The notes under the pieces: generated by a model
The model's input: only the letters and a program-made list of their open reading frames with translations
Told to the model about the DNA's origin: nothing
The model's database searches: none
From: Actinospica sp.
GTDB taxonomy: Bacteria > Actinomycetota > Actinomycetes > Streptomycetales > Catenulisporaceae
Reading direction: 5' to 3'
Length of the DNA stretch: 24,000 nucleotides
Assembly (NCBI GenBank): GCA_035493475.1
Contig: DATJIF010000029.1
Span: 102,163 to 126,162, forward strand
Translations under genes and position numbers: made by a program
Shown here: positions 1 through 24,000 of the stretch, one piece after another
How positions within the stretch are numbered: position 1 is the first letter of the stretch
Layout: each line of letters begins with the position of its first letter

Positions 1-109
1 GAGACGGAGGCGTTGGTCTCGCTGAGCTTGGCATGGCGGTGATCATGGCCACGCGGCTCACGGGAAACCACGGCCTGCGTAGCATGCAGTTAGAGTCGCT
101 GGTGTTAAA

Positions 110-1513
110 TTGGGCGTGTCAGATCGGCGGCATGTGCACAATGTGCGGATGGACTTGTTTGATCTCGATGCGGAGCCTGAGGAAGTGCTCGCTCATCCGA
201 GACAGCAGGCGGCGTTGGTGCGGATCGCGGTTTTGATCGGTCAGCTGCGCGCGTGCTCGAACATCGAGGACGGGTATGCCTTTCAGCAAGATCTTCTGGG
301 CTGCATCCTCGAAGTCGAGCGAGACTTCAACGGGCTGAGTAGGGCCGTTAAGCGGATGGCCGCCGGAAAACGGCCACAGCAGGATGCCCCTGAACCACAA
401 TCGGACCGAGACCGGGCTGACCTCGCCACGTGGCGGCTGGAGCGAGACATTTGCCAGCGGGTTGCCCGGCAGTACCGATGTGTCGGTGATGCGCTGGCGT
501 GGCGAGTCTTCGGGTTCGAGCGGCAGCACATCCTGGCGTTGTCCAGGAGCCAGGACTCGGGTGTGATGGCGGACAAGCTTGGGCTGCAGCGCGAGATCGA
601 AGCTGCCGACGAGGCGTATCGAGATGGGCGGTTCGCGCTTCTGCACGATTTGACCAACTGCCTCCGCATCGGCGACATCACCTACTTCAACGAGGACGGG
701 CCACTCACACGCGAGCTCAAGACCAACGAGATGAAAGAGGAGCGCAACACTCCGCAGACTCGTCGTGTGAAGGCCGCACGGCGTGCGATCGGCGGTAGGG
801 CGCCGCTTCCTGGAGACAACCCGTGTGAGCGCCTGTACGACCTGCGTATCCCGTTCAAGGCGCATTTGGGGGTACTCGCCGATGGCCTCGATCGCGCGGT
901 CACGCAGGGGATCTTCACTGCTTGTGTTCCCGGTGATCGGACCCTCCTGGTCATGGACCTCGGCGGCGTCCAAGCGAAGGGGTGGAGCGTGGACGACTTC
1001 CACGAACGACTGCGCAGGAAAATGGCGGCTGTCCGGCGGCGAGCGCACTTTTCCGTGGGCGACGAGTGGATCATCAACGCCACCAGCCTCGATAGCGTAT
1101 CGCGTGACCCGCTGCGGGTGCCGTTCGCGGCCTACCCGTTCCATCCCGCGCTTTGCACTCGCCTGATCGGAGACATCGCCAGCTTCGTCGTTGAGACCCC
1201 TGGGCCAGCACTGGCGCAGTCGCTGCGTGACGCCGGCCTCCATGCGGCGTGGACTCGGCCTGGAACAACTGCGGATCTGAAGCCTGGCGAGGTCGTCATG
1301 AAGATTACGTCGGTCAACCGAGTCCCGCATGGCCGTGGGATCATGGAAACCACGCGGACACTCGAGATGCGGCGCTCGGAACTTGAGCGCTACCTGATGG
1401 AGTTCATTGAGCAGGCTACGTGGATCGAAGGCATGAAATCGTTGATCGCCGAGCCACGCGCCCCGGGACGGCCGTGGCCGCATTACCGCGATGAGCACCG
1501 GGTATGGCGATAG
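110..1513 (+). CDS. hypothetical protein with PD-(D/E)xK-like nuclease motif
   Basis: 467-codon ORF with TTG at 110 directly after an in-frame TAA; the first ATG is at 149. Third codon positions are G/C-biased and the amino-acid composition is balanced. The equally long antisense ORF 119..1498 is Arg/Pro/Ser-rich and looks like a shadow ORF. The motif RIGD(189)ITYF-x11-RE(202)LK(204)T (nt 665-721) fits D...(D/E)xK. No family recognised by eye. Confidence 0.6.
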   Translation: MGVSDRRHVHNVRMDLFDLDAEPEEVLAHPRQQAALVRIAVLIGQLRACSNIEDGYAFQQDLLGCILEVERDFNGLSRAVKRMAAGKRPQQDAPEPQSDRDRADLATWRLERDICQRVARQYRCVGDALAWRVFGFERQHILALSRSQDSGVMADKLGLQREIEAADEAYRDGRFALLHDLTNCLRIGDITYFNEDGPLTRELKTNEMKEERNTPQTRRVKAARRAIGGRAPLPGDNPCERLYDLRIPFKAHLGVLADGLDRAVTQGIFTACVPGDRTLLVMDLGGVQAKGWSVDDFHERLRRKMAAVRRRAHFSVGDEWIINATSLDSVSRDPLRVPFAAYPFHPALCTRLIGDIASFVVETPGPALAQSLRDAGLHAAWTRPGTTADLKPGEVVMKITSVNRVPHGRGIMETTRTLEMRRSELERYLMEFIEQATWIEGMKSLIAEPRAPGRPWPHYRDEHRVWR

Positions 1514-1561
1514 GTCGAACCCGTTGGGAGAGCGGACGGTTTCGCTGGAGCAGGGGCTGCG

Positions 1562-4342
1562 TCACAGCCAGCCGAGCTGCTTGAGGTCGATGCTCAGCCA
1601 TTTGTAGGCCAGATTGGTTGCGGGTGAGTGGTCGTAGACATCGAGCGCGCCGGTCTGAGCGCCTCCGGCGGCCGCGAATGCCGCTGCAGTGACGCCGCGC
1701 GGGATCAGCCGAGTGAGGTTTCGTGCACGCGGTACCGAGGAGTGGCTCTCGTGCCACTCGTGTTCGGCGACTTGGCGGATCGTCACGTGCGGCGTGGCGA
1801 TGACTGAGCCGGGGGTGAGCGGCTGATCTGTGTCGAGATTATGGTCGGGGTCGAGCGCGCTGAATGTGTAGTCGAGAAGTGGTGAGCCCTGGAAGCCGGA
1901 CTTGTCGCTGGTGATGAGCGTTCCCTCGACCTTGGGCTGGCCCAGTGCGGCAAGGCTGAGCGTGCGTCCGATCCGGGGGAAGTGGTCGGCGACGAGCTGG
2001 CCGTAGCCGAGCAGGGCCTCGCGCCAGACCGATTCAGTCAGCTCGCGCAACCGCTCAGGTGAGTAGGCGTGCCAGACCCAACCCCGATCCCGATAGCCGG
2101 GTGGATTGTCTGGTGCGGGAGCGGGTCTGCGCAGTAGTTCTCCGCGACCGACGAGTTGTTCGCAGCGGCTCGCGAGGTGGTGGAGTTCGTTCAGGCGACT
2201 GGTCGTTCCGTCGGTTGACCTCATTGCGATGAAGTTGCCGTCGATGCTGGCTTCCGCGATCTCGATTGCCCTGAGGACCACGGCGGGATCGATTGGCTGG
2301 TGGTTGGTGTTGCCCTGCCCGACCACGAGGCATGCCAGGTGCCAGTCTCGTTCCGCAGCGAGATGACTGCCCGGGCGTACGAGAAGGGAACGCCGCTCGA
2401 TCAGAGGTTTGAGTTGCATGACAATGTGCTCTGCGGTCCACTGCCATTGCCAGTTGGCGCGGGACGCGACGTGAGCAGTACTGCGGGACGGCCCCCAACC
2501 AGGTCTTCCGATCAAGGGTCGGATCGCCTCCAGTTCCGGAGGCGCGTGCGAAGGGTTCAGGCAGAAAACCTCCGGCAGTTGGCTACCCGCAGCAGCCCAG
2601 CACGCTTCGAACGTCCCGTCCACTGAGAGCCCCACGCCGAGGGAGCGAAGCGTCCCGTCAGGAGCGTCGAAGAGAAGAAAGTGGCGCAGTTCCCGCAGCC
2701 CGTTGAGCCACGCGCTCATTGCGTTTCGCACGGCGCGCCCGGCACTTAGCGTCGCCTGCGCGGAGGCAGGTGCGTGGGGTTGAGGCGTCGAGTCTTGTAC
2801 CTGCGTTCCAGAACCCTCACGGACCCGGTAACCGGAGACCGTCAGTGCTTCGCGAACCAGCCAGCTGGCGAGTCCGGGGTGGGCGCGCGCCATAGGGTCG
2901 AGCAACTGGTCGGCGGCTATCTCCGGATTCGTGGCAAGCGCGACCGCGATCGGGTAGCGCCAGGTTACCGCAGCTGAGAGGTCACTGACGATGTCGTCGA
3001 TGGGTACTTCACGGTGAGTGAGCGCCTCAGCGGCGAATACCTGCTCAAGGATTGCGAGTGGGAAGCGTAATTCGCCATATTGGCCTTCAGCGAGGATGCG
3101 GGAGGCTACCAGGTCTCCGCCAAATGCGATGTCGCTCGCGCGAATCTGGACGCCATTGGTTGCCGCGATGGCGATGCGCCGCAGCGTTGCGCGGACCTGT
3201 TCCCGCACCACTACTACCCCTGTGCGCCCGGCAACTGCCTCAAGGGCGCGTTCCGCGAGCCTGTGTAGGAGCGAAGGTCGGTCCGCGAGGTCGGAAAGGG
3301 AGGCGGCCTCCGCGCCGATCAGGACCGCTAGCAGTGGAGTGCGCGCCGCCTCGGCTAGTTCGGGAGTGAGCCTGTGGGCCATCTGCCATTCGGGGATCTG
3401 CGCGATGGAGGAGGCGATTTCGATGCCGCGTTCGAGAGTCAGTTCCGTGATCGGAACGATCTCACTGGTGGGTACCGGGTAGCCCGGTCGGATCGTCGCC
3501 ACGACGCGGACGTTTCCAGCCGACTCAGCGAAGACGGCTGCCTCATCGAGGAGTTCGCGTACGCGGCGCAGGTCGTTGATCGCGTCCAGTTCGTCGAGTA
3601 CGAGATCGCAGCCGAGCGAAAGAAGGTGTTCCTCACCACCGCACGCTTGCGCAACCATTTCAGGGAGCCCCCGCTGGGTTGCGCGTGCGGGCATCCATAC
3701 CGGCACGGGCCCCGCACCACCGGCGTACGTGTCGATCGACGAACGGTGCCAGATCTCGGCGATCTCGCTCTTACCCGTGCCAAGTTCCCCGACTAAGACG
3801 AGGATCCGGCCGGGCTCAAGCGTGATCAACGGGCTCGGAAGCTCAGTGGCCGACAGCGCGTCCAGAGCACGTAGCAGCATCGTGTCGTCGTCGACGATGT
3901 TACGGAGCCTCCGACGCGTGCGAGTCTCGGAGATCCGCCGGAGACTGTCAGCATCAGCCGGAACGCCGCGGGATGCCAACCAGCGCGGCATCTGTGTCTG
4001 ATCCCGAAGGACCCGCGCCTGCGCGTCACGTTTCCACCGGTGTAGGAGATCGACAACGAACCGCTGCTCGTCAGCGTCGATCAGCTTGCTGCAGGTCTGG
4101 CACAACCAAATGCCATTGGCCTGCGCAGCTCGCTCTTCTGCCGATAGCGACTTGTCATAGCGAGGGCCACCTTCGGCCGCGGCGGTGATGTGCGCCGCCA
4201 CACCGATATTGACAGCCTTCTCCGGGTCTTGAGCAGGGCCCGAAGTGGGCTTTTGGCAGACCGGATTGCTGCACCGATGACCCACGCGCCGCGCGAGCAT
4301 GGTTTTCACGAGCGCGGAGAAGTCATCGCGCGGGTTTGACAC
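1562..4342 (-). CDS. HNH nuclease fused to P-loop STAND/NACHT-like NTPase with long helical C-terminal region (Avs-like single-gene defence candidate)
   Basis: 926-codon ORF with GTG start at 4342. The N-terminus has HRCSNPVC...AAHI...NGIWLCQTC, a Cys4 HNH-type nuclease signature (nt 4058-4282). Walker A is GELGTGKS (nt 3767-3790), Walker B is DLVLDELD, followed by VVATIRP (sensor-1-like). About 600 aa of alpha-helical-looking sequence follow. Confidence 0.85.
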   Translation of the reverse strand: MSNPRDDFSALVKTMLARRVGHRCSNPVCQKPTSGPAQDPEKAVNIGVAAHITAAAEGGPRYDKSLSAEERAAQANGIWLCQTCSKLIDADEQRFVVDLLHRWKRDAQARVLRDQTQMPRWLASRGVPADADSLRRISETRTRRRLRNIVDDDTMLLRALDALSATELPSPLITLEPGRILVLVGELGTGKSEIAEIWHRSSIDTYAGGAGPVPVWMPARATQRGLPEMVAQACGGEEHLLSLGCDLVLDELDAINDLRRVRELLDEAAVFAESAGNVRVVATIRPGYPVPTSEIVPITELTLERGIEIASSIAQIPEWQMAHRLTPELAEAARTPLLAVLIGAEAASLSDLADRPSLLHRLAERALEAVAGRTGVVVVREQVRATLRRIAIAATNGVQIRASDIAFGGDLVASRILAEGQYGELRFPLAILEQVFAAEALTHREVPIDDIVSDLSAAVTWRYPIAVALATNPEIAADQLLDPMARAHPGLASWLVREALTVSGYRVREGSGTQVQDSTPQPHAPASAQATLSAGRAVRNAMSAWLNGLRELRHFLLFDAPDGTLRSLGVGLSVDGTFEACWAAAGSQLPEVFCLNPSHAPPELEAIRPLIGRPGWGPSRSTAHVASRANWQWQWTAEHIVMQLKPLIERRSLLVRPGSHLAAERDWHLACLVVGQGNTNHQPIDPAVVLRAIEIAEASIDGNFIAMRSTDGTTSRLNELHHLASRCEQLVGRGELLRRPAPAPDNPPGYRDRGWVWHAYSPERLRELTESVWREALLGYGQLVADHFPRIGRTLSLAALGQPKVEGTLITSDKSGFQGSPLLDYTFSALDPDHNLDTDQPLTPGSVIATPHVTIRQVAEHEWHESHSSVPRARNLTRLIPRGVTAAAFAAAGGAQTGALDVYDHSPATNLAYKWLSIDLKQLGWL

Positions 4343-4506
4343 GACTCCCAGAGTAGCCGTGGGCGAGGAGATGGGAGTAGAGGAGTTTGAGAGCCCTGGC
4401 CGTGATTGTGTGATAGTTGGCCGCTCTGAGCCTTTTGCGGGAGGGGACCGGTCCGGCCGAGGGAGCGCGCCCGGCGCCCAGCCCGCGGGAGATCACGTCC
4501 TAGATC
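4343..4506. promoter_or_regulatory. divergent intergenic region between the HNH-STAND gene and the Rhs fragment
   Basis: 164-bp non-coding gap between two divergently oriented starts. No promoter boxes could be confidently assigned by eye. Confidence 0.3.
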
Positions 4507-7494
4507 ATGCGCCCACGTGGCGGACTGAGCCGGGAGGAAGCCGATCGTCTCGACCAGGTCCGCGGACACACGGACCCGGACAACGAGACCTGGACCAGCG
4601 TTTACGACCTGCGCGGCCGCGTCACCGAGAAGGAAGACCCCACCGCCGGCAACTCGTTCATGGCCTACGACCCGAACGGCAACCTCGTCCAGTCCGAGGA
4701 CTCCCGCAGCAAGTACATCTCCTACGTCTACGACAAGCTCGGCCGAACAACCGCCGAATACGCCGCCCAAAACGTGGCCGCCGATCAGACCGCAGGGCCG
4801 AGCGGCACTCAGATGTACCAGTGGTACTACGACAACAGCAACCATGCCATCTCCGGGATGACCAATCCGATCGGACAACTGACCACCCAGACCACGTACG
4901 CGAACGGCGCCACCTACACCGAGCAGACAGCCGGGTTCAACATCTTCGGCGAATCTCTCGGCGAAGAGATCATCATCCCGTCCACTGTCACTGGGCTCGC
5001 CGGCACCTACACGATCACGCACACCTACACCACGTACACGGGCCTGCCGTTCAAGGACACCTACTCCAGCTTCGGCGGCATCAACAGCGAAACCACCGAG
5101 CACAGCTACAGCGGACTGTTTGACAGTCCCAGCGAGCTGGCCGACGCGAACTATGGCTACGCCCAGTACGTCGACTACGACGCGTACAGCCGCCCCACTC
5201 AGGAGCAGATCGGCGGATCCACCGGCACCGCCGAGATCACCAACACCTACGACGTACACACCGGAAGCCTGCACGAGCAGAACATCTCGCGCCAGACCGC
5301 CACCCCCACCGCCGTCGACGACACCGTTTACACCGACGACCCGTCCGGCAACATCACCCAGCAGACTGAGACCCGCCTCGGGTCCTCCAGCGACACCGAA
5401 ACCCAGTGCTACCAGTACAACGGTCTCGACCAACTCAACCAGGCCTGGTCCGCCACCGCCGCCTGCACCACGGCACCGACCGCGAGCAACGTCGCCAACA
5501 CCCTCGGCACGGGCAGCGCCTACTGGGACTCCTGGACCTTCAACAACGAAGGCGACCGTACCGGCCAGACCCAATACGCCATCGGCACCGCGACCACCAA
5601 CACCACCACTACCTACACCTACAGCAGCAGCCAACCCCACACCCTGGCCAGTACAAGCACCACCGGCGGGACCACCGCCAACACCAGCTACGGATACGAC
5701 ACTGCCGGCAACACCACCGGCCGCACCACCCCGACCGACGGCACCCAAACCCTGAACTGGAACAACGCCGAACAACTCGCCTCTGTCAACACCACCACGG
5801 CAGGCACGGCCAACACCGCCGGAACCAGCAGCTACGTCTACGACCCCTCCGGCAAACTGCTCCTGCAAATCACCCCGACCGCCACCACTGTCTACTTCGA
5901 AAACGAACAAGCCACCCACAGCACCAGCAACGGCGCAGTCACCGGCATCCGCTACCTCGCACTCCCTGGTGGCGGCACGGCCGTGCGCACCGGCAACACC
6001 ACCAACTACACCTTCGAGATCACCGACCAGCACGGCACCGCCGACCTCGACCTCGACTACACCTGCCAAACCCCCACCTGGCGCCAATACGACCCTTACG
6101 GCAATTCTCGCGGCGCTACCGCCACCTGGGTTGACAACCGGGGATTCCTCAACGATGTCAACGACACCAGCACCGGCATCACCGACATCGGAGCCCGTTG
6201 GTATGACGCCAGCCTCGGAAGGTTTGCAAGTCTCGATCCCGTCTTCGAAGCGTGGGACACCCTAGCTCTCGGCGGCTACACCTACACCGACGGCAACCCC
6301 GTTGGCGAAGCGGACCCGACGGGTCTTATGCTCCCCTATGGCAAGGCGGCCAGCGACGGGTGCACCACCCAGGCGCAATGCAATTCAGATGTCGTGCAGT
6401 ACAACAAAGAAGTCCTCAGGAACGCAATCACCGAAGCGGGCTGGGACGAGCAGACGGAATGGCACGCGCGAAAGATAGCTGCACAGTATCGCTGCGGCGG
6501 AATCAGCACCGATACCAACTGCGGAACACTGAGCTGGCAACAAGAGCACGAAATCCAGTACAAGTACACTCAGCAGCTCGAGTTACTTCAGAACGAACTC
6601 CTTAAAATCGACAACACCCTCTGGCCCGGGCTCGCCGGCTGCATAAACGGCAACCAGAACGGCGACTGCGTTCCAGCCGTAGCGACCGGCATCACGTTTG
6701 CCAGTGGCGCTGCGGAAGACGACGGCACGAACGCACCCGCCTGCGGAGGAGACAGCTTCACGGCCGACACGAAGGTCCTCACCTCTACGGGCAAGACAGT
6801 GCCGATCACCTCGCTCAAGGTCGGCGACAAGGTGATATCGGCCAACACCACGACCGGGAAGAACCAAGCTGAAACCGTGGACGCAGTCCTTGTCCACCAC
6901 GACACAAACCTCTACAACCTCACCGTCGAGACCGGCCACGGCATCGAAGTCATCCACGCGACCGCCAACCACCTCATCTGGGACCTCACCCAGCACGCCT
7001 GGATCCAAGCTAGCAAGATCCACAAGGGCGACCGGCTCCTCACGGAGAATGGCGCTACGGCAACAGTGGACGGCGGCAGCGCTCCCGCCGACCAAACCGG
7101 TTGGATGTGGGACCTCACCGTACACGACCTGCATGCGTTCTACGTGTTGGCGGGCAACACGCCGGTCCTCGTGCACAATGCCGGTGGTGCGGCCAACTGT
7201 CTTATCGGCCAGCAGGGTGAGGCGGCGTCTGGGATCACCAAGAACACGCGGACGATCATCATCAATGGGCGGCCGCGCATCCCAGATGAGCTCGATCCGG
7301 CTGCGGGTATCATTGGTGAGGTGAAGAACGTGAAGTATCAGTACCTCTCGACCCAGCTGAAGGACGACCTGTCGTATGCGCAAGCGAACGGCTTTCAGTT
7401 CAATCTATATGTGAATAGCGCGACTCAGCTCTCCAGCCCCCTTCAGTCCCTGGTTGACTCAGGGCAGATCAACCTCATCAGGAACATTCCATGA
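4507..7494 (+). CDS. Rhs/YD-repeat polymorphic toxin, N-terminally truncated (Rhs core + PT-HINT + REase-fold toxin)
   Basis: 995 aa. YD repeats occur throughout (YDLRGRVTEKED, YDPNGNLVQSED, YVYDKLGR, YGYDTAGN, YVYDPSGKLL). The Rhs core end is DPYGNSRG...GARWYDASLGRFASLDPV...DPTGLM (nt 6313-6330). An in-frame TAG sits two codons upstream of the ATG (4501-4503). No signal or secretion domain is present. Confidence 0.9.
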   Translation: MRPRGGLSREEADRLDQVRGHTDPDNETWTSVYDLRGRVTEKEDPTAGNSFMAYDPNGNLVQSEDSRSKYISYVYDKLGRTTAEYAAQNVAADQTAGPSGTQMYQWYYDNSNHAISGMTNPIGQLTTQTTYANGATYTEQTAGFNIFGESLGEEIIIPSTVTGLAGTYTITHTYTTYTGLPFKDTYSSFGGINSETTEHSYSGLFDSPSELADANYGYAQYVDYDAYSRPTQEQIGGSTGTAEITNTYDVHTGSLHEQNISRQTATPTAVDDTVYTDDPSGNITQQTETRLGSSSDTETQCYQYNGLDQLNQAWSATAACTTAPTASNVANTLGTGSAYWDSWTFNNEGDRTGQTQYAIGTATTNTTTTYTYSSSQPHTLASTSTTGGTTANTSYGYDTAGNTTGRTTPTDGTQTLNWNNAEQLASVNTTTAGTANTAGTSSYVYDPSGKLLLQITPTATTVYFENEQATHSTSNGAVTGIRYLALPGGGTAVRTGNTTNYTFEITDQHGTADLDLDYTCQTPTWRQYDPYGNSRGATATWVDNRGFLNDVNDTSTGITDIGARWYDASLGRFASLDPVFEAWDTLALGGYTYTDGNPVGEADPTGLMLPYGKAASDGCTTQAQCNSDVVQYNKEVLRNAITEAGWDEQTEWHARKIAAQYRCGGISTDTNCGTLSWQQEHEIQYKYTQQLELLQNELLKIDNTLWPGLAGCINGNQNGDCVPAVATGITFASGAAEDDGTNAPACGGDSFTADTKVLTSTGKTVPITSLKVGDKVISANTTTGKNQAETVDAVLVHHDTNLYNLTVETGHGIEVIHATANHLIWDLTQHAWIQASKIHKGDRLLTENGATATVDGGSAPADQTGWMWDLTVHDLHAFYVLAGNTPVLVHNAGGAANCLIGQQGEAASGITKNTRTIIINGRPRIPDELDPAAGIIGEVKNVKYQYLSTQLKDDLSYAQANGFQFNLYVNSATQLSSPLQSLVDSGQINLIRNIP
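6742..7179 (+). other. Hint (intein-like, pre-toxin HINT) domain inside the Rhs protein
   Basis: CGGDSFTADTKVLTSTGKTVPITSLKVGDKVIS ... HAFYVLAGNTPVLVHN. It has an N-terminal Cys and a C-terminal His-Asn, as in Hint/intein autoproteolytic modules that release polymorphic-toxin tips. Confidence 0.8.
7180..7491 (+). other. C-terminal toxin tip, restriction-endonuclease (PD-(D/E)xK) fold, Tox-REase-5-like
   Basis: 104 aa follow the VHN cleavage motif: GQQGEAASG...RPRIPDELDPAAGIIGEVKNVKYQYLSTQLKD...AQANGFQFNLYV. The PD...E-x-K arrangement and overall pattern resemble REase-fold polymorphic toxin domains. The family assignment is from memory only. Confidence 0.6.
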
Positions 7495-8237
7495 CGGGTG
7501 AGAATAGCTCTAGCGTGAATTCCGGGCGGTTGACGCACAAGCAAGCTGTCGAGAAGGCGCTAAGCGACCCAGTGGCGCGCGCGGCAATTGCGAGTGATCC
7601 GCGTGTGGCTCAACGGCGGCAACTCTATGCGGAGAGTGCGGCAGGATTGCTCGCTGAACTGGCCGACCTGGGCTTCCGTGTCGAGAGCGTCGGCGAGCTC
7701 GCCCGTCAACGCATGAAGTACGAGGCAGCGGTACCGGCTCTGCTCAGGTGGCTTCCTCGAGCGACGTATCTACCGCTGGCCGAGGATATTGTTCGGACGC
7801 TCTCTGTCACCTTCGCAAAGAAGCGGGCATTGCCAGAGTTCTTGAAGTTCTTCCGCTGCCCACCGGACGTGGAAGACCCGATGCGCCCAGCAACCTCAGA
7901 GCCAGCCAGCGAGCATCTCCGTTGGGTCGTCGGTAATGGGTTGGGTATATTTGCAGGGCCTTCAGTTGCTGACGAGCTCATTGAGCTCGCCCTCGACAAA
8001 TCGTTCGGTCAGGCACGAACGCAGATCGTCCTTGCCTTGCCGAAGACGAAAGATAGCAGGGTGGGCGATGTGCTGATTGAGCTTCTCGACGATCCCACTG
8101 TTTGTGCATTCGCCATTGAGGCGCTTGGAAAGACGAAGATCGTCGCAGCCGAAGGGTCGATCGAGAGACTTCTCGACCACCCGGATAAGAATATTAGAGA
8201 CCAAGCCAAGAGGGCTCTTAAACGTATCCGAAGCTGA
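7491..8237 (+). CDS. HEAT-repeat protein, probable cognate immunity protein of the Rhs toxin tip
   Basis: The ATG at 7491 overlaps the Rhs TGA (ATGA, 7491-7494). 248 aa. C-terminal HEAT/PBS-lyase-like repeats (DSRVGDVLIELLDDP, AIEALGKT, SIERLLDHPDKNIRDQAKRALKRI). It uses more A/T-ending codons than its neighbours. Confidence 0.75.
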   Translation: MTGENSSSVNSGRLTHKQAVEKALSDPVARAAIASDPRVAQRRQLYAESAAGLLAELADLGFRVESVGELARQRMKYEAAVPALLRWLPRATYLPLAEDIVRTLSVTFAKKRALPEFLKFFRCPPDVEDPMRPATSEPASEHLRWVVGNGLGIFAGPSVADELIELALDKSFGQARTQIVLALPKTKDSRVGDVLIELLDDPTVCAFAIEALGKTKIVAAEGSIERLLDHPDKNIRDQAKRALKRIRS

Positions 8238-8256
8238 GCCTGAATCAGCCGATTAA

Positions 8257-8888
8257 TTAGCGCTCTCGTGTGCGGCAAGCAGACCCGGTAACGTACGCTG
8301 GGCCGTCGTACAAGTTTTCGCAGTCGACGGGTGAGGGGTAGTCGACTCGCGAATGGCGCGAGGTCAGCGTGGCGACTGACACGCGTCGTCGGGAGCGGCC
8401 GCGCACGCGGATGGCCGGTGTGACTCCGCGCGGAGACCAGGTGCGGGAGGTGGGCGGCGTTATTGAGAACCCGACCTCGTCTTCGAAGACGAGCCAGAAA
8501 CCGAGCGCCGCCCGGGCTTTTCTGCATCTGGCCGGGTCTCCTTCCTTCAAGCCGCGACGGCCTCATCGTTGCGCTCAAGCCCGCGACGCGCCGGGACCTG
8601 GTGGGACCAGCCGTCCCGGTGCAGCAGCGCGGCCACGCCACGGGGGCATGTAGGACTTGTGGAACGGGCGGCGCGTCGTGTTCCGGGAGAGCGTCCAGTC
8701 TGGTCCGGCCAGCCGCGCGCGACCGGACCCTTGTCCGACTCCTGCTTGAGCATGGCGAACAATCCATCGCTCAGGATCGGGCGAGGGGCCGGCCTCTTCG
8801 AGAGCAGACCCGCCTCACTGCCCTGCGACCATGCCTTGCGCCAGCCCTGCACGGAGTGCGCCTGGGGGTCAGGGGGTCGCAGGTTCAA
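8257..8888 (-). pseudogene. IS630-family transposase remnant (both ends missing, frame-shifted)
   Basis: Two reading frames carry recognisable IS630-type segments. One has GWRKAW...GPVARGWPDQ and LLHRDGWSHQVPARRGLERNDEAVAA (frame of 8547..8888). The other has WLVFEDEVGFSITPPTSRTWSPRGVTPAIRVRGRSRRRVSVA (frame of 8257..8550). The N-terminal HTH (about 40 aa) and most of the DDE domain are absent, and an internal stretch is out of frame. Confidence 0.75.
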
Positions 8889-8903
8889 ATCCTGTCAGCC
8901 CGA
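8868..8903 (+). other. tRNA 3'-end remnant (T-arm + acceptor 3' strand), probable att-site core
   Basis: GCAGG-TTCAAAT-CCTGT (8879-8895) is a canonical T-stem/loop, followed by a 7-nt acceptor strand CAGCCCG and discriminator A. No matching 5' acceptor strand (CGGGCTG), D-arm or anticodon arm lies upstream, so this is not a complete tRNA. It lies 57 bp from the integrase stop. Confidence 0.5.
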
Positions 8904-8959
8904 CAGTGAAGTAGCAGGTCAGAGGCCGTTTCCGCCGGAAGGTGGGGCGGCCTTTCTGC

Positions 8960-10327
8960 TTACCGTGTGTGACGTGGTCGCATTGTGGTCGCGCGGGATC
9001 GTGGTCGCAGGGGTCGGTGTCGTCGGATGACAGGGTTGGTCGGGTGTTTCGGTGTCTCGGTCGGTTCGGTGCGGTGGTCGCGGAGTGGTCGCCGTCCTGA
9101 TTCCAGTGGCACGGGCGTCGTCGGGTGTCGGCTCGCTCGGTCGGCTCGGGTCAGCGTGTTGTCGATGGTGTCCACGGCGTCGCGGGCGGCTTGCGCGGTG
9201 AGGTGGGAGTAGATGTTCGCAGTGGTCGACAGGGTGGAGTGGCGCAGGGTCTTGGAGACGACGGTGAGCGGGACGCCTTCGGTAATCGAGATGGTCGCGG
9301 CCAGGTGGCGGAGGTCGTGGACCGTACAGCGCGGGACGTCGGCGTGGTCGCTGAGTGTGTGGAAGTGCCGGAGGACGTAGCCGGGGTGCAGCGGTCGTCC
9401 GTCGGGGCGGGTGAAGACGTATCCGCCGCCGAAGTCGTGGGCCGTAGTCGGTGTTTTTTCGTTGGCGCGGTGTTCGAGGGCTGTGGCGACGCGGTCGGAG
9501 ATGGCGATCCAGTTCTTGCTGGTGCGGGTCTTCGGGGTGCCGAGGACGAGTCGGTTGTTGTCGACGGCGCACAGGCTCCAGCGGATGTAGAGCGTGCGGG
9601 TGTCGAGGTGGATGTCGTTCCAGTGCAGTCCGAGGGCTTCGCCCTTGCGCATGCCGGTGCCGATGAGGACCTCGATCAGGTCGGCGAAGGCCGGGTCGGC
9701 GCTATGGCGGTGGCGCAGGAACCGGGCGGCCTGTTCGGGTGTCCAGATGCGGCGTTCCTGGGCGGCGGGTCGGGGCAGGACGGTGGGTCGGGCGGGGTTG
9801 CGGGGTAGGCGGTGTCGGCGTACGGCGTCGCCGAGGGCGCTGGAGAGGGTGGCGAGGATCCAGTAGACGGTGACCTGTCCGCGGCCGTTGGCGAGTTGGG
9901 TGTGGACGTAGGCGGCGATGTGCGTGTAGCCGAGGTCGTCGAGGCGTACGGTGCCGAGTGCGGGGATCAGGTCTTGGTGGACGTGGGCGTTGTAGCGGGT
10001 GAACGTGGTGGGTTTCAGCTGTAGTCGCTTGGCTTCGAGCCATTCGGTGAGGTAGTCGGCGAGGGTCTGGTTGGGGTCGGCGTTGAACCCTGCGGCAGTG
10101 CCCTCGAGCAGGCGGCGCAGCGCGGTGCGGGCGGTTTCCTCGGTGGGGAACCCGCCACGGCGGATCGTGCTGCGCCGTTCCGGGTTGGGTAGGTCGACGG
10201 CGAAGCTCCAGGTTCCGTGGCCCGGGTCGGTGTGCAGGGTGGGGCAGCCGGCTCCGAGTTGGCGGTGGTTGTGGTCGCGGCAGCCGCAGCGGCGGTAGAC
10301 GCGGCCCCGGTTCACGGTGTTACGCAT
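8960..10327 (-). CDS. int: tyrosine recombinase / phage-type integrase
   Basis: The ATG at 10327 is preceded by AGGAG with about 8 nt spacing. 455 aa. The N-terminus MRNTVNRGRVYRRCGC is typical of actinomycete integrases. Catalytic residues are present: GMRKGEALGL (Arg), HDLRHLAAT (H-x-x-R), LRHS, ANIYSHL (Tyr). The ORF-track extension to 10900 is upstream read-through. The last about 55 aa are Pro/Arg/Thr/His low complexity. Confidence 0.92.
   Translation of the reverse strand: MRNTVNRGRVYRRCGCRDHNHRQLGAGCPTLHTDPGHGTWSFAVDLPNPERRSTIRRGGFPTEETARTALRRLLEGTAAGFNADPNQTLADYLTEWLEAKRLQLKPTTFTRYNAHVHQDLIPALGTVRLDDLGYTHIAAYVHTQLANGRGQVTVYWILATLSSALGDAVRRHRLPRNPARPTVLPRPAAQERRIWTPEQAARFLRHRHSADPAFADLIEVLIGTGMRKGEALGLHWNDIHLDTRTLYIRWSLCAVDNNRLVLGTPKTRTSKNWIAISDRVATALEHRANEKTPTTAHDFGGGYVFTRPDGRPLHPGYVLRHFHTLSDHADVPRCTVHDLRHLAATISITEGVPLTVVSKTLRHSTLSTTANIYSHLTAQAARDAVDTIDNTLTRADRASRHPTTPVPLESGRRPLRDHRTEPTETPKHPTNPVIRRHRPLRPRSRATTMRPRHTR
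8974..9092. repeat. five copies of GTGGTCGC, two pairs phased at 11 bp (candidate integrase arm-type sites)
   Basis: Exact 8-mers at 8974, 8985, 9001, 9074 and 9085. Pairs 8974/8985 and 9074/9085 are each spaced 11 bp apart and lie exactly 100 bp from each other. They sit between the tRNA remnant and the catalytic part of int, overlapping the low-complexity 3' end of the int ORF. Confidence 0.6.
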
Positions 10328-10380
10328 GATGATCGCTCCTAAATCGACAGGAGCAGGAGCCGACGAACCCATTGTCGACC

Positions 10381-10413
10381 TCGCGGGGATCCCCGCGACC
10401 ACACCGCGACCAC
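10381..10413. promoter_or_regulatory. 18-bp perfect palindrome plus inverted GTGGTCGC pair upstream of int (candidate operator / int promoter region)
   Basis: TCGCGGGGATCCCCGCGA (10381-10398) is a perfect palindrome 54-71 nt upstream of the int ATG. GCGACCAC, the reverse complement of GTGGTCGC, occurs at 10395 and 10406, again 11 bp apart. Confidence 0.45.
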
Positions 10414-10590
10414 AACGACTTACACGGCCAGGTGACCTGCGGCGATCCCTTGACGCGGCGCAAAGTGTGCGCCCGCGAAAAGCGGTTGTGACGAGCCTCC
10501 GGCCTGCCTGGCAGCATGCGTACCGGGGCGCGTTCGACTCACCTCCGCGGGGACGACAGTGTCGTGGTCGGGCCCTGCACCTGCCCAAGA

Positions 10591-10620
10591 GAACTAGCCC
10601 CGCGTGCGCGGGGGTAGTTC
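10591..10620. other. 30-nt near-perfect hairpin (13-bp arms, GTGC loop)
   Basis: GAACTAGCCCCGC-GTGC-GCGGGGGTAGTTC, with one G/G mismatch in the arms. It lies in a non-coding stretch between int and the TIR gene. Confidence 0.5.
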
Positions 10621-10650
10621 CCCAGACGGGAAACAGGTTGGCTGCTGGAA

Positions 10651-10678
10651 CTCTCCTCTCGCGGTCGCGGGAGGAGAG
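10651..10678. other. 28-nt hairpin (13-bp arms, one G-U position)
   Basis: CTCTCCTCTCGCG-GT-CGCGGGAGGAGAG. It lies 30 nt from the previous hairpin, and neither side has a T-tract. Confidence 0.5.
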
Positions 10679-11091
10679 TGCGAAGGAATCCCTCCGAGGT
10701 CGTGTGGCTGGCCATTCATGCGTGGAAGCGCGTCGGGCCGCGGCTCTAAGCACCTGGCCAGGCGCGATGGTAGGAACCCTATGGTCAGCACGTCTGTGAG
10801 GCGCTACAGCTTCTGGATGCGCGGGTTCGGGTCGCTGGCATTCGTGAGAATCCTGGGGCGGTGGTCGTGGGGTTGCGCGGTTGGGGTCTCGGTCGTTCAC
10901 CCGGTTCAGCGCTGATGTGCGGCATGGTCTCCGCCCCGATCAGTTCTTGGAGAAGACGTTCAGAGAGCTGACGAGCAATGTCTGCGCTGTCCAAGGAACG
11001 CCGTGCGTCGAGCAGCGCGAGCAGGGCAAAGCCCCGGGACGCAAGCGAGTATCATGAGGCCGCTGTTCGCGCGTCGCCGCCGAGGCGTAGA

Positions 11092-11763
11092 TCATGGCAG
11101 CAGGTTCACACCCGTGACCTCACCAGTTGTAGCGATTTCGTCGATCTTCATGGTGGCGTCGATTCGTTGCGGTGATCTGGCGGAGGTACGCACTGCAGTC
11201 AGCGAACCGCCAGCAGTGCCGACCTGAATGTCAAGGGAGATCAGGCCATCGGGCGCGTTCGATCGTCGCTCGGCCAAGTCGGGGGCGAGTGCGGTCAGCT
11301 GCTTGATGAGATCGGGTATCAGGCTTCGTTGACGGCCGCCGCGCTCTAGTCGGACGGCCTGTCGGCCCAGAAGCGGCGCGATGTCCCTCGGTAAATCCCC
11401 TTCTCCGGGAAGGGAGACCTCGTTGAGGTTCCCGAGCAGCAGGGGGATGACGTGGTTGCCATTCTCCAGCGCCAACCTGATCTCCCGGCGGACCCAGTCG
11501 TGAGGGTCGTCCAGCCGGCGGGCGCCGTTGCGGTTCTGCGCGGTGAGCCAGCCGGGGCCAATGCAGACGAGCATCACGCGGCACGAAGCGGCTCGGGCTT
11601 CCAGAACTGGTGTGAACTCCTGTCCTGGGCGTAGGGTCTGCCCCGCCTTGAACACGACCTCCGCGCCGAACGCCTCGGCGAGTTTCTCGTAGACGAAGTC
11701 CGGACCCCAGTCGCCGGCCTCGCCGCGGTAGCTGACGAAGATGACGGGCTCACGGTCGGGCAT
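11092..11763 (-). CDS. TIR-domain protein with C-terminal repeat-motif tail
   Basis: The ATG at 11763 has GGAG 7 nt upstream. 223 aa. TIR signatures are VIFVSYRGEAGD, SCRVMLVCIGPGW, DWVRREIRLAL (W-x-x-x-E with the catalytic-type Glu retained) and HVIPLLL. The tail (aa 175-222) is ISLDIQVGTAGGSLTAVRT...IDATMKIDEIATTGEVTGVNLL. The start overlaps the upstream gene by 14 nt. Confidence 0.9.
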   Translation of the reverse strand: MPDREPVIFVSYRGEAGDWGPDFVYEKLAEAFGAEVVFKAGQTLRPGQEFTPVLEARAASCRVMLVCIGPGWLTAQNRNGARRLDDPHDWVRREIRLALENGNHVIPLLLGNLNEVSLPGEGDLPRDIAPLLGRQAVRLERGGRQRSLIPDLIKQLTALAPDLAERRSNAPDGLISLDIQVGTAGGSLTAVRTSARSPQRIDATMKIDEIATTGEVTGVNLLP

Positions 11764-13237
11764 CAAGAGTCTCCAGTCGTGTGGCGGGGGGCCGCGGCCG
11801 CGCGGTGCGCGCCAGGGTGATGATGTCGGGCGCCAGGGCCCGAAGCCGGGCGGCCCGGCGTCGGGACAGGATCGACACGAGGCGTCGCAGGTCGCGTTGG
11901 ATTGTGATCGACCCGTTCGGTACCGCGGGGAGAAAGGATTCGATGACATCGGCCGCCCGGTCGCACTCGTGGACGTGCGCGTACGCTGTCGCCTCCCTGA
12001 TCGCAAAGCAAACCCGGGCGTGTCGGAAGGCCGGGTTCGGCTCCCGATCGTTCGGAAACGTACTCGGCATGGTCGTGGCGAACATATCCGCGGCCCTGCG
12101 GAACTCCTCCAGTTCCAGCAGCCCCGAGGCCTCGGTCAGGCGTGATGAGCTGAGCTCCGGGTCCCACGCCGGACCCCACTCCCAGTCCTCCGCGGACGGG
12201 GAGGACACGTCGTCGGAGACGTCGTAGAAGGCGTCCATCGCGCGCCGGAATCCCTCGCGGTCGCCGCTGCGGGCCCGAGCCCGGGACTCGCGTTGCAGGG
12301 CGATTCGGCGCAGTCTCGTCGGCAGGGCCGGGTCTGACAGCGCGAACTGGACGTGGTGCAGAGCGGAACGCGGATCGTCGGCCCGCAGCGCGGTCGCCGA
12401 TTGGCGGATCGCAGCGTACGCGGCGATCGCGGTGTCTCCGCTGTCGGAGCCGAGACAGACGGCCAGGGCCAGCCATTCATGCATCGCCTGCGCGTCGCCT
12501 AGTTCCTCCGCGAGCCAGCTCAAATACTCCGCATAGCGCGCCTCGACGCGGCGATACGCGAGAGCTCGCCCGGCTGACGCCGTACGTGCGGCTGAGTGGA
12601 GTGCGACGAGCTGGGCGACGACGTCGTTCACTACGGCGGCAGGTCCGACGAGATGCCGTTGTGTGCGTAAACGCTCCAACTCCGCCGCAGCTTCGACGAC
12701 AACCACGTTGACGGGCATCGGGGGCCGGGAACATCCGATCCGGGACAGCAACGACACGCTCGGGACCGTCACCGGATCCGTCGGGCGCCCGGATTCTGCG
12801 GCGAACAGCCTGACCAACGCGCCGCTCTGTCCGAGCTCTTTGTCCAACCGTCCCGCCACGTACTTCGTCCCGAGGGAATGTCCATTCTCAAGCTTGCTGA
12901 CGTACACGTGTGAAAGTCCTGCCGCCTTTGCCAGATCACGTTGCGACAGGCCGACCGCGTTTCTAGCGCGTCGGATCTCCCCGCCGTAGCCGGCGGCTAC
13001 CGGGCACTCCGCTTCAGGTGTGTGGCGCGTGGGCCGCGGCGCGACGACCGGGCCGGGCCGCTCGCATAAGGACTCGTAGACCCGCATCAGGCGCGTGGAT
13101 GCGGGCCGCAGCCCGTTCTCGACCTTGCTCAGGTGACCCTTGCTGTAGTCGGTGAGCCGCACGATCTGCCCCAGGCTGACGCCCGACGCTTCGCGCAGCG
13201 CGCGAAGCGTCCTGCCGTCCCCGCTCGATGTCCCCAT
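11750..13237 (-). CDS. dual XRE-family HTH protein with TPR-like helical C-terminal domain
   Basis: The ATG at 13237 gives 495 aa. It has two Cro/C1-type HTH units (RTLRALREASGVSLGQIVRLTDYSKGHLSKVENG and IRRARNAVGLSQRDLAKAAGLSHVYVSKLENG). About 300 aa of Ala/Leu/Arg-rich helical repeats follow. The ORF-track entry 11750..14953 over-extends upstream, antisense to real plus-strand genes. There is no SD before the ATG, so the transcript may be leaderless. Confidence 0.85.
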   Translation of the reverse strand: MGTSSGDGRTLRALREASGVSLGQIVRLTDYSKGHLSKVENGLRPASTRLMRVYESLCERPGPVVAPRPTRHTPEAECPVAAGYGGEIRRARNAVGLSQRDLAKAAGLSHVYVSKLENGHSLGTKYVAGRLDKELGQSGALVRLFAAESGRPTDPVTVPSVSLLSRIGCSRPPMPVNVVVVEAAAELERLRTQRHLVGPAAVVNDVVAQLVALHSAARTASAGRALAYRRVEARYAEYLSWLAEELGDAQAMHEWLALAVCLGSDSGDTAIAAYAAIRQSATALRADDPRSALHHVQFALSDPALPTRLRRIALQRESRARARSGDREGFRRAMDAFYDVSDDVSSPSAEDWEWGPAWDPELSSSRLTEASGLLELEEFRRAADMFATTMPSTFPNDREPNPAFRHARVCFAIREATAYAHVHECDRAADVIESFLPAVPNGSITIQRDLRRLVSILSRRRAARLRALAPDIITLARTARPRPPATRLETLDARP

Positions 13238-13387
13238 ACGTAGCAAAGTACTGAAAAATCTGGCCTCCTGGGATGCGTCTCGCGACGCTATGGAGTACTT
13301 GGGGAGCGTCGAGTAAACACGCAACAGTTCTCCGCGCGCCGCCGGGTTGCTAGTTTCACTGATCGCCGAACACGTAGATCTGGGGGA
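13238..13387. promoter_or_regulatory. divergent promoter/operator region of the two operons
   Basis: 150-bp gap with the most A/T-rich sequence of the locus (TAGCAAAGTACTGAAAAATC). AGTACT palindromic cores occur at 13247-13252 and 13294-13299. TACTTT ends 8 nt before the HTH-gene ATG and is a possible -10 box for a leaderless transcript. Confidence 0.4.
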
Positions 13388-13927
13388 ATGATGGCTGATC
13401 CAGACACGGTGGCGATTCCGGTGCTCGCCGGAGCGGCACTCACCCAAGGAGTGTCGTTTCTGTACGGCCAGGCTGCCGAGGCGCTGCGGATCAGGCGAGA
13501 GGGCAGGGCGGCGCACCGTTCGGCCCTGCTCGTCCCCGAAGCCTTCGAACCTGCGGACTTCGCTGTAGTCCCCGATCTTGCCGTGCTCGATGCTCGAGCC
13601 CGCGAGCTGCGGATGCTGCTGGCCATCGCTGAGCCGTTTGCGGGGTGCTCTGCGGACGACCTCGACGGTGCAGACGAATCGTTCCGTGCCTGCTTCGGCC
13701 ATATCCGCTTGGCCTTGGAGGAGATCTATGGCACCCGTTTCACGTTCTCTGGCGAACGGCGCCCCGGACCGCGCATCCAGCAGAGCGTCTCCGATGTTCG
13801 CGGCCGCACCACGGGAATGAGGGTCCGCGGCCAGGGGGCGAAAGCATCCGGAGAGATCGTCCAGCGAGTCAAAACCGTCCACCAGAGCGGTGAACTGACC
13901 GGCCTCGACATCGACTTCCGGGCCTGA
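13388..13927 (+). CDS. small protein: N-terminal hydrophobic Gly/Ala helix (Bell/HeLo-like?) + C-terminal repeat-motif tail
   Basis: 179 aa with tandem ATG ATG at 13388 and GGGGGA immediately upstream. The N-terminus is DTVAIPVLAGAALTQGVSFLYGQAAEALRIRREGR. The tail (aa 130-175) is IQQSVSDVRGRTTGMRV...IVQRVKTVHQSGELTGLDI. It lies 72 nt upstream of the STAND-like gene. Confidence 0.7.
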   Translation: MMADPDTVAIPVLAGAALTQGVSFLYGQAAEALRIRREGRAAHRSALLVPEAFEPADFAVVPDLAVLDARARELRMLLAIAEPFAGCSADDLDGADESFRACFGHIRLALEEIYGTRFTFSGERRPGPRIQQSVSDVRGRTTGMRVRGQGAKASGEIVQRVKTVHQSGELTGLDIDFRA

Positions 13928-13999
13928 CTGCCAGCGGCAGAAGGTCACCGCGCTTTCTGACACGGCACGGCACAGCGATCGTAATCCGAGGGAGAACTG

Positions 14000-16174
14000 A
14001 TGGACACGCTTGAGGCGGCGAACGCGACGACTCGACAGGAGATGGATGCGCCCGATCCACTCGACCACACCTTGGCGGTGGAGCGGAAACTTGAGCGGCT
14101 TGGGACCTCCATCCCCTCCACGTCGCCGGGCATCGAGGCGACTGCGCACGTGGAGAAGAACGACGGAGTCATCAATCTCTTGAACGTTGTGTTGACCGAG
14201 GCGCTGAAACTCTCGCACCTGGGTCCGGCCTACCTCGACGAGGTCCACGAGACATTTGCCGAGCCCGGTGAGAGCTTCGACCAGGCCTACAACACCCTGT
14301 GCGGCGAGCAGCGATTCGTCGTCCTGAAGCTGCGGCCGGACAGCGGGACGAAGACTGCGGCCATCGCCATGATCAGACGACTCGTGCTGGAGATGCATGT
14401 CGAGTCGAAGTATCTCCTCCCGCACGGCCCGACCGGCCTTCCCACGGCTGCGCTGGCCACTGAGAGGTGCCATGCCTTTCTCATGGATCTGTCCAAGGCG
14501 GAAGAGAGCCGACTCACCAGCGGGTTCGGGAGGGACCTCAAGGCCGCGTCGGCAATCCTGGCCGATGCGAACTCGTACCTGATCGTGCTGGCCGAGGCCG
14601 AGCAGTGGGCCCGGATCAGTGACGGCGTAGAGAGAGGTGTGCTGCATGAATTGCAGGCGCCCGGTCCGGAATCGGTGGCCCGGAAGTGGGTGGCCGCGAA
14701 AGCGCCGGGATGCGACGTCATGAAGTGGTTCGGCGATCGGCGGATCGCGGGACTCTTGCAGGACCAGAGCCCGCGCGAGGCGGTTGAGATCGCGAAGCTG
14801 ATCTGTGCCGCGCTCTCTCCCGAGATCCAGCCCGAGCGCACCGCAACCGCTGTGAAATCGGACTCTTCGGCCGCGGACACAGATTTTCAAGTGCGGGTCG
14901 CCAGCGTTGTGGACGCTCGAAGGCAGTGGCGCCCACAACTCCTGGACTGGCACAGGGAACCGAAACGGACGGCTTTCGAACGCAACTTCCTGCTCGTTGC
15001 CGCCGTGTTACGCGAGTTCCCGGTCGGAGCCGTTTTCAAGGAAGCGAAGTACCTGAGCGAGCAGTTCAAGGACGTGGGCGAGCGTATGAAGGGTCAGAGC
15101 GGTCCGGGTGTCATTGAACTGCTGCACACGATCGGCGCGCCCACCGACCCCGGCGGCAAGGTCCGCTTCTCACGCCCGCGATGGGCCGAGGCCGTCGTCG
15201 ACTACTACTGGAGTGACCGGCCCGACGGCCACGACGCCTTCATCAGCTGGCTGATTCGACTGCCGTTGAGCCGTACGTTCCAGGACGACGAGCGTGCCAC
15301 CGTGGCCAATCGCGTCCTTGAGGTCATGTTCGGTCTGATCATGACGAAAGCCCGGGTCAACGAGCTTGAACACGTCATCGACCAGTGGAGCGCCCAGCCG
15401 AACACGGAGACTGCGGCTTGGGACTTCCTCGACGCCGCCGCGCTGCACCACACATTGGGCCGTCAGGTCGCTCAGCTCATGCTCCGCTGGACGGGTACGG
15501 CTCATGTCCGTCGGCGCAAAGCAGTCGCGGCGGTATGCGGCCGCCAATTCGGACGAACCAATACAGGGAAGGCGCTCGTGCGGCTCCGCCGCCTTGTCGC
15601 CGACGAAGAGCCCGAGGTCGCCGCAGTGGCCGAACGGGCCTTGGTCGCGCTGTGGGAGCAGCCGGACGTCGGCCGCGAGCTTCTCGAACACCTCGTCGAG
15701 TGGCAGAAGACTGATGTCGCGGACCGTGTCGTGGCTGCCCGGAACATCTTCGGCAAGATCGCCGCGCTCCGCTCGCGGACCGACCCGACTCGCCCAGACC
15801 TACTGGTCTGGGCAGTGGCGAACGACGAGAATCTGAGCCTGGTGGCCGAGGGATGGCGCTGTCTGCTGGAAGGTGGCATCGAGTGTGATCCGCTGGTCGA
15901 CGCGTTGCGCCCATGGCTCGCGATGGCACGGGACGAAGCGGACGTCGAAGCCGACGTGATGTCCGTGTTCGAACGGGCCATCTCAGGACGACGGCGGGCA
16001 GCGGAAAGGCTGGAAAGGGCCGCCCAAGACTGGCGTTGGTCCACCGGTGACGTGGACCAGAGCCCGGCCGGCCGCCTCGTTCGCCGGCTCAGCGGACTCA
16101 CGGCGCAAGAACCGGTCACGACCATGTTCGCGGCGACGTTCGACGTTTCCAGTGAGCAAGGATATGGGGCGTGA
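14000..16174 (+). CDS. STAND/NLR-like protein with N-terminal repeat motif, degenerate P-loop and HEAT/ARM-like C-terminal region
   Basis: The ATG at 14000 is preceded by GAGGGAGAA. 724 aa. The N-terminal motif is IEATAHVEKNDGVINLL (aa 45-61, nt 14132-14182). The strand-plus-P-loop-like segment RFVVLKLRPDSGTKTAAIAMI (nt 14330-14356 covers LRPDSGTKT) keeps Lys-Thr but lacks both canonical glycines. A Walker-B-like HAFLMDLS follows. The C-terminal half is a helical repeat (EEPEVAAVAERALVALWEQPDVGRELLEHLVEW). Confidence 0.8.
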   Translation: MDTLEAANATTRQEMDAPDPLDHTLAVERKLERLGTSIPSTSPGIEATAHVEKNDGVINLLNVVLTEALKLSHLGPAYLDEVHETFAEPGESFDQAYNTLCGEQRFVVLKLRPDSGTKTAAIAMIRRLVLEMHVESKYLLPHGPTGLPTAALATERCHAFLMDLSKAEESRLTSGFGRDLKAASAILADANSYLIVLAEAEQWARISDGVERGVLHELQAPGPESVARKWVAAKAPGCDVMKWFGDRRIAGLLQDQSPREAVEIAKLICAALSPEIQPERTATAVKSDSSAADTDFQVRVASVVDARRQWRPQLLDWHREPKRTAFERNFLLVAAVLREFPVGAVFKEAKYLSEQFKDVGERMKGQSGPGVIELLHTIGAPTDPGGKVRFSRPRWAEAVVDYYWSDRPDGHDAFISWLIRLPLSRTFQDDERATVANRVLEVMFGLIMTKARVNELEHVIDQWSAQPNTETAAWDFLDAAALHHTLGRQVAQLMLRWTGTAHVRRRKAVAAVCGRQFGRTNTGKALVRLRRLVADEEPEVAAVAERALVALWEQPDVGRELLEHLVEWQKTDVADRVVAARNIFGKIAALRSRTDPTRPDLLVWAVANDENLSLVAEGWRCLLEGGIECDPLVDALRPWLAMARDEADVEADVMSVFERAISGRRRAAERLERAAQDWRWSTGDVDQSPAGRLVRRLSGLTAQEPVTTMFAATFDVSSEQGYGA

Positions 16175-16920
16175 AACGGTGGTGGAGGAGCGGTTCGGGC
16201 AACCTGGCGTGGCTCGAACCGTTCAGCGACCGCGTGCCCGGCGCGGATGGCTTTGGCTTCGACGTCGAATACCACATCGAAATACTCGCCGCCGACGCGG
16301 ATGCCTTGTCGACGCAGTATGACCCGTGTATAGCTGCCGTCCGCACGCTGGTTGAGCCGGCCTTGGCCCAGTGTGACGTCCTGCGTTCCGCAGTTGCACA
16401 ACAGAGTGTGAATTTACAGATATCGAGATCAATGTCGAAGCGCGAACTGGGTGCCGTCATCCGGCAATGCCAGGTGTCCGTTCGGGTTGGGCGCGAGACC
16501 GCCGAATCGGCCAGACGGCACGCCAAGGCGCTCATGGATGCGAAGGCCCATGAGGTGGGCCGAGACGCGGTACGTGCGCAGATGCGATTCCTTGAGACGG
16601 AAGTGCTGCGCAACCCGGCGACACTTCGGGTCTACATCTTGGCGACCGAGATCATGCAGGACAAGTCTGTCTCCGCCAAGGGCGTCGACGAGCTGGAGTC
16701 CCTGGCCAGACTGGTTTATGAGTGGTCGCCCGAGGCCACGTGGGTGGAGACCGCGAAGATCCTGAACGCCCACCTCGGTAGCCTCCCTTGCCACGAAGTC
16801 TCGGCCCTGCTCTCGACGCTCCGGAAAAGCATCCAAGAGCACGACAATCCGGCCCTGGTCGATCGGTTCGACCGGATCCACCATGGGCAGCAGGCCGACA
16901 GCCTCGTGAAGGGGACGTGA
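16171..16920 (+). CDS. hypothetical protein (helical/coiled-coil-looking), translationally coupled
   Basis: The GTG at 16171 overlaps the upstream TGA (GTGA), with AAGGA 8 nt upstream. 249 aa. No recognisable domain. The central region ETAESARRHAKALMDAKAHEVGRDAVRAQMRFLETEVL looks coiled-coil. Confidence 0.7.
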   Translation: MKRWWRSGSGNLAWLEPFSDRVPGADGFGFDVEYHIEILAADADALSTQYDPCIAAVRTLVEPALAQCDVLRSAVAQQSVNLQISRSMSKRELGAVIRQCQVSVRVGRETAESARRHAKALMDAKAHEVGRDAVRAQMRFLETEVLRNPATLRVYILATEIMQDKSVSAKGVDELESLARLVYEWSPEATWVETAKILNAHLGSLPCHEVSALLSTLRKSIQEHDNPALVDRFDRIHHGQQADSLVKGT

Positions 16921-17393
16921 CGGTGTTTCGGCTGATGACCATCGTGTCCGTGGGACACGGCAGAACCAGAAAGCCATCGATGTGGAGGGGGCACGGCAGG
17001 CGGCTAGACAGGGCGCTCGGGATTTCGACGCTGACCCTTCATTGTCACGAAGACAGCTGGGGGGAAATACAGCGCCTGATGGAGCGCGTCGCGATCTGGA
17101 ATGCCTCCCAGGCCGTCACCTACCATTCGAAGCCACACGTTGAGGTGCGGTTGCCCGGCCCGAAGGTTGCCGCTGCACTGCACGAGATGCGGGTCAACGC
17201 CTTCGTCGGAAACGCCTACGACCGAGCCTTCGTCCGGTGCGCCTACACTGCGCTGGCATTGGTCGTCGACCAGTTCGACCCGTTGAACCCGGGTAAGCCC
17301 CTGCCGCCGGTCGTCTTCGACTGGTTTACTTACGGCGTCGGCGGCCAACTGCCGTGGTCCGGCCGCTACGACCGCAGCACTGATCGAGAATGA
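16917..17393 (+). CDS. hypothetical protein, translationally coupled
   Basis: The GTG at 16917 overlaps the upstream TGA (GTGA). Alternative in-frame starts are GTG 16923, with the best spacing to GAAGGGGA at 16908-16915, and ATG 16935. About 152-158 aa. No recognisable domain. The ORF-track start at 16788 overlaps the previous gene and is unlikely. Confidence 0.6.
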   Translation: MTVFRLMTIVSVGHGRTRKPSMWRGHGRRLDRALGISTLTLHCHEDSWGEIQRLMERVAIWNASQAVTYHSKPHVEVRLPGPKVAAALHEMRVNAFVGNAYDRAFVRCAYTALALVVDQFDPLNPGKPLPPVVFDWFTYGVGGQLPWSGRYDRSTDRE

Positions 17394-17505
17394 GGGAAGT
17401 GACGCTGTGATGCACCTCGGGGTCATGGAGAAACGCTGAGTTGTTCGCGGATGCGGCGACGGCTTCGGTCAGTTCCGGTGGAGGGTACTCAGGGCGTTGC
17501 GTGGA

Positions 17506-18225
17506 TCAATCCGAATCGAGGATCTTCTCCCGCACGGCGTACATGACCGCCTCCATCCGGGAGTGCAGTTGGAGCTTCTCCAGGATGTTGCGGACGTGGT
17601 TCTTGACCGTGTTCTCGCTGATGAACAGGGTCTTGGCGATCTTGCTGTTGTTCGCGCCGGTGGCGATCAGCTTGAGCACCTCGAGCTCGCGGTCGGTCAG
17701 CTTCGGCGCGGGCGGGCCGGGGTTCTTGCGGTCCTCGCCATGCCGGACCATGGTGGCGAACTCGGTCAGCAGCTTCGCCGCCATCGGCGGGGAGATCAGC
17801 GACTGCCCGCCGACCACCGCCCGGATCGAGTCGGCGATCTCGTGCGGCAGCACATCCTTGAGCAGGTAGCCGCTCGCACCCGCCTTGATCGCCTCGTACA
17901 GGTCCTCTTCGTCCTCGCTCATGGTGAGCATCACCACGCGGGCGCTCGGCGCGAGGTCCTTGATCGCGGCAGCGGCCTCGATCCCGCCGCCGATCCCGCC
18001 GCGCGCCGGCATCTTCACGTCCAGCAGCACCAGATCCGGCAGCAGCTCCCCGGCCTTGGCCAACGCCTCCCCGCCGTCCCCCGCCTCGCCGACCACCTCG
18101 ATGTCCGGCTCGGTCTCCAGCACGGTACGCAGACTCAGGCGCATCAGGGCGTGGTCGTCGACGAGCAGAACCCTGATCGGCTCGCCGCGCTGCGCCGTCG
18201 CCGGCCCGGGCCGAGTCTCGGCCAT
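17506..18225 (-). CDS. NarL/LuxR-family two-component response regulator
   Basis: The ATG at 18225 is preceded by GAGGGAGGGG. 239 aa. The receiver domain has IRVLLVDDHALMR...DLVLLDVKMP. The C-terminal LuxR HTH has LTDRELEVLKLIATGANNSKIAKTLFISENTVKNHVRNILEKL. Confidence 0.9.
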   Translation of the reverse strand: MAETRPGPATAQRGEPIRVLLVDDHALMRLSLRTVLETEPDIEVVGEAGDGGEALAKAGELLPDLVLLDVKMPARGGIGGGIEAAAAIKDLAPSARVVMLTMSEDEEDLYEAIKAGASGYLLKDVLPHEIADSIRAVVGGQSLISPPMAAKLLTEFATMVRHGEDRKNPGPPAPKLTDRELEVLKLIATGANNSKIAKTLFISENTVKNHVRNILEKLQLHSRMEAVMYAVREKILDSD

Positions 18226-18414
18226 GTAGCCCCTCCCTCGGGTCTCGCCGCGCTGGACCGCCGTCGCGGCGTGCCCGGGCGAGAGTCGACCGGGCACGCT
18301 CGGTAGTCGGACCATCATCGTATGGGGTCGATGACTCCTGATAATAGTCCTCCGCGCGACGTGCATTTGCACGCTTGCACGCGCTGCGCCGCAGAAGCGG
18401 GCACCCCGGCCCGG

Positions 18415-19131
18415 TCAGGCGGCGGCGCGGCCGCCGAACTGCTCGTCGTACTCGGAGAAGGTGGCCGCGTCGTCCAGCCTGATGACGCCGTAGTCGTAGC
18501 CGCGCCGGCGGTAGACGACCGAGGGCATCTTCGTCTCGATGTCGACGAACAGGAAGAAGTCGTGCCCGACGAGCTCCATCTCGTAGAGCGCCTGGTCGAG
18601 CGCCATCGGCCGGGCCGCGTGCGTCTTCTCCCGCACCACCAGCGGTCCGTCGCCCTCCACCTCGATGCTGCACACCATGTGCCGCTTCTCGCCGTTCGCG
18701 TGGGCGGCCGGCTTCGCCGCGACGGGCGCCTCGGCCGCCTCGGCCGGATGCGGCAGGTAGTCGGCGGCCTCGAGCTCGGCCAGGTCGGAGGTGGCGACGG
18801 CGACGGAGACCGGGCTGCGGCGGCCGTGGTGCACACGCCGGCGGTCGGCGGCCCTGCGCATGCGGGCCTCGAGCTTGTTGACGGCCAGGTCGAGCGCGGA
18901 GTAGGCGTCCTGGGCGCAGGCCTCGGCGCGGATGACCGGTCCGCGGGTGCGCATCGTGAGCTCCACCCGGTCGCGGCGCTCGGACTGGCGGGGGTTGCGC
19001 TCCTTCGAGAGTTCCACATCGAGGCTGATGACCTTCTGGTCGTAGCGCTCGATCCGGCTGAGCTTGTCCACCACGTGCTGGCGGAACCTGTCGGTCACCT
19101 CAGCTTTGCGACCCTTCACGACGATCTCCAC
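18415..19131 (-). CDS. hpf: ribosome hibernation promoting factor (long HPF / RaiA family)
   Basis: GTG start at 19131. 238 aa. The N-terminal S30AE domain has MEIVVKGRKAEVTDRFRQHVVDKLSRIERY...AYSALDLAVNKLEARMRR. After a linker, the C-terminal dimerisation domain has VVREKTHAARPMALDQALYEMELVGHDFFLFVD...VVYRRRGYDYGVIRL. Confidence 0.93.
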   Translation of the reverse strand: MEIVVKGRKAEVTDRFRQHVVDKLSRIERYDQKVISLDVELSKERNPRQSERRDRVELTMRTRGPVIRAEACAQDAYSALDLAVNKLEARMRRAADRRRVHHGRRSPVSVAVATSDLAELEAADYLPHPAEAAEAPVAAKPAAHANGEKRHMVCSIEVEGDGPLVVREKTHAARPMALDQALYEMELVGHDFFLFVDIETKMPSVVYRRRGYDYGVIRLDDAATFSEYDEQFGGRAAA

Positions 19132-19441
19132 GGGTGCATCCCTCTCGCTTGTTCCGTCAGGGGTGTCTGACCATACGCCCGAACAGTTCGCATTTATAGG
19201 GAAAGTTGGGGATAGAAGCCTCTCGTTTACGGCGAAAACGGTCCGGGTAAGACGGCTGGCCGCCGCCTAGGCAGTCCCTGGTTGCCTCGTATGAGGAAGG
19301 TAATCCCGGAAGCGCCCATACGGTAGACCTGAGTGTCCCCCGCTCCTCCATGCGGGTGAAGAACAAGTGGACCGCGGCTCGCGGCGAGGGGCCGGACCTG
19401 CGCGAAGGCCCGCTGGCGGGCCGAGACGCCGCAACCGCCTC

Positions 19442-20146
19442 TCAGCGCAAGCGGGCGGCGGCGAGCACGGCGGCGCCGACGGGGGCGTTGCCGGCCGCAC
19501 GCAGCGCGCGGGCCGCCTCGGCGAGCGTGGCTCCGCTGGTCACCACGTCGTCCACCAGCACGACGGGACGCTCGCCGAGCAGGCGGGCGCTCGAGGCACG
19601 CACGGCCAGAGCGCCGGCCAGGTTCTCCGCGCGGGCCCGGCGGCCGAGCCCGGCCTGATCGGACACCCTGCGGCGATGGGTCAGGGCGGGCAGCACGGCC
19701 GCCGCACGCCCGCTCGTGCGCAGCCGCGCCGCGGCGACCCGGGCCATCCGCAGCATCGGGTCCTGGCCGCGGCCCACGGTCGCGGCACGGGTCGAGGGCA
19801 CTGGCACCAGCCAGAGCGGGTCGGCGCCCGCGGCGGCCGCCTCGGCGGCCCGCGCGAGCTCCAGCCCGAGCGGCCGGGCGAGGTCGAGCCGGCCGTGCTC
19901 CTTCTGCGCGATGATGATCTCGGGGACCGGGTCCAGGTACGCGGCGAGCGCGTGCACCGGAGGGGCCGGCGCGACGTCGTCGGCGACGTTCGGCAGCCGT
20001 GCGGGAACCGGCGGCCCGGACAGGCTCAGCGCGCACAGCGTGCACAGCCCGGGCAGCGCGGAGCGCGACCTCGACTCCCCGCATCCGGCGCACTCCACCG
20101 GCAGGATCAGGTCGGCCAGCAGCAGACCCCAGCTCTTGAGCCCCAT
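19442..20146 (-). CDS. ComF-family phosphoribosyltransferase-like protein
   Basis: 234 aa. The N-terminal Cys pairs are PVECAGCG...LCTLC. The C-terminal PRTase motif is VVLVDDVVTSGATLAEAARAL. Its position between hpf and lpqB matches conserved actinobacterial synteny. Confidence 0.85.
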   Translation of the reverse strand: MGLKSWGLLLADLILPVECAGCGESRSRSALPGLCTLCALSLSGPPVPARLPNVADDVAPAPPVHALAAYLDPVPEIIIAQKEHGRLDLARPLGLELARAAEAAAAGADPLWLVPVPSTRAATVGRGQDPMLRMARVAAARLRTSGRAAAVLPALTHRRRVSDQAGLGRRARAENLAGALAVRASSARLLGERPVVLVDDVVTSGATLAEAARALRAAGNAPVGAAVLAAARLR

Positions 20147-20245
20147 CTTTCGAATGATAGGTCGAGCGCTGATTGGACGTCAGTGCCCCGGCGTGAAAGA
20201 AACGTCATCATCGGGTAACCCCGTAGCCAGGCTCATTAGCCGAGC

Positions 20246-22180
20246 TCAGTAACTCGGCGAGGTGCCGAGCAGTTTGTCGCCGAGCGACTGCGCGTCCTGC
20301 CCCTCCACCGACAGCGCGTAAAGCAGGTCCTGGCCGCCGCTCGCCGCAGCCGCGATCGGCTGCCCGCCGACGTTCCACACGAAGCCGGACGCCTGGCTCG
20401 GCGGACTGGCCTGCACCGGCAGCGAGGTCAACGAGTCGTAGACGGCCGAGCCGTCCGCGTAGATCTGGTAGAGCCCGAGCGCCTGCGAGCTCGGCTGGAT
20501 CCCGAGCACCGCCAGCGTGTCCTCGTTGTACCAGTCGAACTGGACGATCGAGTTCCAGGCGTCCGCCGCGACCTCCGGAGCCGACAGGTCGACGCTGTAG
20601 CCGCCGCCCGCCTGCGGCACCGCGGCCGCCACCACGATCTCGTGCTCGCCGCGCATGCCGGTGTAGCCGACCGCGACCCGGTCCCCGTCCGGCGCCGGGG
20701 AGACCGCGTCGAGCCGGGCGCCCGCCGGCAGGCCGGTCACCGTCACCCGTTGCAGGCTGCGCTCCGCGTAGCGGTAGACCGAGGTCTCGCCGTTCAGCTT
20801 GTAGGTGAACCACAGCGCGCCGGGGTCTCCGGAATCCCAGCCGAGCTGCCCGACCGTCCCGCCGCCCTGGATCGTGGAGGTCGGGAAGACGGTGGTGAGC
20901 ACATCCCCCTCGCCCTGCCGCTGCGGGACGTACACGGTCGTCTTGTCCTGCCCGGTCAGAGCCATGGGCGGCAGGCCGCCGTCGCCCGGCTCACCCGGCT
21001 CCACCGCCACCGCGCTGAACTTGGCCTTGCTCGAGCCGAAGGCGACCGCGTGCACGGAGGCTGCGCCGGTGGAGTCGAGCTGCTCGAGCCCGCCGTCCGG
21101 GGAGATCGCGTAGAAGACCCCGTTCATGTCGGAGCGCACCGGGTTCAGGTCGTAGTCGGACAACTCCGTGTCGGGCTGCTCCGACGAGGTGGTCAGCCCG
21201 GTCGTCTCGTCGTGCACGGCGACGGTGGTCACCTTCGCACTCAGGCCGCTGAGACTCAGCGCGAGCTGCTTGGCGAGGTCCTGACACGCGTTCTGCCGCC
21301 CCGCGCCGCAGGCTCCGTTGCCCTTGATCGTGACGATCGTCCCGTCACCGGACAGGTCCACGCTCACGAAGTCCGCGCCCGTCACCGCGTCCTTCAACGC
21401 CGGGGACAGCCGGCCCGGCACCCCCGCCACCACCCGCCGTGCCATCTCGTCGGCCACCTGCTGATCGCTGTCCAGCGCCGGCAGGTACATCTCGGTGGGC
21501 ACCAACGCTTCCGGCTGCTGCGCGTTCTGGTAGTACACCACGTGCCGCGAATAGAAGGACTCGAAGTCAGAGCGCTCCATCAGCACGCCGAAACCCTGCG
21601 GCAGCTGGGAGATGCGGTAGCCGCCCTTGCCGGTCCCGGTGACCGTGAAGTTGTAGGTGGCGGCGGCGCTGTCGGCCGAGTAGAGCCCGTTGTCCAGCCG
21701 GCCGACCACGGTCCCCTGCACCTGCACGACGACCGAGTCCTGGCCCGCCTCCTCGCCCGCGTTCGAGCCGCCGCCCGGCGGGGGCTTCTGCGGCGCCTCC
21801 TGCGAGTCCGCCTCACCCAGCACCTGCGGGGTGCTCTGCGAGTAGTCGGAGAGCACGATGACCGTGTCCTGCTCGCTCTGCCACTGCGCGTGTATCGCGG
21901 GGACGAGATAGTCCGCGGCGATGGTCTCGTTCGACGGACCGCTGCGCGCCGCCTCGAGGAAACCGCTGACGATCTCGGCGGCGTTCAGGTTCGGATTCGG
22001 AGGCGCGGGCCACAGCTGCACCTTCGCGGACCCGGCGTCCTGGTCCTTCACCGGCGTGATGGGCCCGCTCACCTGCAGGCTCACGCAGCCTGACGCCAGG
22101 AACGCGACGAGCGCGGCAAGCCCGGCCATGCCTATGCCGGACAGCCGCCCGCCCCTGCCGCTCGCCCCGGGAGTCCTCAC
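20246..22180 (-). CDS. lpqB: lipoprotein LpqB
   Basis: The GTG at 22180 lies 2 nt after the mtrB stop; an alternative ATG is at 22129. The signal peptide has a lipobox (GMAGLAALVAFLASGC). About 644 aa. It lies immediately downstream of mtrB as in the conserved mtrAB-lpqB operon. The ORF-track extension to 23995 is read-through across mtrB in another frame. Confidence 0.85.
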   Translation of the reverse strand: MRTPGASGRGGRLSGIGMAGLAALVAFLASGCVSLQVSGPITPVKDQDAGSAKVQLWPAPPNPNLNAAEIVSGFLEAARSGPSNETIAADYLVPAIHAQWQSEQDTVIVLSDYSQSTPQVLGEADSQEAPQKPPPGGGSNAGEEAGQDSVVVQVQGTVVGRLDNGLYSADSAAATYNFTVTGTGKGGYRISQLPQGFGVLMERSDFESFYSRHVVYYQNAQQPEALVPTEMYLPALDSDQQVADEMARRVVAGVPGRLSPALKDAVTGADFVSVDLSGDGTIVTIKGNGACGAGRQNACQDLAKQLALSLSGLSAKVTTVAVHDETTGLTTSSEQPDTELSDYDLNPVRSDMNGVFYAISPDGGLEQLDSTGAASVHAVAFGSSKAKFSAVAVEPGEPGDGGLPPMALTGQDKTTVYVPQRQGEGDVLTTVFPTSTIQGGGTVGQLGWDSGDPGALWFTYKLNGETSVYRYAERSLQRVTVTGLPAGARLDAVSPAPDGDRVAVGYTGMRGEHEIVVAAAVPQAGGGYSVDLSAPEVAADAWNSIVQFDWYNEDTLAVLGIQPSSQALGLYQIYADGSAVYDSLTSLPVQASPPSQASGFVWNVGGQPIAAAASGGQDLLYALSVEGQDAQSLGDKLLGTSPSY

Positions 22181-22182
22181 CG

Positions 22183-23979
22183 CTACTCCTGTTCGTCGGT
22201 TCCGGTCCGCGCCGAGCCCTCGGCACGGTCCTGCGGCGGTGCGTCCTGCACGGAATCCCGCGCCTGAGACTGATCCTGCTGCCCCGGACCGGGCAGCACG
22301 AAGCGGCCGGGCGAACGCTCGAGCCGCGCCGAGGCCGCACCCGGTGGCGCGCCGGCCCCGGCGCGCACCAGGCCGCGCTGCATCGAGGAGGCCGTCGGCA
22401 GCCTGCGGTTGCGCTGATGGTGCTGCGAGTCCTCCGGCTCCAGCCTGATCGGCGAGTGCAGCAGTTCGGTCCCGACGGTGCGCGGGACGGTCAGCCGGAA
22501 CTGGGTGCCGCCGCCCGGCTCGCCCCACGCCTGCAGCCAGCCGCGGTGCAGCTTGGCGTCCTCCAGCGCGATCGACAGGCCGAGGCCGGTGCCGCCGGTG
22601 GTGCGGGCACGCGCCGGATCGGCCCGCCAGAACCGGTTGAACACCAGCGAGGACTCGCCGGGACGCAGGCCCACGCCGTAGTCGCGCACGCTCACCGCCA
22701 CCGCGTCCTCGTCCGCCGCGATGGTCACCACGACGTCCTTGCCCTCGCCGTGCTCGATCGCGTTGACCACCAGGTTGCGCAGGATCCTGTCGATGCGCCG
22801 GGTGTCGACCTCGGCGACCGTCGGCTGCTCCGGGAAGCGGGTGACCATCCGGCTGCCCTTGCGCTCGGCCAGCGGAAGCGCCCCGTCGACCACCTTCTGT
22901 GTCAGCACCCGAAGGTCCACCGGCTCCGCGTCGAGCACAGCGGCGCCCGCGTCGAAGCGGCTGATCTCCAGCAGGTCGGCCAGCAGCACCTCGAAACGGT
23001 CCAGCTGCGTCTGCAACAGCTCCGCCGAGCGCGCCACGGTCGGGTCGAAGCTCTCCCGCTCGTCGTGGATCAGGTCCGCGGCCATCCGCACGGTGGTCAG
23101 CGGCGTACGCAGCTCGTGCGAGACGTCCGAGACGAACCGGCGCTGCATCCGGGAGAGCTCCTCGAGCCGCCGGATCTGGCTCTGCAGATTCATCGCCATC
23201 TTGTTGAACGAAGTGGCGAGCGAGGCGAGGTCGTCCTCGCCGCGCACCCGCATCTGCTCGTCCAGCCGCCCGGCGGCCAGCCGCTCGGCGATCGCCGCGG
23301 CCATCCGCACCGGCGTGACCACCTGCCGCGTCACGAACCAGGCGATCACCGCGAGCGCCAGCACCAGCACGATCCCGGCCAGCGCCAGCGACTCCTCGAC
23401 GATGTTCAGGGTCTGCTGGTCCTGCGCCAGCGGGAAGACGTAGTAGATCTCGGCGCTCAGCCCGCCGCCGACGCTCACCAGCTGCCCGAACAGCACGGCG
23501 GGCTCCGGCACCGTGTCGTAGACGCTGAAGGGCTGGTTCGCGTAGACCGGATTGCTGATCTTGAGCCGGAACTCGGCCGGGATCTGCCTCGGGTCGAGGC
23601 CGCCGGTGGTCTGGGTGTCGATCGGACCTGCGTCGTCGCCCTCGAGCACGAGCGCCACCTGGTAGAGCTGCCCGCCCGCCGAACCGTCGTTGAGCTGCTG
23701 GAAAAGCTTGCTCGCCGCGTCCTTGAGGTTCGTGTCGTTGAGCGAGCCGCTGCTGTAGTTGTTCAGGTCGGAGCGTGCGATGGTGAAGCCCGACTCGGCG
23801 ATGCCGGTGGCCACGCTCAGCCGCGTCGTCTGCAGCCCGCGCGCCACCCGGTCGGCGACGAACTCGCCGAGGCCGACCGCCACCACGATGGAGAGCACCA
23901 TCGAGACGGCGACCACCCGGAACTGCAGGGATCGCCGCCACCGGCCCCTGATCCGGCCGGGCAGGCGCAGCGCGGCCAC
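22183..23979 (-). CDS. mtrB: sensor histidine kinase MtrB (5' end possibly beyond the window)
   Basis: It has a TM segment (FRVVAVSMVLSIVVAVGLG) and a second TM plus HAMP. The H-box is SHELRTPLTT, the N-box is NLVVNAIEHG and the G-box is GGTGLGLSIA. The GTG at 23979 is the first start in the window, but the frame stays open to nt 24000. Confidence 0.92.
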   Translation of the reverse strand: MAALRLPGRIRGRWRRSLQFRVVAVSMVLSIVVAVGLGEFVADRVARGLQTTRLSVATGIAESGFTIARSDLNNYSSGSLNDTNLKDAASKLFQQLNDGSAGGQLYQVALVLEGDDAGPIDTQTTGGLDPRQIPAEFRLKISNPVYANQPFSVYDTVPEPAVLFGQLVSVGGGLSAEIYYVFPLAQDQQTLNIVEESLALAGIVLVLALAVIAWFVTRQVVTPVRMAAAIAERLAAGRLDEQMRVRGEDDLASLATSFNKMAMNLQSQIRRLEELSRMQRRFVSDVSHELRTPLTTVRMAADLIHDERESFDPTVARSAELLQTQLDRFEVLLADLLEISRFDAGAAVLDAEPVDLRVLTQKVVDGALPLAERKGSRMVTRFPEQPTVAEVDTRRIDRILRNLVVNAIEHGEGKDVVVTIAADEDAVAVSVRDYGVGLRPGESSLVFNRFWRADPARARTTGGTGLGLSIALEDAKLHRGWLQAWGEPGGGTQFRLTVPRTVGTELLHSPIRLEPEDSQHHQRNRRLPTASSMQRGLVRAGAGAPPGAASARLERSPGRFVLPGPGQQDQSQARDSVQDAPPQDRAEGSARTGTDEQE

Positions 23980-24000
23980 GCCCCACCGGCGCCACCTCCG

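Follow-up and report, generated by a model that had tools for sequence, protein, structure and literature searches.

The gene at positions 1562–4342 of the window (the whole 24,000-nucleotide stretch of Actinospica sp. DNA that was analyzed) encodes a three-part protein: an HNH nuclease at residues 5–115, a STAND NTPase at residues ~170–519, and a separate domain at residues 520–926. The protein is a bacterial relative of the NLR immune receptors of animals. The gene is rather likely to encode an NLR-like immune switch that works as a single protein and comes from a divergent STAND clade related to NACHT, and it is probably an abortive-infection defense gene. Proteins of this class, which are probably anti-phage, have been catalogued before, but the present one has several unusual details.

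Gene and Domain Organization

The gene was one intact, open frame of 926 codons on the minus strand, in agreement with the single gene of the original prediction. The start codon was GTG with GGGAG just 5' of it, and the alignment of residues 5–15 with homologues supported this start. Compared with the closest homologue, dN/dS was 0.20 for the whole gene and 0.10, 0.17, and 0.26 for the HNH domain, the NTPase, and the C-terminal domain, respectively. The gene is real and under purifying selection. The AF2 model of the whole protein had a pLDDT of 86.9 and a pTM of 0.79. The features were as follows.

1562–4342, minus strand: whole gene, 926 aa and stop codon, with HNH effector, STAND NTPase, and C-terminal alpha/beta domain (ORF list, translation)
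3998–4330, minus strand: HNH (His-Me finger) nuclease domain of the Cap5/SPARHA type, residues 5–115 (PADLOC, PDB, PHROG)
3836–3997, minus strand: helical linker between HNH and NTPase, residues 116–169 (AF2 helices 131–147 and 153–164)
3443–3835, minus strand: nucleotide-binding domain, residues 170–300 (motif conservation in 43 family members)
3767–3790, minus strand: Walker A GELGTGKS, residues 185–192
3584–3607, minus strand: Walker B DLVLDELD, residues 246–253
3485–3496, minus strand: sensor-1 TIRP, residues 283–286
2786–3442, minus strand: HD1, winged-helix, and HD2 helical arm, residues 301–519 (Foldseek, hhalign, column counts)
within 3323–3340, minus strand: PL motif (P336-L337)
3029–3070, minus strand: winged-helix domain (WHD) motif LRFPLAILEQVFAA, residues 425–438, with Leu429 at the NACHT-histidine position
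1565–2785, minus strand: alpha/beta domain of 407 aa, residues 520–926, presumed sensor (AF2, no fold match)

Pfam and NCBIfam searches with the whole protein gave weak P-loop matches or nothing. A sequence-profile search of the PDB gave HNH and generic P-loop matches only. In PADLOC-DB 2.0.0 at E ≤ 1, only HNH-domain models matched, all on residues 6–118, and the NTPase and the C-terminal domain were covered by no known defense model. The predicted effector-NTPase-sensor plan was supported by sequence, by fold, and by the family-wide swapping of N-terminal effectors. The predicted helical C-terminal stretch of about 600 aa had to be corrected: about 220 aa (residues ~301–519) formed the helical arm of the NTPase, and residues 520–926 were modeled by AF2 as a mixed alpha/beta globular domain instead of helical repeats.

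HNH Nuclease Domain

PADLOC HNH models matched residues 8–113 with E-values of 4.9e-23 to 1e-10, including PDC-M68A (4.9e-23) and the CBASS HNH effector (6.4e-16). The SAVED_HNH and Effector models matched only by their HNH parts. The domain also matched PDB 9om4 (5e-6), 7rwm, and 8ysq, and PHROG 29098 (E 1.3e-26). The Cys4 HNH module was found as predicted, with C24, C29, C81, and C84 as zinc ligands and H51 as the general base. N76 was the conserved Asn and D89 the metal ligand, and in the AF2 model strands 47–51 and 77–81 were followed by helix 82–90. The domain thus had the beta-beta-alpha metal finger of a Cap5/SPARHA-type HNH nuclease, complete with general base, Asn, and all four zinc ligands. 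In the linker behind the domain, R141 was nearly invariant in the family.

H51, S85, and D89 correspond to His56, His91, and Asp95 of PsCap5, respectively. The domain kept one of the two helix metal ligands of PsCap5, Asp89, and had Ser85 at the position of His91. This position was Ala, Ser, or Gly in 85 of 94 HNH-clade sequences (Ala 64, Ser 14, Gly 7), and His in 9. Since the helix His that binds the catalytic Mg in PsCap5 is Ser85 here, a weak or differently organized HNH activity is possible.

STAND NTPase

The predicted Walker A and Walker B motifs were both present at the residues listed above, and together with the sensor-1 arginine they formed a STAND P-loop core. Among 43 family members, G188, G190, and K191 were invariant, and D250 (40/43), D253, R285 (40/43), and P286 were nearly invariant. 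The PL motif was also conserved in the family. A STAND helical domain with a winged-helix extension directly followed the core in the AF2 model and in hhalign. The closest folds in Foldseek were NLRC4 (1.5e-6), then Dark, NLRP7, NLRP2, NRC4, and NAIP5; the alignments to NLRC4, Dark, NLRP7, NRC4, and NAIP5 covered 430–600 columns. An hhalign comparison with the NACHT region of the HNH-NACHT-NCAB2 proteins P0003–P0008 gave a probability of 97.5% and an E-value of 7.2e-12 over 313 columns, from Walker A to HD2. The predicted STAND NTPase was thus supported both by fold comparison and by profile-profile alignment.

Pfam NACHT (PF05729) gave no match to this protein at E ≤ 1. Among the HNH-NACHT-NCAB2 proteins, P0005 passed with 27.1 bits against a threshold of 26.7. 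At E ≤ 0.01, the model matched 13 of the 43 family members, with 5.6e-7 as the lowest E-value. When nine relatives were scanned individually, five matched, all below threshold (16–19 vs. 26.7 bits). The NACHT Walker B signature D[GAS]hDE given by Kibby et al. (10.1101/2022.07.19.500537) was absent, and the protein read D250-E-L-D-A. In the family, Gly followed the Asp in 29/43 members and the final Glu was present in 25/43; the signature is therefore an ancestral trait of the family that this subclade has lost. The WHD motif was recognizable as L-R-F-P-L-A-I-L-E-Q-V-F-A-A, compared with F-x-H-x-x-x-Q-E-F-x-A-A in NACHT. The column of the WHD histidine (NLRC4 His443) was Leu in 42/43 members and Ile in one. 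The sequence and model comparisons indicated a switch that is related to NACHT but divergent.

The winged-helix histidine holds ADP in resting NLRs and was called "defining" for NACHT by Kibby et al. (10.1101/2022.07.19.500537), who reported that its change from His to Leu caused constitutive activity in NLRC4, bNACHT25, and bNACHT16. Because this residue is Leu in the present family, the resting-state mechanism of NLRs is not directly transferable to it.

C-Terminal Domain

The isolated C-terminal domain was modeled by AF2 with a pLDDT of 91.6 and a pTM of 0.91 as a compact mixed alpha/beta globule with no helical repeats. W633, E664, W667, P740, D745, Y780, and W915-L916-x2-D919-L920 were conserved. 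Foldseek found nothing significant in the PDB (best E 0.37) or in BFVD (best E 0.034, prob 0.12), and Pfam, NCBIfam, and PADLOC gave no match. The original prediction could not match the sensor to a known Avs class, in agreement with this result. The domain was family-specific, and in all of 80 representatives it was fused to this NTPase. The mean pairwise identity was 24.6% for the C-terminal domain and 30% for the NTPase. In these sequence comparisons the domain is nearly as conserved as the NTPase, with no rapid diversification as reported for some bNACHT sensors.

Family Distribution and Genomic Context

At least 80 clusters made up the family. They came from Actinomycetota, Bacillota, and Cyanobacteriota, and plasmid-borne members were among them. 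The switch and the C-terminal domain were constant in the family, and the N-terminal effector was exchanged: relatives carried HNH, TIR, SEFIR, DUF4062, PNP_UDP_1, alpha/beta hydrolase, DUF4365, or NNH5 heads. These heads correspond to the effector repertoire listed for bacterial NACHT defense proteins by Kibby et al. Searches of the supplementary table of that study with the architecture and with three plasmid protein accessions did not recover the family, and it was therefore given no clade number. The domain was sporadic: of 300 further genomes sampled from the phylum, one contained it. A paralogue with 30% identity was found in the same genome, in a different mobile context, next to an ApeA-like HEPN gene. 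A search of 50,697 phage records gave no homologue.

The predicted island of conflict genes was recovered. It contained an Rhs/Tox-REase-7 gene with a HEAT immunity gene, an integrase, a TIR protein, HTH proteins, and NLR-like genes. The GC content was 60–68% at the island of the gene and 70–74% beyond position 18000. Plasmid relatives in three phyla lay near IS elements, a Tn7-like transposon, TA genes, CHAT/caspase/NACHT genes, and a Shedu gene; two plasmid contexts of relatives had no defense genes. The neighborhood evidence for a defense role is anecdotal. Neighbors differed in every homologous locus examined, which supported the single-gene reading, and no conserved adjacent antitoxin or immunity partner was found across these loci.

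Two adjacent frames were considered and rejected. The convergent 467-aa ORF (110–1513) was rejected as a partner; it was absent beside the closest homologue and was unrelated to the ApeA-like gene beside the paralogue. The minus-strand ORF at 119–1498 was rejected as a downstream gene on codon-position GC.

Comparison with Known Systems

The bNACHT NLR-related antiphage proteins (Kibby et al.; domain catalogue of Kaur, Burroughs, Aravind) likewise combine an N-terminal effector, a NACHT-homologous STAND module, and a C-terminal sensor on a single polypeptide chain. HNH is among their listed effector types, and NNH5, TIR, PNP, and hydrolase heads occur in relatives of the present protein. Unlike bNACHT proteins, the present protein lacked a Pfam NACHT match, had the Walker B variant and the family-wide replacement of the WHD His by Leu, and ended in a domain that matched no named NACHT C-terminal domain in Pfam.

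The HNH-NACHT-NCAB2 proteins (about 1,430–1,490 aa) had the same N-terminal HNH subtype, with 47–64% identity over about 110 aa, followed by a NACHT-type switch as in the present protein. Their NTPase was only remotely related, with 17% identity. They were 500 aa longer and ended in NCAB2, whereas the present protein ended in the unrelated alpha/beta domain. Since the HNH is shared while the NTPase and the C-terminus are divergent, the HNH looks like an exchanged effector cassette.

The same HNH subtype was found in CBASS Cap5 (HNH-SAVED; PDB 7rwm, 7rwk, 8fm1, and 9dif) and in SPARHA HNH-APAZ (9om4), sharing the zinc site, the His that acts as general base, and the Asp that binds the metal. 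Unlike these proteins, the present protein lacked SAVED and APAZ domains as well as any cyclic-nucleotide or Argonaute partner, and it differed from Cap5 at the helix His; no CD-NTase gene was seen in the window. The HNH domains of Cap5 and SPARHA are activated by tetramerization (PMC12141522, PMC12738770). This sensor-driven tetramerization offers a ready model for a STAND-driven version.

The protein had also been described as Avs-like. Its tripartite effector-STAND-sensor logic is indeed that of Avs/AVAST, and a defense-island location is common to both. Both have nuclease effectors, and activation by target-induced oligomerization may be a further likeness. Membership in Avs was not supported: PADLOC matched HNH models but no Avs or bNACHT-type model, and the NTPase is NACHT-related, unlike that of Avs1–5. 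The compact alpha/beta domain also differs from the TPR-like helical repeats by which Avs proteins bind phage terminase or portal. The label is therefore too loose. The Avs families have been extended from Avs1–5 to Avs7–21 (10.64898/2026.01.04.697583).

Proposed Mechanism and Alternative Explanations

In the proposed mechanism, the resting protein would be a closed monomer. The C-terminal alpha/beta domain would bind an infection cue; the likeliest cue is a protein of a phage or another mobile element, and a host factor is also conceivable. Binding would free the NTPase module, leading to ATP binding and oligomerization, and oligomerization would gather the N-terminal HNH domains. The HNH domains of Cap5 and SPARHA require tetramerization for activity and share a double active site in the tetramer (PMC12141522, PMC12738770), so such clustering would be expected to turn on indiscriminate double-strand DNA cleavage. 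The invader DNA would be destroyed, the infected cell would commit suicide (abortive infection), or both. The HNH type, the STAND fold and its NACHT homology, the conserved nucleotide-binding motifs, purifying selection, effector swapping, the sporadic distribution, and the mobile or conflict contexts speak for this reading. Ser85, the WHD Leu, the conserved C-terminal domain, the lack of a PADLOC model for the NTPase and C-terminal domain, and the anecdotal neighborhoods speak against it.

The same switch could serve conflicts between mobile elements instead of anti-phage defense, as plasmid/ICE exclusion or as island or plasmid addiction, with the HNH destroying competitor or host DNA once the carrier element is threatened or lost. 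The plasmids, the transposon-rich regions, the integrase island beside the Rhs toxin/immunity pair, and the lack of homologues in the phage records searched are consistent with such a role. However, phage-defense genes also typically ride mobile elements, TIR, SEFIR, PNP, and HNH effectors on a STAND plan are those of phage-defense NLR-like proteins, and the loci examined held no conserved cognate antitoxin or immunity partner. This role is considered unlikely. Even less likely is an HNH impaired by the loss of the helix His, which would leave a DNA-binding or assembly module of a non-nucleolytic ATP-dependent regulator or scaffold. Ser85, and the Ala, Ser, or Gly at this position in most of the HNH clade, point in this direction, but His51, Asn76, Asp89, and all four zinc ligands were kept, and the HNH was the most constrained part of the protein. 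The same HNH clade was fused to many immune-type partners, such as NACHT-NCAB2 and TPR-STAND, and obvious enzymes occupied the same architectural position in relatives. A single protein metal ligand is sufficient in other His-Me nucleases.

It is very improbable that the protein is a housekeeping or signaling STAND NTPase outside any conflict, such as a regulator tied to transcription or development in a filamentous actinomycete. Many STAND clades are not associated with defense (198 of 589 were called defense-associated; 10.64898/2026.01.04.697583), and the C-terminal domain was conserved, not hypervariable. Against this, the head was a nuclease and not a DNA-binding HTH, relatives carried toxic effector heads, the gene was patchy and resided in low-GC islands and on plasmids, and the two paralogues were divergent and lay in different mobile contexts. 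The immune-switch reading is preferred.

Significance

NLR-type switches are common to bacterial, plant, and animal immunity, and the winged-helix His that contacts ADP is treated as defining. A cross-phylum conserved family without this histidine is a natural experiment on how the switch is kept off and triggered. The family still has toxic heads (HNH, TIR, PNP), and its presumed sensor domain matched no fold in the PDB or BFVD. It is possible, though doubtful, that the family is an undescribed NLR-like lineage with a different off-mechanism, in which the fixed WHD His-to-Leu change is combined with a compact, conserved alpha/beta domain that matches no solved or predicted viral fold and replaces repeat-type sensors. 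The C-terminal domain may then act as a clamp and recognize a conserved small molecule or a host factor rather than a variable phage protein. If true, this would be a second way of gating NACHT-type switches and a new sensor fold for prokaryotic innate immunity.

The HNH-NACHT-like-sensor architecture class is already catalogued, and the gain lies in details, with no new principle. By analogy, the protein may add one more platform for the Cap5/SPARHA HNH as an assembly-activated DNase. The gene is a further candidate single-gene defense system for actinomycetes, whose phage defenses are poorly sampled.

Gene Structure and Selection

The P0001 gene and its nearest neighbors are arranged as follows.

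110-1513, plus strand: orphan 467-aa ORF, convergent with the P0001 gene, 48-bp gap
1562-4342, minus strand: P0001 gene, a single unbroken frame with a translation of 926 aa
4507-7494, plus strand: Rhs-repeat/PT-HINT/Tox-REase-7 toxin gene, divergent from the P0001 gene, 164-bp gap
within 4507-8237, plus strand: 248-aa HEAT-repeat gene, overlapping the stop of the Rhs toxin gene

The GTG start of P0001 has GGGAG immediately upstream and is supported by alignment with homologues, which begins as early as residues 5-15. A metagenome contig carries the closest relative (L011:1331-4117, plus strand), whose full frame encodes 928 aa and is 74% identical to P0001. Between the two genes, dN/dS was 0.20 overall; by domain, it was lowest in the HNH (0.10), intermediate in the NTPase (0.17), and highest in the C-terminal domain (0.26). 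These comparisons indicate that the P0001 gene is genuine and under purifying selection. The database protein at the L011 locus, P0002 (886 aa), is a shortened gene call; the frame opens 42 codons earlier with GTG, and the extended frame regains the whole HNH N-terminus.

HNH Head

In PADLOC, residues 8-113 of P0001 matched models derived from HNH effectors of the Cap5 type (PDC-M68A, E = 4.9e-23). Further PADLOC matches of these residues were the CBASS "Effector Endonuclease" (6.4e-16), SAVED_HNH (2.7e-15), and SduA (1.8e-6), and all matches were confined to the HNH portion of the model. The best solved relatives were 9om4 (E = 5e-6), 7rwm, and 8ysq. The first was deposited as an HNH endonuclease, and its sole citing paper is the SPARHA paper; 7rwm and 8ysq were deposited as SAVED-domain proteins and matched P0001 through their HNH parts.

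In PsCap5, the general base is His56, and the catalytic Mg is held by helix His91 and Asp95 (PMC12141522). These residues aligned with H51, S85, and D89 of P0001; the counterparts of His56 and Asp95 are kept, whereas the helix histidine is a serine. The original prediction of a Cys4 HNH module was correct, with C24, C29, C81, and C84 making up the zinc site, but the last H of H-N-H is a serine (S85). Across 94 related HNH domains, this position was Ala in 64, Ser in 14, His in 9, and Gly in 7; the Asp four residues later was demanded by the search pattern and is no independent test. The missing helix histidine is a clade trait. Since dN/dS is low and H51, N76, and D89 are all kept, the HNH of P0001 is argued to be functional. 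It was 47-64% identical to the heads of unrelated NACHT-NCAB2 and TPR-STAND proteins.

STAND NTPase Module

A single-sequence Pfam search of the central region of P0001 gave only weak P-loop matches. The AF2 model, built on the alignment of the family (proteins sharing the NTPase and C-terminal domain of P0001), was confident, with a pLDDT of 86.9 and a pTM of 0.79. In a Foldseek search of this model against the PDB, NLRC4 was the best match (1.5e-6), followed by Dark, NLRP7, NLRP2, NRC4, and NAIP5; Orc/Cdc6, clamp-loader, and DnaA AAA+ proteins ranked below them. In the 43-member family alignment, G188, G190, and K191 of Walker A were invariant. Most members had the Walker B form hhhD-G-L-D-E, and D250 and D253 occurred in 40 of 43. 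The alignment also contained a sensor-1 motif (T-x-R285-P286), an invariant or nearly invariant P336-L337, and the motif L-x-F-x-L-P-I-L-E-Q-W-F-A-A.

Pfam NACHT gave matches to 13 of these 43 sequences, the best at E = 5.6e-7. Nine members scanned singly gave five NACHT matches, all below the gathering score. A profile of family residues 170-520 was compared with that of the NACHT region in HNH-NACHT-NCAB2 proteins, which include one that passes Pfam NACHT. The hhalign probability was 97.5% (E = 7e-12, 313 columns), with a match that began at Walker A and took in the winged helix and HD2. The central module therefore belongs to the NACHT lineage of STAND NTPases.

The module also departs from NACHT. 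Walker B of P0001 is D-E-L-D-A, and the Glu after Asp is common to 6 of 43 members. Family F427-x-L429 falls on the NACHT motif F-Q-H in the hhalign alignment; at the position of the histidine, 42 members have Leu and one has Ile. Therefore, the module is NACHT-related and is not filed as a strict NACHT member. NLRC4, bNACHT25, and bNACHT16 become constitutively active when the winged-helix His is changed to Leu (10.1101/2022.07.19.500537). The P0001 family carries Leu naturally, and therefore it must presumably keep its resting state by some other means.

C-Terminal Domain

The C-terminal part had been described as about 600 aa of helices. This was not borne out, as it consists of two parts: a helical HD1/WHD/HD2 arm (about 301-519) and a compact mixed alpha/beta domain (520-926). 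The latter, modelled alone with 50 sequences, had a pLDDT of 91.6 and a pTM of 0.91. Foldseek gave no significant match for it in the PDB (best E = 0.37, prob 0.02) or BFVD (best E = 0.034, prob 0.12), and Pfam, NCBIfam, PADLOC, and PHROGs held no model for it. The domain was always found together with a P0001-type NTPase. Mean pairwise identity in the family was 24.6% for this domain and 30% for the NTPase, so it is nearly as well conserved. Conserved positions included W633, E664, W667, P740, D745, Y780, and the terminal W-L-x2-D-L-x3-G-W.

Proposed Role

The domain identities and the fold are direct observations, as are the conserved motifs, the selection, and the modularity. We infer a defence role for P0001, with its trigger, oligomeric state, and nuclease activation; P0001 would act as an abortive-infection type of defence. 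HNH-NACHT architectures have been catalogued (10.1101/2022.07.19.500537), and 589 STAND clades and 684 sensor clusters have been listed (10.64898/2026.01.04.697583). Therefore, the HNH-NACHT kind of P0001 is already known, and its family may already carry a number in those catalogues. It is set apart by its orphan alpha/beta fold at the C-terminus, by the Leu that replaces the defining WHD histidine throughout the family, and by an HNH helix that lacks its His.

Genomic Surroundings

The window is GC-rich throughout, at 60-68% over roughly its first 17 kb and 70-74% over the final 6 kb (18000-24000). On the upstream side of the contig, GC climbed to 70% at a distance of about 6-10 kb from the window start. 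With low GC between higher-GC flanks, the conflict-gene region looks horizontally acquired. The HEAT-repeat gene is likely the immunity gene for the Rhs toxin. A tyrosine integrase, a TIR protein, and HTH proteins lie farther along.

The ORF at 110-1513 has codon-position GC favoring the plus strand, and its sole match (E = 8.5e-6) was to PHROG 14906, a family of unknown function. Because the ORF is absent beside the closest homologue, it was rejected as a conserved partner of the P0001 gene.

Family Distribution and Heads

When P0001 was searched exhaustively by phmmer against 1.84 billion representatives, many proteins of 800-1,040 aa aligned with 25-33% identity over the region that starts near residue 130 and runs to the C-terminus. 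Among the 150 matches listed, the NTPase and C-terminal domain occurred together in at least 80. The N-terminus is an exchangeable cassette: heads in relatives were HNH, TIR_2, SEFIR, DUF4062, PNP_UDP_1, DUF676/PGAP1-type alpha/beta hydrolases, DUF4365, and NNH5. Of 300 other genomes sampled from the phylum, one gave a match to the C-terminal domain, in a search of limited sensitivity at 25-30% identity. By tblastn, members were found on Rhodococcus, Kitasatospora, Microbacterium, Priestia, Niallia, and Nostoc plasmids, annotated as "hypothetical" or by head name; none were found in phage genomes.

The same genome encodes a second copy of identical architecture, P0013 (927 aa, 30% identity), on a different contig (L002:1474-4257, minus strand; contig C63:139829-142612 of G000; neighbors in L006). 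It lies directly upstream of an ApeA-like HEPN gene (ApeA_NTD1, 1.1e-13; HEPN_Apea, 1.3e-7), with a DUF6009 gene and a DnaB-like gene nearby. This locus looks like a further mobile or defence region.

A distant member, P0012 (L005:2368-5409), has a head of about 300 aa (residues 1-300) with no Pfam or PADLOC match. This head differs from those of other members and may represent an effector not yet recognised. The locus also has a HEPN-domain gene, 3 kb downstream.

Neighbors varied at every locus examined and included IS/Tn7-like genes, TA pairs, DUF3800 (twice), CHAT/caspase/NACHT genes, and a Shedu gene. Therefore, the P0001-type gene is a single-gene unit. The DUF3800 genes (L012:9190-10374 and L016:3098-3784) lie about 2 kb or less from members on unrelated Priestia and Microbacterium plasmids; this proximity may be coincidence or a loose association.

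Follow-up and report, generated by a model that had tools for sequence, protein, structure and literature searches.

Gene organisation of the locus

The window, i.e. the whole stretch of 24,000 nucleotides of Actinospica DNA analysed here, comprises a genomic island in which a gene for a receptor-type, ATPase-like protein (BIG) lies beside the genes for two different putative cell-killing proteins, one small and helical (S179) and one with a TIR domain. The six genes are arranged in two divergent operons (Table 1), and no inverted repeat was found in the 150-bp region between them. The start codon of the TIR gene and the stop codon of the HTH gene upstream overlap by 14 nt.

Table 1. Positions in the window of the genes, motifs and sites of the locus.
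Feature	Position	Strand	Residues	Basis or remark
TIR effector, 223 aa with initiator Met	11092..11763	-	TIR domain ~7-120; tail 170-223	Pfam TIR_2
TIR tail pseudo-repeat R1, ISLDIQVGTAGGSLTAVRT	11185..11241	-	175-193	kept in ~27 homologues
TIR tail pseudo-repeat R2, IDATMKIDEIATTGEVTGVNLL	11098..11163	-	201-222	ends 1 residue before the stop
HTH-TPR protein, 495 aa	11750..13237	-		dual XRE-type HTH and NsdA-like TPR; upstream of TIR gene, same operon
Divergent intergenic region, 150 bp	13238..13387	.		between the two operons; gene coordinates
S179, 179-aa effector	13388..13927	+		alignment of 21 homologues; AF2 model
S179 tail pseudo-repeat R1, IQQSVSDVRGRTTGMRV	13775..13825	+	130-146	
S179 tail pseudo-repeat R2, IVQRVKTVHQSGELTGLDI	13856..13912	+	157-175	
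BIG, 724-aa receptor-type protein	14000..16174	+		family, AF2 and Foldseek evidence
BIG N-terminal single motif, IEATAHVEKNDGVINLL	14132..14182	+	45-61	directly precedes folded domain
BIG degenerate Walker-A-like site, SGTKT	14342..14356	+	115-119	
P249, 249-aa conserved third gene	16171..16920	+		GTG start overlaps BIG stop (GTGA)
Probable fourth gene, ~158 aa	16917..17393	+		GTG start overlaps P249 stop (GTGA)

The six-gene layout is conserved in Catenulispora/Actinospica loci, and S179 and BIG are both present in all four recovered homologous loci that continue beyond the HTH-TPR gene (GAS73 and the NCBI, ENA and Logan copies of Catenulispora GP43). The position of P249 is occupied by a gene of ~240-275 aa, overlapping the BIG stop codon or a few bases from it, in L005, L006, L007, L009 and L043-L045, and homology to P249 was detected by tblastn in the Catenulispora loci, L005 and L011-L019. 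A homologue of the fourth gene is found at the equivalent position in the Catenulispora loci. The core operon S179-BIG-P249 also occurs without the TIR and HTH genes, namely in Streptomyces, Amycolatopsis, Saccharothrix and one metagenomic element.

The HTH-TPR protein gave partial matches to Pfam HTH_3/HTH_31 and to NCBIfam NsdA_fam_reg, and in all homologous loci, deep branches included, its gene stands ahead of the TIR gene. The tail motif described below was not found in this protein, whose role is most likely the transcriptional regulation of the divergent operons. Other neighbours in the island are an RHS/Tox-REase-7 toxin and an integrase, while homologous loci adjoin CRISPR-Cas, or a gene pair encoding an OLD-family ATPase and a UvrD helicase.

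The two putative effectors and their tails

The TIR protein was matched by Pfam TIR_2 over residues 7-118 (E=1e-9, 39.3 bits, cutoff 28). The initial annotation had pointed to a catalytic-type Glu in the sequence DWVRRE, and this residue proved invariant among 24 aligned family members; through the W-x-x-x-E motif, rather than a structural superposition, we equate it with the catalytic Glu known from characterised TIR NADases. The protein may act by depleting NAD+.

S179 consists of a conserved hydrophobic N-terminal helix, a three-helix bundle (residues 15-114, ~115 aa) and a disordered two-repeat tail (residues 129-179), and was modelled by AF2 with a pLDDT of 68, falling below 50 in the tail. 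It had been likened to Bell/HeLo membrane executioners, an identity for which searches of Pfam, of the PDB with Foldseek and of PDB sequences returned no match, and no kinship to Bell, HeLo or solved pore-formers is detectable. S179 may act by attacking the membrane.

The tail and motif strings quoted in the initial annotation were all recovered from the translations, at the residues listed in Table 1. Its individual matches between proteins (IDATMKIDE/IEATAHVEK and a terminal NLL) are not significant by themselves, and the comparison was made with profile-profile alignments against a column-permutation null. The second repeats of the two effectors are strongly alike (S179_R2 vs TIR_R2, z=7.9, p<0.0005), as are, to a lesser degree, the first repeats (S179_R1 vs TIR_R1, z=3.9, p=0.007). 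Within each protein the two repeats also resemble each other (R1 vs R2, z=4.0 in S179 and z=3.7 in TIR), which, together with the single copy on BIG, bears out the proposed arrangement of two pseudo-repeats per effector and one on the receptor. An HMM of S179 R2 scored the TIR tails above 1,700 shuffled decoys and, when scanned against all six frames of the whole window, had TIR R2 as its best non-self match. The two tail families are furthermore bridged without gaps by the tails of deep-branching TIR proteins, such as P0063 (FNLAQEIDTVSETGVAVGLELL).

That the tails are conserved was confirmed in both families: the two-repeat tail is kept in 20 of the 21 S179 homologues, the exception (P0018) having a divergent, truncated C-terminus, and in ~27 homologues of the TIR protein. 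The order of the repeats is constant, and the flanking linkers vary while the tails stay conserved. Judged from their sequences, the C-terminal two-repeat tails of the TIR protein and S179 are homologous. Both tails, like the N-terminus of BIG, are predicted to be disordered and are joined to folded domains.

The receptor-type protein and its family

BIG is built of a disordered, acidic, motif-bearing leader (residues 1-71), a divergent P-loop NTPase-like alpha/beta domain (~residues 100-200), a helical region and HEAT/ARM-like repeats, and its AF2 model has a pLDDT of 78. The protein had no direct match in Pfam (NB-ARC and NACHT included), NCBIfam or PADLOC. It belongs to an unannotated family of 1,608 cluster representatives; among 60 relatives, 17 matched Pfam nSTAND3 below threshold (BIG itself did not match) and some matched AAA_16 and HEAT_2.

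The best Foldseek matches of BIG were ARM/importin-alpha repeats, with E values of about 1e-4. NLRC4 was matched at E=6e-4 over ~800 columns with low TM-scores (0.14-0.17), and the P-loop gave a weak match to RecD (E=0.12). The Walker A site, SGTKT in BIG, corresponds to a family consensus GxxGxGRxT, with Arg in place of Lys, followed by hhhhDL..EE. The earlier description of the 724-aa protein as STAND-like therefore stands, given the sub-threshold nSTAND3 matches of its relatives, the P-loop-like consensus, the NLRC4 match and the HEAT/ARM-like C-terminus, and we describe the family as divergent STAND-like NTPases with HEAT-like repeats. NB-ARC and NACHT were not matched, and the degenerate Walker A site makes NTP-driven oligomerisation of BIG uncertain.

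The receptor motif compared with the effector tails

The gene immediately preceding that of the BIG-family protein encodes an S179 homologue in 32 of the 33 genome loci, every one with a readable receptor frame (that of L042 is unreadable). In the clade of the window, the N-terminal motif of BIG has the consensus 'PGI.....V..N.GE.N.vKV'. Of the four profile-profile tests against the effector repeats (p 0.011-0.36), the comparison with TIR_R1 gave p=0.011, with S179_R2 p=0.056 and with TIR_R2 p=0.07, and that with S179_R1 was not significant. Smith-Waterman scores between cognate tails and N-termini in this clade (16-18) did not reach the mean of shuffled sequences (22). In terms of sequence, the in-clade likeness of the receptor motif to the effector tails is marginal. 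In support of the receptor-side motif, an HMM of the BIG N-terminus built without the window sequence and scanned against all six reading frames of the window (43,225 aa) had TIR R1 as its best non-self match. The motif leads without a break into the helix with which the folded domain begins, and may be no more than a piece of that domain.

In other clades the homologous position at the BIG N-terminus carries a motif matched to the effector encoded upstream. Within the same families, BIG_N and effector R1 of the Streptomyces branch align without gaps (z=4.4, p=0.0013); identity between receptor and effector motifs reaches 12/19 in L043, ~14/24 in L044 and 9/16 in L009, and the pair in L005 reads 'HNSGTVIGL' vs 'HENGTVIGG'. 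From clade to clade the motifs of receptor and effector vary together, and over 25 non-redundant pairs the cognate pairs scored higher than non-cognate ones (permutation p=0.0017); the initial annotation had proposed a test of such co-variation. Its claim of one motif shared by three proteins holds for the two effector tails, while for the receptor of this clade it is marginal (p 0.011-0.07 for three of the four repeats) and becomes clear in other clades. The layout itself, with its motif-bearing effector tails and receptor N-termini, is genuine and extends across the whole family.

Relation to published signalling motifs

The five motif copies of the window were searched with HMMs of BASS1-10, which were rebuilt from the examples in Table S2 of Dyrka et al. 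and are not the original pHMMs, and none scored above decoys, so that the motif fits none of these published families. With the same HMMs, the published BASS2 motif was detected at the N-termini of some BIG-family members (P0178, 19 bits; also P0189 and P0185), and relatives of the window TIR protein scored 21-23 bits with BASS2 and 22 bits with BASS1, all of them above the 6.6 bits of the top shuffled decoy. Some members of the receptor family carry BASS2 in matched receptor/effector pairs. The family-wide tail alignment (A4) displays an HRAM-type layout, with two ~21-residue pseudo-repeats per effector and a single copy on the receptor; the profile made from it, searched at E<=10 against every sequence in the PDB, did not retrieve HET-s(218-289). 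Q and N are over-represented in the published BASS motifs (Dyrka et al. 2020, bioRxiv 10.1101/2020.01.06.895854), whereas the motif described here contains 5% Q and 3% N and is more highly charged than typical BASS motifs.

Effectors with BASS motifs include TIR2, CHAT, alpha/beta-hydrolase and guanylate cyclase domains, and the effectors of BASS1 and BASS6 have two to three pseudo-repeats against a single copy in the NLR (Dyrka et al. 2020, bioRxiv 10.1101/2020.01.06.895854). As in the Bell/NLR pairs of BASS1-10, the receptor gene is here preceded, on the same strand, by an effector gene, the effector C-terminus and the receptor N-terminus each bear a short motif, one effector is of the TIR type and the host is a filamentous actinobacterium; as in BASS1 and BASS6, the effector has more pseudo-repeats (here two) than the receptor (one). 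Unlike in those pairs, the receptor belongs to an nSTAND3-like unannotated family with Arg in Walker A, rather than to NB-ARC or NACHT, the small effector is not demonstrably Bell, receptor and effector of this clade share far less identity, the receptor is followed by a conserved third gene, and two different effectors are encoded at a single locus. The kinship to Pfam nSTAND3 (PF20720, 'Novel STAND NTPase 3') likewise has two sides: its weak matches in relatives cover the P-loop region and the order of NTPase, helical region and repeats is shared, but no match reaches the Pfam gathering score, and Walker A has Arg for Lys in the family consensus (GxGR) and is degenerate here (SGTKT).

BASS11 also occurs on TIR proteins, and the Bab/Agp amyloid signalling system of E. 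coli has been shown experimentally to act in phage defence by abortive infection (Ibarlosa et al. 2024, bioRxiv 10.1101/2024.11.07.622273). With the TIR2 proteins mentioned above, this removes the novelty first seen in a TIR protein with such a tail. Like Bab/Agp (BASS11), the present locus combines a small helical putative executioner, with a hydrophobic N-terminal helix and a C-terminal motif, with a non-NLR receptor; the motif differs, and Bab/Agp has one effector only. In HET-S/NWD2 of Podospora anserina, too, an effector with two ~21-residue pseudo-repeats is paired with an NLR that has a single repeat. In Chaetomium globosum PNT1/HELLP/SBP, one NLR controls two effectors, a membrane-targeting protein and an enzyme, and the combination of one receptor with two mechanistically different effectors, proposed here, accordingly has a precedent. 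Both of these systems are fungal, no sequence relation to the HET-s prion domain is detectable here, and the enzyme effector is a TIR domain instead of the lipase of C. globosum.

Interpretation of the locus

The fit of the layout to matched-motif signalling of the BASS/HET-s type follows from the pairing and motif matching of receptors and effectors at the family level, together with the homology of the tails. We hold with moderate confidence that the locus encodes such a signalling system, in which one receptor serves two effectors.

A rather unlikely alternative is that the tails are non-amyloid docking peptides, which would bind the HEAT-like repeats of BIG or its N-terminal strand (beta-augmentation) and provide a stoichiometric, EAD/Death-like adaptor coupling with no self-propagating polymer. 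There is no obvious need in such a mechanism for two tandem repeats against one on the receptor, the arrangement of HET-s, BASS1 and BASS6, and the similarity between tails and receptor N-terminus points to a homotypic, not a complementary, interaction; clade-wise co-variation, however, would also be expected from heterodimeric contacts. The charged, Gln/Asn-poor composition of the motif, the lack of a match to the BASS1-10 profiles and HET-s, and the position of the BIG motif against a folded domain would suit docking, while the BASS2 motifs in matched pairs of other receptor-family members would not.

It is distinctly unlikely that two independent systems adjoin each other here, an autonomous HTH-TPR/TIR pair of regulator and effector and the three genes S179-BIG-P249, the TIR tail being a shuffled effector tail that would serve TIR self-assembly only, or a response to S179 polymers instead of the receptor. 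The TIR gene always follows HTH-TPR, even on contigs that show nothing else of the system, the core operon is found without the pair in other genera, and the two modules are transcribed divergently, but S179 and BIG adjoin in all four recovered loci that extend past HTH-TPR. Similarly, TIR R2 is far closer to S179 R2 than to the receptor motif, yet TIR R1 is the repeat retrieved by the BIG N-terminal HMM and the one closest to it in the profile comparison. The tail of the TIR protein is kept under selection in ~27 clusters, and HTH-TPR has no matching motif with which to serve as the receptor side.

A resemblance due to chance or composition, between protein ends that are disordered and rich in Val, Thr and Gly in a high-GC actinobacterium, with the tails as mere linkers, is very improbable and largely refuted for both effector tails: the matches first cited were short and gapped and the receptor-effector likeness within the clade is marginal, but the tail-tail similarity far exceeds the permutation null and the shuffled decoys, the repeat order is conserved, ungapped bridging sequences exist, the tails persist between variable linkers, and the HMM cross-matches of the six-frame scan fall on the predicted motifs.

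Under matched-motif signalling, a trigger, probably related to phage or conflict, would be sensed by the repeat region of BIG, whose oligomerisation would gather the N-terminal motifs into a beta-sheet nucleus. On this nucleus the tails of both effectors, with two repeats each, may be templated into an ordered polymer resembling an amyloid or a beta-solenoid. Polymerisation would free or activate the hydrophobic N-terminal helix of S179 for attack on the membrane, and would cluster the TIR domains into an active NADase assembly, so that both effectors would kill the cell, in a presumed defence role. The arrangement is familiar from amyloid immune signalling in fungi and bacteria, but the protein families that form it here are unannotated.

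Organisation of the locus

The locus lies in high-GC actinobacterial DNA and is composed of two divergent operons flanking a short intergenic region, in which an operator-like inverted repeat was sought and none was found. The minus operon encodes an HTH-TPR protein and a TIR protein, whose genes overlap by 14 nt. The plus operon encodes S179 (a small helical putative effector), BIG (a receptor-type protein), P249 (the third-gene product) and probably a fourth protein. A 1,067-aa antisense ORF (11750-14953, minus strand) spanning S179 and the start of BIG was rejected as a high-GC artefact extending the HTH gene; only the last 495 codons of this frame, from the ATG at 13237, represent the real HTH-TPR gene. 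No significant match in Pfam, NCBIfam or PADLOC was obtained for BIG, S179, P249 or the ORF at 16788-17393 (taken as 201 aa).

Features of the locus and its surroundings (positions counted from the start of the window)
Feature	Position	Strand	Description
Polymorphic toxin, 995 aa	4507-7494	+	RHS repeat, PT-HINT, C-terminal Tox-REase-7 nuclease
HEAT-repeat protein, 248 aa	7491-8237	+	Overlaps toxin gene
Tyrosine integrase	8960-10315	-	Phage_integrase and SAM-like N domain; adjoins locus
TIR protein, 223 aa	11092-11763	-	Pfam TIR_2, 39.3 bits; second gene of minus operon
HTH-TPR protein, 495 aa	11750-13237	-	Two XRE-type HTH domains and NsdA-like TPR region; first gene of minus operon
Intergenic region, 150 bp	13238-13387		Between the divergent operons
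S179, 179 aa	13388-13927	+	First gene of plus operon
BIG, 724 aa	14000-16174	+	Second gene of plus operon
P249, 249 aa	16171-16920	+	Third gene; GTGA start/stop overlap with BIG
Probable fourth gene, ~158 aa	16917-17393	+	From GTG at 16917; GTGA start/stop overlap with P249
LuxR-type response regulator gene	17506-18372

The GC content is 0.60-0.69 up to ~17.4 kb versus 0.70-0.74 after 18 kb. This step suggests an integrated island with its right end near the LuxR-type response regulator gene. The window contains no tRNA gene as a marker of an integrase attachment site. The RHS toxin, the HEAT-repeat protein (possibly its immunity protein), the integrase and the GC step fit a conflict island. 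Base composition is strongly skewed at 5-7 kb (GC skew -0.32 and AT skew +0.44 in the 5-6 kb bin). Homologous loci adjoin an OLD-family ATPase (AAA_15/AAA_21 with TOPRIM) and UvrD-helicase pair, or type I-E CRISPR-Cas genes (L004, 15037-18290; L006, 1-3943; L047, 2809-6778), and the element carrying L005 also has an integrase, an HTH_17 gene and RepSA; these neighbours fit a mobile defence-island setting.

A two-repeat tail on two effectors

The tail peptides quoted in the initial annotation were all found in the translations at the residues it assigned to them. Each effector tail consists of two pseudo-repeats, R1 and R2, which together occupy 11098-11241 in the TIR gene and 13775-13912 in the S179 gene. 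In S179, R1 ('RV.Q.V.DV.G.TTGMKIRG') and R2 ('VVQRVKTVH..GELTGIDID') are kept in 20 of 21 homologues (40-100% identity), the exception being P0018, whose C-terminus is divergent and truncated. In the TIR protein, R1 ('I.a...iG...GKa..VRA') and R2 ('IDAe..vd...etGEat.VDLL') are kept in ~27 homologues. This conservation indicates that the tails are under selection.

The proposed kinship of the two tails was borne out by profile-profile comparison against a column-permutation null, both for R2 (S179 versus TIR, z=7.9, p<0.0005) and for R1 (z=3.9, p=0.007), while the two repeats also resembled each other within S179 (z=4.0, p=0.0035) and within the TIR protein (z=3.7, p=0.005). When scored with an HMM of S179 R2, almost every one of 1,700 shuffled decoys fell below the TIR tails. 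The tails of deep-branching TIR proteins, for instance '...IRQSVGTLDGKATGVQ...LAQEIDTVSETGVAVGLEL', align ungapped to the S179 tail with the same order of repeats. Together, homology and ungapped same-order alignment define a ~50-residue two-repeat module common to two otherwise unrelated effectors. All 24 kb were also scanned in six frames with HMMs built without the window's own sequences; the top non-self match was TIR R2 for the S179-R2 HMM and TIR R1 for the HMM of BIG-N, the single N-terminal motif of BIG at 14132-14182.

Glu93 of the TIR protein, in DWVRRE, is invariant among 24 relatives. The S179 model shows a bundle of three helices (15-42, 64-85, 97-114) and a disordered tail, and the most conserved segment of the protein is N-terminal and hydrophobic (A9 P11 L13 G15 A17 Q20 G21 F24 L25 Y26 G27 Q28). 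S179 had been proposed as a Bell/HeLo-like membrane executioner, but kinship with Bell, HeLo or MLKL proteins could not be demonstrated, because neither Foldseek against the PDB (no match below E=0.7) nor a profile run against sequences from the PDB (only apolipoprotein A-IV, E=0.25) gave a significant relative, and Pfam offered none for S179. As a putative pore-former, S179 would therefore be a parallel to Bell, Bab and HeLo proteins, not a demonstrated relative. Membership in the Rv2743c family (PF25587) was taken as unproven; weak matches were limited to four of 21 homologues (best E=9.5e-4) and the window's S179 gave none.

Receptor motif and effector tails

The claim that the receptor carries the motif of the effector tails is clearly supported in other clades of the BIG family and only marginally in the window's own clade. 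In the latter, the BIG N-terminus conserves 'PGI.....V..N.GE.N.vKV', and cognate tail/BIG-N pairs scored below the shuffled mean in pairwise Smith-Waterman alignment, which was too noisy for this clade, so profile-profile tests were used. These gave marginal matches of BIG-N with TIR R1 (p=0.011, ungapped), S179 R2 (p=0.056) and TIR R2 (p=0.07), and a non-significant one with S179 R1.

The BIG family makes the stronger argument for the receptor side. Scanning contigs with the single 724-aa BIG sequence recovered no relative; with alignment A2, homologous loci were recovered. The genome scan yielded 33 loci in Streptomyces, Amycolatopsis, Saccharothrix and Catenulispora, and an S179-family gene ends just upstream of the BIG gene in 32/32 loci with a readable receptor frame (L042 excluded). 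In the Streptomyces group, receptor 'V.Q.V..N.GTVIGVQN..EI' aligns ungapped with effector R1 'V.Q.....V.G..TGMDADEI' (z=4.4, p=0.0013). Co-variation, a check put forward in the initial annotation, was seen across sub-clades: receptor 'GVNIG[LV]QI' occurs with effector 'G[TV]NIGMRA', and receptor 'GTVIGVQN' with effector 'G.KLIGMKA'. Cognate receptor/effector pairs scored higher than non-cognate ones (permutation p=0.0017, 25 non-redundant pairs). In Streptomyces loci L020-L040, a conserved ORF of ~100 aa ('MRLHLLRW.LDPVTSWQALR...SFDVAWRQ.RV..FPEE..Y') lies ~300-700 bp upstream of the effector gene on the same strand.

In some members of the BIG family the partner is another effector, 262-292 aa long, and the motif match is then obvious: 'GNVGNSISGGTIAGDAWQV' stands opposite 'GDVANSISGGAFYGPVYQV' in L043 (12/19 identical) and 'GTTIHGNVGNAITGGNFSAEVRQSG' opposite 'GTTINGGVGSFISGGTFYGSVQQGA' in L044, with L009 and L045 alike. 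In this branch the effector genes lie upstream of BIG (L009, 7126-8004; L043, 1394-2206; L044, 2733-3521; L045, 4165-5004), and a gene for a cNMP-binding/HTH_Crp regulator is found upstream of the effector gene in 4/4 loci. The effector N-terminus 'AVD..GF...GTGDGY.FGV' is what we take to be a nucleotide-cyclase-like signature, and this signature and the Crp-type regulator hint at a cyclic-nucleotide output.

The BIG receptor family

A BIG profile search retrieved 1,608 cluster representatives, 385 of them at E<1e-30, in which short Gly/Val/Gln/Asn-containing N-terminal motifs directly precede a P-loop-like region. Among 60 diverse relatives, 17 matched Pfam nSTAND3 below threshold, three matched AAA_16 and four HEAT_2. 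In the AF2 model of BIG (pLDDT 78), the disordered leader (1-71), in which the motif lies, is followed by an alpha/beta domain and an extended stretch of helical repeats; Foldseek related the model to ARM/importin repeats and to NLRC4 (E=6e-4), and the BIG profile weakly matched the P-loop region of RecD. P-loop NTPases have a Lys at the Walker A position where the BIG-family consensus (GxxGxGRxT; P0107-P0253, alignment A3) has an Arg. BIG itself reads SGTKT, the window's clade RPDSGT[KR]T, and a few members (P0146, P0243, P0235) retain GKS/GKR. Calling BIG STAND-like is reasonable, as a label rather than an established membership.

A gene of ~240-275 aa without known domain comes after the BIG gene in all loci examined (L005-L009, L043-L045 and the window), overlapping its stop or starting within a few bases, and looks like a core part of the system. 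A broader picture, which we put forward as tentative, is that of a large, so far unrecognised family of actinobacterial receptors, comprising 1,600 or more clusters at 50% identity. These would be NTPases of nSTAND3-like type whose P-loop is degenerate or carries Arg and which have HEAT-like repeats, and the conserved third gene would always come after them. Their prion-like N-terminal motifs would signal to interchangeable tailed effectors, among them TIR enzymes, a helical putative pore-former of a new kind, and nucleotide-cyclase-like proteins with a Crp-type regulator, and in the Actinospica/Catenulispora clade one receptor would co-template two effectors.

Relation to published amyloid signalling motifs

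A search of the tails with published bacterial amyloid signalling sequence (BASS) families had been set as a check beforehand. None of ten crude HMMs, rebuilt for BASS1-10 from the motifs tabulated by Dyrka et al., matched a motif copy of the window itself. Relatives did match (best shuffled decoy 6.6 bits): the BASS2 HMM hit BIG-family N-termini (P0178, 19 bits; P0189, 11 bits; P0185, 7 bits) and relatives of the window's TIR protein (21-23 bits), and the BASS1 HMM hit one TIR relative (22 bits), which places the BIG and TIR families among BASS-type pairs. The window's motif is an unclassified family. Likeness to BASS4 and BASS6 seen by eye was dropped for want of support from the rebuilt HMMs, as was a by-eye likeness of S179 R2 to repeat 2 of HET-s: the HET-s prion domain was not among the PDB sequences retrieved with a tail profile.

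Close TIR-domain relatives (P0066-P0103, ~50% identity in the TIR domain) have quite different C-terminal tails, of which those of P0103, P0084 and P0075 match published BASS1 or BASS2 and others are amyloid-motif-like, e.g. 'HLEQHTTVRDFGRAFVAQGGNVITHGD' and 'GTVTAVQNGNLYVN'. A single TIR scaffold thus appears to have exchanged its tails.

The initial annotation regarded a tailed TIR protein as unusual, which was overstated. BASS motifs on TIR2, CHAT, hydrolase and guanylate-cyclase effectors, and effectors bearing two to three pseudo-repeats where the NLR bears one, have already been described (Dyrka et al. 2020). The Bab/Agp study reported that phage defence can use amyloid signalling with a non-NLR receptor, and located BASS11 on TIR proteins. 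In Chaetomium a single NLR governs two effectors, one HeLo-like and the other a lipase, and 'pairs (or triplets)' is the field's own term. By these precedents the concept is already known.

Interpretation and alternatives

The best-supported reading, which we hold to be somewhat favoured, is BASS/HET-s-type signalling by matched motifs, in which the oligomerised receptor would nucleate ordered polymerisation of the S179 and TIR tails. We infer amyloid formation, NADase activity, membrane damage and a defence role at this locus. In a second explanation, tails and receptor motif are non-amyloid docking peptides; we think this unlikely.

Slightly less likely still are two functionally independent neighbour systems with a tail common by descent. 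Resemblance by chance is very improbable, being essentially excluded for the two effector tails.

As to the distribution of the modules, S179 and BIG are present in 4/4 recovered homologous loci reaching past HTH-TPR. The TIR and HTH-TPR module was found only in the Actinospica/Catenulispora clade, the TIR gene coming after the HTH-TPR gene in every case, and outside this clade the core unit is effector, BIG and third gene. Since the core unit occurs elsewhere without it, the TIR module is an addition to a system already in place, and this module acquired the same tail.

Amyloid-type signal transduction is well documented in fungi, and in 2024 a single anti-phage system of E. coli was added. 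Bacterial surveys have been built around Bell domains paired with NB-ARC/NACHT receptors, and our literature searches found no description of the receptor family, the small effector, the motif, the third gene or a two-effector locus. The receptor family, which is abundant, lacks annotation and is distinct from NB-ARC/NACHT proteins, appears to be new, as do the families of the small effector and of the motif, the conserved third gene, and the occurrence in one bacterial locus of a single tail on two different effectors. The locus suggests that the same logic operates with receptor, small-effector and motif families invisible to Bell-anchored screens, the BIG receptors being abundant in Actinobacteria; given the family-wide Lys-to-Arg change at Walker A, these may oligomerise without NTP hydrolysis. 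As a natural bacterial case of a single receptor with two mechanistically different effectors, it would let one ask whether templated polymerisation of an appended tail can activate a TIR enzyme, and whether two death effectors are fired in parallel or hierarchically. If one receptor does co-template both effectors in this clade, the activation of a bacterial TIR enzyme by amyloid templating would become directly testable.

Follow-up and report, generated by a model that had tools for sequence, protein, structure and literature searches.

The product of the P0001 gene is probably a transcription factor dedicated to the mobile five-gene cassette that encodes it, a cassette that would serve regulated cell death or defence; we favour this reading from sequence comparison. 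In the window (the whole 24,000-nucleotide stretch of Actinospica DNA analysed here), one strand of the cassette would carry a Bell-like gene, an NLR-like gene and the gene for a 249-aa partner; the opposite strand would carry P0001 and a TIR gene. P0001, probably oligomerised through its TPR-like domain, would bind two boxes, A and B, and would control both the Bell-like/NLR-like operon and its own TIR operon. Because box A covers the predicted −10 and box B abuts the predicted −35 of the divergent promoter, occupancy of both would hold the pore-former/NLR operon off. P0001 and TIR would be translated in a coupled manner from one message, probably leaderless, and a signal (a protein partner or a ligand) received by the TPR-like domain would change DNA binding. 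Least certain in this proposal is whether P0001 activates or represses, and it may switch between the two.

The P0001 gene (11750–13237, minus strand) runs from an ATG at 13237–13235 to a TGA at 11752–11750 and encodes 495 aa, comprising HTH1, a disordered linker, HTH2 and a TPR-like solenoid in that order. The frame is open upstream as far as 14953. The start at 13237 was accepted because homologues begin at the same Met and because a conserved non-coding pattern ends at this ATG in 12 of 14 loci, with GTG in its place in the remaining pair. The ATG of the TIR gene (11763–11761) lies inside the 3′ end of P0001, giving the 14-nt stop/start overlap ATGCCCGACCGTGA (11750–11763, minus strand) that had been noted in the preliminary description of this DNA. 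An 8-nt overlap, ATGCCTGA, is present in 11 of 13 related cassette loci and is likely to be the ancestral state; the window has CGA at the position of the TGA in the relatives' ATGCCTGA, and its P0001 is two codons longer.

Two consecutive Cro/C1-type HTH units had been proposed for P0001, and both were recovered. Pfam HTH_31 (66.2 bits, cut-off 27, best at residues 8–62) and HTH_3 (55.7 bits, cut-off 23, best at 88–121) each matched two stretches of the protein above their curated cut-offs, and the AlphaFold2 model contains helices at 8–59 (HTH1) and 84–149 (HTH2); P0001 thus combines a profile score above cut-off with the five-helix fold that together define an XRE-type HTH. HTH1 (residues 8–62; 13052–13216, minus strand) is of the HTH_31 type and is the usual unit of the family: in 58 of 78 relatives the sole HTH is closer to it than to HTH2, and its YSKGHLSKVE helix is almost invariant among homologues. 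HTH2 (residues 84–149; 12791–12988, minus strand) is a five-helix XRE unit of the HTH_3 type, 33% identical to HTH1 across 39 aa and confined to a dual-HTH subfamily. The earlier remark that a duplicated HTH is uncommon stands in that none of 78 more distant relatives taken from genomes has a second HTH, but needs qualifying, as seven further 50%-identity clusters, at 30–35% identity, also have two.

The rest of the protein is a TPR-like alpha-solenoid (11807–12712, minus strand), modelled by AlphaFold2 as 14 helices spanning residues 176 to 477 (pLDDT 88.4 and pTM 0.76 for the whole of P0001). Foldseek with this model returned generic TPR superhelices, the best being Tom70/71-type TPRs, and the C-terminal domain is homologous to that of the NsdA family: NCBIfam profile NF053720 ('NsdA family TPR-like regulatory protein') matched residues 155–467 at profile positions 136–428, with an E value of 6e-11. 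The C-terminal 300 or so residues of TPR-like helices described previously are therefore borne out by profile, model and fold search alike. Residues E237, W241, R278, A313, A382 and R414 are invariant across 83 sequences. P0001 shares with NsdA and NsdB of Streptomyces an XRE-type HTH_31 head as well as the homologous helical-repeat C-terminus. It departs from the NF053720 plan of one N-terminal HTH and a helical-repeat domain in about 430 aa, however, in being 495 aa long and in carrying an extra HTH, placed after the family HTH and before the repeat domain. Relatives in L054 and L055, at 28–31% identity, scored 173 and 169 bits against NF053720. P0001 itself scored 42.5 bits, below the curated cut-off of 75 bits, and by profile score it therefore falls outside the family and is treated as a divergent relative of the NsdA-family XRE/TPR regulators in which the HTH has been duplicated.

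An HTH followed by TPRs is also the plan of the RRNPP regulators (PlcR, AimR, Rap, NprR and PrgX), to which P0001 had been likened in the preliminary description. It resembles them in being a one-component protein with an N-terminal XRE HTH, a C-terminal TPR sensor and local operators beside the controlled genes (candidate operators and putative targets in the case of P0001), and PlcR, AimR and RapH were among the Foldseek matches. These three ranked only 9, 37 and 40, however, with E values of 0.02–0.07 (0.02 for PlcR) and TM scores of 0.26–0.47, no better than Tom70, designed TPRs or LGN among hundreds of TPR proteins, and a profile search of PDB sequences with P0001 returned HTH domains only. 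Neither the cassette nor its surroundings yielded a conserved small-peptide ORF, and the flanks are unrelated between loci. Of the short ORFs that lie between the divergent genes or beyond the 3′ end of the TIR gene, none had signal-peptide-like features; the earlier failure to find a convincing signalling-peptide ORF nearby was thus repeated. Moreover, RRNPP proteins belong to Firmicutes or their phages, whereas all named relatives of P0001 are actinobacterial, the family being otherwise found only in metagenomes, and P0001 differs further in its two HTHs and its tandem-hexamer candidate operator. P0001 therefore has the architecture of an RRNPP protein and neither a cognate peptide gene nor a specific fold or sequence relationship to these sensors. 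The suggestion of peptide sensing was not upheld, and a quorum sensor that binds an imported signalling peptide in the manner of AimR, PlcR or Rap is extremely improbable.

The closest association of the regulator is with TIR genes. Among 82 loci holding relatives of P0001, 69 have a TIR gene within 800 nt, which is directly downstream on the same strand in 56, divergent upstream in 7 and upstream on the same strand in 6; a second tally gave much the same numbers. Eleven loci have no TIR whatever, and one relative precedes a gene for a TPR-CHAT protein instead. The HTH-TIR pair is kept in all 13 dual-HTH loci with context, and a divergent gene of 176–180 aa is present in these loci wherever the contig extends to it. 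The association was also seen from the TIR side. The window's genome has four TIR genes of the clade, each no more than about 3 kb from such a regulator, and the sole TIR of the clade in a 10.3-Mb Streptomyces genome adjoins one of 12 NF053720 paralogues. By this survey of loci the linkage between the regulator clade and the TIR clade holds in both directions, and P0001 is part of an undescribed actinobacterial regulator lineage that is nearly always found beside a TIR gene. This linkage, together with an operator-like element in the divergent intergenic region to which the preliminary description had drawn attention, fits the earlier view that the regulator is functionally tied to the TIR effector. 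An apparent HTH-TIR fusion at L043 was rejected, as translation showed a stop between the genes.

P0001 could instead be a pleiotropic developmental regulator like NsdA, its adjacency to TIR being incidental; its homology to the NsdA family would fit, as would the 11 of 12 paralogues in the Streptomyces genome that have no TIR linkage. Those 11 paralogues lack both features of the P0001 clade, its tie to TIR and its private upstream element. The TIR-linked clade is distinct, the linkage extends across many genera and gene orders, and the candidate operator occurs once in the window's genome, at the P0001 locus, which makes this explanation very unlikely.

The TIR effector P0002 (223 aa; 11092–11763, minus strand) matches Pfam TIR_2 with an E value of 1e-9 and ends in a two-repeat tail; its E94, in D-W-x-R-x-E, is conserved in 79 of 79 homologues. 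On the plus strand, the Bell-like P0025 (179 aa; 13388–13927, with the second ATG, at 13391, probably the true start) has an acidic start, a hydrophobic N-terminal helix and a two-repeat beta tail, and was modelled by AlphaFold2 with low confidence (pLDDT 51.6). It is followed by the NLR/STAND-like P0026 (724 aa; 14000–16174), which has a tail-like motif near its N-terminus and whose relatives in the wider clade match Pfam nSTAND3 slightly under the cut-off, and by P0027 (249 aa; 16171–16920), which overlaps P0026 by 4 nt and is conserved in the cassettes. A pattern common to the effector C-termini and the NLR-like N-terminus is visible in 7–8 cassettes, and the TIR and Bell-like tails matched weakly in pairwise BLAST (E 0.17). 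The third partner varies by locus, being an nSTAND3-like NTPase, a kinase-like beta-propeller protein, a TIR-STAND fusion, or the Bell-like and NLR-like proteins together. Tyrosine integrases were found near the cassette in the window and in two other loci (L090 and L112). Identity between the integrases of the window and of L090 is only 33%, and no similarity was seen between the flanking DNA sequences, for which reasons we rejected P0001 as the repressor of an integrative element.

These neighbours, which P0001 appears to control, resemble the Bell/BASS-NLR amyloid-signalling pairs of filamentous bacteria (Dyrka et al. 2020, bioRxiv 10.1101/2020.01.06.895854) and Bab/Agp of E. coli (bioRxiv 10.1101/2024.11.07.622273), in that the C-termini of the Bell-like and TIR proteins carry repeated motifs and a motif that looks like them is found near the NLR-like N-terminus. 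Effectors joining TIR_2 and a BASS motif are mentioned in Dyrka et al. 2020, and a text search of the preprint found no HTH, helix-turn-helix or regulator component. The P0001 cassettes differ from these pairs in their near-constant, dedicated HTH-TPR gene and in combining two effectors. PADLOC matched P0001 by its HTH alone, to capH and control proteins, and gave no match for the TIR, Bell-like or NLR-like proteins. In the anti-phage regulators CapH/CapP and BrxR/CapW and in XRE-type antitoxins (such as Xre of RES-Xre, HipB and MqsA), as here, an HTH gene heads or diverges from the operon of a toxic effector. None of these proteins, however, has a TPR domain of about 300 aa or two HTHs, and the P0001 locus has neither a protease partner nor a WYL domain.

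P0001 could instead be an antitoxin-like guard, which would bind and neutralise TIR, with its TPR groove on the TIR domain or on the extended amyloid-forming tail, and would autoregulate like XRE-type type II antitoxins. The regulator nearly always adjoins the TIR gene, the dual-HTH subfamily retains the stop/start overlap, and the adjacency and overlap (14 nt in the window, 8 nt in the majority of sister cassettes; co-transcription presumed) are those of a type II pair of XRE antitoxin and NAD-degrading toxin. Modules in which TIR comes first also exist (L006, L007, L012 and L059), and the Tom70/71-type TPRs that gave the best fold matches bind extended peptide tails. P0001 is, however, far larger than typical antitoxins, and TIR tails differ in sequence from subfamily to subfamily whereas several TPR residues are invariant. 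The 11 loci without TIR, and the relative that precedes the TPR-CHAT gene, also argue against a guard. The stoichiometric control previously suggested from the overlap finds support in the dual-HTH subfamily but does not extend to the wider clade, where the gap between regulator and TIR is usually about 0–125 nt (start codons estimated). In addition, we infer from Dyrka et al. 2020 that TIR effectors with templating tails would be inert until activated. Neutralisation of TIR by P0001 thus seems distinctly unlikely.

The region upstream of the relatives contains a recurrent candidate for the site of action of such regulators. The tandem hexamer GSMAAC-N-GGAAAC, with at most one mismatch, is present upstream of 49 of 81 relatives and in none of 81 coding controls; 32 of the 81 relatives are without it at this threshold. 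It is kept in four members that have no TIR (L010, L015, L019 and L041), and was not found upstream of the 11 Streptomyces paralogues without TIR linkage. The exact 13-mer occurs twice in the 10.3 Mb of that genome, once 126 nt upstream of the regulator, and other exact or near-exact matches (L116–L118) have no cassette genes around them. By its distribution the element is the clade's own candidate operator.

The 150-bp divergent region of the window (13238–13387) contains two inverted copies of the element. Box B (GTAAAC-A-CGCAAC; 13313–13325, plus strand) immediately precedes the predicted −35 of the divergent promoter. Its form is that of the clade-wide element, which it alone matches in the 24-kb window, and its 14-mer is unique in the 7.8-Mb genome. 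The box B core, GTTGC(C/G)TGTT, is invariant in 14 cassettes while adjacent columns vary; in L001 and L113, the cassettes that diverge most, it occurs twice, 21 nt apart. Box A (TGAAAC-T-AGCAAC; 13346–13358, minus strand), the inverted second copy 20 nt from box B, overlaps the predicted −10 of the P0025 gene (TAGTTT, 13351–13356, plus strand). All 14 loci preserve a TANNNT hexamer here, and the conservation of box A may be due partly or simply to the −10 element itself.

The position of the boxes bears on whether P0001 is a repressor or, as a further alternative, a second sensor or activator, whose TPR-like domain would sense an invader or stress and switch the cassette on, like PlcR or AfsR, or would activate TIR directly. 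In single-HTH relatives the box lies about 45–55 nt upstream of the predicted start site, an activator-like position that argues against repression, and about 10–14 nt separate its end from a −35-like TTGTYC downstream. In the window, box B has this orientation too and directly adjoins the predicted −35. A sensory role would also suit the six loci with TIR upstream on the same strand and several Actinomadura-type loci, in which no third partner was detected, and the additional N-terminal region of the L012/L059-type TIR. On the other hand, box A lies over the predicted −10, as fits repression, and the promoter positions are all predicted. XRE-family proteins are mostly repressors. NsdA of S. 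rimosus is likewise reported to bind promoters and repress them (PMC12243394). We regard the role of second sensor or activator as rather unlikely.

Regulation by P0001, as proposed here, would add a level of control to systems usually described otherwise. Bacterial NLR-like, TIR and amyloid-signalling death systems are generally presented as sensor-effector pairs without dedicated expression control, whereas the regulators described here form a specific lineage that accompanies a TIR clade in many genera of actinobacteria, irrespective of the third partner. This lineage brings with it a recognisable DNA element that is a handle for finding such cassettes, and the pair of protein and candidate operator could be used to ask when multicellular actinomycetes arm or disarm their suicide modules. 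The lineage also provides a functional context for part of the large and poorly understood NsdA-like family. A bolder and speculative extension, to which we give little credence, is that the actinobacterial HTH-TPR lineage is the master switch of TIR/amyloid cell-death modules, each member reading a private tandem-hexamer operator while its TPR groove senses the state of the death machinery, for example through free amyloid-forming effector tails or a TIR-made nucleotide. If so, transcriptional and post-translational gating of regulated cell death would be joined in one protein, and the dual-HTH form would put four DNA-reading heads on four hexamers.

A consensus promoter scan returned no sigma-70-type site, and the −35 and −10 hexamers given here are our own reading and are predicted. 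An ECF-type promoter, with GAGAAC or TGAAAC as −35, was considered and dropped, a conserved −10 being absent at 16–18 nt. On the P0001 side, an almost invariant block, CAGTACTTTG (13244–13253, minus strand), ends 6 nt before the P0001 ATG. A −10-like TACTTT lies 7 nt from this ATG, with no Shine-Dalgarno sequence, and the P0001 mRNA is probably leaderless on this inferred promoter.

The gene of the dual-HTH, TPR-like protein P0001 extends on the minus strand from ATG 13237 to TGA 11752-11750 and encodes 495 amino acids. Its reading frame is open over a long distance upstream of 13237; homologues share the start Met at this position, and in a DNA alignment the non-coding conservation pattern stops at the ATG in 12 of 14 loci. 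GTG stands at the start position in two of the 14 aligned loci, the two most divergent. The adjoining TIR gene (P0002, minus strand) starts at ATG 11763-11761, confirming that the two genes overlap by 14 nt, with the sequence ATGCCCGACCGTGA. At the dual-HTH sister loci the overlap is 8 nt in 11 cases and 1 nt in one, and a 2-nt gap is found in another. The window overlap is longer because CGA stands where the usual ATGCCTGA overlap has TGA.

The two consecutive HTH units of the preliminary description were borne out by Pfam, in which HTH_31 (best at residues 8-62) and HTH_3 (best at 88-121) each match two stretches of P0001, both families scoring over their cut-offs. Residues 155-467 match NCBIfam NF053720, 'NsdA family TPR-like regulatory protein' (E 6e-11), with 42.5 bits, below the 75-bit cut-off of that family. 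An AlphaFold2 model built from an 83-sequence alignment (pLDDT 88.4, pTM 0.76) consists of HTH1 (helices 8-59), a disordered linker (64-77), HTH2 (five helices, 84-149) and a C-terminal repeat domain of 14 helices (176-477) with a Trp-rich, low-confidence loop at about 341-360. Foldseek matches of this model in the PDB were exclusively TPR superhelices (E >1e-3, TM 0.25-0.45), including Tom70/71, designed consensus TPRs and LGN; PlcR ranked 9, MalT domain III 25, AimR 37 and RapH 40. A PDB sequence profile search matched only HTH domains, with ClgR at the top. These results therefore confirm the TPR-like character of the C terminus, but not a specific tie to RRNPP sensors. The suggestion that P0001 is an RRNPP-type peptide sensor was rejected for want both of a conserved peptide gene in or around the cassette and of specific similarity, PlcR, AimR and RapH appearing among other TPR proteins. 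The Trp-rich loop, the one loop of the repeat domain modelled with low confidence, contains WEWGPAWDPE (residues 346-355, window 12172-12201). The motif WEWGPxWDP is kept across the dual-HTH subfamily, and the loop could bind a partner or ligand.

About 20 close dual-HTH relatives at 50-80% identity came out of a word-based search, their sources being Catenulispora strains and metagenomes; the search also gave a few proteins with a single HTH, at 27-30% identity. Scanning one genome per species gave 293 stretches encoding relatives, of which 80 were retained, all from Actinomycetota. A second HTH was found in none of 78 more distant relatives, and in 58 of them the single HTH matches HTH1 better than HTH2; HTH1 and HTH2 of P0001 are 33% identical over 39 residues. 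As the distant relatives have one HTH, mostly resembling HTH1, HTH2 looks like an addition that separates the family HTH from the repeat domain. Exhaustive searching with phmmer gave 985 matches at E <=1e-3 and 304 at E <=1e-10, among which seven more metagenomic 50%-identity clusters, at 30-35% identity, carry two HTHs. The remark that a duplicated HTH is uncommon holds in part: the dual-HTH form is a family minority, but it is not limited to the TIR cassette of the window. In three single-HTH relatives (P0022-P0024) the place that HTH2 has in P0001, from the HTH to the repeat domain (alignment A1, columns ~180-240), is taken by an internal twin-arginine-like segment: RRxxL and, after it, a hydrophobic stretch rich in Gly/Ala.

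The position of TIR genes was counted at 82 loci with relatives, taking 800 nt as the vicinity. TIR lies directly downstream on the same strand in 56, divergent and upstream in 7, upstream on the same strand in 6, and is absent within 800 nt in 13; a second tally gave almost equal numbers. The gap is mostly ~0-125 nt in the 56-57 downstream cases, start codons being estimated. In the window, the protein encoded downstream of P0001 (P0002, 223 aa) matches Pfam TIR_2 (E 1e-9), and the presumed catalytic Glu, E94 in D-W-x-R-x-E, is kept in all 79 TIR homologues. In the genome of the window, all four TIR homologues of the clade lie within ~3 kb of an HTH-TPR gene. A 10.3-Mb Streptomyces genome encodes 12 NF053720 paralogues and one TIR of the clade, which adjoins exactly one of the 12. 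The window's own genome also has, at C155:153301-157684, a paralogous regulator with a single HTH and two TIR homologues behind it: the first adjoins it downstream, the second lies ~2 kb beyond.

The third partner differs between modules and is swappable. A ~650-aa protein follows TIR in 43 loci; its Pfam nSTAND3 match is slightly under the cut-off and its Walker A motif is GSGRRT, as at L054:10035-11981 and L055:10110-12107, with Arg for the usual Lys. The NLR/STAND-like protein of the window, P0026, has RPDSGTKT. At two Streptomyces loci with divergent TIR (L072:4940-7234, L013:4925-7141) the partner after TIR is not an NTPase but a fusion of a protein-kinase-like domain with a PQQ beta-propeller, and at L022 and L037 TIR open frames of ~1570-1590 aa are probably TIR-STAND fusions. 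Since the third partner varies and the TIR link holds in both directions, the constant pair across the clade is, as judged from gene neighbourhoods, regulator plus TIR. At L046:3982-8109 (Actinosynnema sp.) the place of TIR behind a single-HTH relative is taken by a TPR-CHAT (caspase-like) protein of 1375 aa, so another death effector can be the partner of this regulator clade.

As far as contigs reach, the 13 dual-HTH loci with context share one cassette: the dual-HTH gene, the TIR gene with its start overlapping the dual-HTH stop, a divergent gene of 176-180 aa, and genes of ~710-740 and ~235-260 aa. In Catenulispora sp. MAP12-49 a 1502-aa AAA_16 STAND protein takes the place of the last two. 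The flanks vary by locus (Rhs toxin and integrase, sigma factor, or EACC1 gene), and those of other loci have no DNA similarity to the window, which indicates that the cassette is mobile as one unit. In the window, an Rhs-type polymorphic toxin (PT-HINT, Tox-REase-7) is followed by a HEAT-repeat protein (4507-8237) that may be its immunity protein; the cassette at L090 is also adjoined by an Rhs gene and an integrase. At L092:5607-5975 the cassette is directly followed by a gene for EACC1 (effector-associated constant component) and by another large gene, which look like a second conflict system within the same island.

Alignment of the region upstream of the dual-HTH gene across 14 cassettes revealed three conserved blocks. 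CAGTAC(T/C)T ends ~8 nt ahead of the start codon; GTTGC(C/G)TGTT, usually after GAGAACT, is invariant in all 14 and, in L001 and L113, the two loci that diverge most, has a second copy at a distance of 21 nt; the third block is TGAAACTAGCAAC, with variants. Independently, k-mer enrichment upstream of single-HTH relatives yielded AGAGGAAACGGGAAAC or GGCAACGGGAAAC. Allowing up to one mismatch, 49 of 81 regulator genes have GSMAAC-N-GGAAAC in the 330 nt upstream, against none of 81 equal-sized coding controls. It can lie on either strand, and has two copies at the divergent-TIR loci L018, L035 and L040. The element is also present upstream of TIR-less members (L010, L015, L019, L041), and therefore follows the regulator, not TIR. 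The exact 13-mer has only two copies in the 10.3-Mb Streptomyces genome, one of them 126 nt upstream of the TIR-linked regulator, and the element was not found near the other 11 NF053720 paralogues. Further exact or near-exact copies, at L116:2851 (Streptomyces genome G001, 8294350) and in the window's own genome at L117:1279 and L118:2554, lie away from any HTH, TIR or STAND homologue, and may be chance matches or extra targets.

Between P0001 and the divergent Bell-like gene P0025 the window has two copies of the same form, two GNNAAC hexamers separated by one base: box B (GTAAAC-A-CGCAAC, 13313-13325, plus strand) and box A (TGAAAC-T-AGCAAC, 13358-13346, minus strand). Together they form a 13-bp inverted repeat with 9 of 13 positions matching and a 20-bp spacer, and the 7.8-Mb genome has no second copy of the 14-mer around box B. 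A single copy in one window carries no statistical weight; the evidence rests on conservation across loci. TAGTTT on the plus strand (13351-13356), inside box A, fits a predicted -10 of the P0025 operon, and a TANNNT hexamer occupies this position in all 14 loci. The -35 would then be GTTCTC or TTCTCC, at a distance of 17-18 nt upstream, and box B adjoins it. The P0001 gene has TACTTT 7 nt ahead of its ATG and no Shine-Dalgarno sequence, which suggests a leaderless message.

These data support a putative local DNA-binding role for P0001, not its direction. Occupancy of box A would occlude the predicted -10 of the Bell/NLR operon, and for this reason we lean towards repression. In relatives of the Streptomyces type, 10-14 nt separate the end of the box from a -35-like TTGTYC downstream of it, and a cAnnnT hexamer comes 17-19 nt after that. 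Relative to this predicted promoter the box would lie at about -55, an activator-like position. P0001 may alternatively be an activator or sensor, or be antitoxin-like and neutralise TIR directly. P0001 is best read as a putative dedicated transcription factor of the window cassette, and as a divergent member, with a duplicated HTH, of a TIR-linked clade among NsdA-like XRE/TPR regulators, a clade that owns a tandem-hexamer candidate operator. By its predicted architecture and gene context it falls into an established category, that of one-component HTH-TPR regulators tied to a toxic effector operon.

The putative target P0025 begins with acidic residues (MPDPD), followed by a hydrophobic N-terminal helix, a helical body and a beta tail with two repeats; its AlphaFold2 model is of low confidence. 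The tail of the TIR protein likewise has two repeats in a similar pattern, and P0026 has one tail-like motif close to its N terminus. Judged by eye, the arrangement corresponds to that of the effector/NLR amyloid-signalling pairs that Dyrka et al. 2020 (bioRxiv 10.1101/2020.01.06.895854) described from filamentous bacteria, among whose effectors are ones with TIR_2 plus a tail motif. A search of that text found no HTH and no regulator component, whereas the window cassette has an HTH-TPR regulator gene. Searches of a literature library found no account of such a regulator adjoining a TIR gene; the triad of regulator, TIR and operator appears undescribed and is directly testable. The P0025 reading frame opens with two ATGs (13388-13393) where homologues have a single Met, and a G-rich, ribosome-binding-like stretch at 13382-13386 fits the second, at 13391.

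Follow-up and report, generated by a model that had tools for sequence, protein, structure and literature searches.

The UP–BIG–DOWN cassette

The window, i.e. the 24,000-nucleotide stretch of Actinospica sp. DNA analysed here, carries four genes on its forward strand that are referred to as UP, BIG, DOWN and D2 (Table 1). The reading frame originally predicted at 14000–16174 is confirmed as a gene for a protein of 724 aa (BIG) with a ribosome-binding site (GAGGGAGA) 5' of its ATG. The protein has an identical counterpart, annotated as hypothetical, in an Actinospica sp. MAG (P0001). At E<=1e-3, 329 cluster representatives are related to BIG. UP and BIG are adjacent collinear genes, the small one first, with a gap of 72 nt. 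Across 44 loci, jackhmmer placed an UP homologue (~180 aa) directly upstream of BIG in 42 and a DOWN homologue (~245 aa) was found at all 44, its predicted start lying at or overlapping the BIG stop codon in nearly every case, so that the complete arrangement with BIG in the middle occurs at 42 of the 44 loci. Two coupled downstream proteins had been proposed. This holds for DOWN, which is tightly coupled to BIG via the GTGA overlap, while homologues of the second, D2, are restricted to the window and the loci L001 and L005.

Table 1. Genes of the cassette and predicted features of BIG, with positions in the window.
Feature	Position	Strand	Description or basis
UP gene	13388..13927	+	179 aa; N-terminal hydrophobic helix, helical middle, C-terminal ~62 aa
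BIG gene	14000..16174	+	predicted NLR-like protein, 724 aa; subject of this analysis
N-terminal short motif, aa 47-64, ATAHVEKNDGVINLLNVV	14138..14191	+	within low-confidence region aa 1-71
Predicted AAA+-type alpha/beta core, aa ~100-220, and four-helix lid, aa 223-272	14297..14815	+	AF2 domain model and Foldseek
Walker-A-equivalent segment, aa 105-128, RFVVLKLRPDSGTKTAAIAMIRRL	14312..14383	+	loop L111-R-P-D-S-G116-T117-K118-T119
Walker-B-equivalent strand, aa 158-163, HAFLMD, with D163 and acidic stretch aa 164-174	14471..14521	+	model strand, column counts
Helical region and short beta-hairpin, aa 291-392	14870..15175	+	DSSP of model, conservation
All-helical ARM/HEAT-like solenoid, aa 395-702	15182..16105	+	Foldseek, HEAT_2 matches, conservation
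DOWN gene	16171..16920	+	249 aa; GTG start overlaps BIG stop codon (GTGA)
D2 gene	16935..17393	+	fourth, clade-specific gene; ORF opens 16788, likely ATG 16935

UP, BIG and DOWN thus constitute an undescribed three-gene cassette of filamentous Actinobacteria. Searches of BIG, UP, DOWN and D2 with Pfam, NCBIfam and PADLOC gave no meaningful matches, and PADLOC holds no model for any of these genes. Neither UP nor DOWN matched a Pfam or PDB entry, and D2 matched no family. Profile searches of PDB sequences returned only weak matches centred on Walker A or on coiled coils, tblastn against plasmid and phage collections gave no match, and further alignment-based searches for homologous proteins added nothing new.

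Predicted architecture of BIG

The first 71 residues of BIG are modelled by AF2 with a pLDDT below 50 and contain a short motif with the family consensus [ST]V.Q.V..N.G.VIGVQN, in which G56 is at least 90% conserved (alignment A6). The model of the N-terminal domain is more confident (pLDDT 83, pTM 0.78), and Foldseek aligns it to AAA+ ATPases of the PDB, including ClpA, TRIP13, RuvB, Rpt, RFC and ORC, with a probability of 1.0, E values of 8e-5 to 1e-3 and TM-scores of 0.4–0.5. These matches support the P-loop/AAA+-type fold predicted for aa ~100–330, the best of them being classical AAA+ proteins and not STANDs. The following helical region (aa 291–392), in which W310, L314, W317 and R328 are near-invariant, may represent a winged-helix-like module.

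The original prediction further envisaged C-terminal HEAT/ARM repeats. These are borne out as an ARM/HEAT-like solenoid of ~300 aa, which resembles a designed ARM protein, importin-alpha/beta and PP2A-A in Foldseek searches and is matched by HEAT_2 in 7 of 63 family members. Within the solenoid R528 is invariant, and W417, W463, C513 and W639 are conserved. Such invariant residues in the sensor domain are unlike fast-evolving phage sensors and count against the explanation favoured below. The full-length model matches NLRC4 and NLRP9 in addition to ARM/HEAT proteins, with a low TM-score to NLRC4 of ~0.18. Taken together, the models describe an NLR-like layout, as had been proposed, with an N-terminal motif in a low-confidence tail, a nucleotide-binding domain of predicted AAA+/STAND-type fold and, after a helical linker, an ARM/HEAT solenoid.

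Relationship to STAND NTPases

The closest Pfam family is PF20720, nSTAND3 (Avs5 NTPase), which is also the only one that BIG family members match recurrently. All of these matches, given by 29 of the 63 members with E values down to 1.5e-5, lie below threshold, the best score among ten members scanned individually being 21.4 bits versus a gathering threshold of 27.2 bits, and mostly cover just the Walker A region. BIG of the window itself matched no curated STAND family model in Pfam, its relatives gave sub-threshold matches to nSTAND3 and AAA_16 only, and neither NACHT nor NB-ARC was matched by family members among the families listed. Since every nSTAND3 match stays below the gathering score, the best structural matches of the domain are classical AAA+ proteins and the TM-score to NLRC4 is low, membership of BIG in the STAND superfamily is not established. 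With Avs5, BIG shares a tripartite logic and a helical-repeat C-terminal sensor, but it lacks a fused SIR2 effector, and Arg or Thr takes the place of the Walker A Lys in its family.

BIG had also been suggested to be either an inactive, iSTAND-like scaffold or a divergent nucleotide pocket. By definition, iSTAND and iSTAND2 form the third component of systems that also contain MoxR and vWA, and iSTAND has been reported to be almost absent from Actinobacteria (Kaur et al. 2020, 2021; PMC7159879, PMC8195603). Neither a MoxR nor a vWA gene was found in the window, and neither is among the 25 families listed when the flanks of 39 loci were surveyed. BIG is therefore not an iSTAND in the sense of membership. 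There are points of resemblance: iSTANDs are STAND-type modules with eroded NTP-binding motifs that are proposed to act as sensor or assembly components in conflict systems of multicellular bacteria, and they carry N-terminal adaptor elements matched to a nearby-encoded effector (PMC7159879, PMC8195603). Besides the MoxR-vWA chaperone pair, which is absent around BIG, the two differ in that the BIG loop is not eroded but replaced by another, conserved motif.

Functional precedents come from the defence STANDs SeAvs7, which requires nucleotide binding but not hydrolysis, and KpAvs8, which possesses degenerate Walker motifs (PMC13581612). Both set a precedent for hydrolysis-independent NLR-like switches and are compared with BIG by function, not by sequence. 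They are single-protein systems with fused effectors, and the degeneracy of Avs8 is specific to individual homologues, whereas that of BIG is family-wide.

A conserved, non-canonical phosphate-binding loop

In the AF2 models, RFVVLKLRPDSGTKTAAIAMIRRL forms a strand (106–110), a loop (111–116) and a helix (117–132) with a pLDDT of about 90, which confirms the strand/loop/helix spacing noted from the sequence. The register of this segment was derived from an ungapped alignment to 142 relatives, four of which have a true GxxxxGK (e.g. GKPGVGKS in P0031), and from profile alignments to the Walker A motifs of the solved P-loop proteins RecD, katanin and VirB11. Both place G116 at the second canonical glycine, L111 at the first, T117 at the Lys and K118 at the [ST] position. 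Because the two kinds of alignment agree, BIG must be regarded as having lost the first glycine and the lysine and having kept the second glycine. The earlier reading, by which both canonical glycines were gone and Lys-Thr was retained at the Lys-[ST] position, was off by one residue and is correct for the first glycine only.

Instead of the canonical GxxxxGK[ST], the query has L-RPDS-G-T-K and the family G-xPGx-G-R-[RHYT], or GxPGxG-R-[RHYT]-T in the alignment of 143 relatives. G116 is present in 136 of 138 members and ranks third in conservation among 585 family columns. Position 117 is occupied by R in 111 members, followed by T (10), L (5), K (4) and H (3). Residue 118 is usually bulky or basic instead of the Mg-binding Ser/Thr, which is found in only 23 of 138, and 131 of 138 members keep a basic residue at either 117 or 118. 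In several lineages the residue at 117 has independently changed to L, H, Q, S or Y, so that a basic residue there cannot be strictly essential. In the Actinospica/Catenulispora clade, to which the query belongs, GT[KR]T is fixed and the loop is shifted to x-RPDSG-T-[KR]-T, the exchange of R117 for T being fixed in this clade and never found in the rest of the family. The candidate Walker B motif HAFLMDLS (aa 158–165) has, as had been stated, a single acidic residue, D163, located at the end of the strand. This position holds D in 89 and E in 30 of 143 sequences. The next residue is a conserved Leu, and 3–6 residues further on there is an acidic cluster (DLPxDEED in the family, DLSKAEES in the query). 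Overall, the column counts indicate that G116, the positive charge at 117/118 and the strand-end Asp are all under strong purifying selection.

These data bear on several readings of the loop. That a formerly canonical Walker A has decayed in this strain only, as in a pseudogene in the making, is so improbable that it can be rejected, even though the query's version of the loop diverges further than any other in the family (L111, D114, T117). The same RPDSGT[KR]T loop is common to 10 clade members at 43–55% overall identity, aa 107–125 fall within the top 1.3% of 19-aa windows by conservation in the clade, and the BIG frame is intact, with its ribosome-binding site and coupled downstream gene. 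Nearly all homologues likewise lack a canonical GxxxxGKT (Lys in 4 of 138), so that the non-canonical motif is a conserved property. A PSB loop of the sulfotransferase type (PKSGTT), of which PDSGTKT is reminiscent, was likewise considered and rejected in view of the family consensus GxPGxGR and the listed structural matches, which are AAA+ ATPases.

Another conceivable reading is that of an active NTPase, in which the role of Lys-Ser/Thr is taken over by Arg117 (family) or, if the originally predicted register is applied, by Lys118-Thr119 (query clade). In that register the query keeps K-T, with T119 being the commonest residue of its column (T 74), and both the Walker B Asp and the downstream acidic cluster are present. 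However, the position then assigned to Lys is basic in just 52 of 138 members and the preceding Gly is replaced by Arg, and the register with T117 at the Lys position is preferred when BIG is aligned with GK-bearing members or with solved P-loop proteins. Moreover, the second Walker B acid is missing, and substitution of the Walker A Lys by Arg generally abolishes hydrolysis in P-loop NTPases. Catalytic activity is hence very unlikely. As the catalytic lysine is replaced across almost the whole family, BIG probably signals without hydrolysing ATP.

A more serious alternative is a fully nucleotide-free, iSTAND-like pseudo-NTPase scaffold, in which the loop is kept for folding or protein-protein contact and oligomerisation depends wholly on binding of a ligand or of DOWN. 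It would account for the absence of Lys in 134 and of Ser/Thr at the Mg position in 115 of 138 members, for the conserved Leu in place of the catalytic second acid of Walker B, and for three further losses in the query clade (the first Gly, R117 and, in the lid, the Arg at position 263); inactive STAND modules are also documented elsewhere. Yet G116 is nearly invariant, the positive charge has moved by one residue rather than disappeared, the acidic residue at 163 is kept in 119 of 143 sequences, and in the clade the loop ranks at the 98.7th percentile of conservation within the protein. Conservation of the glycine, the charge and the acidic residue is a pattern typical of a retained anion-binding site. 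We thus regard the nucleotide-free scaffold as possible, if on the unlikely side, and conservation suggests that nucleotide binding may be retained.

UP as a candidate Bell-like executioner

UP has the N-terminal consensus MxD....ALxxAAL...FTFLY (alignment A7), whose Asp is at least 90% conserved, and a C-terminus of two pseudo-repeats, [FR]V.Q.V.TV..G...GM, whose composition is BASS-like, with an excess of G/V/I/Q/N and a deficit of L/P. Bell effectors of the Bell/BASS systems are recognised by a hydrophobic helix at the N-terminus together with an acidic amino acid at position 2–3 (Dyrka et al. 2020, bioRxiv 10.1101/2020.01.06.895854). Like the Bell/BASS and NLR pairs described in that study, UP and BIG are collinear neighbours in multicellular Actinobacteria; UP is small, lies upstream and combines the hydrophobic helix with an acidic residue near its N-terminus, which makes it Bell-like in its features, and its duplicated C-terminal motif has a single, putatively related counterpart at the N-terminus of BIG. 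In contrast to those pairs, the NOD of BIG is not recognised as NB-ARC or NACHT and would consequently have escaped the screen of Dyrka et al., its Walker A has no Lys, its repeats are ARM/HEAT-like instead of TPR or WD, and an obligatory third, translationally coupled gene (DOWN) is present.

The pairing of the UP and BIG motifs, a further point of difference, is statistically weak. An HMM of the UP repeats scored BIG N-termini with a mean of 1.1 bits versus -4.1 for shuffles, and 11 of 35 exceeded the 99th percentile, but the BIG N-terminus of the window reached only -3.8 bits, and plain Smith-Waterman alignment of UP C-termini with BIG N-termini revealed no significant similarity, with scores of 24.0 for cognate, 23.0 for non-cognate and 22.0 for shuffled pairs. 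Amyloid signalling by this module, as originally suggested, is therefore plausible but weakly supported with regard to the family, and the window's own pair lends it no support.

Genomic setting

In the window, the cassette sits in a lower-GC island that also encodes an integrase, an RHS toxin and a TIR protein; elsewhere it adjoins type I-E cas genes, Gabija-like genes or transposases, and one locus has a frameshifted copy. This context suggests a role in defence. A different role was weighed as well, in which the cassette serves filamentous actinobacteria as a scaffold for housekeeping or development. Its AAA+-like domain would be degenerate, its ARM/HEAT repeats would act as a platform and the "amyloid-like" motifs would be ordinary interaction peptides. 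Such a role would be in keeping with the lack of PADLOC matches, the invariant sensor residues (R528 and several Trp), the weak motif pairing and the heterogeneous flanks, which include metabolic genes. The mobile, defence-associated surroundings, the frameshifted copy and the hallmarks of Bell-type executioners borne by UP speak against it and render it improbable.

A hydrolysis-dead switch as preferred explanation

The gating of NLR and STAND receptors is thought to proceed by nucleotide exchange. The explanation that we favour, albeit tentatively, is that BIG is a hydrolysis-dead NLR-like switch that serves as receptor and scaffold subunit of an UP–BIG–DOWN cell-death or defence module and retains its pocket as a binding or structural element. 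The pocket would probably hold a nucleotide or phosphate, or simply keep the domain in shape, with no NTP hydrolysis. If it no longer hydrolyses NTP, activation would have to come from events at the ARM/HEAT sensor and/or the obligatory DOWN partner instead of a hydrolysis cycle. Oligomerised BIG could then bring its N-terminal motifs together and thereby activate UP, a Bell-like executioner that probably targets the membrane and in which a related beta-rich motif occurs twice, resulting in regulated cell death or defence.

A bolder version goes beyond this and is, as a whole, rather doubtful. Here, BIG would stand for a large actinobacterial NLR-like lineage in which the Walker A lysine was replaced for good, giving a hydrolysis-independent, perhaps even nucleotide-independent switch; DOWN would assume the gating role of ADP/ATP exchange, and the output would be templated amyloid-like activation of a Bell-type executioner.

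Implications

With at least 329 sequence clusters, BIG belongs to a natural family in which Arg has become fixed at the site of the Walker A lysine (in this clade, Thr with Lys/Arg after it) within a loop under strong selection. The family hence offers a ready-made test of how far NLR signalling depends on hydrolysis, on binding or on neither of them. With it, a receptor class invisible to domain-based screens would join the Bell/BASS-type cell-death modules known from filamentous bacteria, and DOWN would be added as a conserved third component of such a module.

The BIG Protein and Its Predicted Fold

BIG, the gene for a 724-aa NLR-like protein, carries a ribosome-binding site (GAGGGAGA) a few bases 5' of its ATG. 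An identical 'hypothetical protein' (P0001) stems from an Actinospica sp. metagenome-assembled genome, and Pfam, NCBIfam and PADLOC recognized nothing in BIG. The sequence facts of the original prediction are correct: the open reading frame, the P-loop-like segment RFVVLKLRPDSGTKTAAIAMIRRL (aa 105–128, coded by nt 14312–14383) and HAFLMDLS (aa 158–165).

AlphaFold2 models were obtained for the full-length protein (pLDDT 78) and for aa 72–345 (pLDDT 83, pTM 0.78). Both show a strand (106–110), a loop (111–116) and a helix (117–132) around the P-loop segment, followed by strands 135–139, 158–163 (AFLMD) and 193–198 and then by a four-helix lid. In Foldseek searches of the PDB with the domain model, AAA+ ATPases were among the top matches listed, i. 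e. ClpA, TRIP13/PCH-2, RuvB, proteasomal Rpt, p97, RFC and ORC (E 8e-5 to about 1e-3, probability 1.0, TM 0.4–0.5). The full-length model matches designed ARM repeats, importin-alpha/beta and PP2A-A and aligns over nearly its full length, at low TM, with NLRC4 and NLRP9 (E about 5e-4). The AAA+ matches and the NLRC4/NLRP9 alignments therefore bear out the P-loop NTPase fold expected in aa 100–330. Judged by these models, BIG is a tripartite, NLR-like protein with an AAA+-type fold.

When 63 diverse family members were scanned one by one, Pfam returned PF20720 nSTAND3 (29, all under the gathering threshold and mostly over the first 45 model positions), HEAT_2 (7), AAA_16 (4) and AAA_22 (4); neither NACHT nor NB-ARC was among the families listed. 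Since the nSTAND3 matches recur and Avs5 has nSTAND3 as its NTPase module (bioRxiv 10.1101/2025.07.08.663546), the nearest known family is a STAND, of which BIG is a candidate member. The label 'iSTAND-like' holds as a functional analogy only: iSTAND and iSTAND2 are defined by MoxR–vWA partners, and Actinobacteria reportedly have hardly any iSTAND (PMC7159879, PMC8195603); a MoxR or vWA gene was found neither in the window nor among the families listed in a flank census of 39 loci. Extra domains occur in some distant members: P0137 carries a C-terminal HD domain (aa 731–806, E 1.6e-6), and several others (P0024, P0027, P0069) are extended far at the N-terminus or have insertions behind the P-loop helix.

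A Conserved, Non-Canonical P-Loop

A word-indexed search suggested a BIG family of 16 proteins. Exhaustive phmmer shows it to be much larger, with 329 cluster representatives at E<=1e-3, of which 183 reach E<=1e-10. When 143 of these relatives are aligned by MAFFT, the loop is gap-free and gives the motif hhVL-x-G-x-P-G-x-G-R-[RHYT]-T-[AT]-A..LL. Four members possess a true GxxxxGK (e. g. GKPGVGKS in P0031), and because the query, BIG of the window, aligns with them, its register is fixed: by this alignment, the second canonical Gly corresponds to G116, the Lys to T117 and the Ser/Thr to K118. The same register results from weak profile alignments (E 0.07–0.5) with the Walker A motifs of RecD, katanin, TRIP13 and VirB11. 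The original prediction had read RPDSGTKT as lacking both glycines and keeping Lys-Thr. The first Gly is indeed lost, but Thr in place of the Gly before Lys was a register error; G116 is kept, and the second loss is the Lys. Nor is a canonical GxxxxGKT the rule among homologues, as GR instead of GK prevails family-wide. The GT[KR]T loop is limited to the query clade (10 sequences from Actinospica, Catenulispora and metagenomes, 43–55% identity), where it is invariant. Strain-specific decay of the P-loop was rejected.

Residues at loop positions (query numbering) in the family and in the query
Position	Family	Query
111	G 70, A 37	L
114	G 80, D 30	D
116	G 136/138	G
117	R 111, T 10, L 5, K 4, H 3	T
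118	R 47, H 25, T 19, Y 10	K
119	T 74, I 26	T

Among 585 family columns, G116 ranks 3rd and A121 12th in conservation, and in the query clade aa 107–125 are conserved above 98.7% of 19-aa windows. Arg or Lys stands at 117 or 118 in 131/138 members; where 117 is non-basic (T, L, Q, H), an Arg or Lys mostly follows at 118, as in 16 members, among them the entire query clade. In 119/143 sequences, D/E closes the Walker B strand. From such patterns, the pocket appears to be maintained with an anion-binding loop, positive charge and strand-end acid. Ser/Thr at the canonical Mg-binding position (118) occurs in only 23/138 members, a conserved Leu follows the Walker B strand where the second acid is expected, and the subsequent acidic cluster reads DLPxDEED in the family and DLSKAEES in the query. 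The Mg-dependent hydrolysis apparatus thus seems not to be maintained. The preferred reading is a hydrolysis-dead NOD whose pocket would be retained for binding or structure. Among defence STANDs, SeAvs7 and KpAvs8 set precedents, the former needing nucleotide binding and not hydrolysis, the latter having degenerate Walker motifs (PMC13581612).

The query clade has also replaced the lid-helix Arg (R263->E) and further family-conserved arginines, several of them in the C-terminal solenoid; an anionic ligand may have been changed or lost. Besides R117->T, the replacements are R263E, R411H, R449T, R491A and R558G, with R505 gained (window ~14787–15673).

The Three-Gene Cassette and Its Surroundings

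A genome scan, one per species, yielded 40 BIG loci, all from Actinobacteria (Streptomyces, Kitasatospora, Amycolatopsis, Saccharothrix, Pseudonocardia, Catenulispora); no cassette copy was found in plasmid and phage collections. These loci, three of four earlier ones and the window (44 in total) were searched by jackhmmer on plus-strand ORFs. A homologue of UP, the 179-aa upstream gene product, lies directly 5' of BIG in 42/44 loci, and a homologue of DOWN, the 249-aa downstream product, is present in 44/44. In almost every locus, the predicted DOWN start coincides with the BIG stop or overlaps it (GTGA in the window). UP, BIG and DOWN form an obligatory three-gene cassette. Of the 'two coupled downstream proteins' originally proposed, DOWN stands, but homologues of D2, the gene after it, occur only in the window, L001 (Catenulispora) and L005; D2 has no family match. 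In Streptomyces inhibens (L044 4523–6439), BIG is frameshifted and split over three frames, the UP gene is absent and DOWN is intact, probably a decaying cassette.

Features of the window
Feature	Position	Strand	Remark
ORF, 467 aa	110–1513	+	no Pfam match at E<=1e-3
ORF, 926 aa	1562–4342	-	no Pfam match at E<=1e-3
RHS-repeat/PT-HINT/Tox-REase-7 polymorphic toxin, 995 aa, then overlapping 248-aa HEAT_2 protein	4507–8237	+	
Phage-type integrase	8960–10900	-	
HTH_31/HTH_3 regulator (~616 aa), then TIR_2 protein	11092–13600	-	regulator stop at 11750
ORF, 1067 aa	11750–14953	-	antisense to UP and 5' half of BIG
UP	13388–13927	+	
BIG	14000–16174	+	
DOWN	16171–16920	+	
D2, fourth gene	16935–17393	+	ORF opens 16788; Actinospica/Catenulispora loci only
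ORF, 1249 aa	20246–23995	-	no Pfam match at E<=1e-3

The cassette of the window lies in a stretch of lower GC (0.60–0.68 vs 0.70–0.74 beyond 18 kb) that also carries the integrase, the RHS toxin with its HEAT protein, probably the immunity protein, and the HTH_31–TIR_2 pair. GC rises at ~17500–18000, where core genes start (response regulator/LuxR, HPF, ComF-like); together with the integrase, this suggests an integrated island. The HTH_31/HTH_3 and TIR_2 genes seem to make up an operon of two that runs divergently from the cassette (TIR domain at aa 89–200 of a 304-aa ORF, likely start near 11763), and the pair recurs beside the Catenulispora homologue (L001 2978–5513). Most of the 1067-aa ORF is a shadow ORF due to high GC; only its 3' ~616 codons, those of the HTH regulator, have a counterpart among the genes called in L001. 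Some of the three long ORFs without Pfam match may not be real genes in this GC-rich DNA.

Elsewhere, the flanks are variable, with type I-E cas genes (adjoining the cassette at L002 177–2672 and 12559–14310), Gabija-like AAA_15/AAA_21, OLD-TOPRIM and UvrD genes (3–5 of 39 loci), Peptidase_M78 and transposases, the latter common across the 39 loci.

Amyloid-Type Signaling as a Possible Mechanism

For UP and DOWN, no Pfam or PDB relatives were found. In UP, a conserved Asp (consensus MxD...) stands before an N-terminal hydrophobic helix; the middle is helical, and the last ~62 aa, with two pseudo-repeats, [FR]V.Q.V.TV..G...GM, form a tail poor in L and P and rich in G, V, I, Q and N. The N-terminal helix with its Asp, tail composition and doubled motif are shared with Bell-domain effectors and their BASS motifs, which are likewise duplicated on the effector side (Dyrka et al.). 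In BIG itself, the motif conserved near the N-terminus, [ST]V.Q.V..N.G.VIGVQN, occurs once, where pLDDT is below 50. A UP-repeat profile scored BIG N-termini at a mean of 1.1 bits vs -4.1 for shuffles, 11/35 lying above the 99th percentile. As these sequences are interrelated, the window's own UP–BIG pair scored -3.8 bits and plain local alignment of UP C-termini with BIG N-termini revealed nothing, amyloid-type templating is a reasonable but unproven reading. The family would have escaped the earlier screen because only neighbors of Pfam NB-ARC and NACHT were taken (Dyrka et al.).

Inactive STAND modules and Bell/BASS–NLR pairs are already known. Compared with the latter, BIG has ARM/HEAT instead of TPR or WD repeats, and its cassette a conserved third gene. 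Also new are a large unannotated actinobacterial family with Walker A Lys replaced by Arg family-wide, and one clade with Thr at this position and the charge moved by one residue. In the mechanism that we infer, BIG activation would depend on the ARM/HEAT domain and/or DOWN, and oligomerization would cluster the N-terminal motifs to activate the Bell-like UP. As rival readings, BIG may be a scaffold wholly free of nucleotide, an NTPase that is unusual but active, or a scaffold outside immunity. The family is relevant to work on bacterial NLRs and amyloid signaling.

Follow-up and report, generated by a model that had tools for sequence, protein, structure and literature searches.

A 249-aa protein family conserved beside a receptor-like protein in a putative amyloid-signalling cassette of actinobacteria

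A 24,000-nucleotide stretch of DNA from Actinospica sp. (GCA_035493475.1 DATJIF010000029.1:102163-126162; hereafter the window, meaning this whole stretch) carries a large receptor-like gene that is followed on the same strand by two small genes. Are these small genes real, do they belong to the same unit as the large gene and what might they contribute to it? An earlier note had read the three genes as one translationally coupled unit and the two small proteins as extra conserved components. The features on which our analysis relies are as follows.

11092–11763, minus strand: 223-aa protein with a TIR_2 domain (E=2.4e-9), clade-restricted
11750–13237, minus strand: 495-aa regulator with two HTH_31/XRE domains and an NsdA-like TPR region, divergent to the cassette
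13238–13387, no strand assigned: divergent intergenic control region, with non-coding blocks common to the window and Catenulispora
13388–13927, plus strand: 179-aa Bell-like effector candidate, ahead of the 724-like gene in 38 of 43 724-like ORF hits
14000–16174, plus strand: 724-aa receptor-like protein, with 16 homologue clusters, all actinobacterial, and 33 genome loci
16171–16174, plus strand: GTGA stop/start overlap of the 724-aa and 249-aa genes (junction 1), kept family-wide as overlaps of 4–20 nt
16171–16920, plus strand: 249-aa protein, a stand-alone family member and proposed non-enzymatic receptor partner, with GC3 of 0.78 and dN/dS of ∼0.27
16917–16920, plus strand: GTGA stop/start overlap of the 249-aa and 158-aa genes (junction 2), conserved in part
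16917–17393, plus strand: 158-aa basic protein (pI 9.75), a clade-restricted accessory with GC3 of 0.79 and dN/dS of 0.21–0.45

Both GTGA overlaps that had been described, at 16171–16174 and 16917–16920, are present in the sequence. The 724-aa ORF (14000–16174) ends in ...GGG GCG TGA, the GTG at 16171 is the start of the 249-aa ORF and an AAGGA Shine–Dalgarno sequence lies 8 nt upstream of this junction. The TGA stop of the 249-aa ORF occupies 16918–16920, with an in-frame GTG for the 158-aa ORF at 16917. Long spurious ORFs are plentiful in high-GC DNA and public gene calls for the two small genes are inconsistent, which would suit a reading of these ORFs as non-functional, i.e. as read-through remnants or mis-annotated frames of a high-GC genome. 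We consider this very improbable, and the data in effect refute it: the GC3 signal is specific to the frame, dN/dS is far below 1 in 20 pairwise comparisons of the small genes, and length, synteny and N-termini are kept although synonymous sites are almost saturated. The GC content of the three codon positions is 0.66/0.45/0.78 in the 249-aa ORF and 0.62/0.48/0.79 in the 158-aa ORF, the frame with high GC3 changes at ∼16100 and ∼16900, and antisense ORFs display shadow GC patterns. Against homologues, dN/dS is 0.21–0.41 (∼0.27) for the 249 gene and 0.21–0.45 for the 158 gene. The 249-aa and 158-aa ORFs are thus genuine genes at the distal end of an operon that runs 179 → 724 → 249 → 158.

We then compared the junctions among homologous loci. 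Junction 1 is GTGA or ATGA in loci L001, L002, L005 and L006, and an overlap of 4–20 nt is present in 39 of 41 fetched loci (22 of 23 non-redundant ones); gene calls made independently by public annotation show the same 724/249 overlap in L006, L007, L008 and L010. Junction 2 is ATGA in L002, L003/L004 and L006 and TAATG in L001, so that the genes overlap or abut in five of six distinct loci. The exception is L005, where a spacer of ∼74 nt precedes the 158-like gene, which indicates that coupling at junction 2 is not obligatory. A second in-frame GTG lies at 16923, 2 nt past the 249 stop, and is kept in the close relatives L001–L004. It has a better Shine–Dalgarno spacing (AAGGGG, 16908–16913), so the 158 gene may start 2 nt after the stop rather than overlap it; coupling of the two genes is plausible from either start. 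The third protein, earlier put at about 155 aa, is 158 aa long, or 156 aa from GTG 16923; public annotation, at 104 aa, cuts it short. Gene overlaps as such are ordinary, being found in ∼20% of collinear prokaryotic gene pairs and in 42% of Bell/NLR pairs (Dyrka et al. 2020, bioRxiv 10.1101/2020.01.06.895854). What exceeds chance is that the overlap is kept across the family, not that it occurs at this locus. Stop/start overlap or abutment kept among homologous loci is what defines a translationally coupled operon, and it is found here; the reading of the three genes as one coupled unit therefore holds.

The two small genes differ in their distribution. A 724-like gene is present in 42 fetched loci, and in each of them a 249-like gene lies directly 3′ of it; these loci comprise the 41 above plus L044, and correspond to 23 non-redundant loci and one metagenome locus. 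L044 was found independently with the 249-like family as query, and a 724-like gene accompanies the 249-like gene there too. The test of gene neighbourhoods that had been proposed is thus positive for the 249-aa protein. The Bell-like gene (∼180 aa) is missing in L010, L043 and the truncated contig L001. With a 249-like gene in every locus and a Bell-like gene in nearly all, the conserved core comprises three genes, not two. The dN values of the 179, 724 and 249 genes are correlated (r = 0.95–0.97; 89 locus pairs), which indicates that the module co-diverges without shuffling. Co-occurrence and co-divergence together show the 249-like protein to be a universal core partner of the 724-like receptor.

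By contrast with this universal partner, 158-like homologues are found only in L001–L006/L011, i.e. in the window's own clade and Catenulispora, and outside this clade the operon stops after the 249-like gene. Of the two proteins proposed as conserved components, the 249-like one is thus universal and the 158-like one confined to a single clade. Clade restriction marks the latter as a rare add-on that is not equivalent to the 249-aa protein.

The 249-like family consists of ∼57 clusters at 50% identity (exhaustive HMMER), all from actinobacteria. Its named members are all hypothetical proteins of Streptomyces, Micromonospora or Catenulispora, and homologues of the 249-aa protein include P0002 and P0003. 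Cluster sizes are 150–270 aa, save for one 419-aa multi-stretch match, and no fusion to a known domain is seen among the 57 representative clusters. Alignment of the clades with hhalign gives probabilities of 86–96%. The conserved core is compact; its near-invariant residues (G, F, N, L, P, Y, E, W and A) do not form a catalytic-type set. No hypervariable region or repeat architecture is seen in these proteins. The small proteins are not hidden paralogues of the 724, 179, TIR or HTH proteins (all hhalign probabilities <1%), and tblastn searches of plasmids and phages, as well as scans of viral contigs, were all empty.

The absence of a recognisable motif in either small protein, which the earlier note had reported, was confirmed: neither the two proteins themselves nor any of their family members give a reproducible match in Pfam, NCBIfam, PADLOC or PHROG, and family profiles of the 249, 158, 724 and 179 proteins have no significant match among PDB sequences. 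The AF2 model of the 249-aa protein, built on a 3-sequence alignment, has a pLDDT of 53; at this confidence its topology is beta–alpha–alpha–beta–beta, a long helix (108–145) and then a helical bundle. A Foldseek search of PDB with this pLDDT 53 model, a check that had been proposed, returned nothing at E<=1e-3, with TM-scores <0.3. The AF2 model of the 158-aa protein, also from a 3-sequence alignment, has a pLDDT of 41. With such poor models (pLDDT 53 and 41) and an empty fold search, a cryptic enzymatic or effector fold may still be present in either protein.

Several candidate assignments were discarded. DarP matches 4 of 23 members of the 249-like family (best E=8e-4) within a charged helix, and we take this match to be compositional. 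The beta/alpha plus long-helix topology and a ‘QMRFLETE’ segment had suggested an SPFH/band-7 protein; a Pfam Band_7 signal is found in none of the 23 members. The segment FDVEYHIEILA had been offered as a weak echo of the tail motif IDATMKIDEIA that might be due to chance, and chance it is: its score with the HMM of the motif is −2.9 bits, a value that 22% of shuffles reach as well, only 3 of its 11 residues are identical to the tail motif and its position is not conserved among homologues.

We then focused on the protein beside which the 249-like family is found. The 724-aa protein has an N-terminal N/G/Q-type motif (aa 44–66) and a Trp-rich helical C-terminal two-thirds. It had been labelled STAND-like. 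An assignment to the STAND/NLR class requires an intact Walker A (GxxxxGK[ST]) and a Walker B in a recognisable NOD module; the window protein instead has a degenerate P-loop-like segment (RPDSGTKT, aa ∼112–119) and no NACHT, NB-ARC or AAA Pfam match. Across the family this segment reads RPDSGT[KR]T, GTGRYT or GSGRKT, all non-canonical. Because Walker A is degenerate, the STAND label is not established. Other hints of an NTPase are weak (AAA_30 in 1 of 15 members, E=0.006), and the sole hint in a search of PDB with the 724 profile is the P-loop region of RecD (E=0.12). Sensor repeats of the TPR, WD or LRR type are found in none of 15 members.

Ahead of this gene lies the Bell-like effector candidate. 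By our criterion, a Bell protein is short, is negatively charged at position 2–3 and has a hydrophobic helix at its N-terminus as well as a helical bundle. In the 179-aa protein an acidic residue precedes a hydrophobic N-terminal helix; a helical domain comes next, and the C-terminus holds two pseudo-repeats of the putative signalling motif. Neither PDB chains nor Pfam families match its sequence. Its relatives begin with M(M)ADPD.. or MPDP.., after which come a hydrophobic helix and a helical region, and are ∼175–210 aa long compared to 120–140 aa for typical Bell proteins.

A BASS-type pair would have one short motif both at the effector's C-terminus and at the N-terminus of the large neighbour. 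Here the pattern h-x-Q-x-h-x4-G-x3-G-h seems to recur, in register, in the head of the 724-aa protein and in the first of the two 179-aa tail repeats. Anchored 15-mers compared without gaps, in a register picked after inspecting the data, have a mean BLOSUM score of +13.3 against −10.8 ± 2.4 in shuffles (z ∼10). Same-locus pairs score higher than mismatched ones (p = 0.04, with the register likewise picked after inspection). Whole-tail Smith–Waterman comparison of head and tail is significant in 3 of 21 loci, and profile HMMs of tails do not retrieve heads, nor those of heads tails. The C-terminal tail motif of the TIR protein (TGEVTGVNLL) matches the second of the 179-aa tail repeats; tails of this kind have been documented on TIR2 effectors of filamentous bacteria (Dyrka et al. 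2020). The start of the TIR gene overlaps the end of the HTH gene by 14 nt.

As regards context, the window contains an integrase and an RHS toxin, and defence neighbours of the related loci include Gabija in three loci and type I-E CRISPR–Cas beside others. PADLOC-DB v2 has no match for the 179-, 724-, 249- or 158-aa proteins or the TIR protein, and only generic HTH models match the regulator.

Taken together, the cassette is best read, and somewhat probably so, as a BASS-like death/defence operon in which the 249-aa protein is an obligate receptor subunit and the 158-aa protein a clade-specific accessory. The operon would be part of a horizontally acquired actinobacterial cassette for regulated cell death or defence of the amyloid-signalling (BASS-like) kind. 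We propose that (i) the 249-aa protein is an obligate, non-enzymatic and stoichiometric partner subunit of the 724-aa receptor-like protein; (ii) translational coupling would supply it at fixed stoichiometry beside the nascent receptor; (iii) it would sit in the receptor complex that decides whether the N-terminal motif of the 724-aa protein nucleates; and (iv) the motif, once nucleated, would serve as template for the C-terminal motifs of the 179-aa Bell-like effector and, in this clade, also of the TIR effector. The physical 724/249 complex and a regulatory, not catalytic, role for the 249-aa protein are what we infer from these patterns; amyloid templating and a defence function of the cassette are likewise putative.

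A specific sub-case of this partner-subunit model is that the 249-aa protein acts as a brake, antitoxin-like or anti-nucleation, on the receptor or its N-terminal motif. It would prevent spontaneous prion-like firing until an infection cue removes or inactivates it and the effectors are triggered. Obligate 1:1 coupling and co-divergence with the receptor are consistent with a brake, as is the non-catalytic look of the conserved residues; BASS motifs are known for spontaneous prion conversion, and with a degenerate Walker A the receptor may lack a nucleotide switch, so that regulation in trans would be useful. However, characterised Bell/NLR and Bab/Agp systems function without a brake, the protein has no likeness to any antitoxin or chaperone family and dN/dS does not set a brake apart from a sensor. 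We regard this sub-case as rather unlikely.

Evolutionary rates bear on another alternative, in which the 249-aa and/or 158-aa protein is an extra sensor or specificity subunit that relays a phage- or non-self-derived ligand to the 724-aa scaffold. The median dN/dS of 249-like genes (0.40) is not significantly different from that of 724-like genes (0.49) and exceeds that of the effector (0.375; p = 2e-5), although the locus pairs are not independent. This agrees with a sensor that evolves as fast as the receptor and faster than the effector, and the receptor itself is without recognisable TPR, WD or LRR repeats. The compact conserved core, with neither hypervariable region nor repeat architecture, and the non-independence of the pairs in the rate test argue against it, and we hold a sensor role to be unlikely. 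The dN/dS comparison of the cassette genes does not separate a sensor from a brake role for the 249-aa protein, and the three roles that had been suggested for the small proteins, modulator, brake and additional sensor, are not distinguished by these data.

In the preferred reading, the 158-aa protein would be a later accessory, gained together with the TIR effector and the HTH–TPR regulator, and would most likely modulate the added TIR arm or the 724/249 complex. The regulator is found only in the window and the Catenulispora clade, and all three genes are restricted to this one clade, so their correlation may reflect one evolutionary event. Strict co-occurrence with the TIR and HTH–TPR genes would also fit an immunity/inhibitor protein or small enzyme tied to the TIR NADase arm, which might neutralise basal TIR activity or process the TIR product, and the residues invariant in 158-like proteins (H26, C43–H44, E76, D118 and D121) could make a metal or catalytic site. 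This alternative seems quite doubtful, because the correlation comes from one clade, the gene lies at the far end of the opposite operon with the TIR gene not adjoining, and the model (pLDDT 41) is unusable. The Imm1 (PF14430) match, which would favour immunity, is below threshold (13.9 bits against a cutoff of 22.4, E=0.096) and confined to the window protein, i.e. to 1 of 6 members, and is thus at chance level.

How does the cassette compare with described systems? As in Bell–BASS/NLR pairs (Dyrka et al. 2020), a small effector candidate has an acidic residue before a hydrophobic N-terminal helix and G/Q/N-rich C-terminal pseudo-repeats, the next protein on the same strand is large, with what looks like one copy of a similar motif at the N-terminal end, and the host is a filamentous actinobacterium. 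Unlike in those pairs, the large protein has no detectable NB-ARC/NACHT, TPR or WD domain and a degenerate Walker A, motif identity is too weak for profile HMMs, and the published two-gene unit is extended by a third gene (249-like) always and a fourth (158-like) sometimes. Bab/Agp, a two-gene antiphage abortive-infection system of Escherichia coli with the BASS11 motif, has a Bell-related pore-type effector that is activated by amyloid templating from an adjacent large non-NLR partner (Ibarlosa et al. 2024, bioRxiv 10.1101/2024.11.07.622273). The present cassette resembles it in that a large non-NLR partner is encoded next to a Bell-like effector candidate at a defence-island site and the motif also occurs on TIR and other effectors; a 249-like or 158-like partner is not described there. 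Measured against both published systems, the suggestion that the small proteins are components beyond the described two-gene units is upheld. Inactive or degenerate STAND NTPases are also known from conflict systems, e.g. the iSTAND ternary systems (Kaur et al. 2020, PMC7159879) and KpAvs8 (PMC13581612), which share with our cassette a degenerate nucleotide-binding site in the receptor or scaffold, separately encoded partners and multicellular bacterial hosts. The MoxR and vWA partners that define iSTAND systems are, however, absent here, and membership of the 724-aa protein in the STAND class is itself unproven.

We tentatively put forward a bolder reading, which we rate as somewhat unlikely, in which the 179/724/249 trio would be an undescribed three-component amyloid-signalling death/defence system that filamentous actinobacteria possess. 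Its receptor would be a pseudo-NTPase that has lost its nucleotide switch and relies on a 249-like co-receptor or brake of new fold; one clade would have expanded the system with dual effectors (a pore-former and a TIR NADase), its own HTH–TPR regulator and a 158-like fourth subunit.

Amyloid-signalling cell-death systems have so far been seen as two-gene units of receptor and effector, and the presence of a 249-like gene in every related 724-like locus suggests a hidden third component, coupled family-wide, in these systems. This component comes with a non-canonical receptor that has a degenerate P-loop and no known sensor repeats, and it therefore bears on how nucleation of the self-propagating amyloid switch is held off and triggered. 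The cassette exists in a 3-gene form and a 6-gene form that are directly comparable, and some 100 proteins of Streptomyces and related genera that are annotated as hypothetical gain a name. If the three-component reading is true, bacteria would have in the 249-like family their first dedicated controller that acts in trans on the nucleation of functional amyloids.

The two small proteins studied here (249 and 158 aa) are encoded at the 3' end of a cassette with the following layout in the window; homologues are named by length (e.g. 249-like).

11092–11763, reverse strand: TIR gene
11750–13237, reverse strand: HTH-TPR regulator gene
13238–13387, non-coding: 150-bp divergent intergenic region with blocks ∼90% identical to Catenulispora
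13388–13927, forward strand: 179-aa Bell-like effector candidate
14000–16174, forward strand: 724-aa receptor-like protein
16171–16920, forward strand: 249-aa protein
16917–17393, forward strand: 158-aa protein

Loci with a 724-like gene were collected from (i) protein look-ups; (ii) a species-representative genome scan seeded with the 724 family, which gave 33 loci (Streptomyces, Amycolatopsis, Saccharothrix and Catenulispora); and (iii) a scan of metagenomes that took a 249-like sub-alignment as its seed and gave L044. Gene presence was scored by iterated HMMs on all six-frame ORFs. The idea that both small proteins are constant neighbours of the 724-like family holds for the 249-like gene, which lies immediately 3' of the 724-like gene in 41 of 41 loci and in L044, and fails for the 158-like gene, which among these loci is confined to the window, four close relatives (L001–L004) and Catenulispora. 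In all other clades the 249-like gene is the operon's last gene. The TIR and HTH-TPR genes are limited to the same clade as the 158-like gene, and the 724-like gene has a 179-like gene 5' of it everywhere except in L010, L043 and truncated contigs. The most divergent locus, L010 of Solwaraspora sp. WMMA2056 (7126–10924), retains the 724-like/249-like pair; the place of the Bell-like gene is taken there by a gene whose 292-aa product is unrelated and which shares its last 4 nt with the 724-like start, and this may be an effector swap.

Clade-to-clade homology of the 249-like proteins has hhalign probabilities of 86–96%. The 249 profile, run exhaustively in HMMER, retrieved 57 representative clusters, nearly all of 149–268 aa, and none (0/57) shows fusion to another domain; a single 419-aa match consists of repeated weak stretches. 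The named members, from Streptomyces, Micromonospora or Catenulispora, are all called 'hypothetical protein'. Over 89 locus pairs, dN values of the 179, 724 and 249 genes are correlated (r = 0.95–0.97), and therefore the trio is inherited and diverging as one module. At the level of gene order and divergence, 724 and 249 emerge as an invariant, co-diverging pair, and the comparative case for a partnership is strong.

The gene junctions were read from ORF ends and starts in the sequence, and both GTGA overlaps described in the earlier note lie exactly where it placed them. The 724-aa ORF stops at TGA 16172–16174 and the 249-aa ORF starts at GTG 16171, with an AAGGA Shine–Dalgarno sequence 8 nt 5' of it; the 249-aa stop (TGA 16918–16920) in turn overlaps an in-frame GTG at 16917. 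The third gene's AAGGGG box stands 2–3 nt from this GTG; a further in-frame GTG, at 16923, is ∼8 nt away from the box. Because of the latter spacing, and because GTG 16923 is kept in L001–L004, the third gene may start 2 nt past the 249-aa stop instead of overlapping it; from either start it is predicted to be coupled to the 249-aa gene. Between the 724-like stop and the 249-like start there is an overlap of 4, 8, 11, 17 or 20 nt in all but two of the 41 loci (22 of 23 non-redundant); the two exceptions are L024 (+10 nt) and L043, which is degenerate. Independently made public gene calls agree on the overlap for L006, L007, L008 and L010. At the 249/158 junction, the genes overlap or abut in five of six distinct loci, with a ∼74-nt spacer in the Catenulispora locus L005. 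As far as gene arrangement goes, 179, 724, 249 and, in its clade, 158 are shown as one coupled unit.

The 249 and 158 ORFs encode proteins and evolve under purifying selection. GC by codon position (0.66/0.45/0.78 and 0.62/0.48/0.79, respectively) has the profile usual for genes in high-GC DNA; the high-GC3 frame changes at ∼16100 and ∼16900, and the ORFs that overlap on the antisense strand give shadow patterns. A k-mer-limited search of 5.8 billion proteins found two relatives per small protein, and more occur in Catenulispora. Pairwise dN/dS is 0.21–0.41 for the 249 gene and 0.21–0.45 for the 158 gene (dS 0.6–2.1), similar to the adjoining 179 and 724 genes. Median values are 0.40 for the 249 gene, 0.49 for the 724 gene and 0.375 for the effector; the first is not significantly different from the second and slightly exceeds the third. 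Public calls are too short, at 104 aa for the third gene of the window and 185 + 97 aa in Catenulispora sp. GP43 (L005, 9998–11379), and conserved full-length ORFs exist at each of these genes. One short-called GP43 gene carries the automatic name 'putative transcriptional regulator'.

Neither small protein has a recognisable motif, as the earlier note had said: Pfam, NCBIfam, PADLOC and PHROG, searched with single queries and member by member, gave no family for either, and profile searches of both families against all PDB sequences gave no matches. A below-threshold Imm1 match for the 158-aa protein occurs in only one of six members and is attributed to chance, and the possibility that either protein is a hidden paralogue of a neighbour gene was ruled out. 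AlphaFold2 models from three-sequence alignments reached pLDDT 53 (249 aa) and 41 (158 aa). The former, at that pLDDT, contains a beta-alpha-alpha-beta-beta unit, a C-terminal helical bundle and a predicted ∼38-residue helix (108–145), which is the segment formerly called a coiled-coil-looking centre; Foldseek against the PDB found no credible match for it. Residues near-invariant in 23 diverse 249-like sequences (G27, F30, N81, L84, P149, Y155, E176, W191, A195, L205 and L213) appear to form a structural, not a catalytic, set. Basic in character (pI 9.75), the 158-aa protein has invariant residues (H26, C43-H44, E76, D118 and D121) that may belong to a metal or active site. The proposed echo of the tail motif in the 249-aa protein (FDVEYHIEILA) does not survive scrutiny: it has 3 of 11 residues in common with the TIR tail, scores −2.9 bits against the motif HMM and is equalled by 22% of shuffles, and the best-scoring position varies between homologues. 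Across the family, the segment forms a beta-strand with the conserved pattern PG[YF]xFxhxhxGxW in the globular N-terminal unit, and on this evidence we consider it not to be a signalling motif.

The label 'STAND-like' for the 724-aa protein is not established, with no NACHT, NB-ARC or repeat match. Its P-loop-like segment (aa ∼112–119; window 14330–14360) is non-canonical family-wide (RPDSGT[KR]T, GTGRYT or GSGRKT), departing by a one-residue insertion or a K→R change, and the sole NTPase hints are RecD (E = 0.12) and AAA_30 in 1 of 15 members. The family may be a pseudo-NTPase. Degenerate STANDs acting with separate partners are known from iSTAND (PMC7159879) and KpAvs8 (PMC13581612).

The genes around 249 and 158 loosely fit the amyloid-signalling paradigm. 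At the 179-like N-terminus an acidic residue leads into a hydrophobic helix, an arrangement published for Bell, HeLo and Bab domains, and the C-terminal end carries two G/Q/T-rich pseudo-repeats (the tail). The 724-like proteins have a single conserved N-terminal motif, [IV]xQx[VL]xxNxGxxx[IV]G[VI]Q (the head). Head and tail profile HMMs do not retrieve each other, and whole-tail Smith–Waterman alignments reach significance in just 3 of 21 loci. In a fixed register picked after data inspection, the head and the first tail repeat both read h-x-Q-x-h-x4-G-x3-G-h, with a mean BLOSUM score of +13.3 against −10.8 ± 2.4 in shuffles and higher scores for same-locus than mismatched pairs (p = 0.04). 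Given that post hoc register, motif sharing between effector tail and receptor head is suggestive at most. The TIR tail (TGEVTGVNLL) matches the second 179 tail repeat (SGELTGLDIDF), not the receptor head, in all three TIR-bearing loci (the window and both Catenulispora), which implies that the TIR and Bell-like proteins are two putative effectors with one common signalling tail. TIR2 effectors bearing BASS tails have been published.

The cassette lies between a tyrosine (phage-type) integrase (8960–10900, reverse strand) and core genes, with a boundary near 17400–17500. Its GC3 (∼0.76–0.79) is lower than that of the flanking core genes for a response regulator and HPF (0.90–0.91), which indicates probable horizontal acquisition, and the acquired island seems to end directly after the 158-aa gene. 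Other features near the cassettes, known defence systems among them, are:

from 4507, forward strand, upstream of the window cassette: C-terminal part of an RHS-repeat polymorphic toxin (RHS_repeat, PT-HINT, Tox-REase-7)
7491–8237, forward strand: HEAT-repeat protein, start overlapping the RHS toxin stop by 4 nt, probably the toxin's immunity gene
L001 3143–3883: UvrD-like fragment 3' of the L001 cassette
L007 1–3943 and L008 2177–4672: type I-E CRISPR-Cas genes beside the cassette

Gabija-like GajA/GajB adjoins the cassette in three non-redundant loci, including L006 (12402–15655), and many transposases occur near related cassettes; searches of plasmids, phages and viral contigs found no cassette copies. 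The conserved intergenic blocks in the window (CAAAGTACTGAnAAATC, GAGTrAACAsGCAACAGTTC and GTTGCTAGTTTCAyTGATCGCC) probably serve the HTH-TPR regulator as operator or promoter sites. In the genes on either side, synonymous sites have nearly reached saturation.

Through translational coupling, the nascent 724-aa receptor would receive the 249-aa protein in stoichiometric amount, and we infer that the two form a functional receptor complex controlling nucleation of the N-terminal motif. In this complex the 249-aa protein may be either a brake or a co-sensor, two roles that the dN/dS medians do not separate. Once nucleated, this motif would template the Bell-like effector and, in the window clade, the TIR effector too. 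The 158-aa gene came in together with those for TIR and HTH-TPR, a correlation from one clade, and its product is read as a putative clade-specific modulator.

Published bacterial amyloid-signalling systems have two genes, as in Bell/NLR (Dyrka et al. 2020, bioRxiv 10.1101/2020.01.06.895854) and Bab/Agp (Ibarlosa et al. 2024, bioRxiv 10.1101/2024.11.07.622273). Our literature searches found no account of a third conserved partner or of the 724-like receptor family, which upholds the earlier note's view of components beyond the two-gene Bell-BASS/NLR unit. By comparison with both systems, the cassette, known here from its genes, is predicted to combine a non-canonical receptor with an obligate third component of a new stand-alone family, and takes an expanded six-gene form in the window; it would therefore be a BASS-like variant not described before. 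The 724/249 partnership would open a way into the control of amyloid switches.
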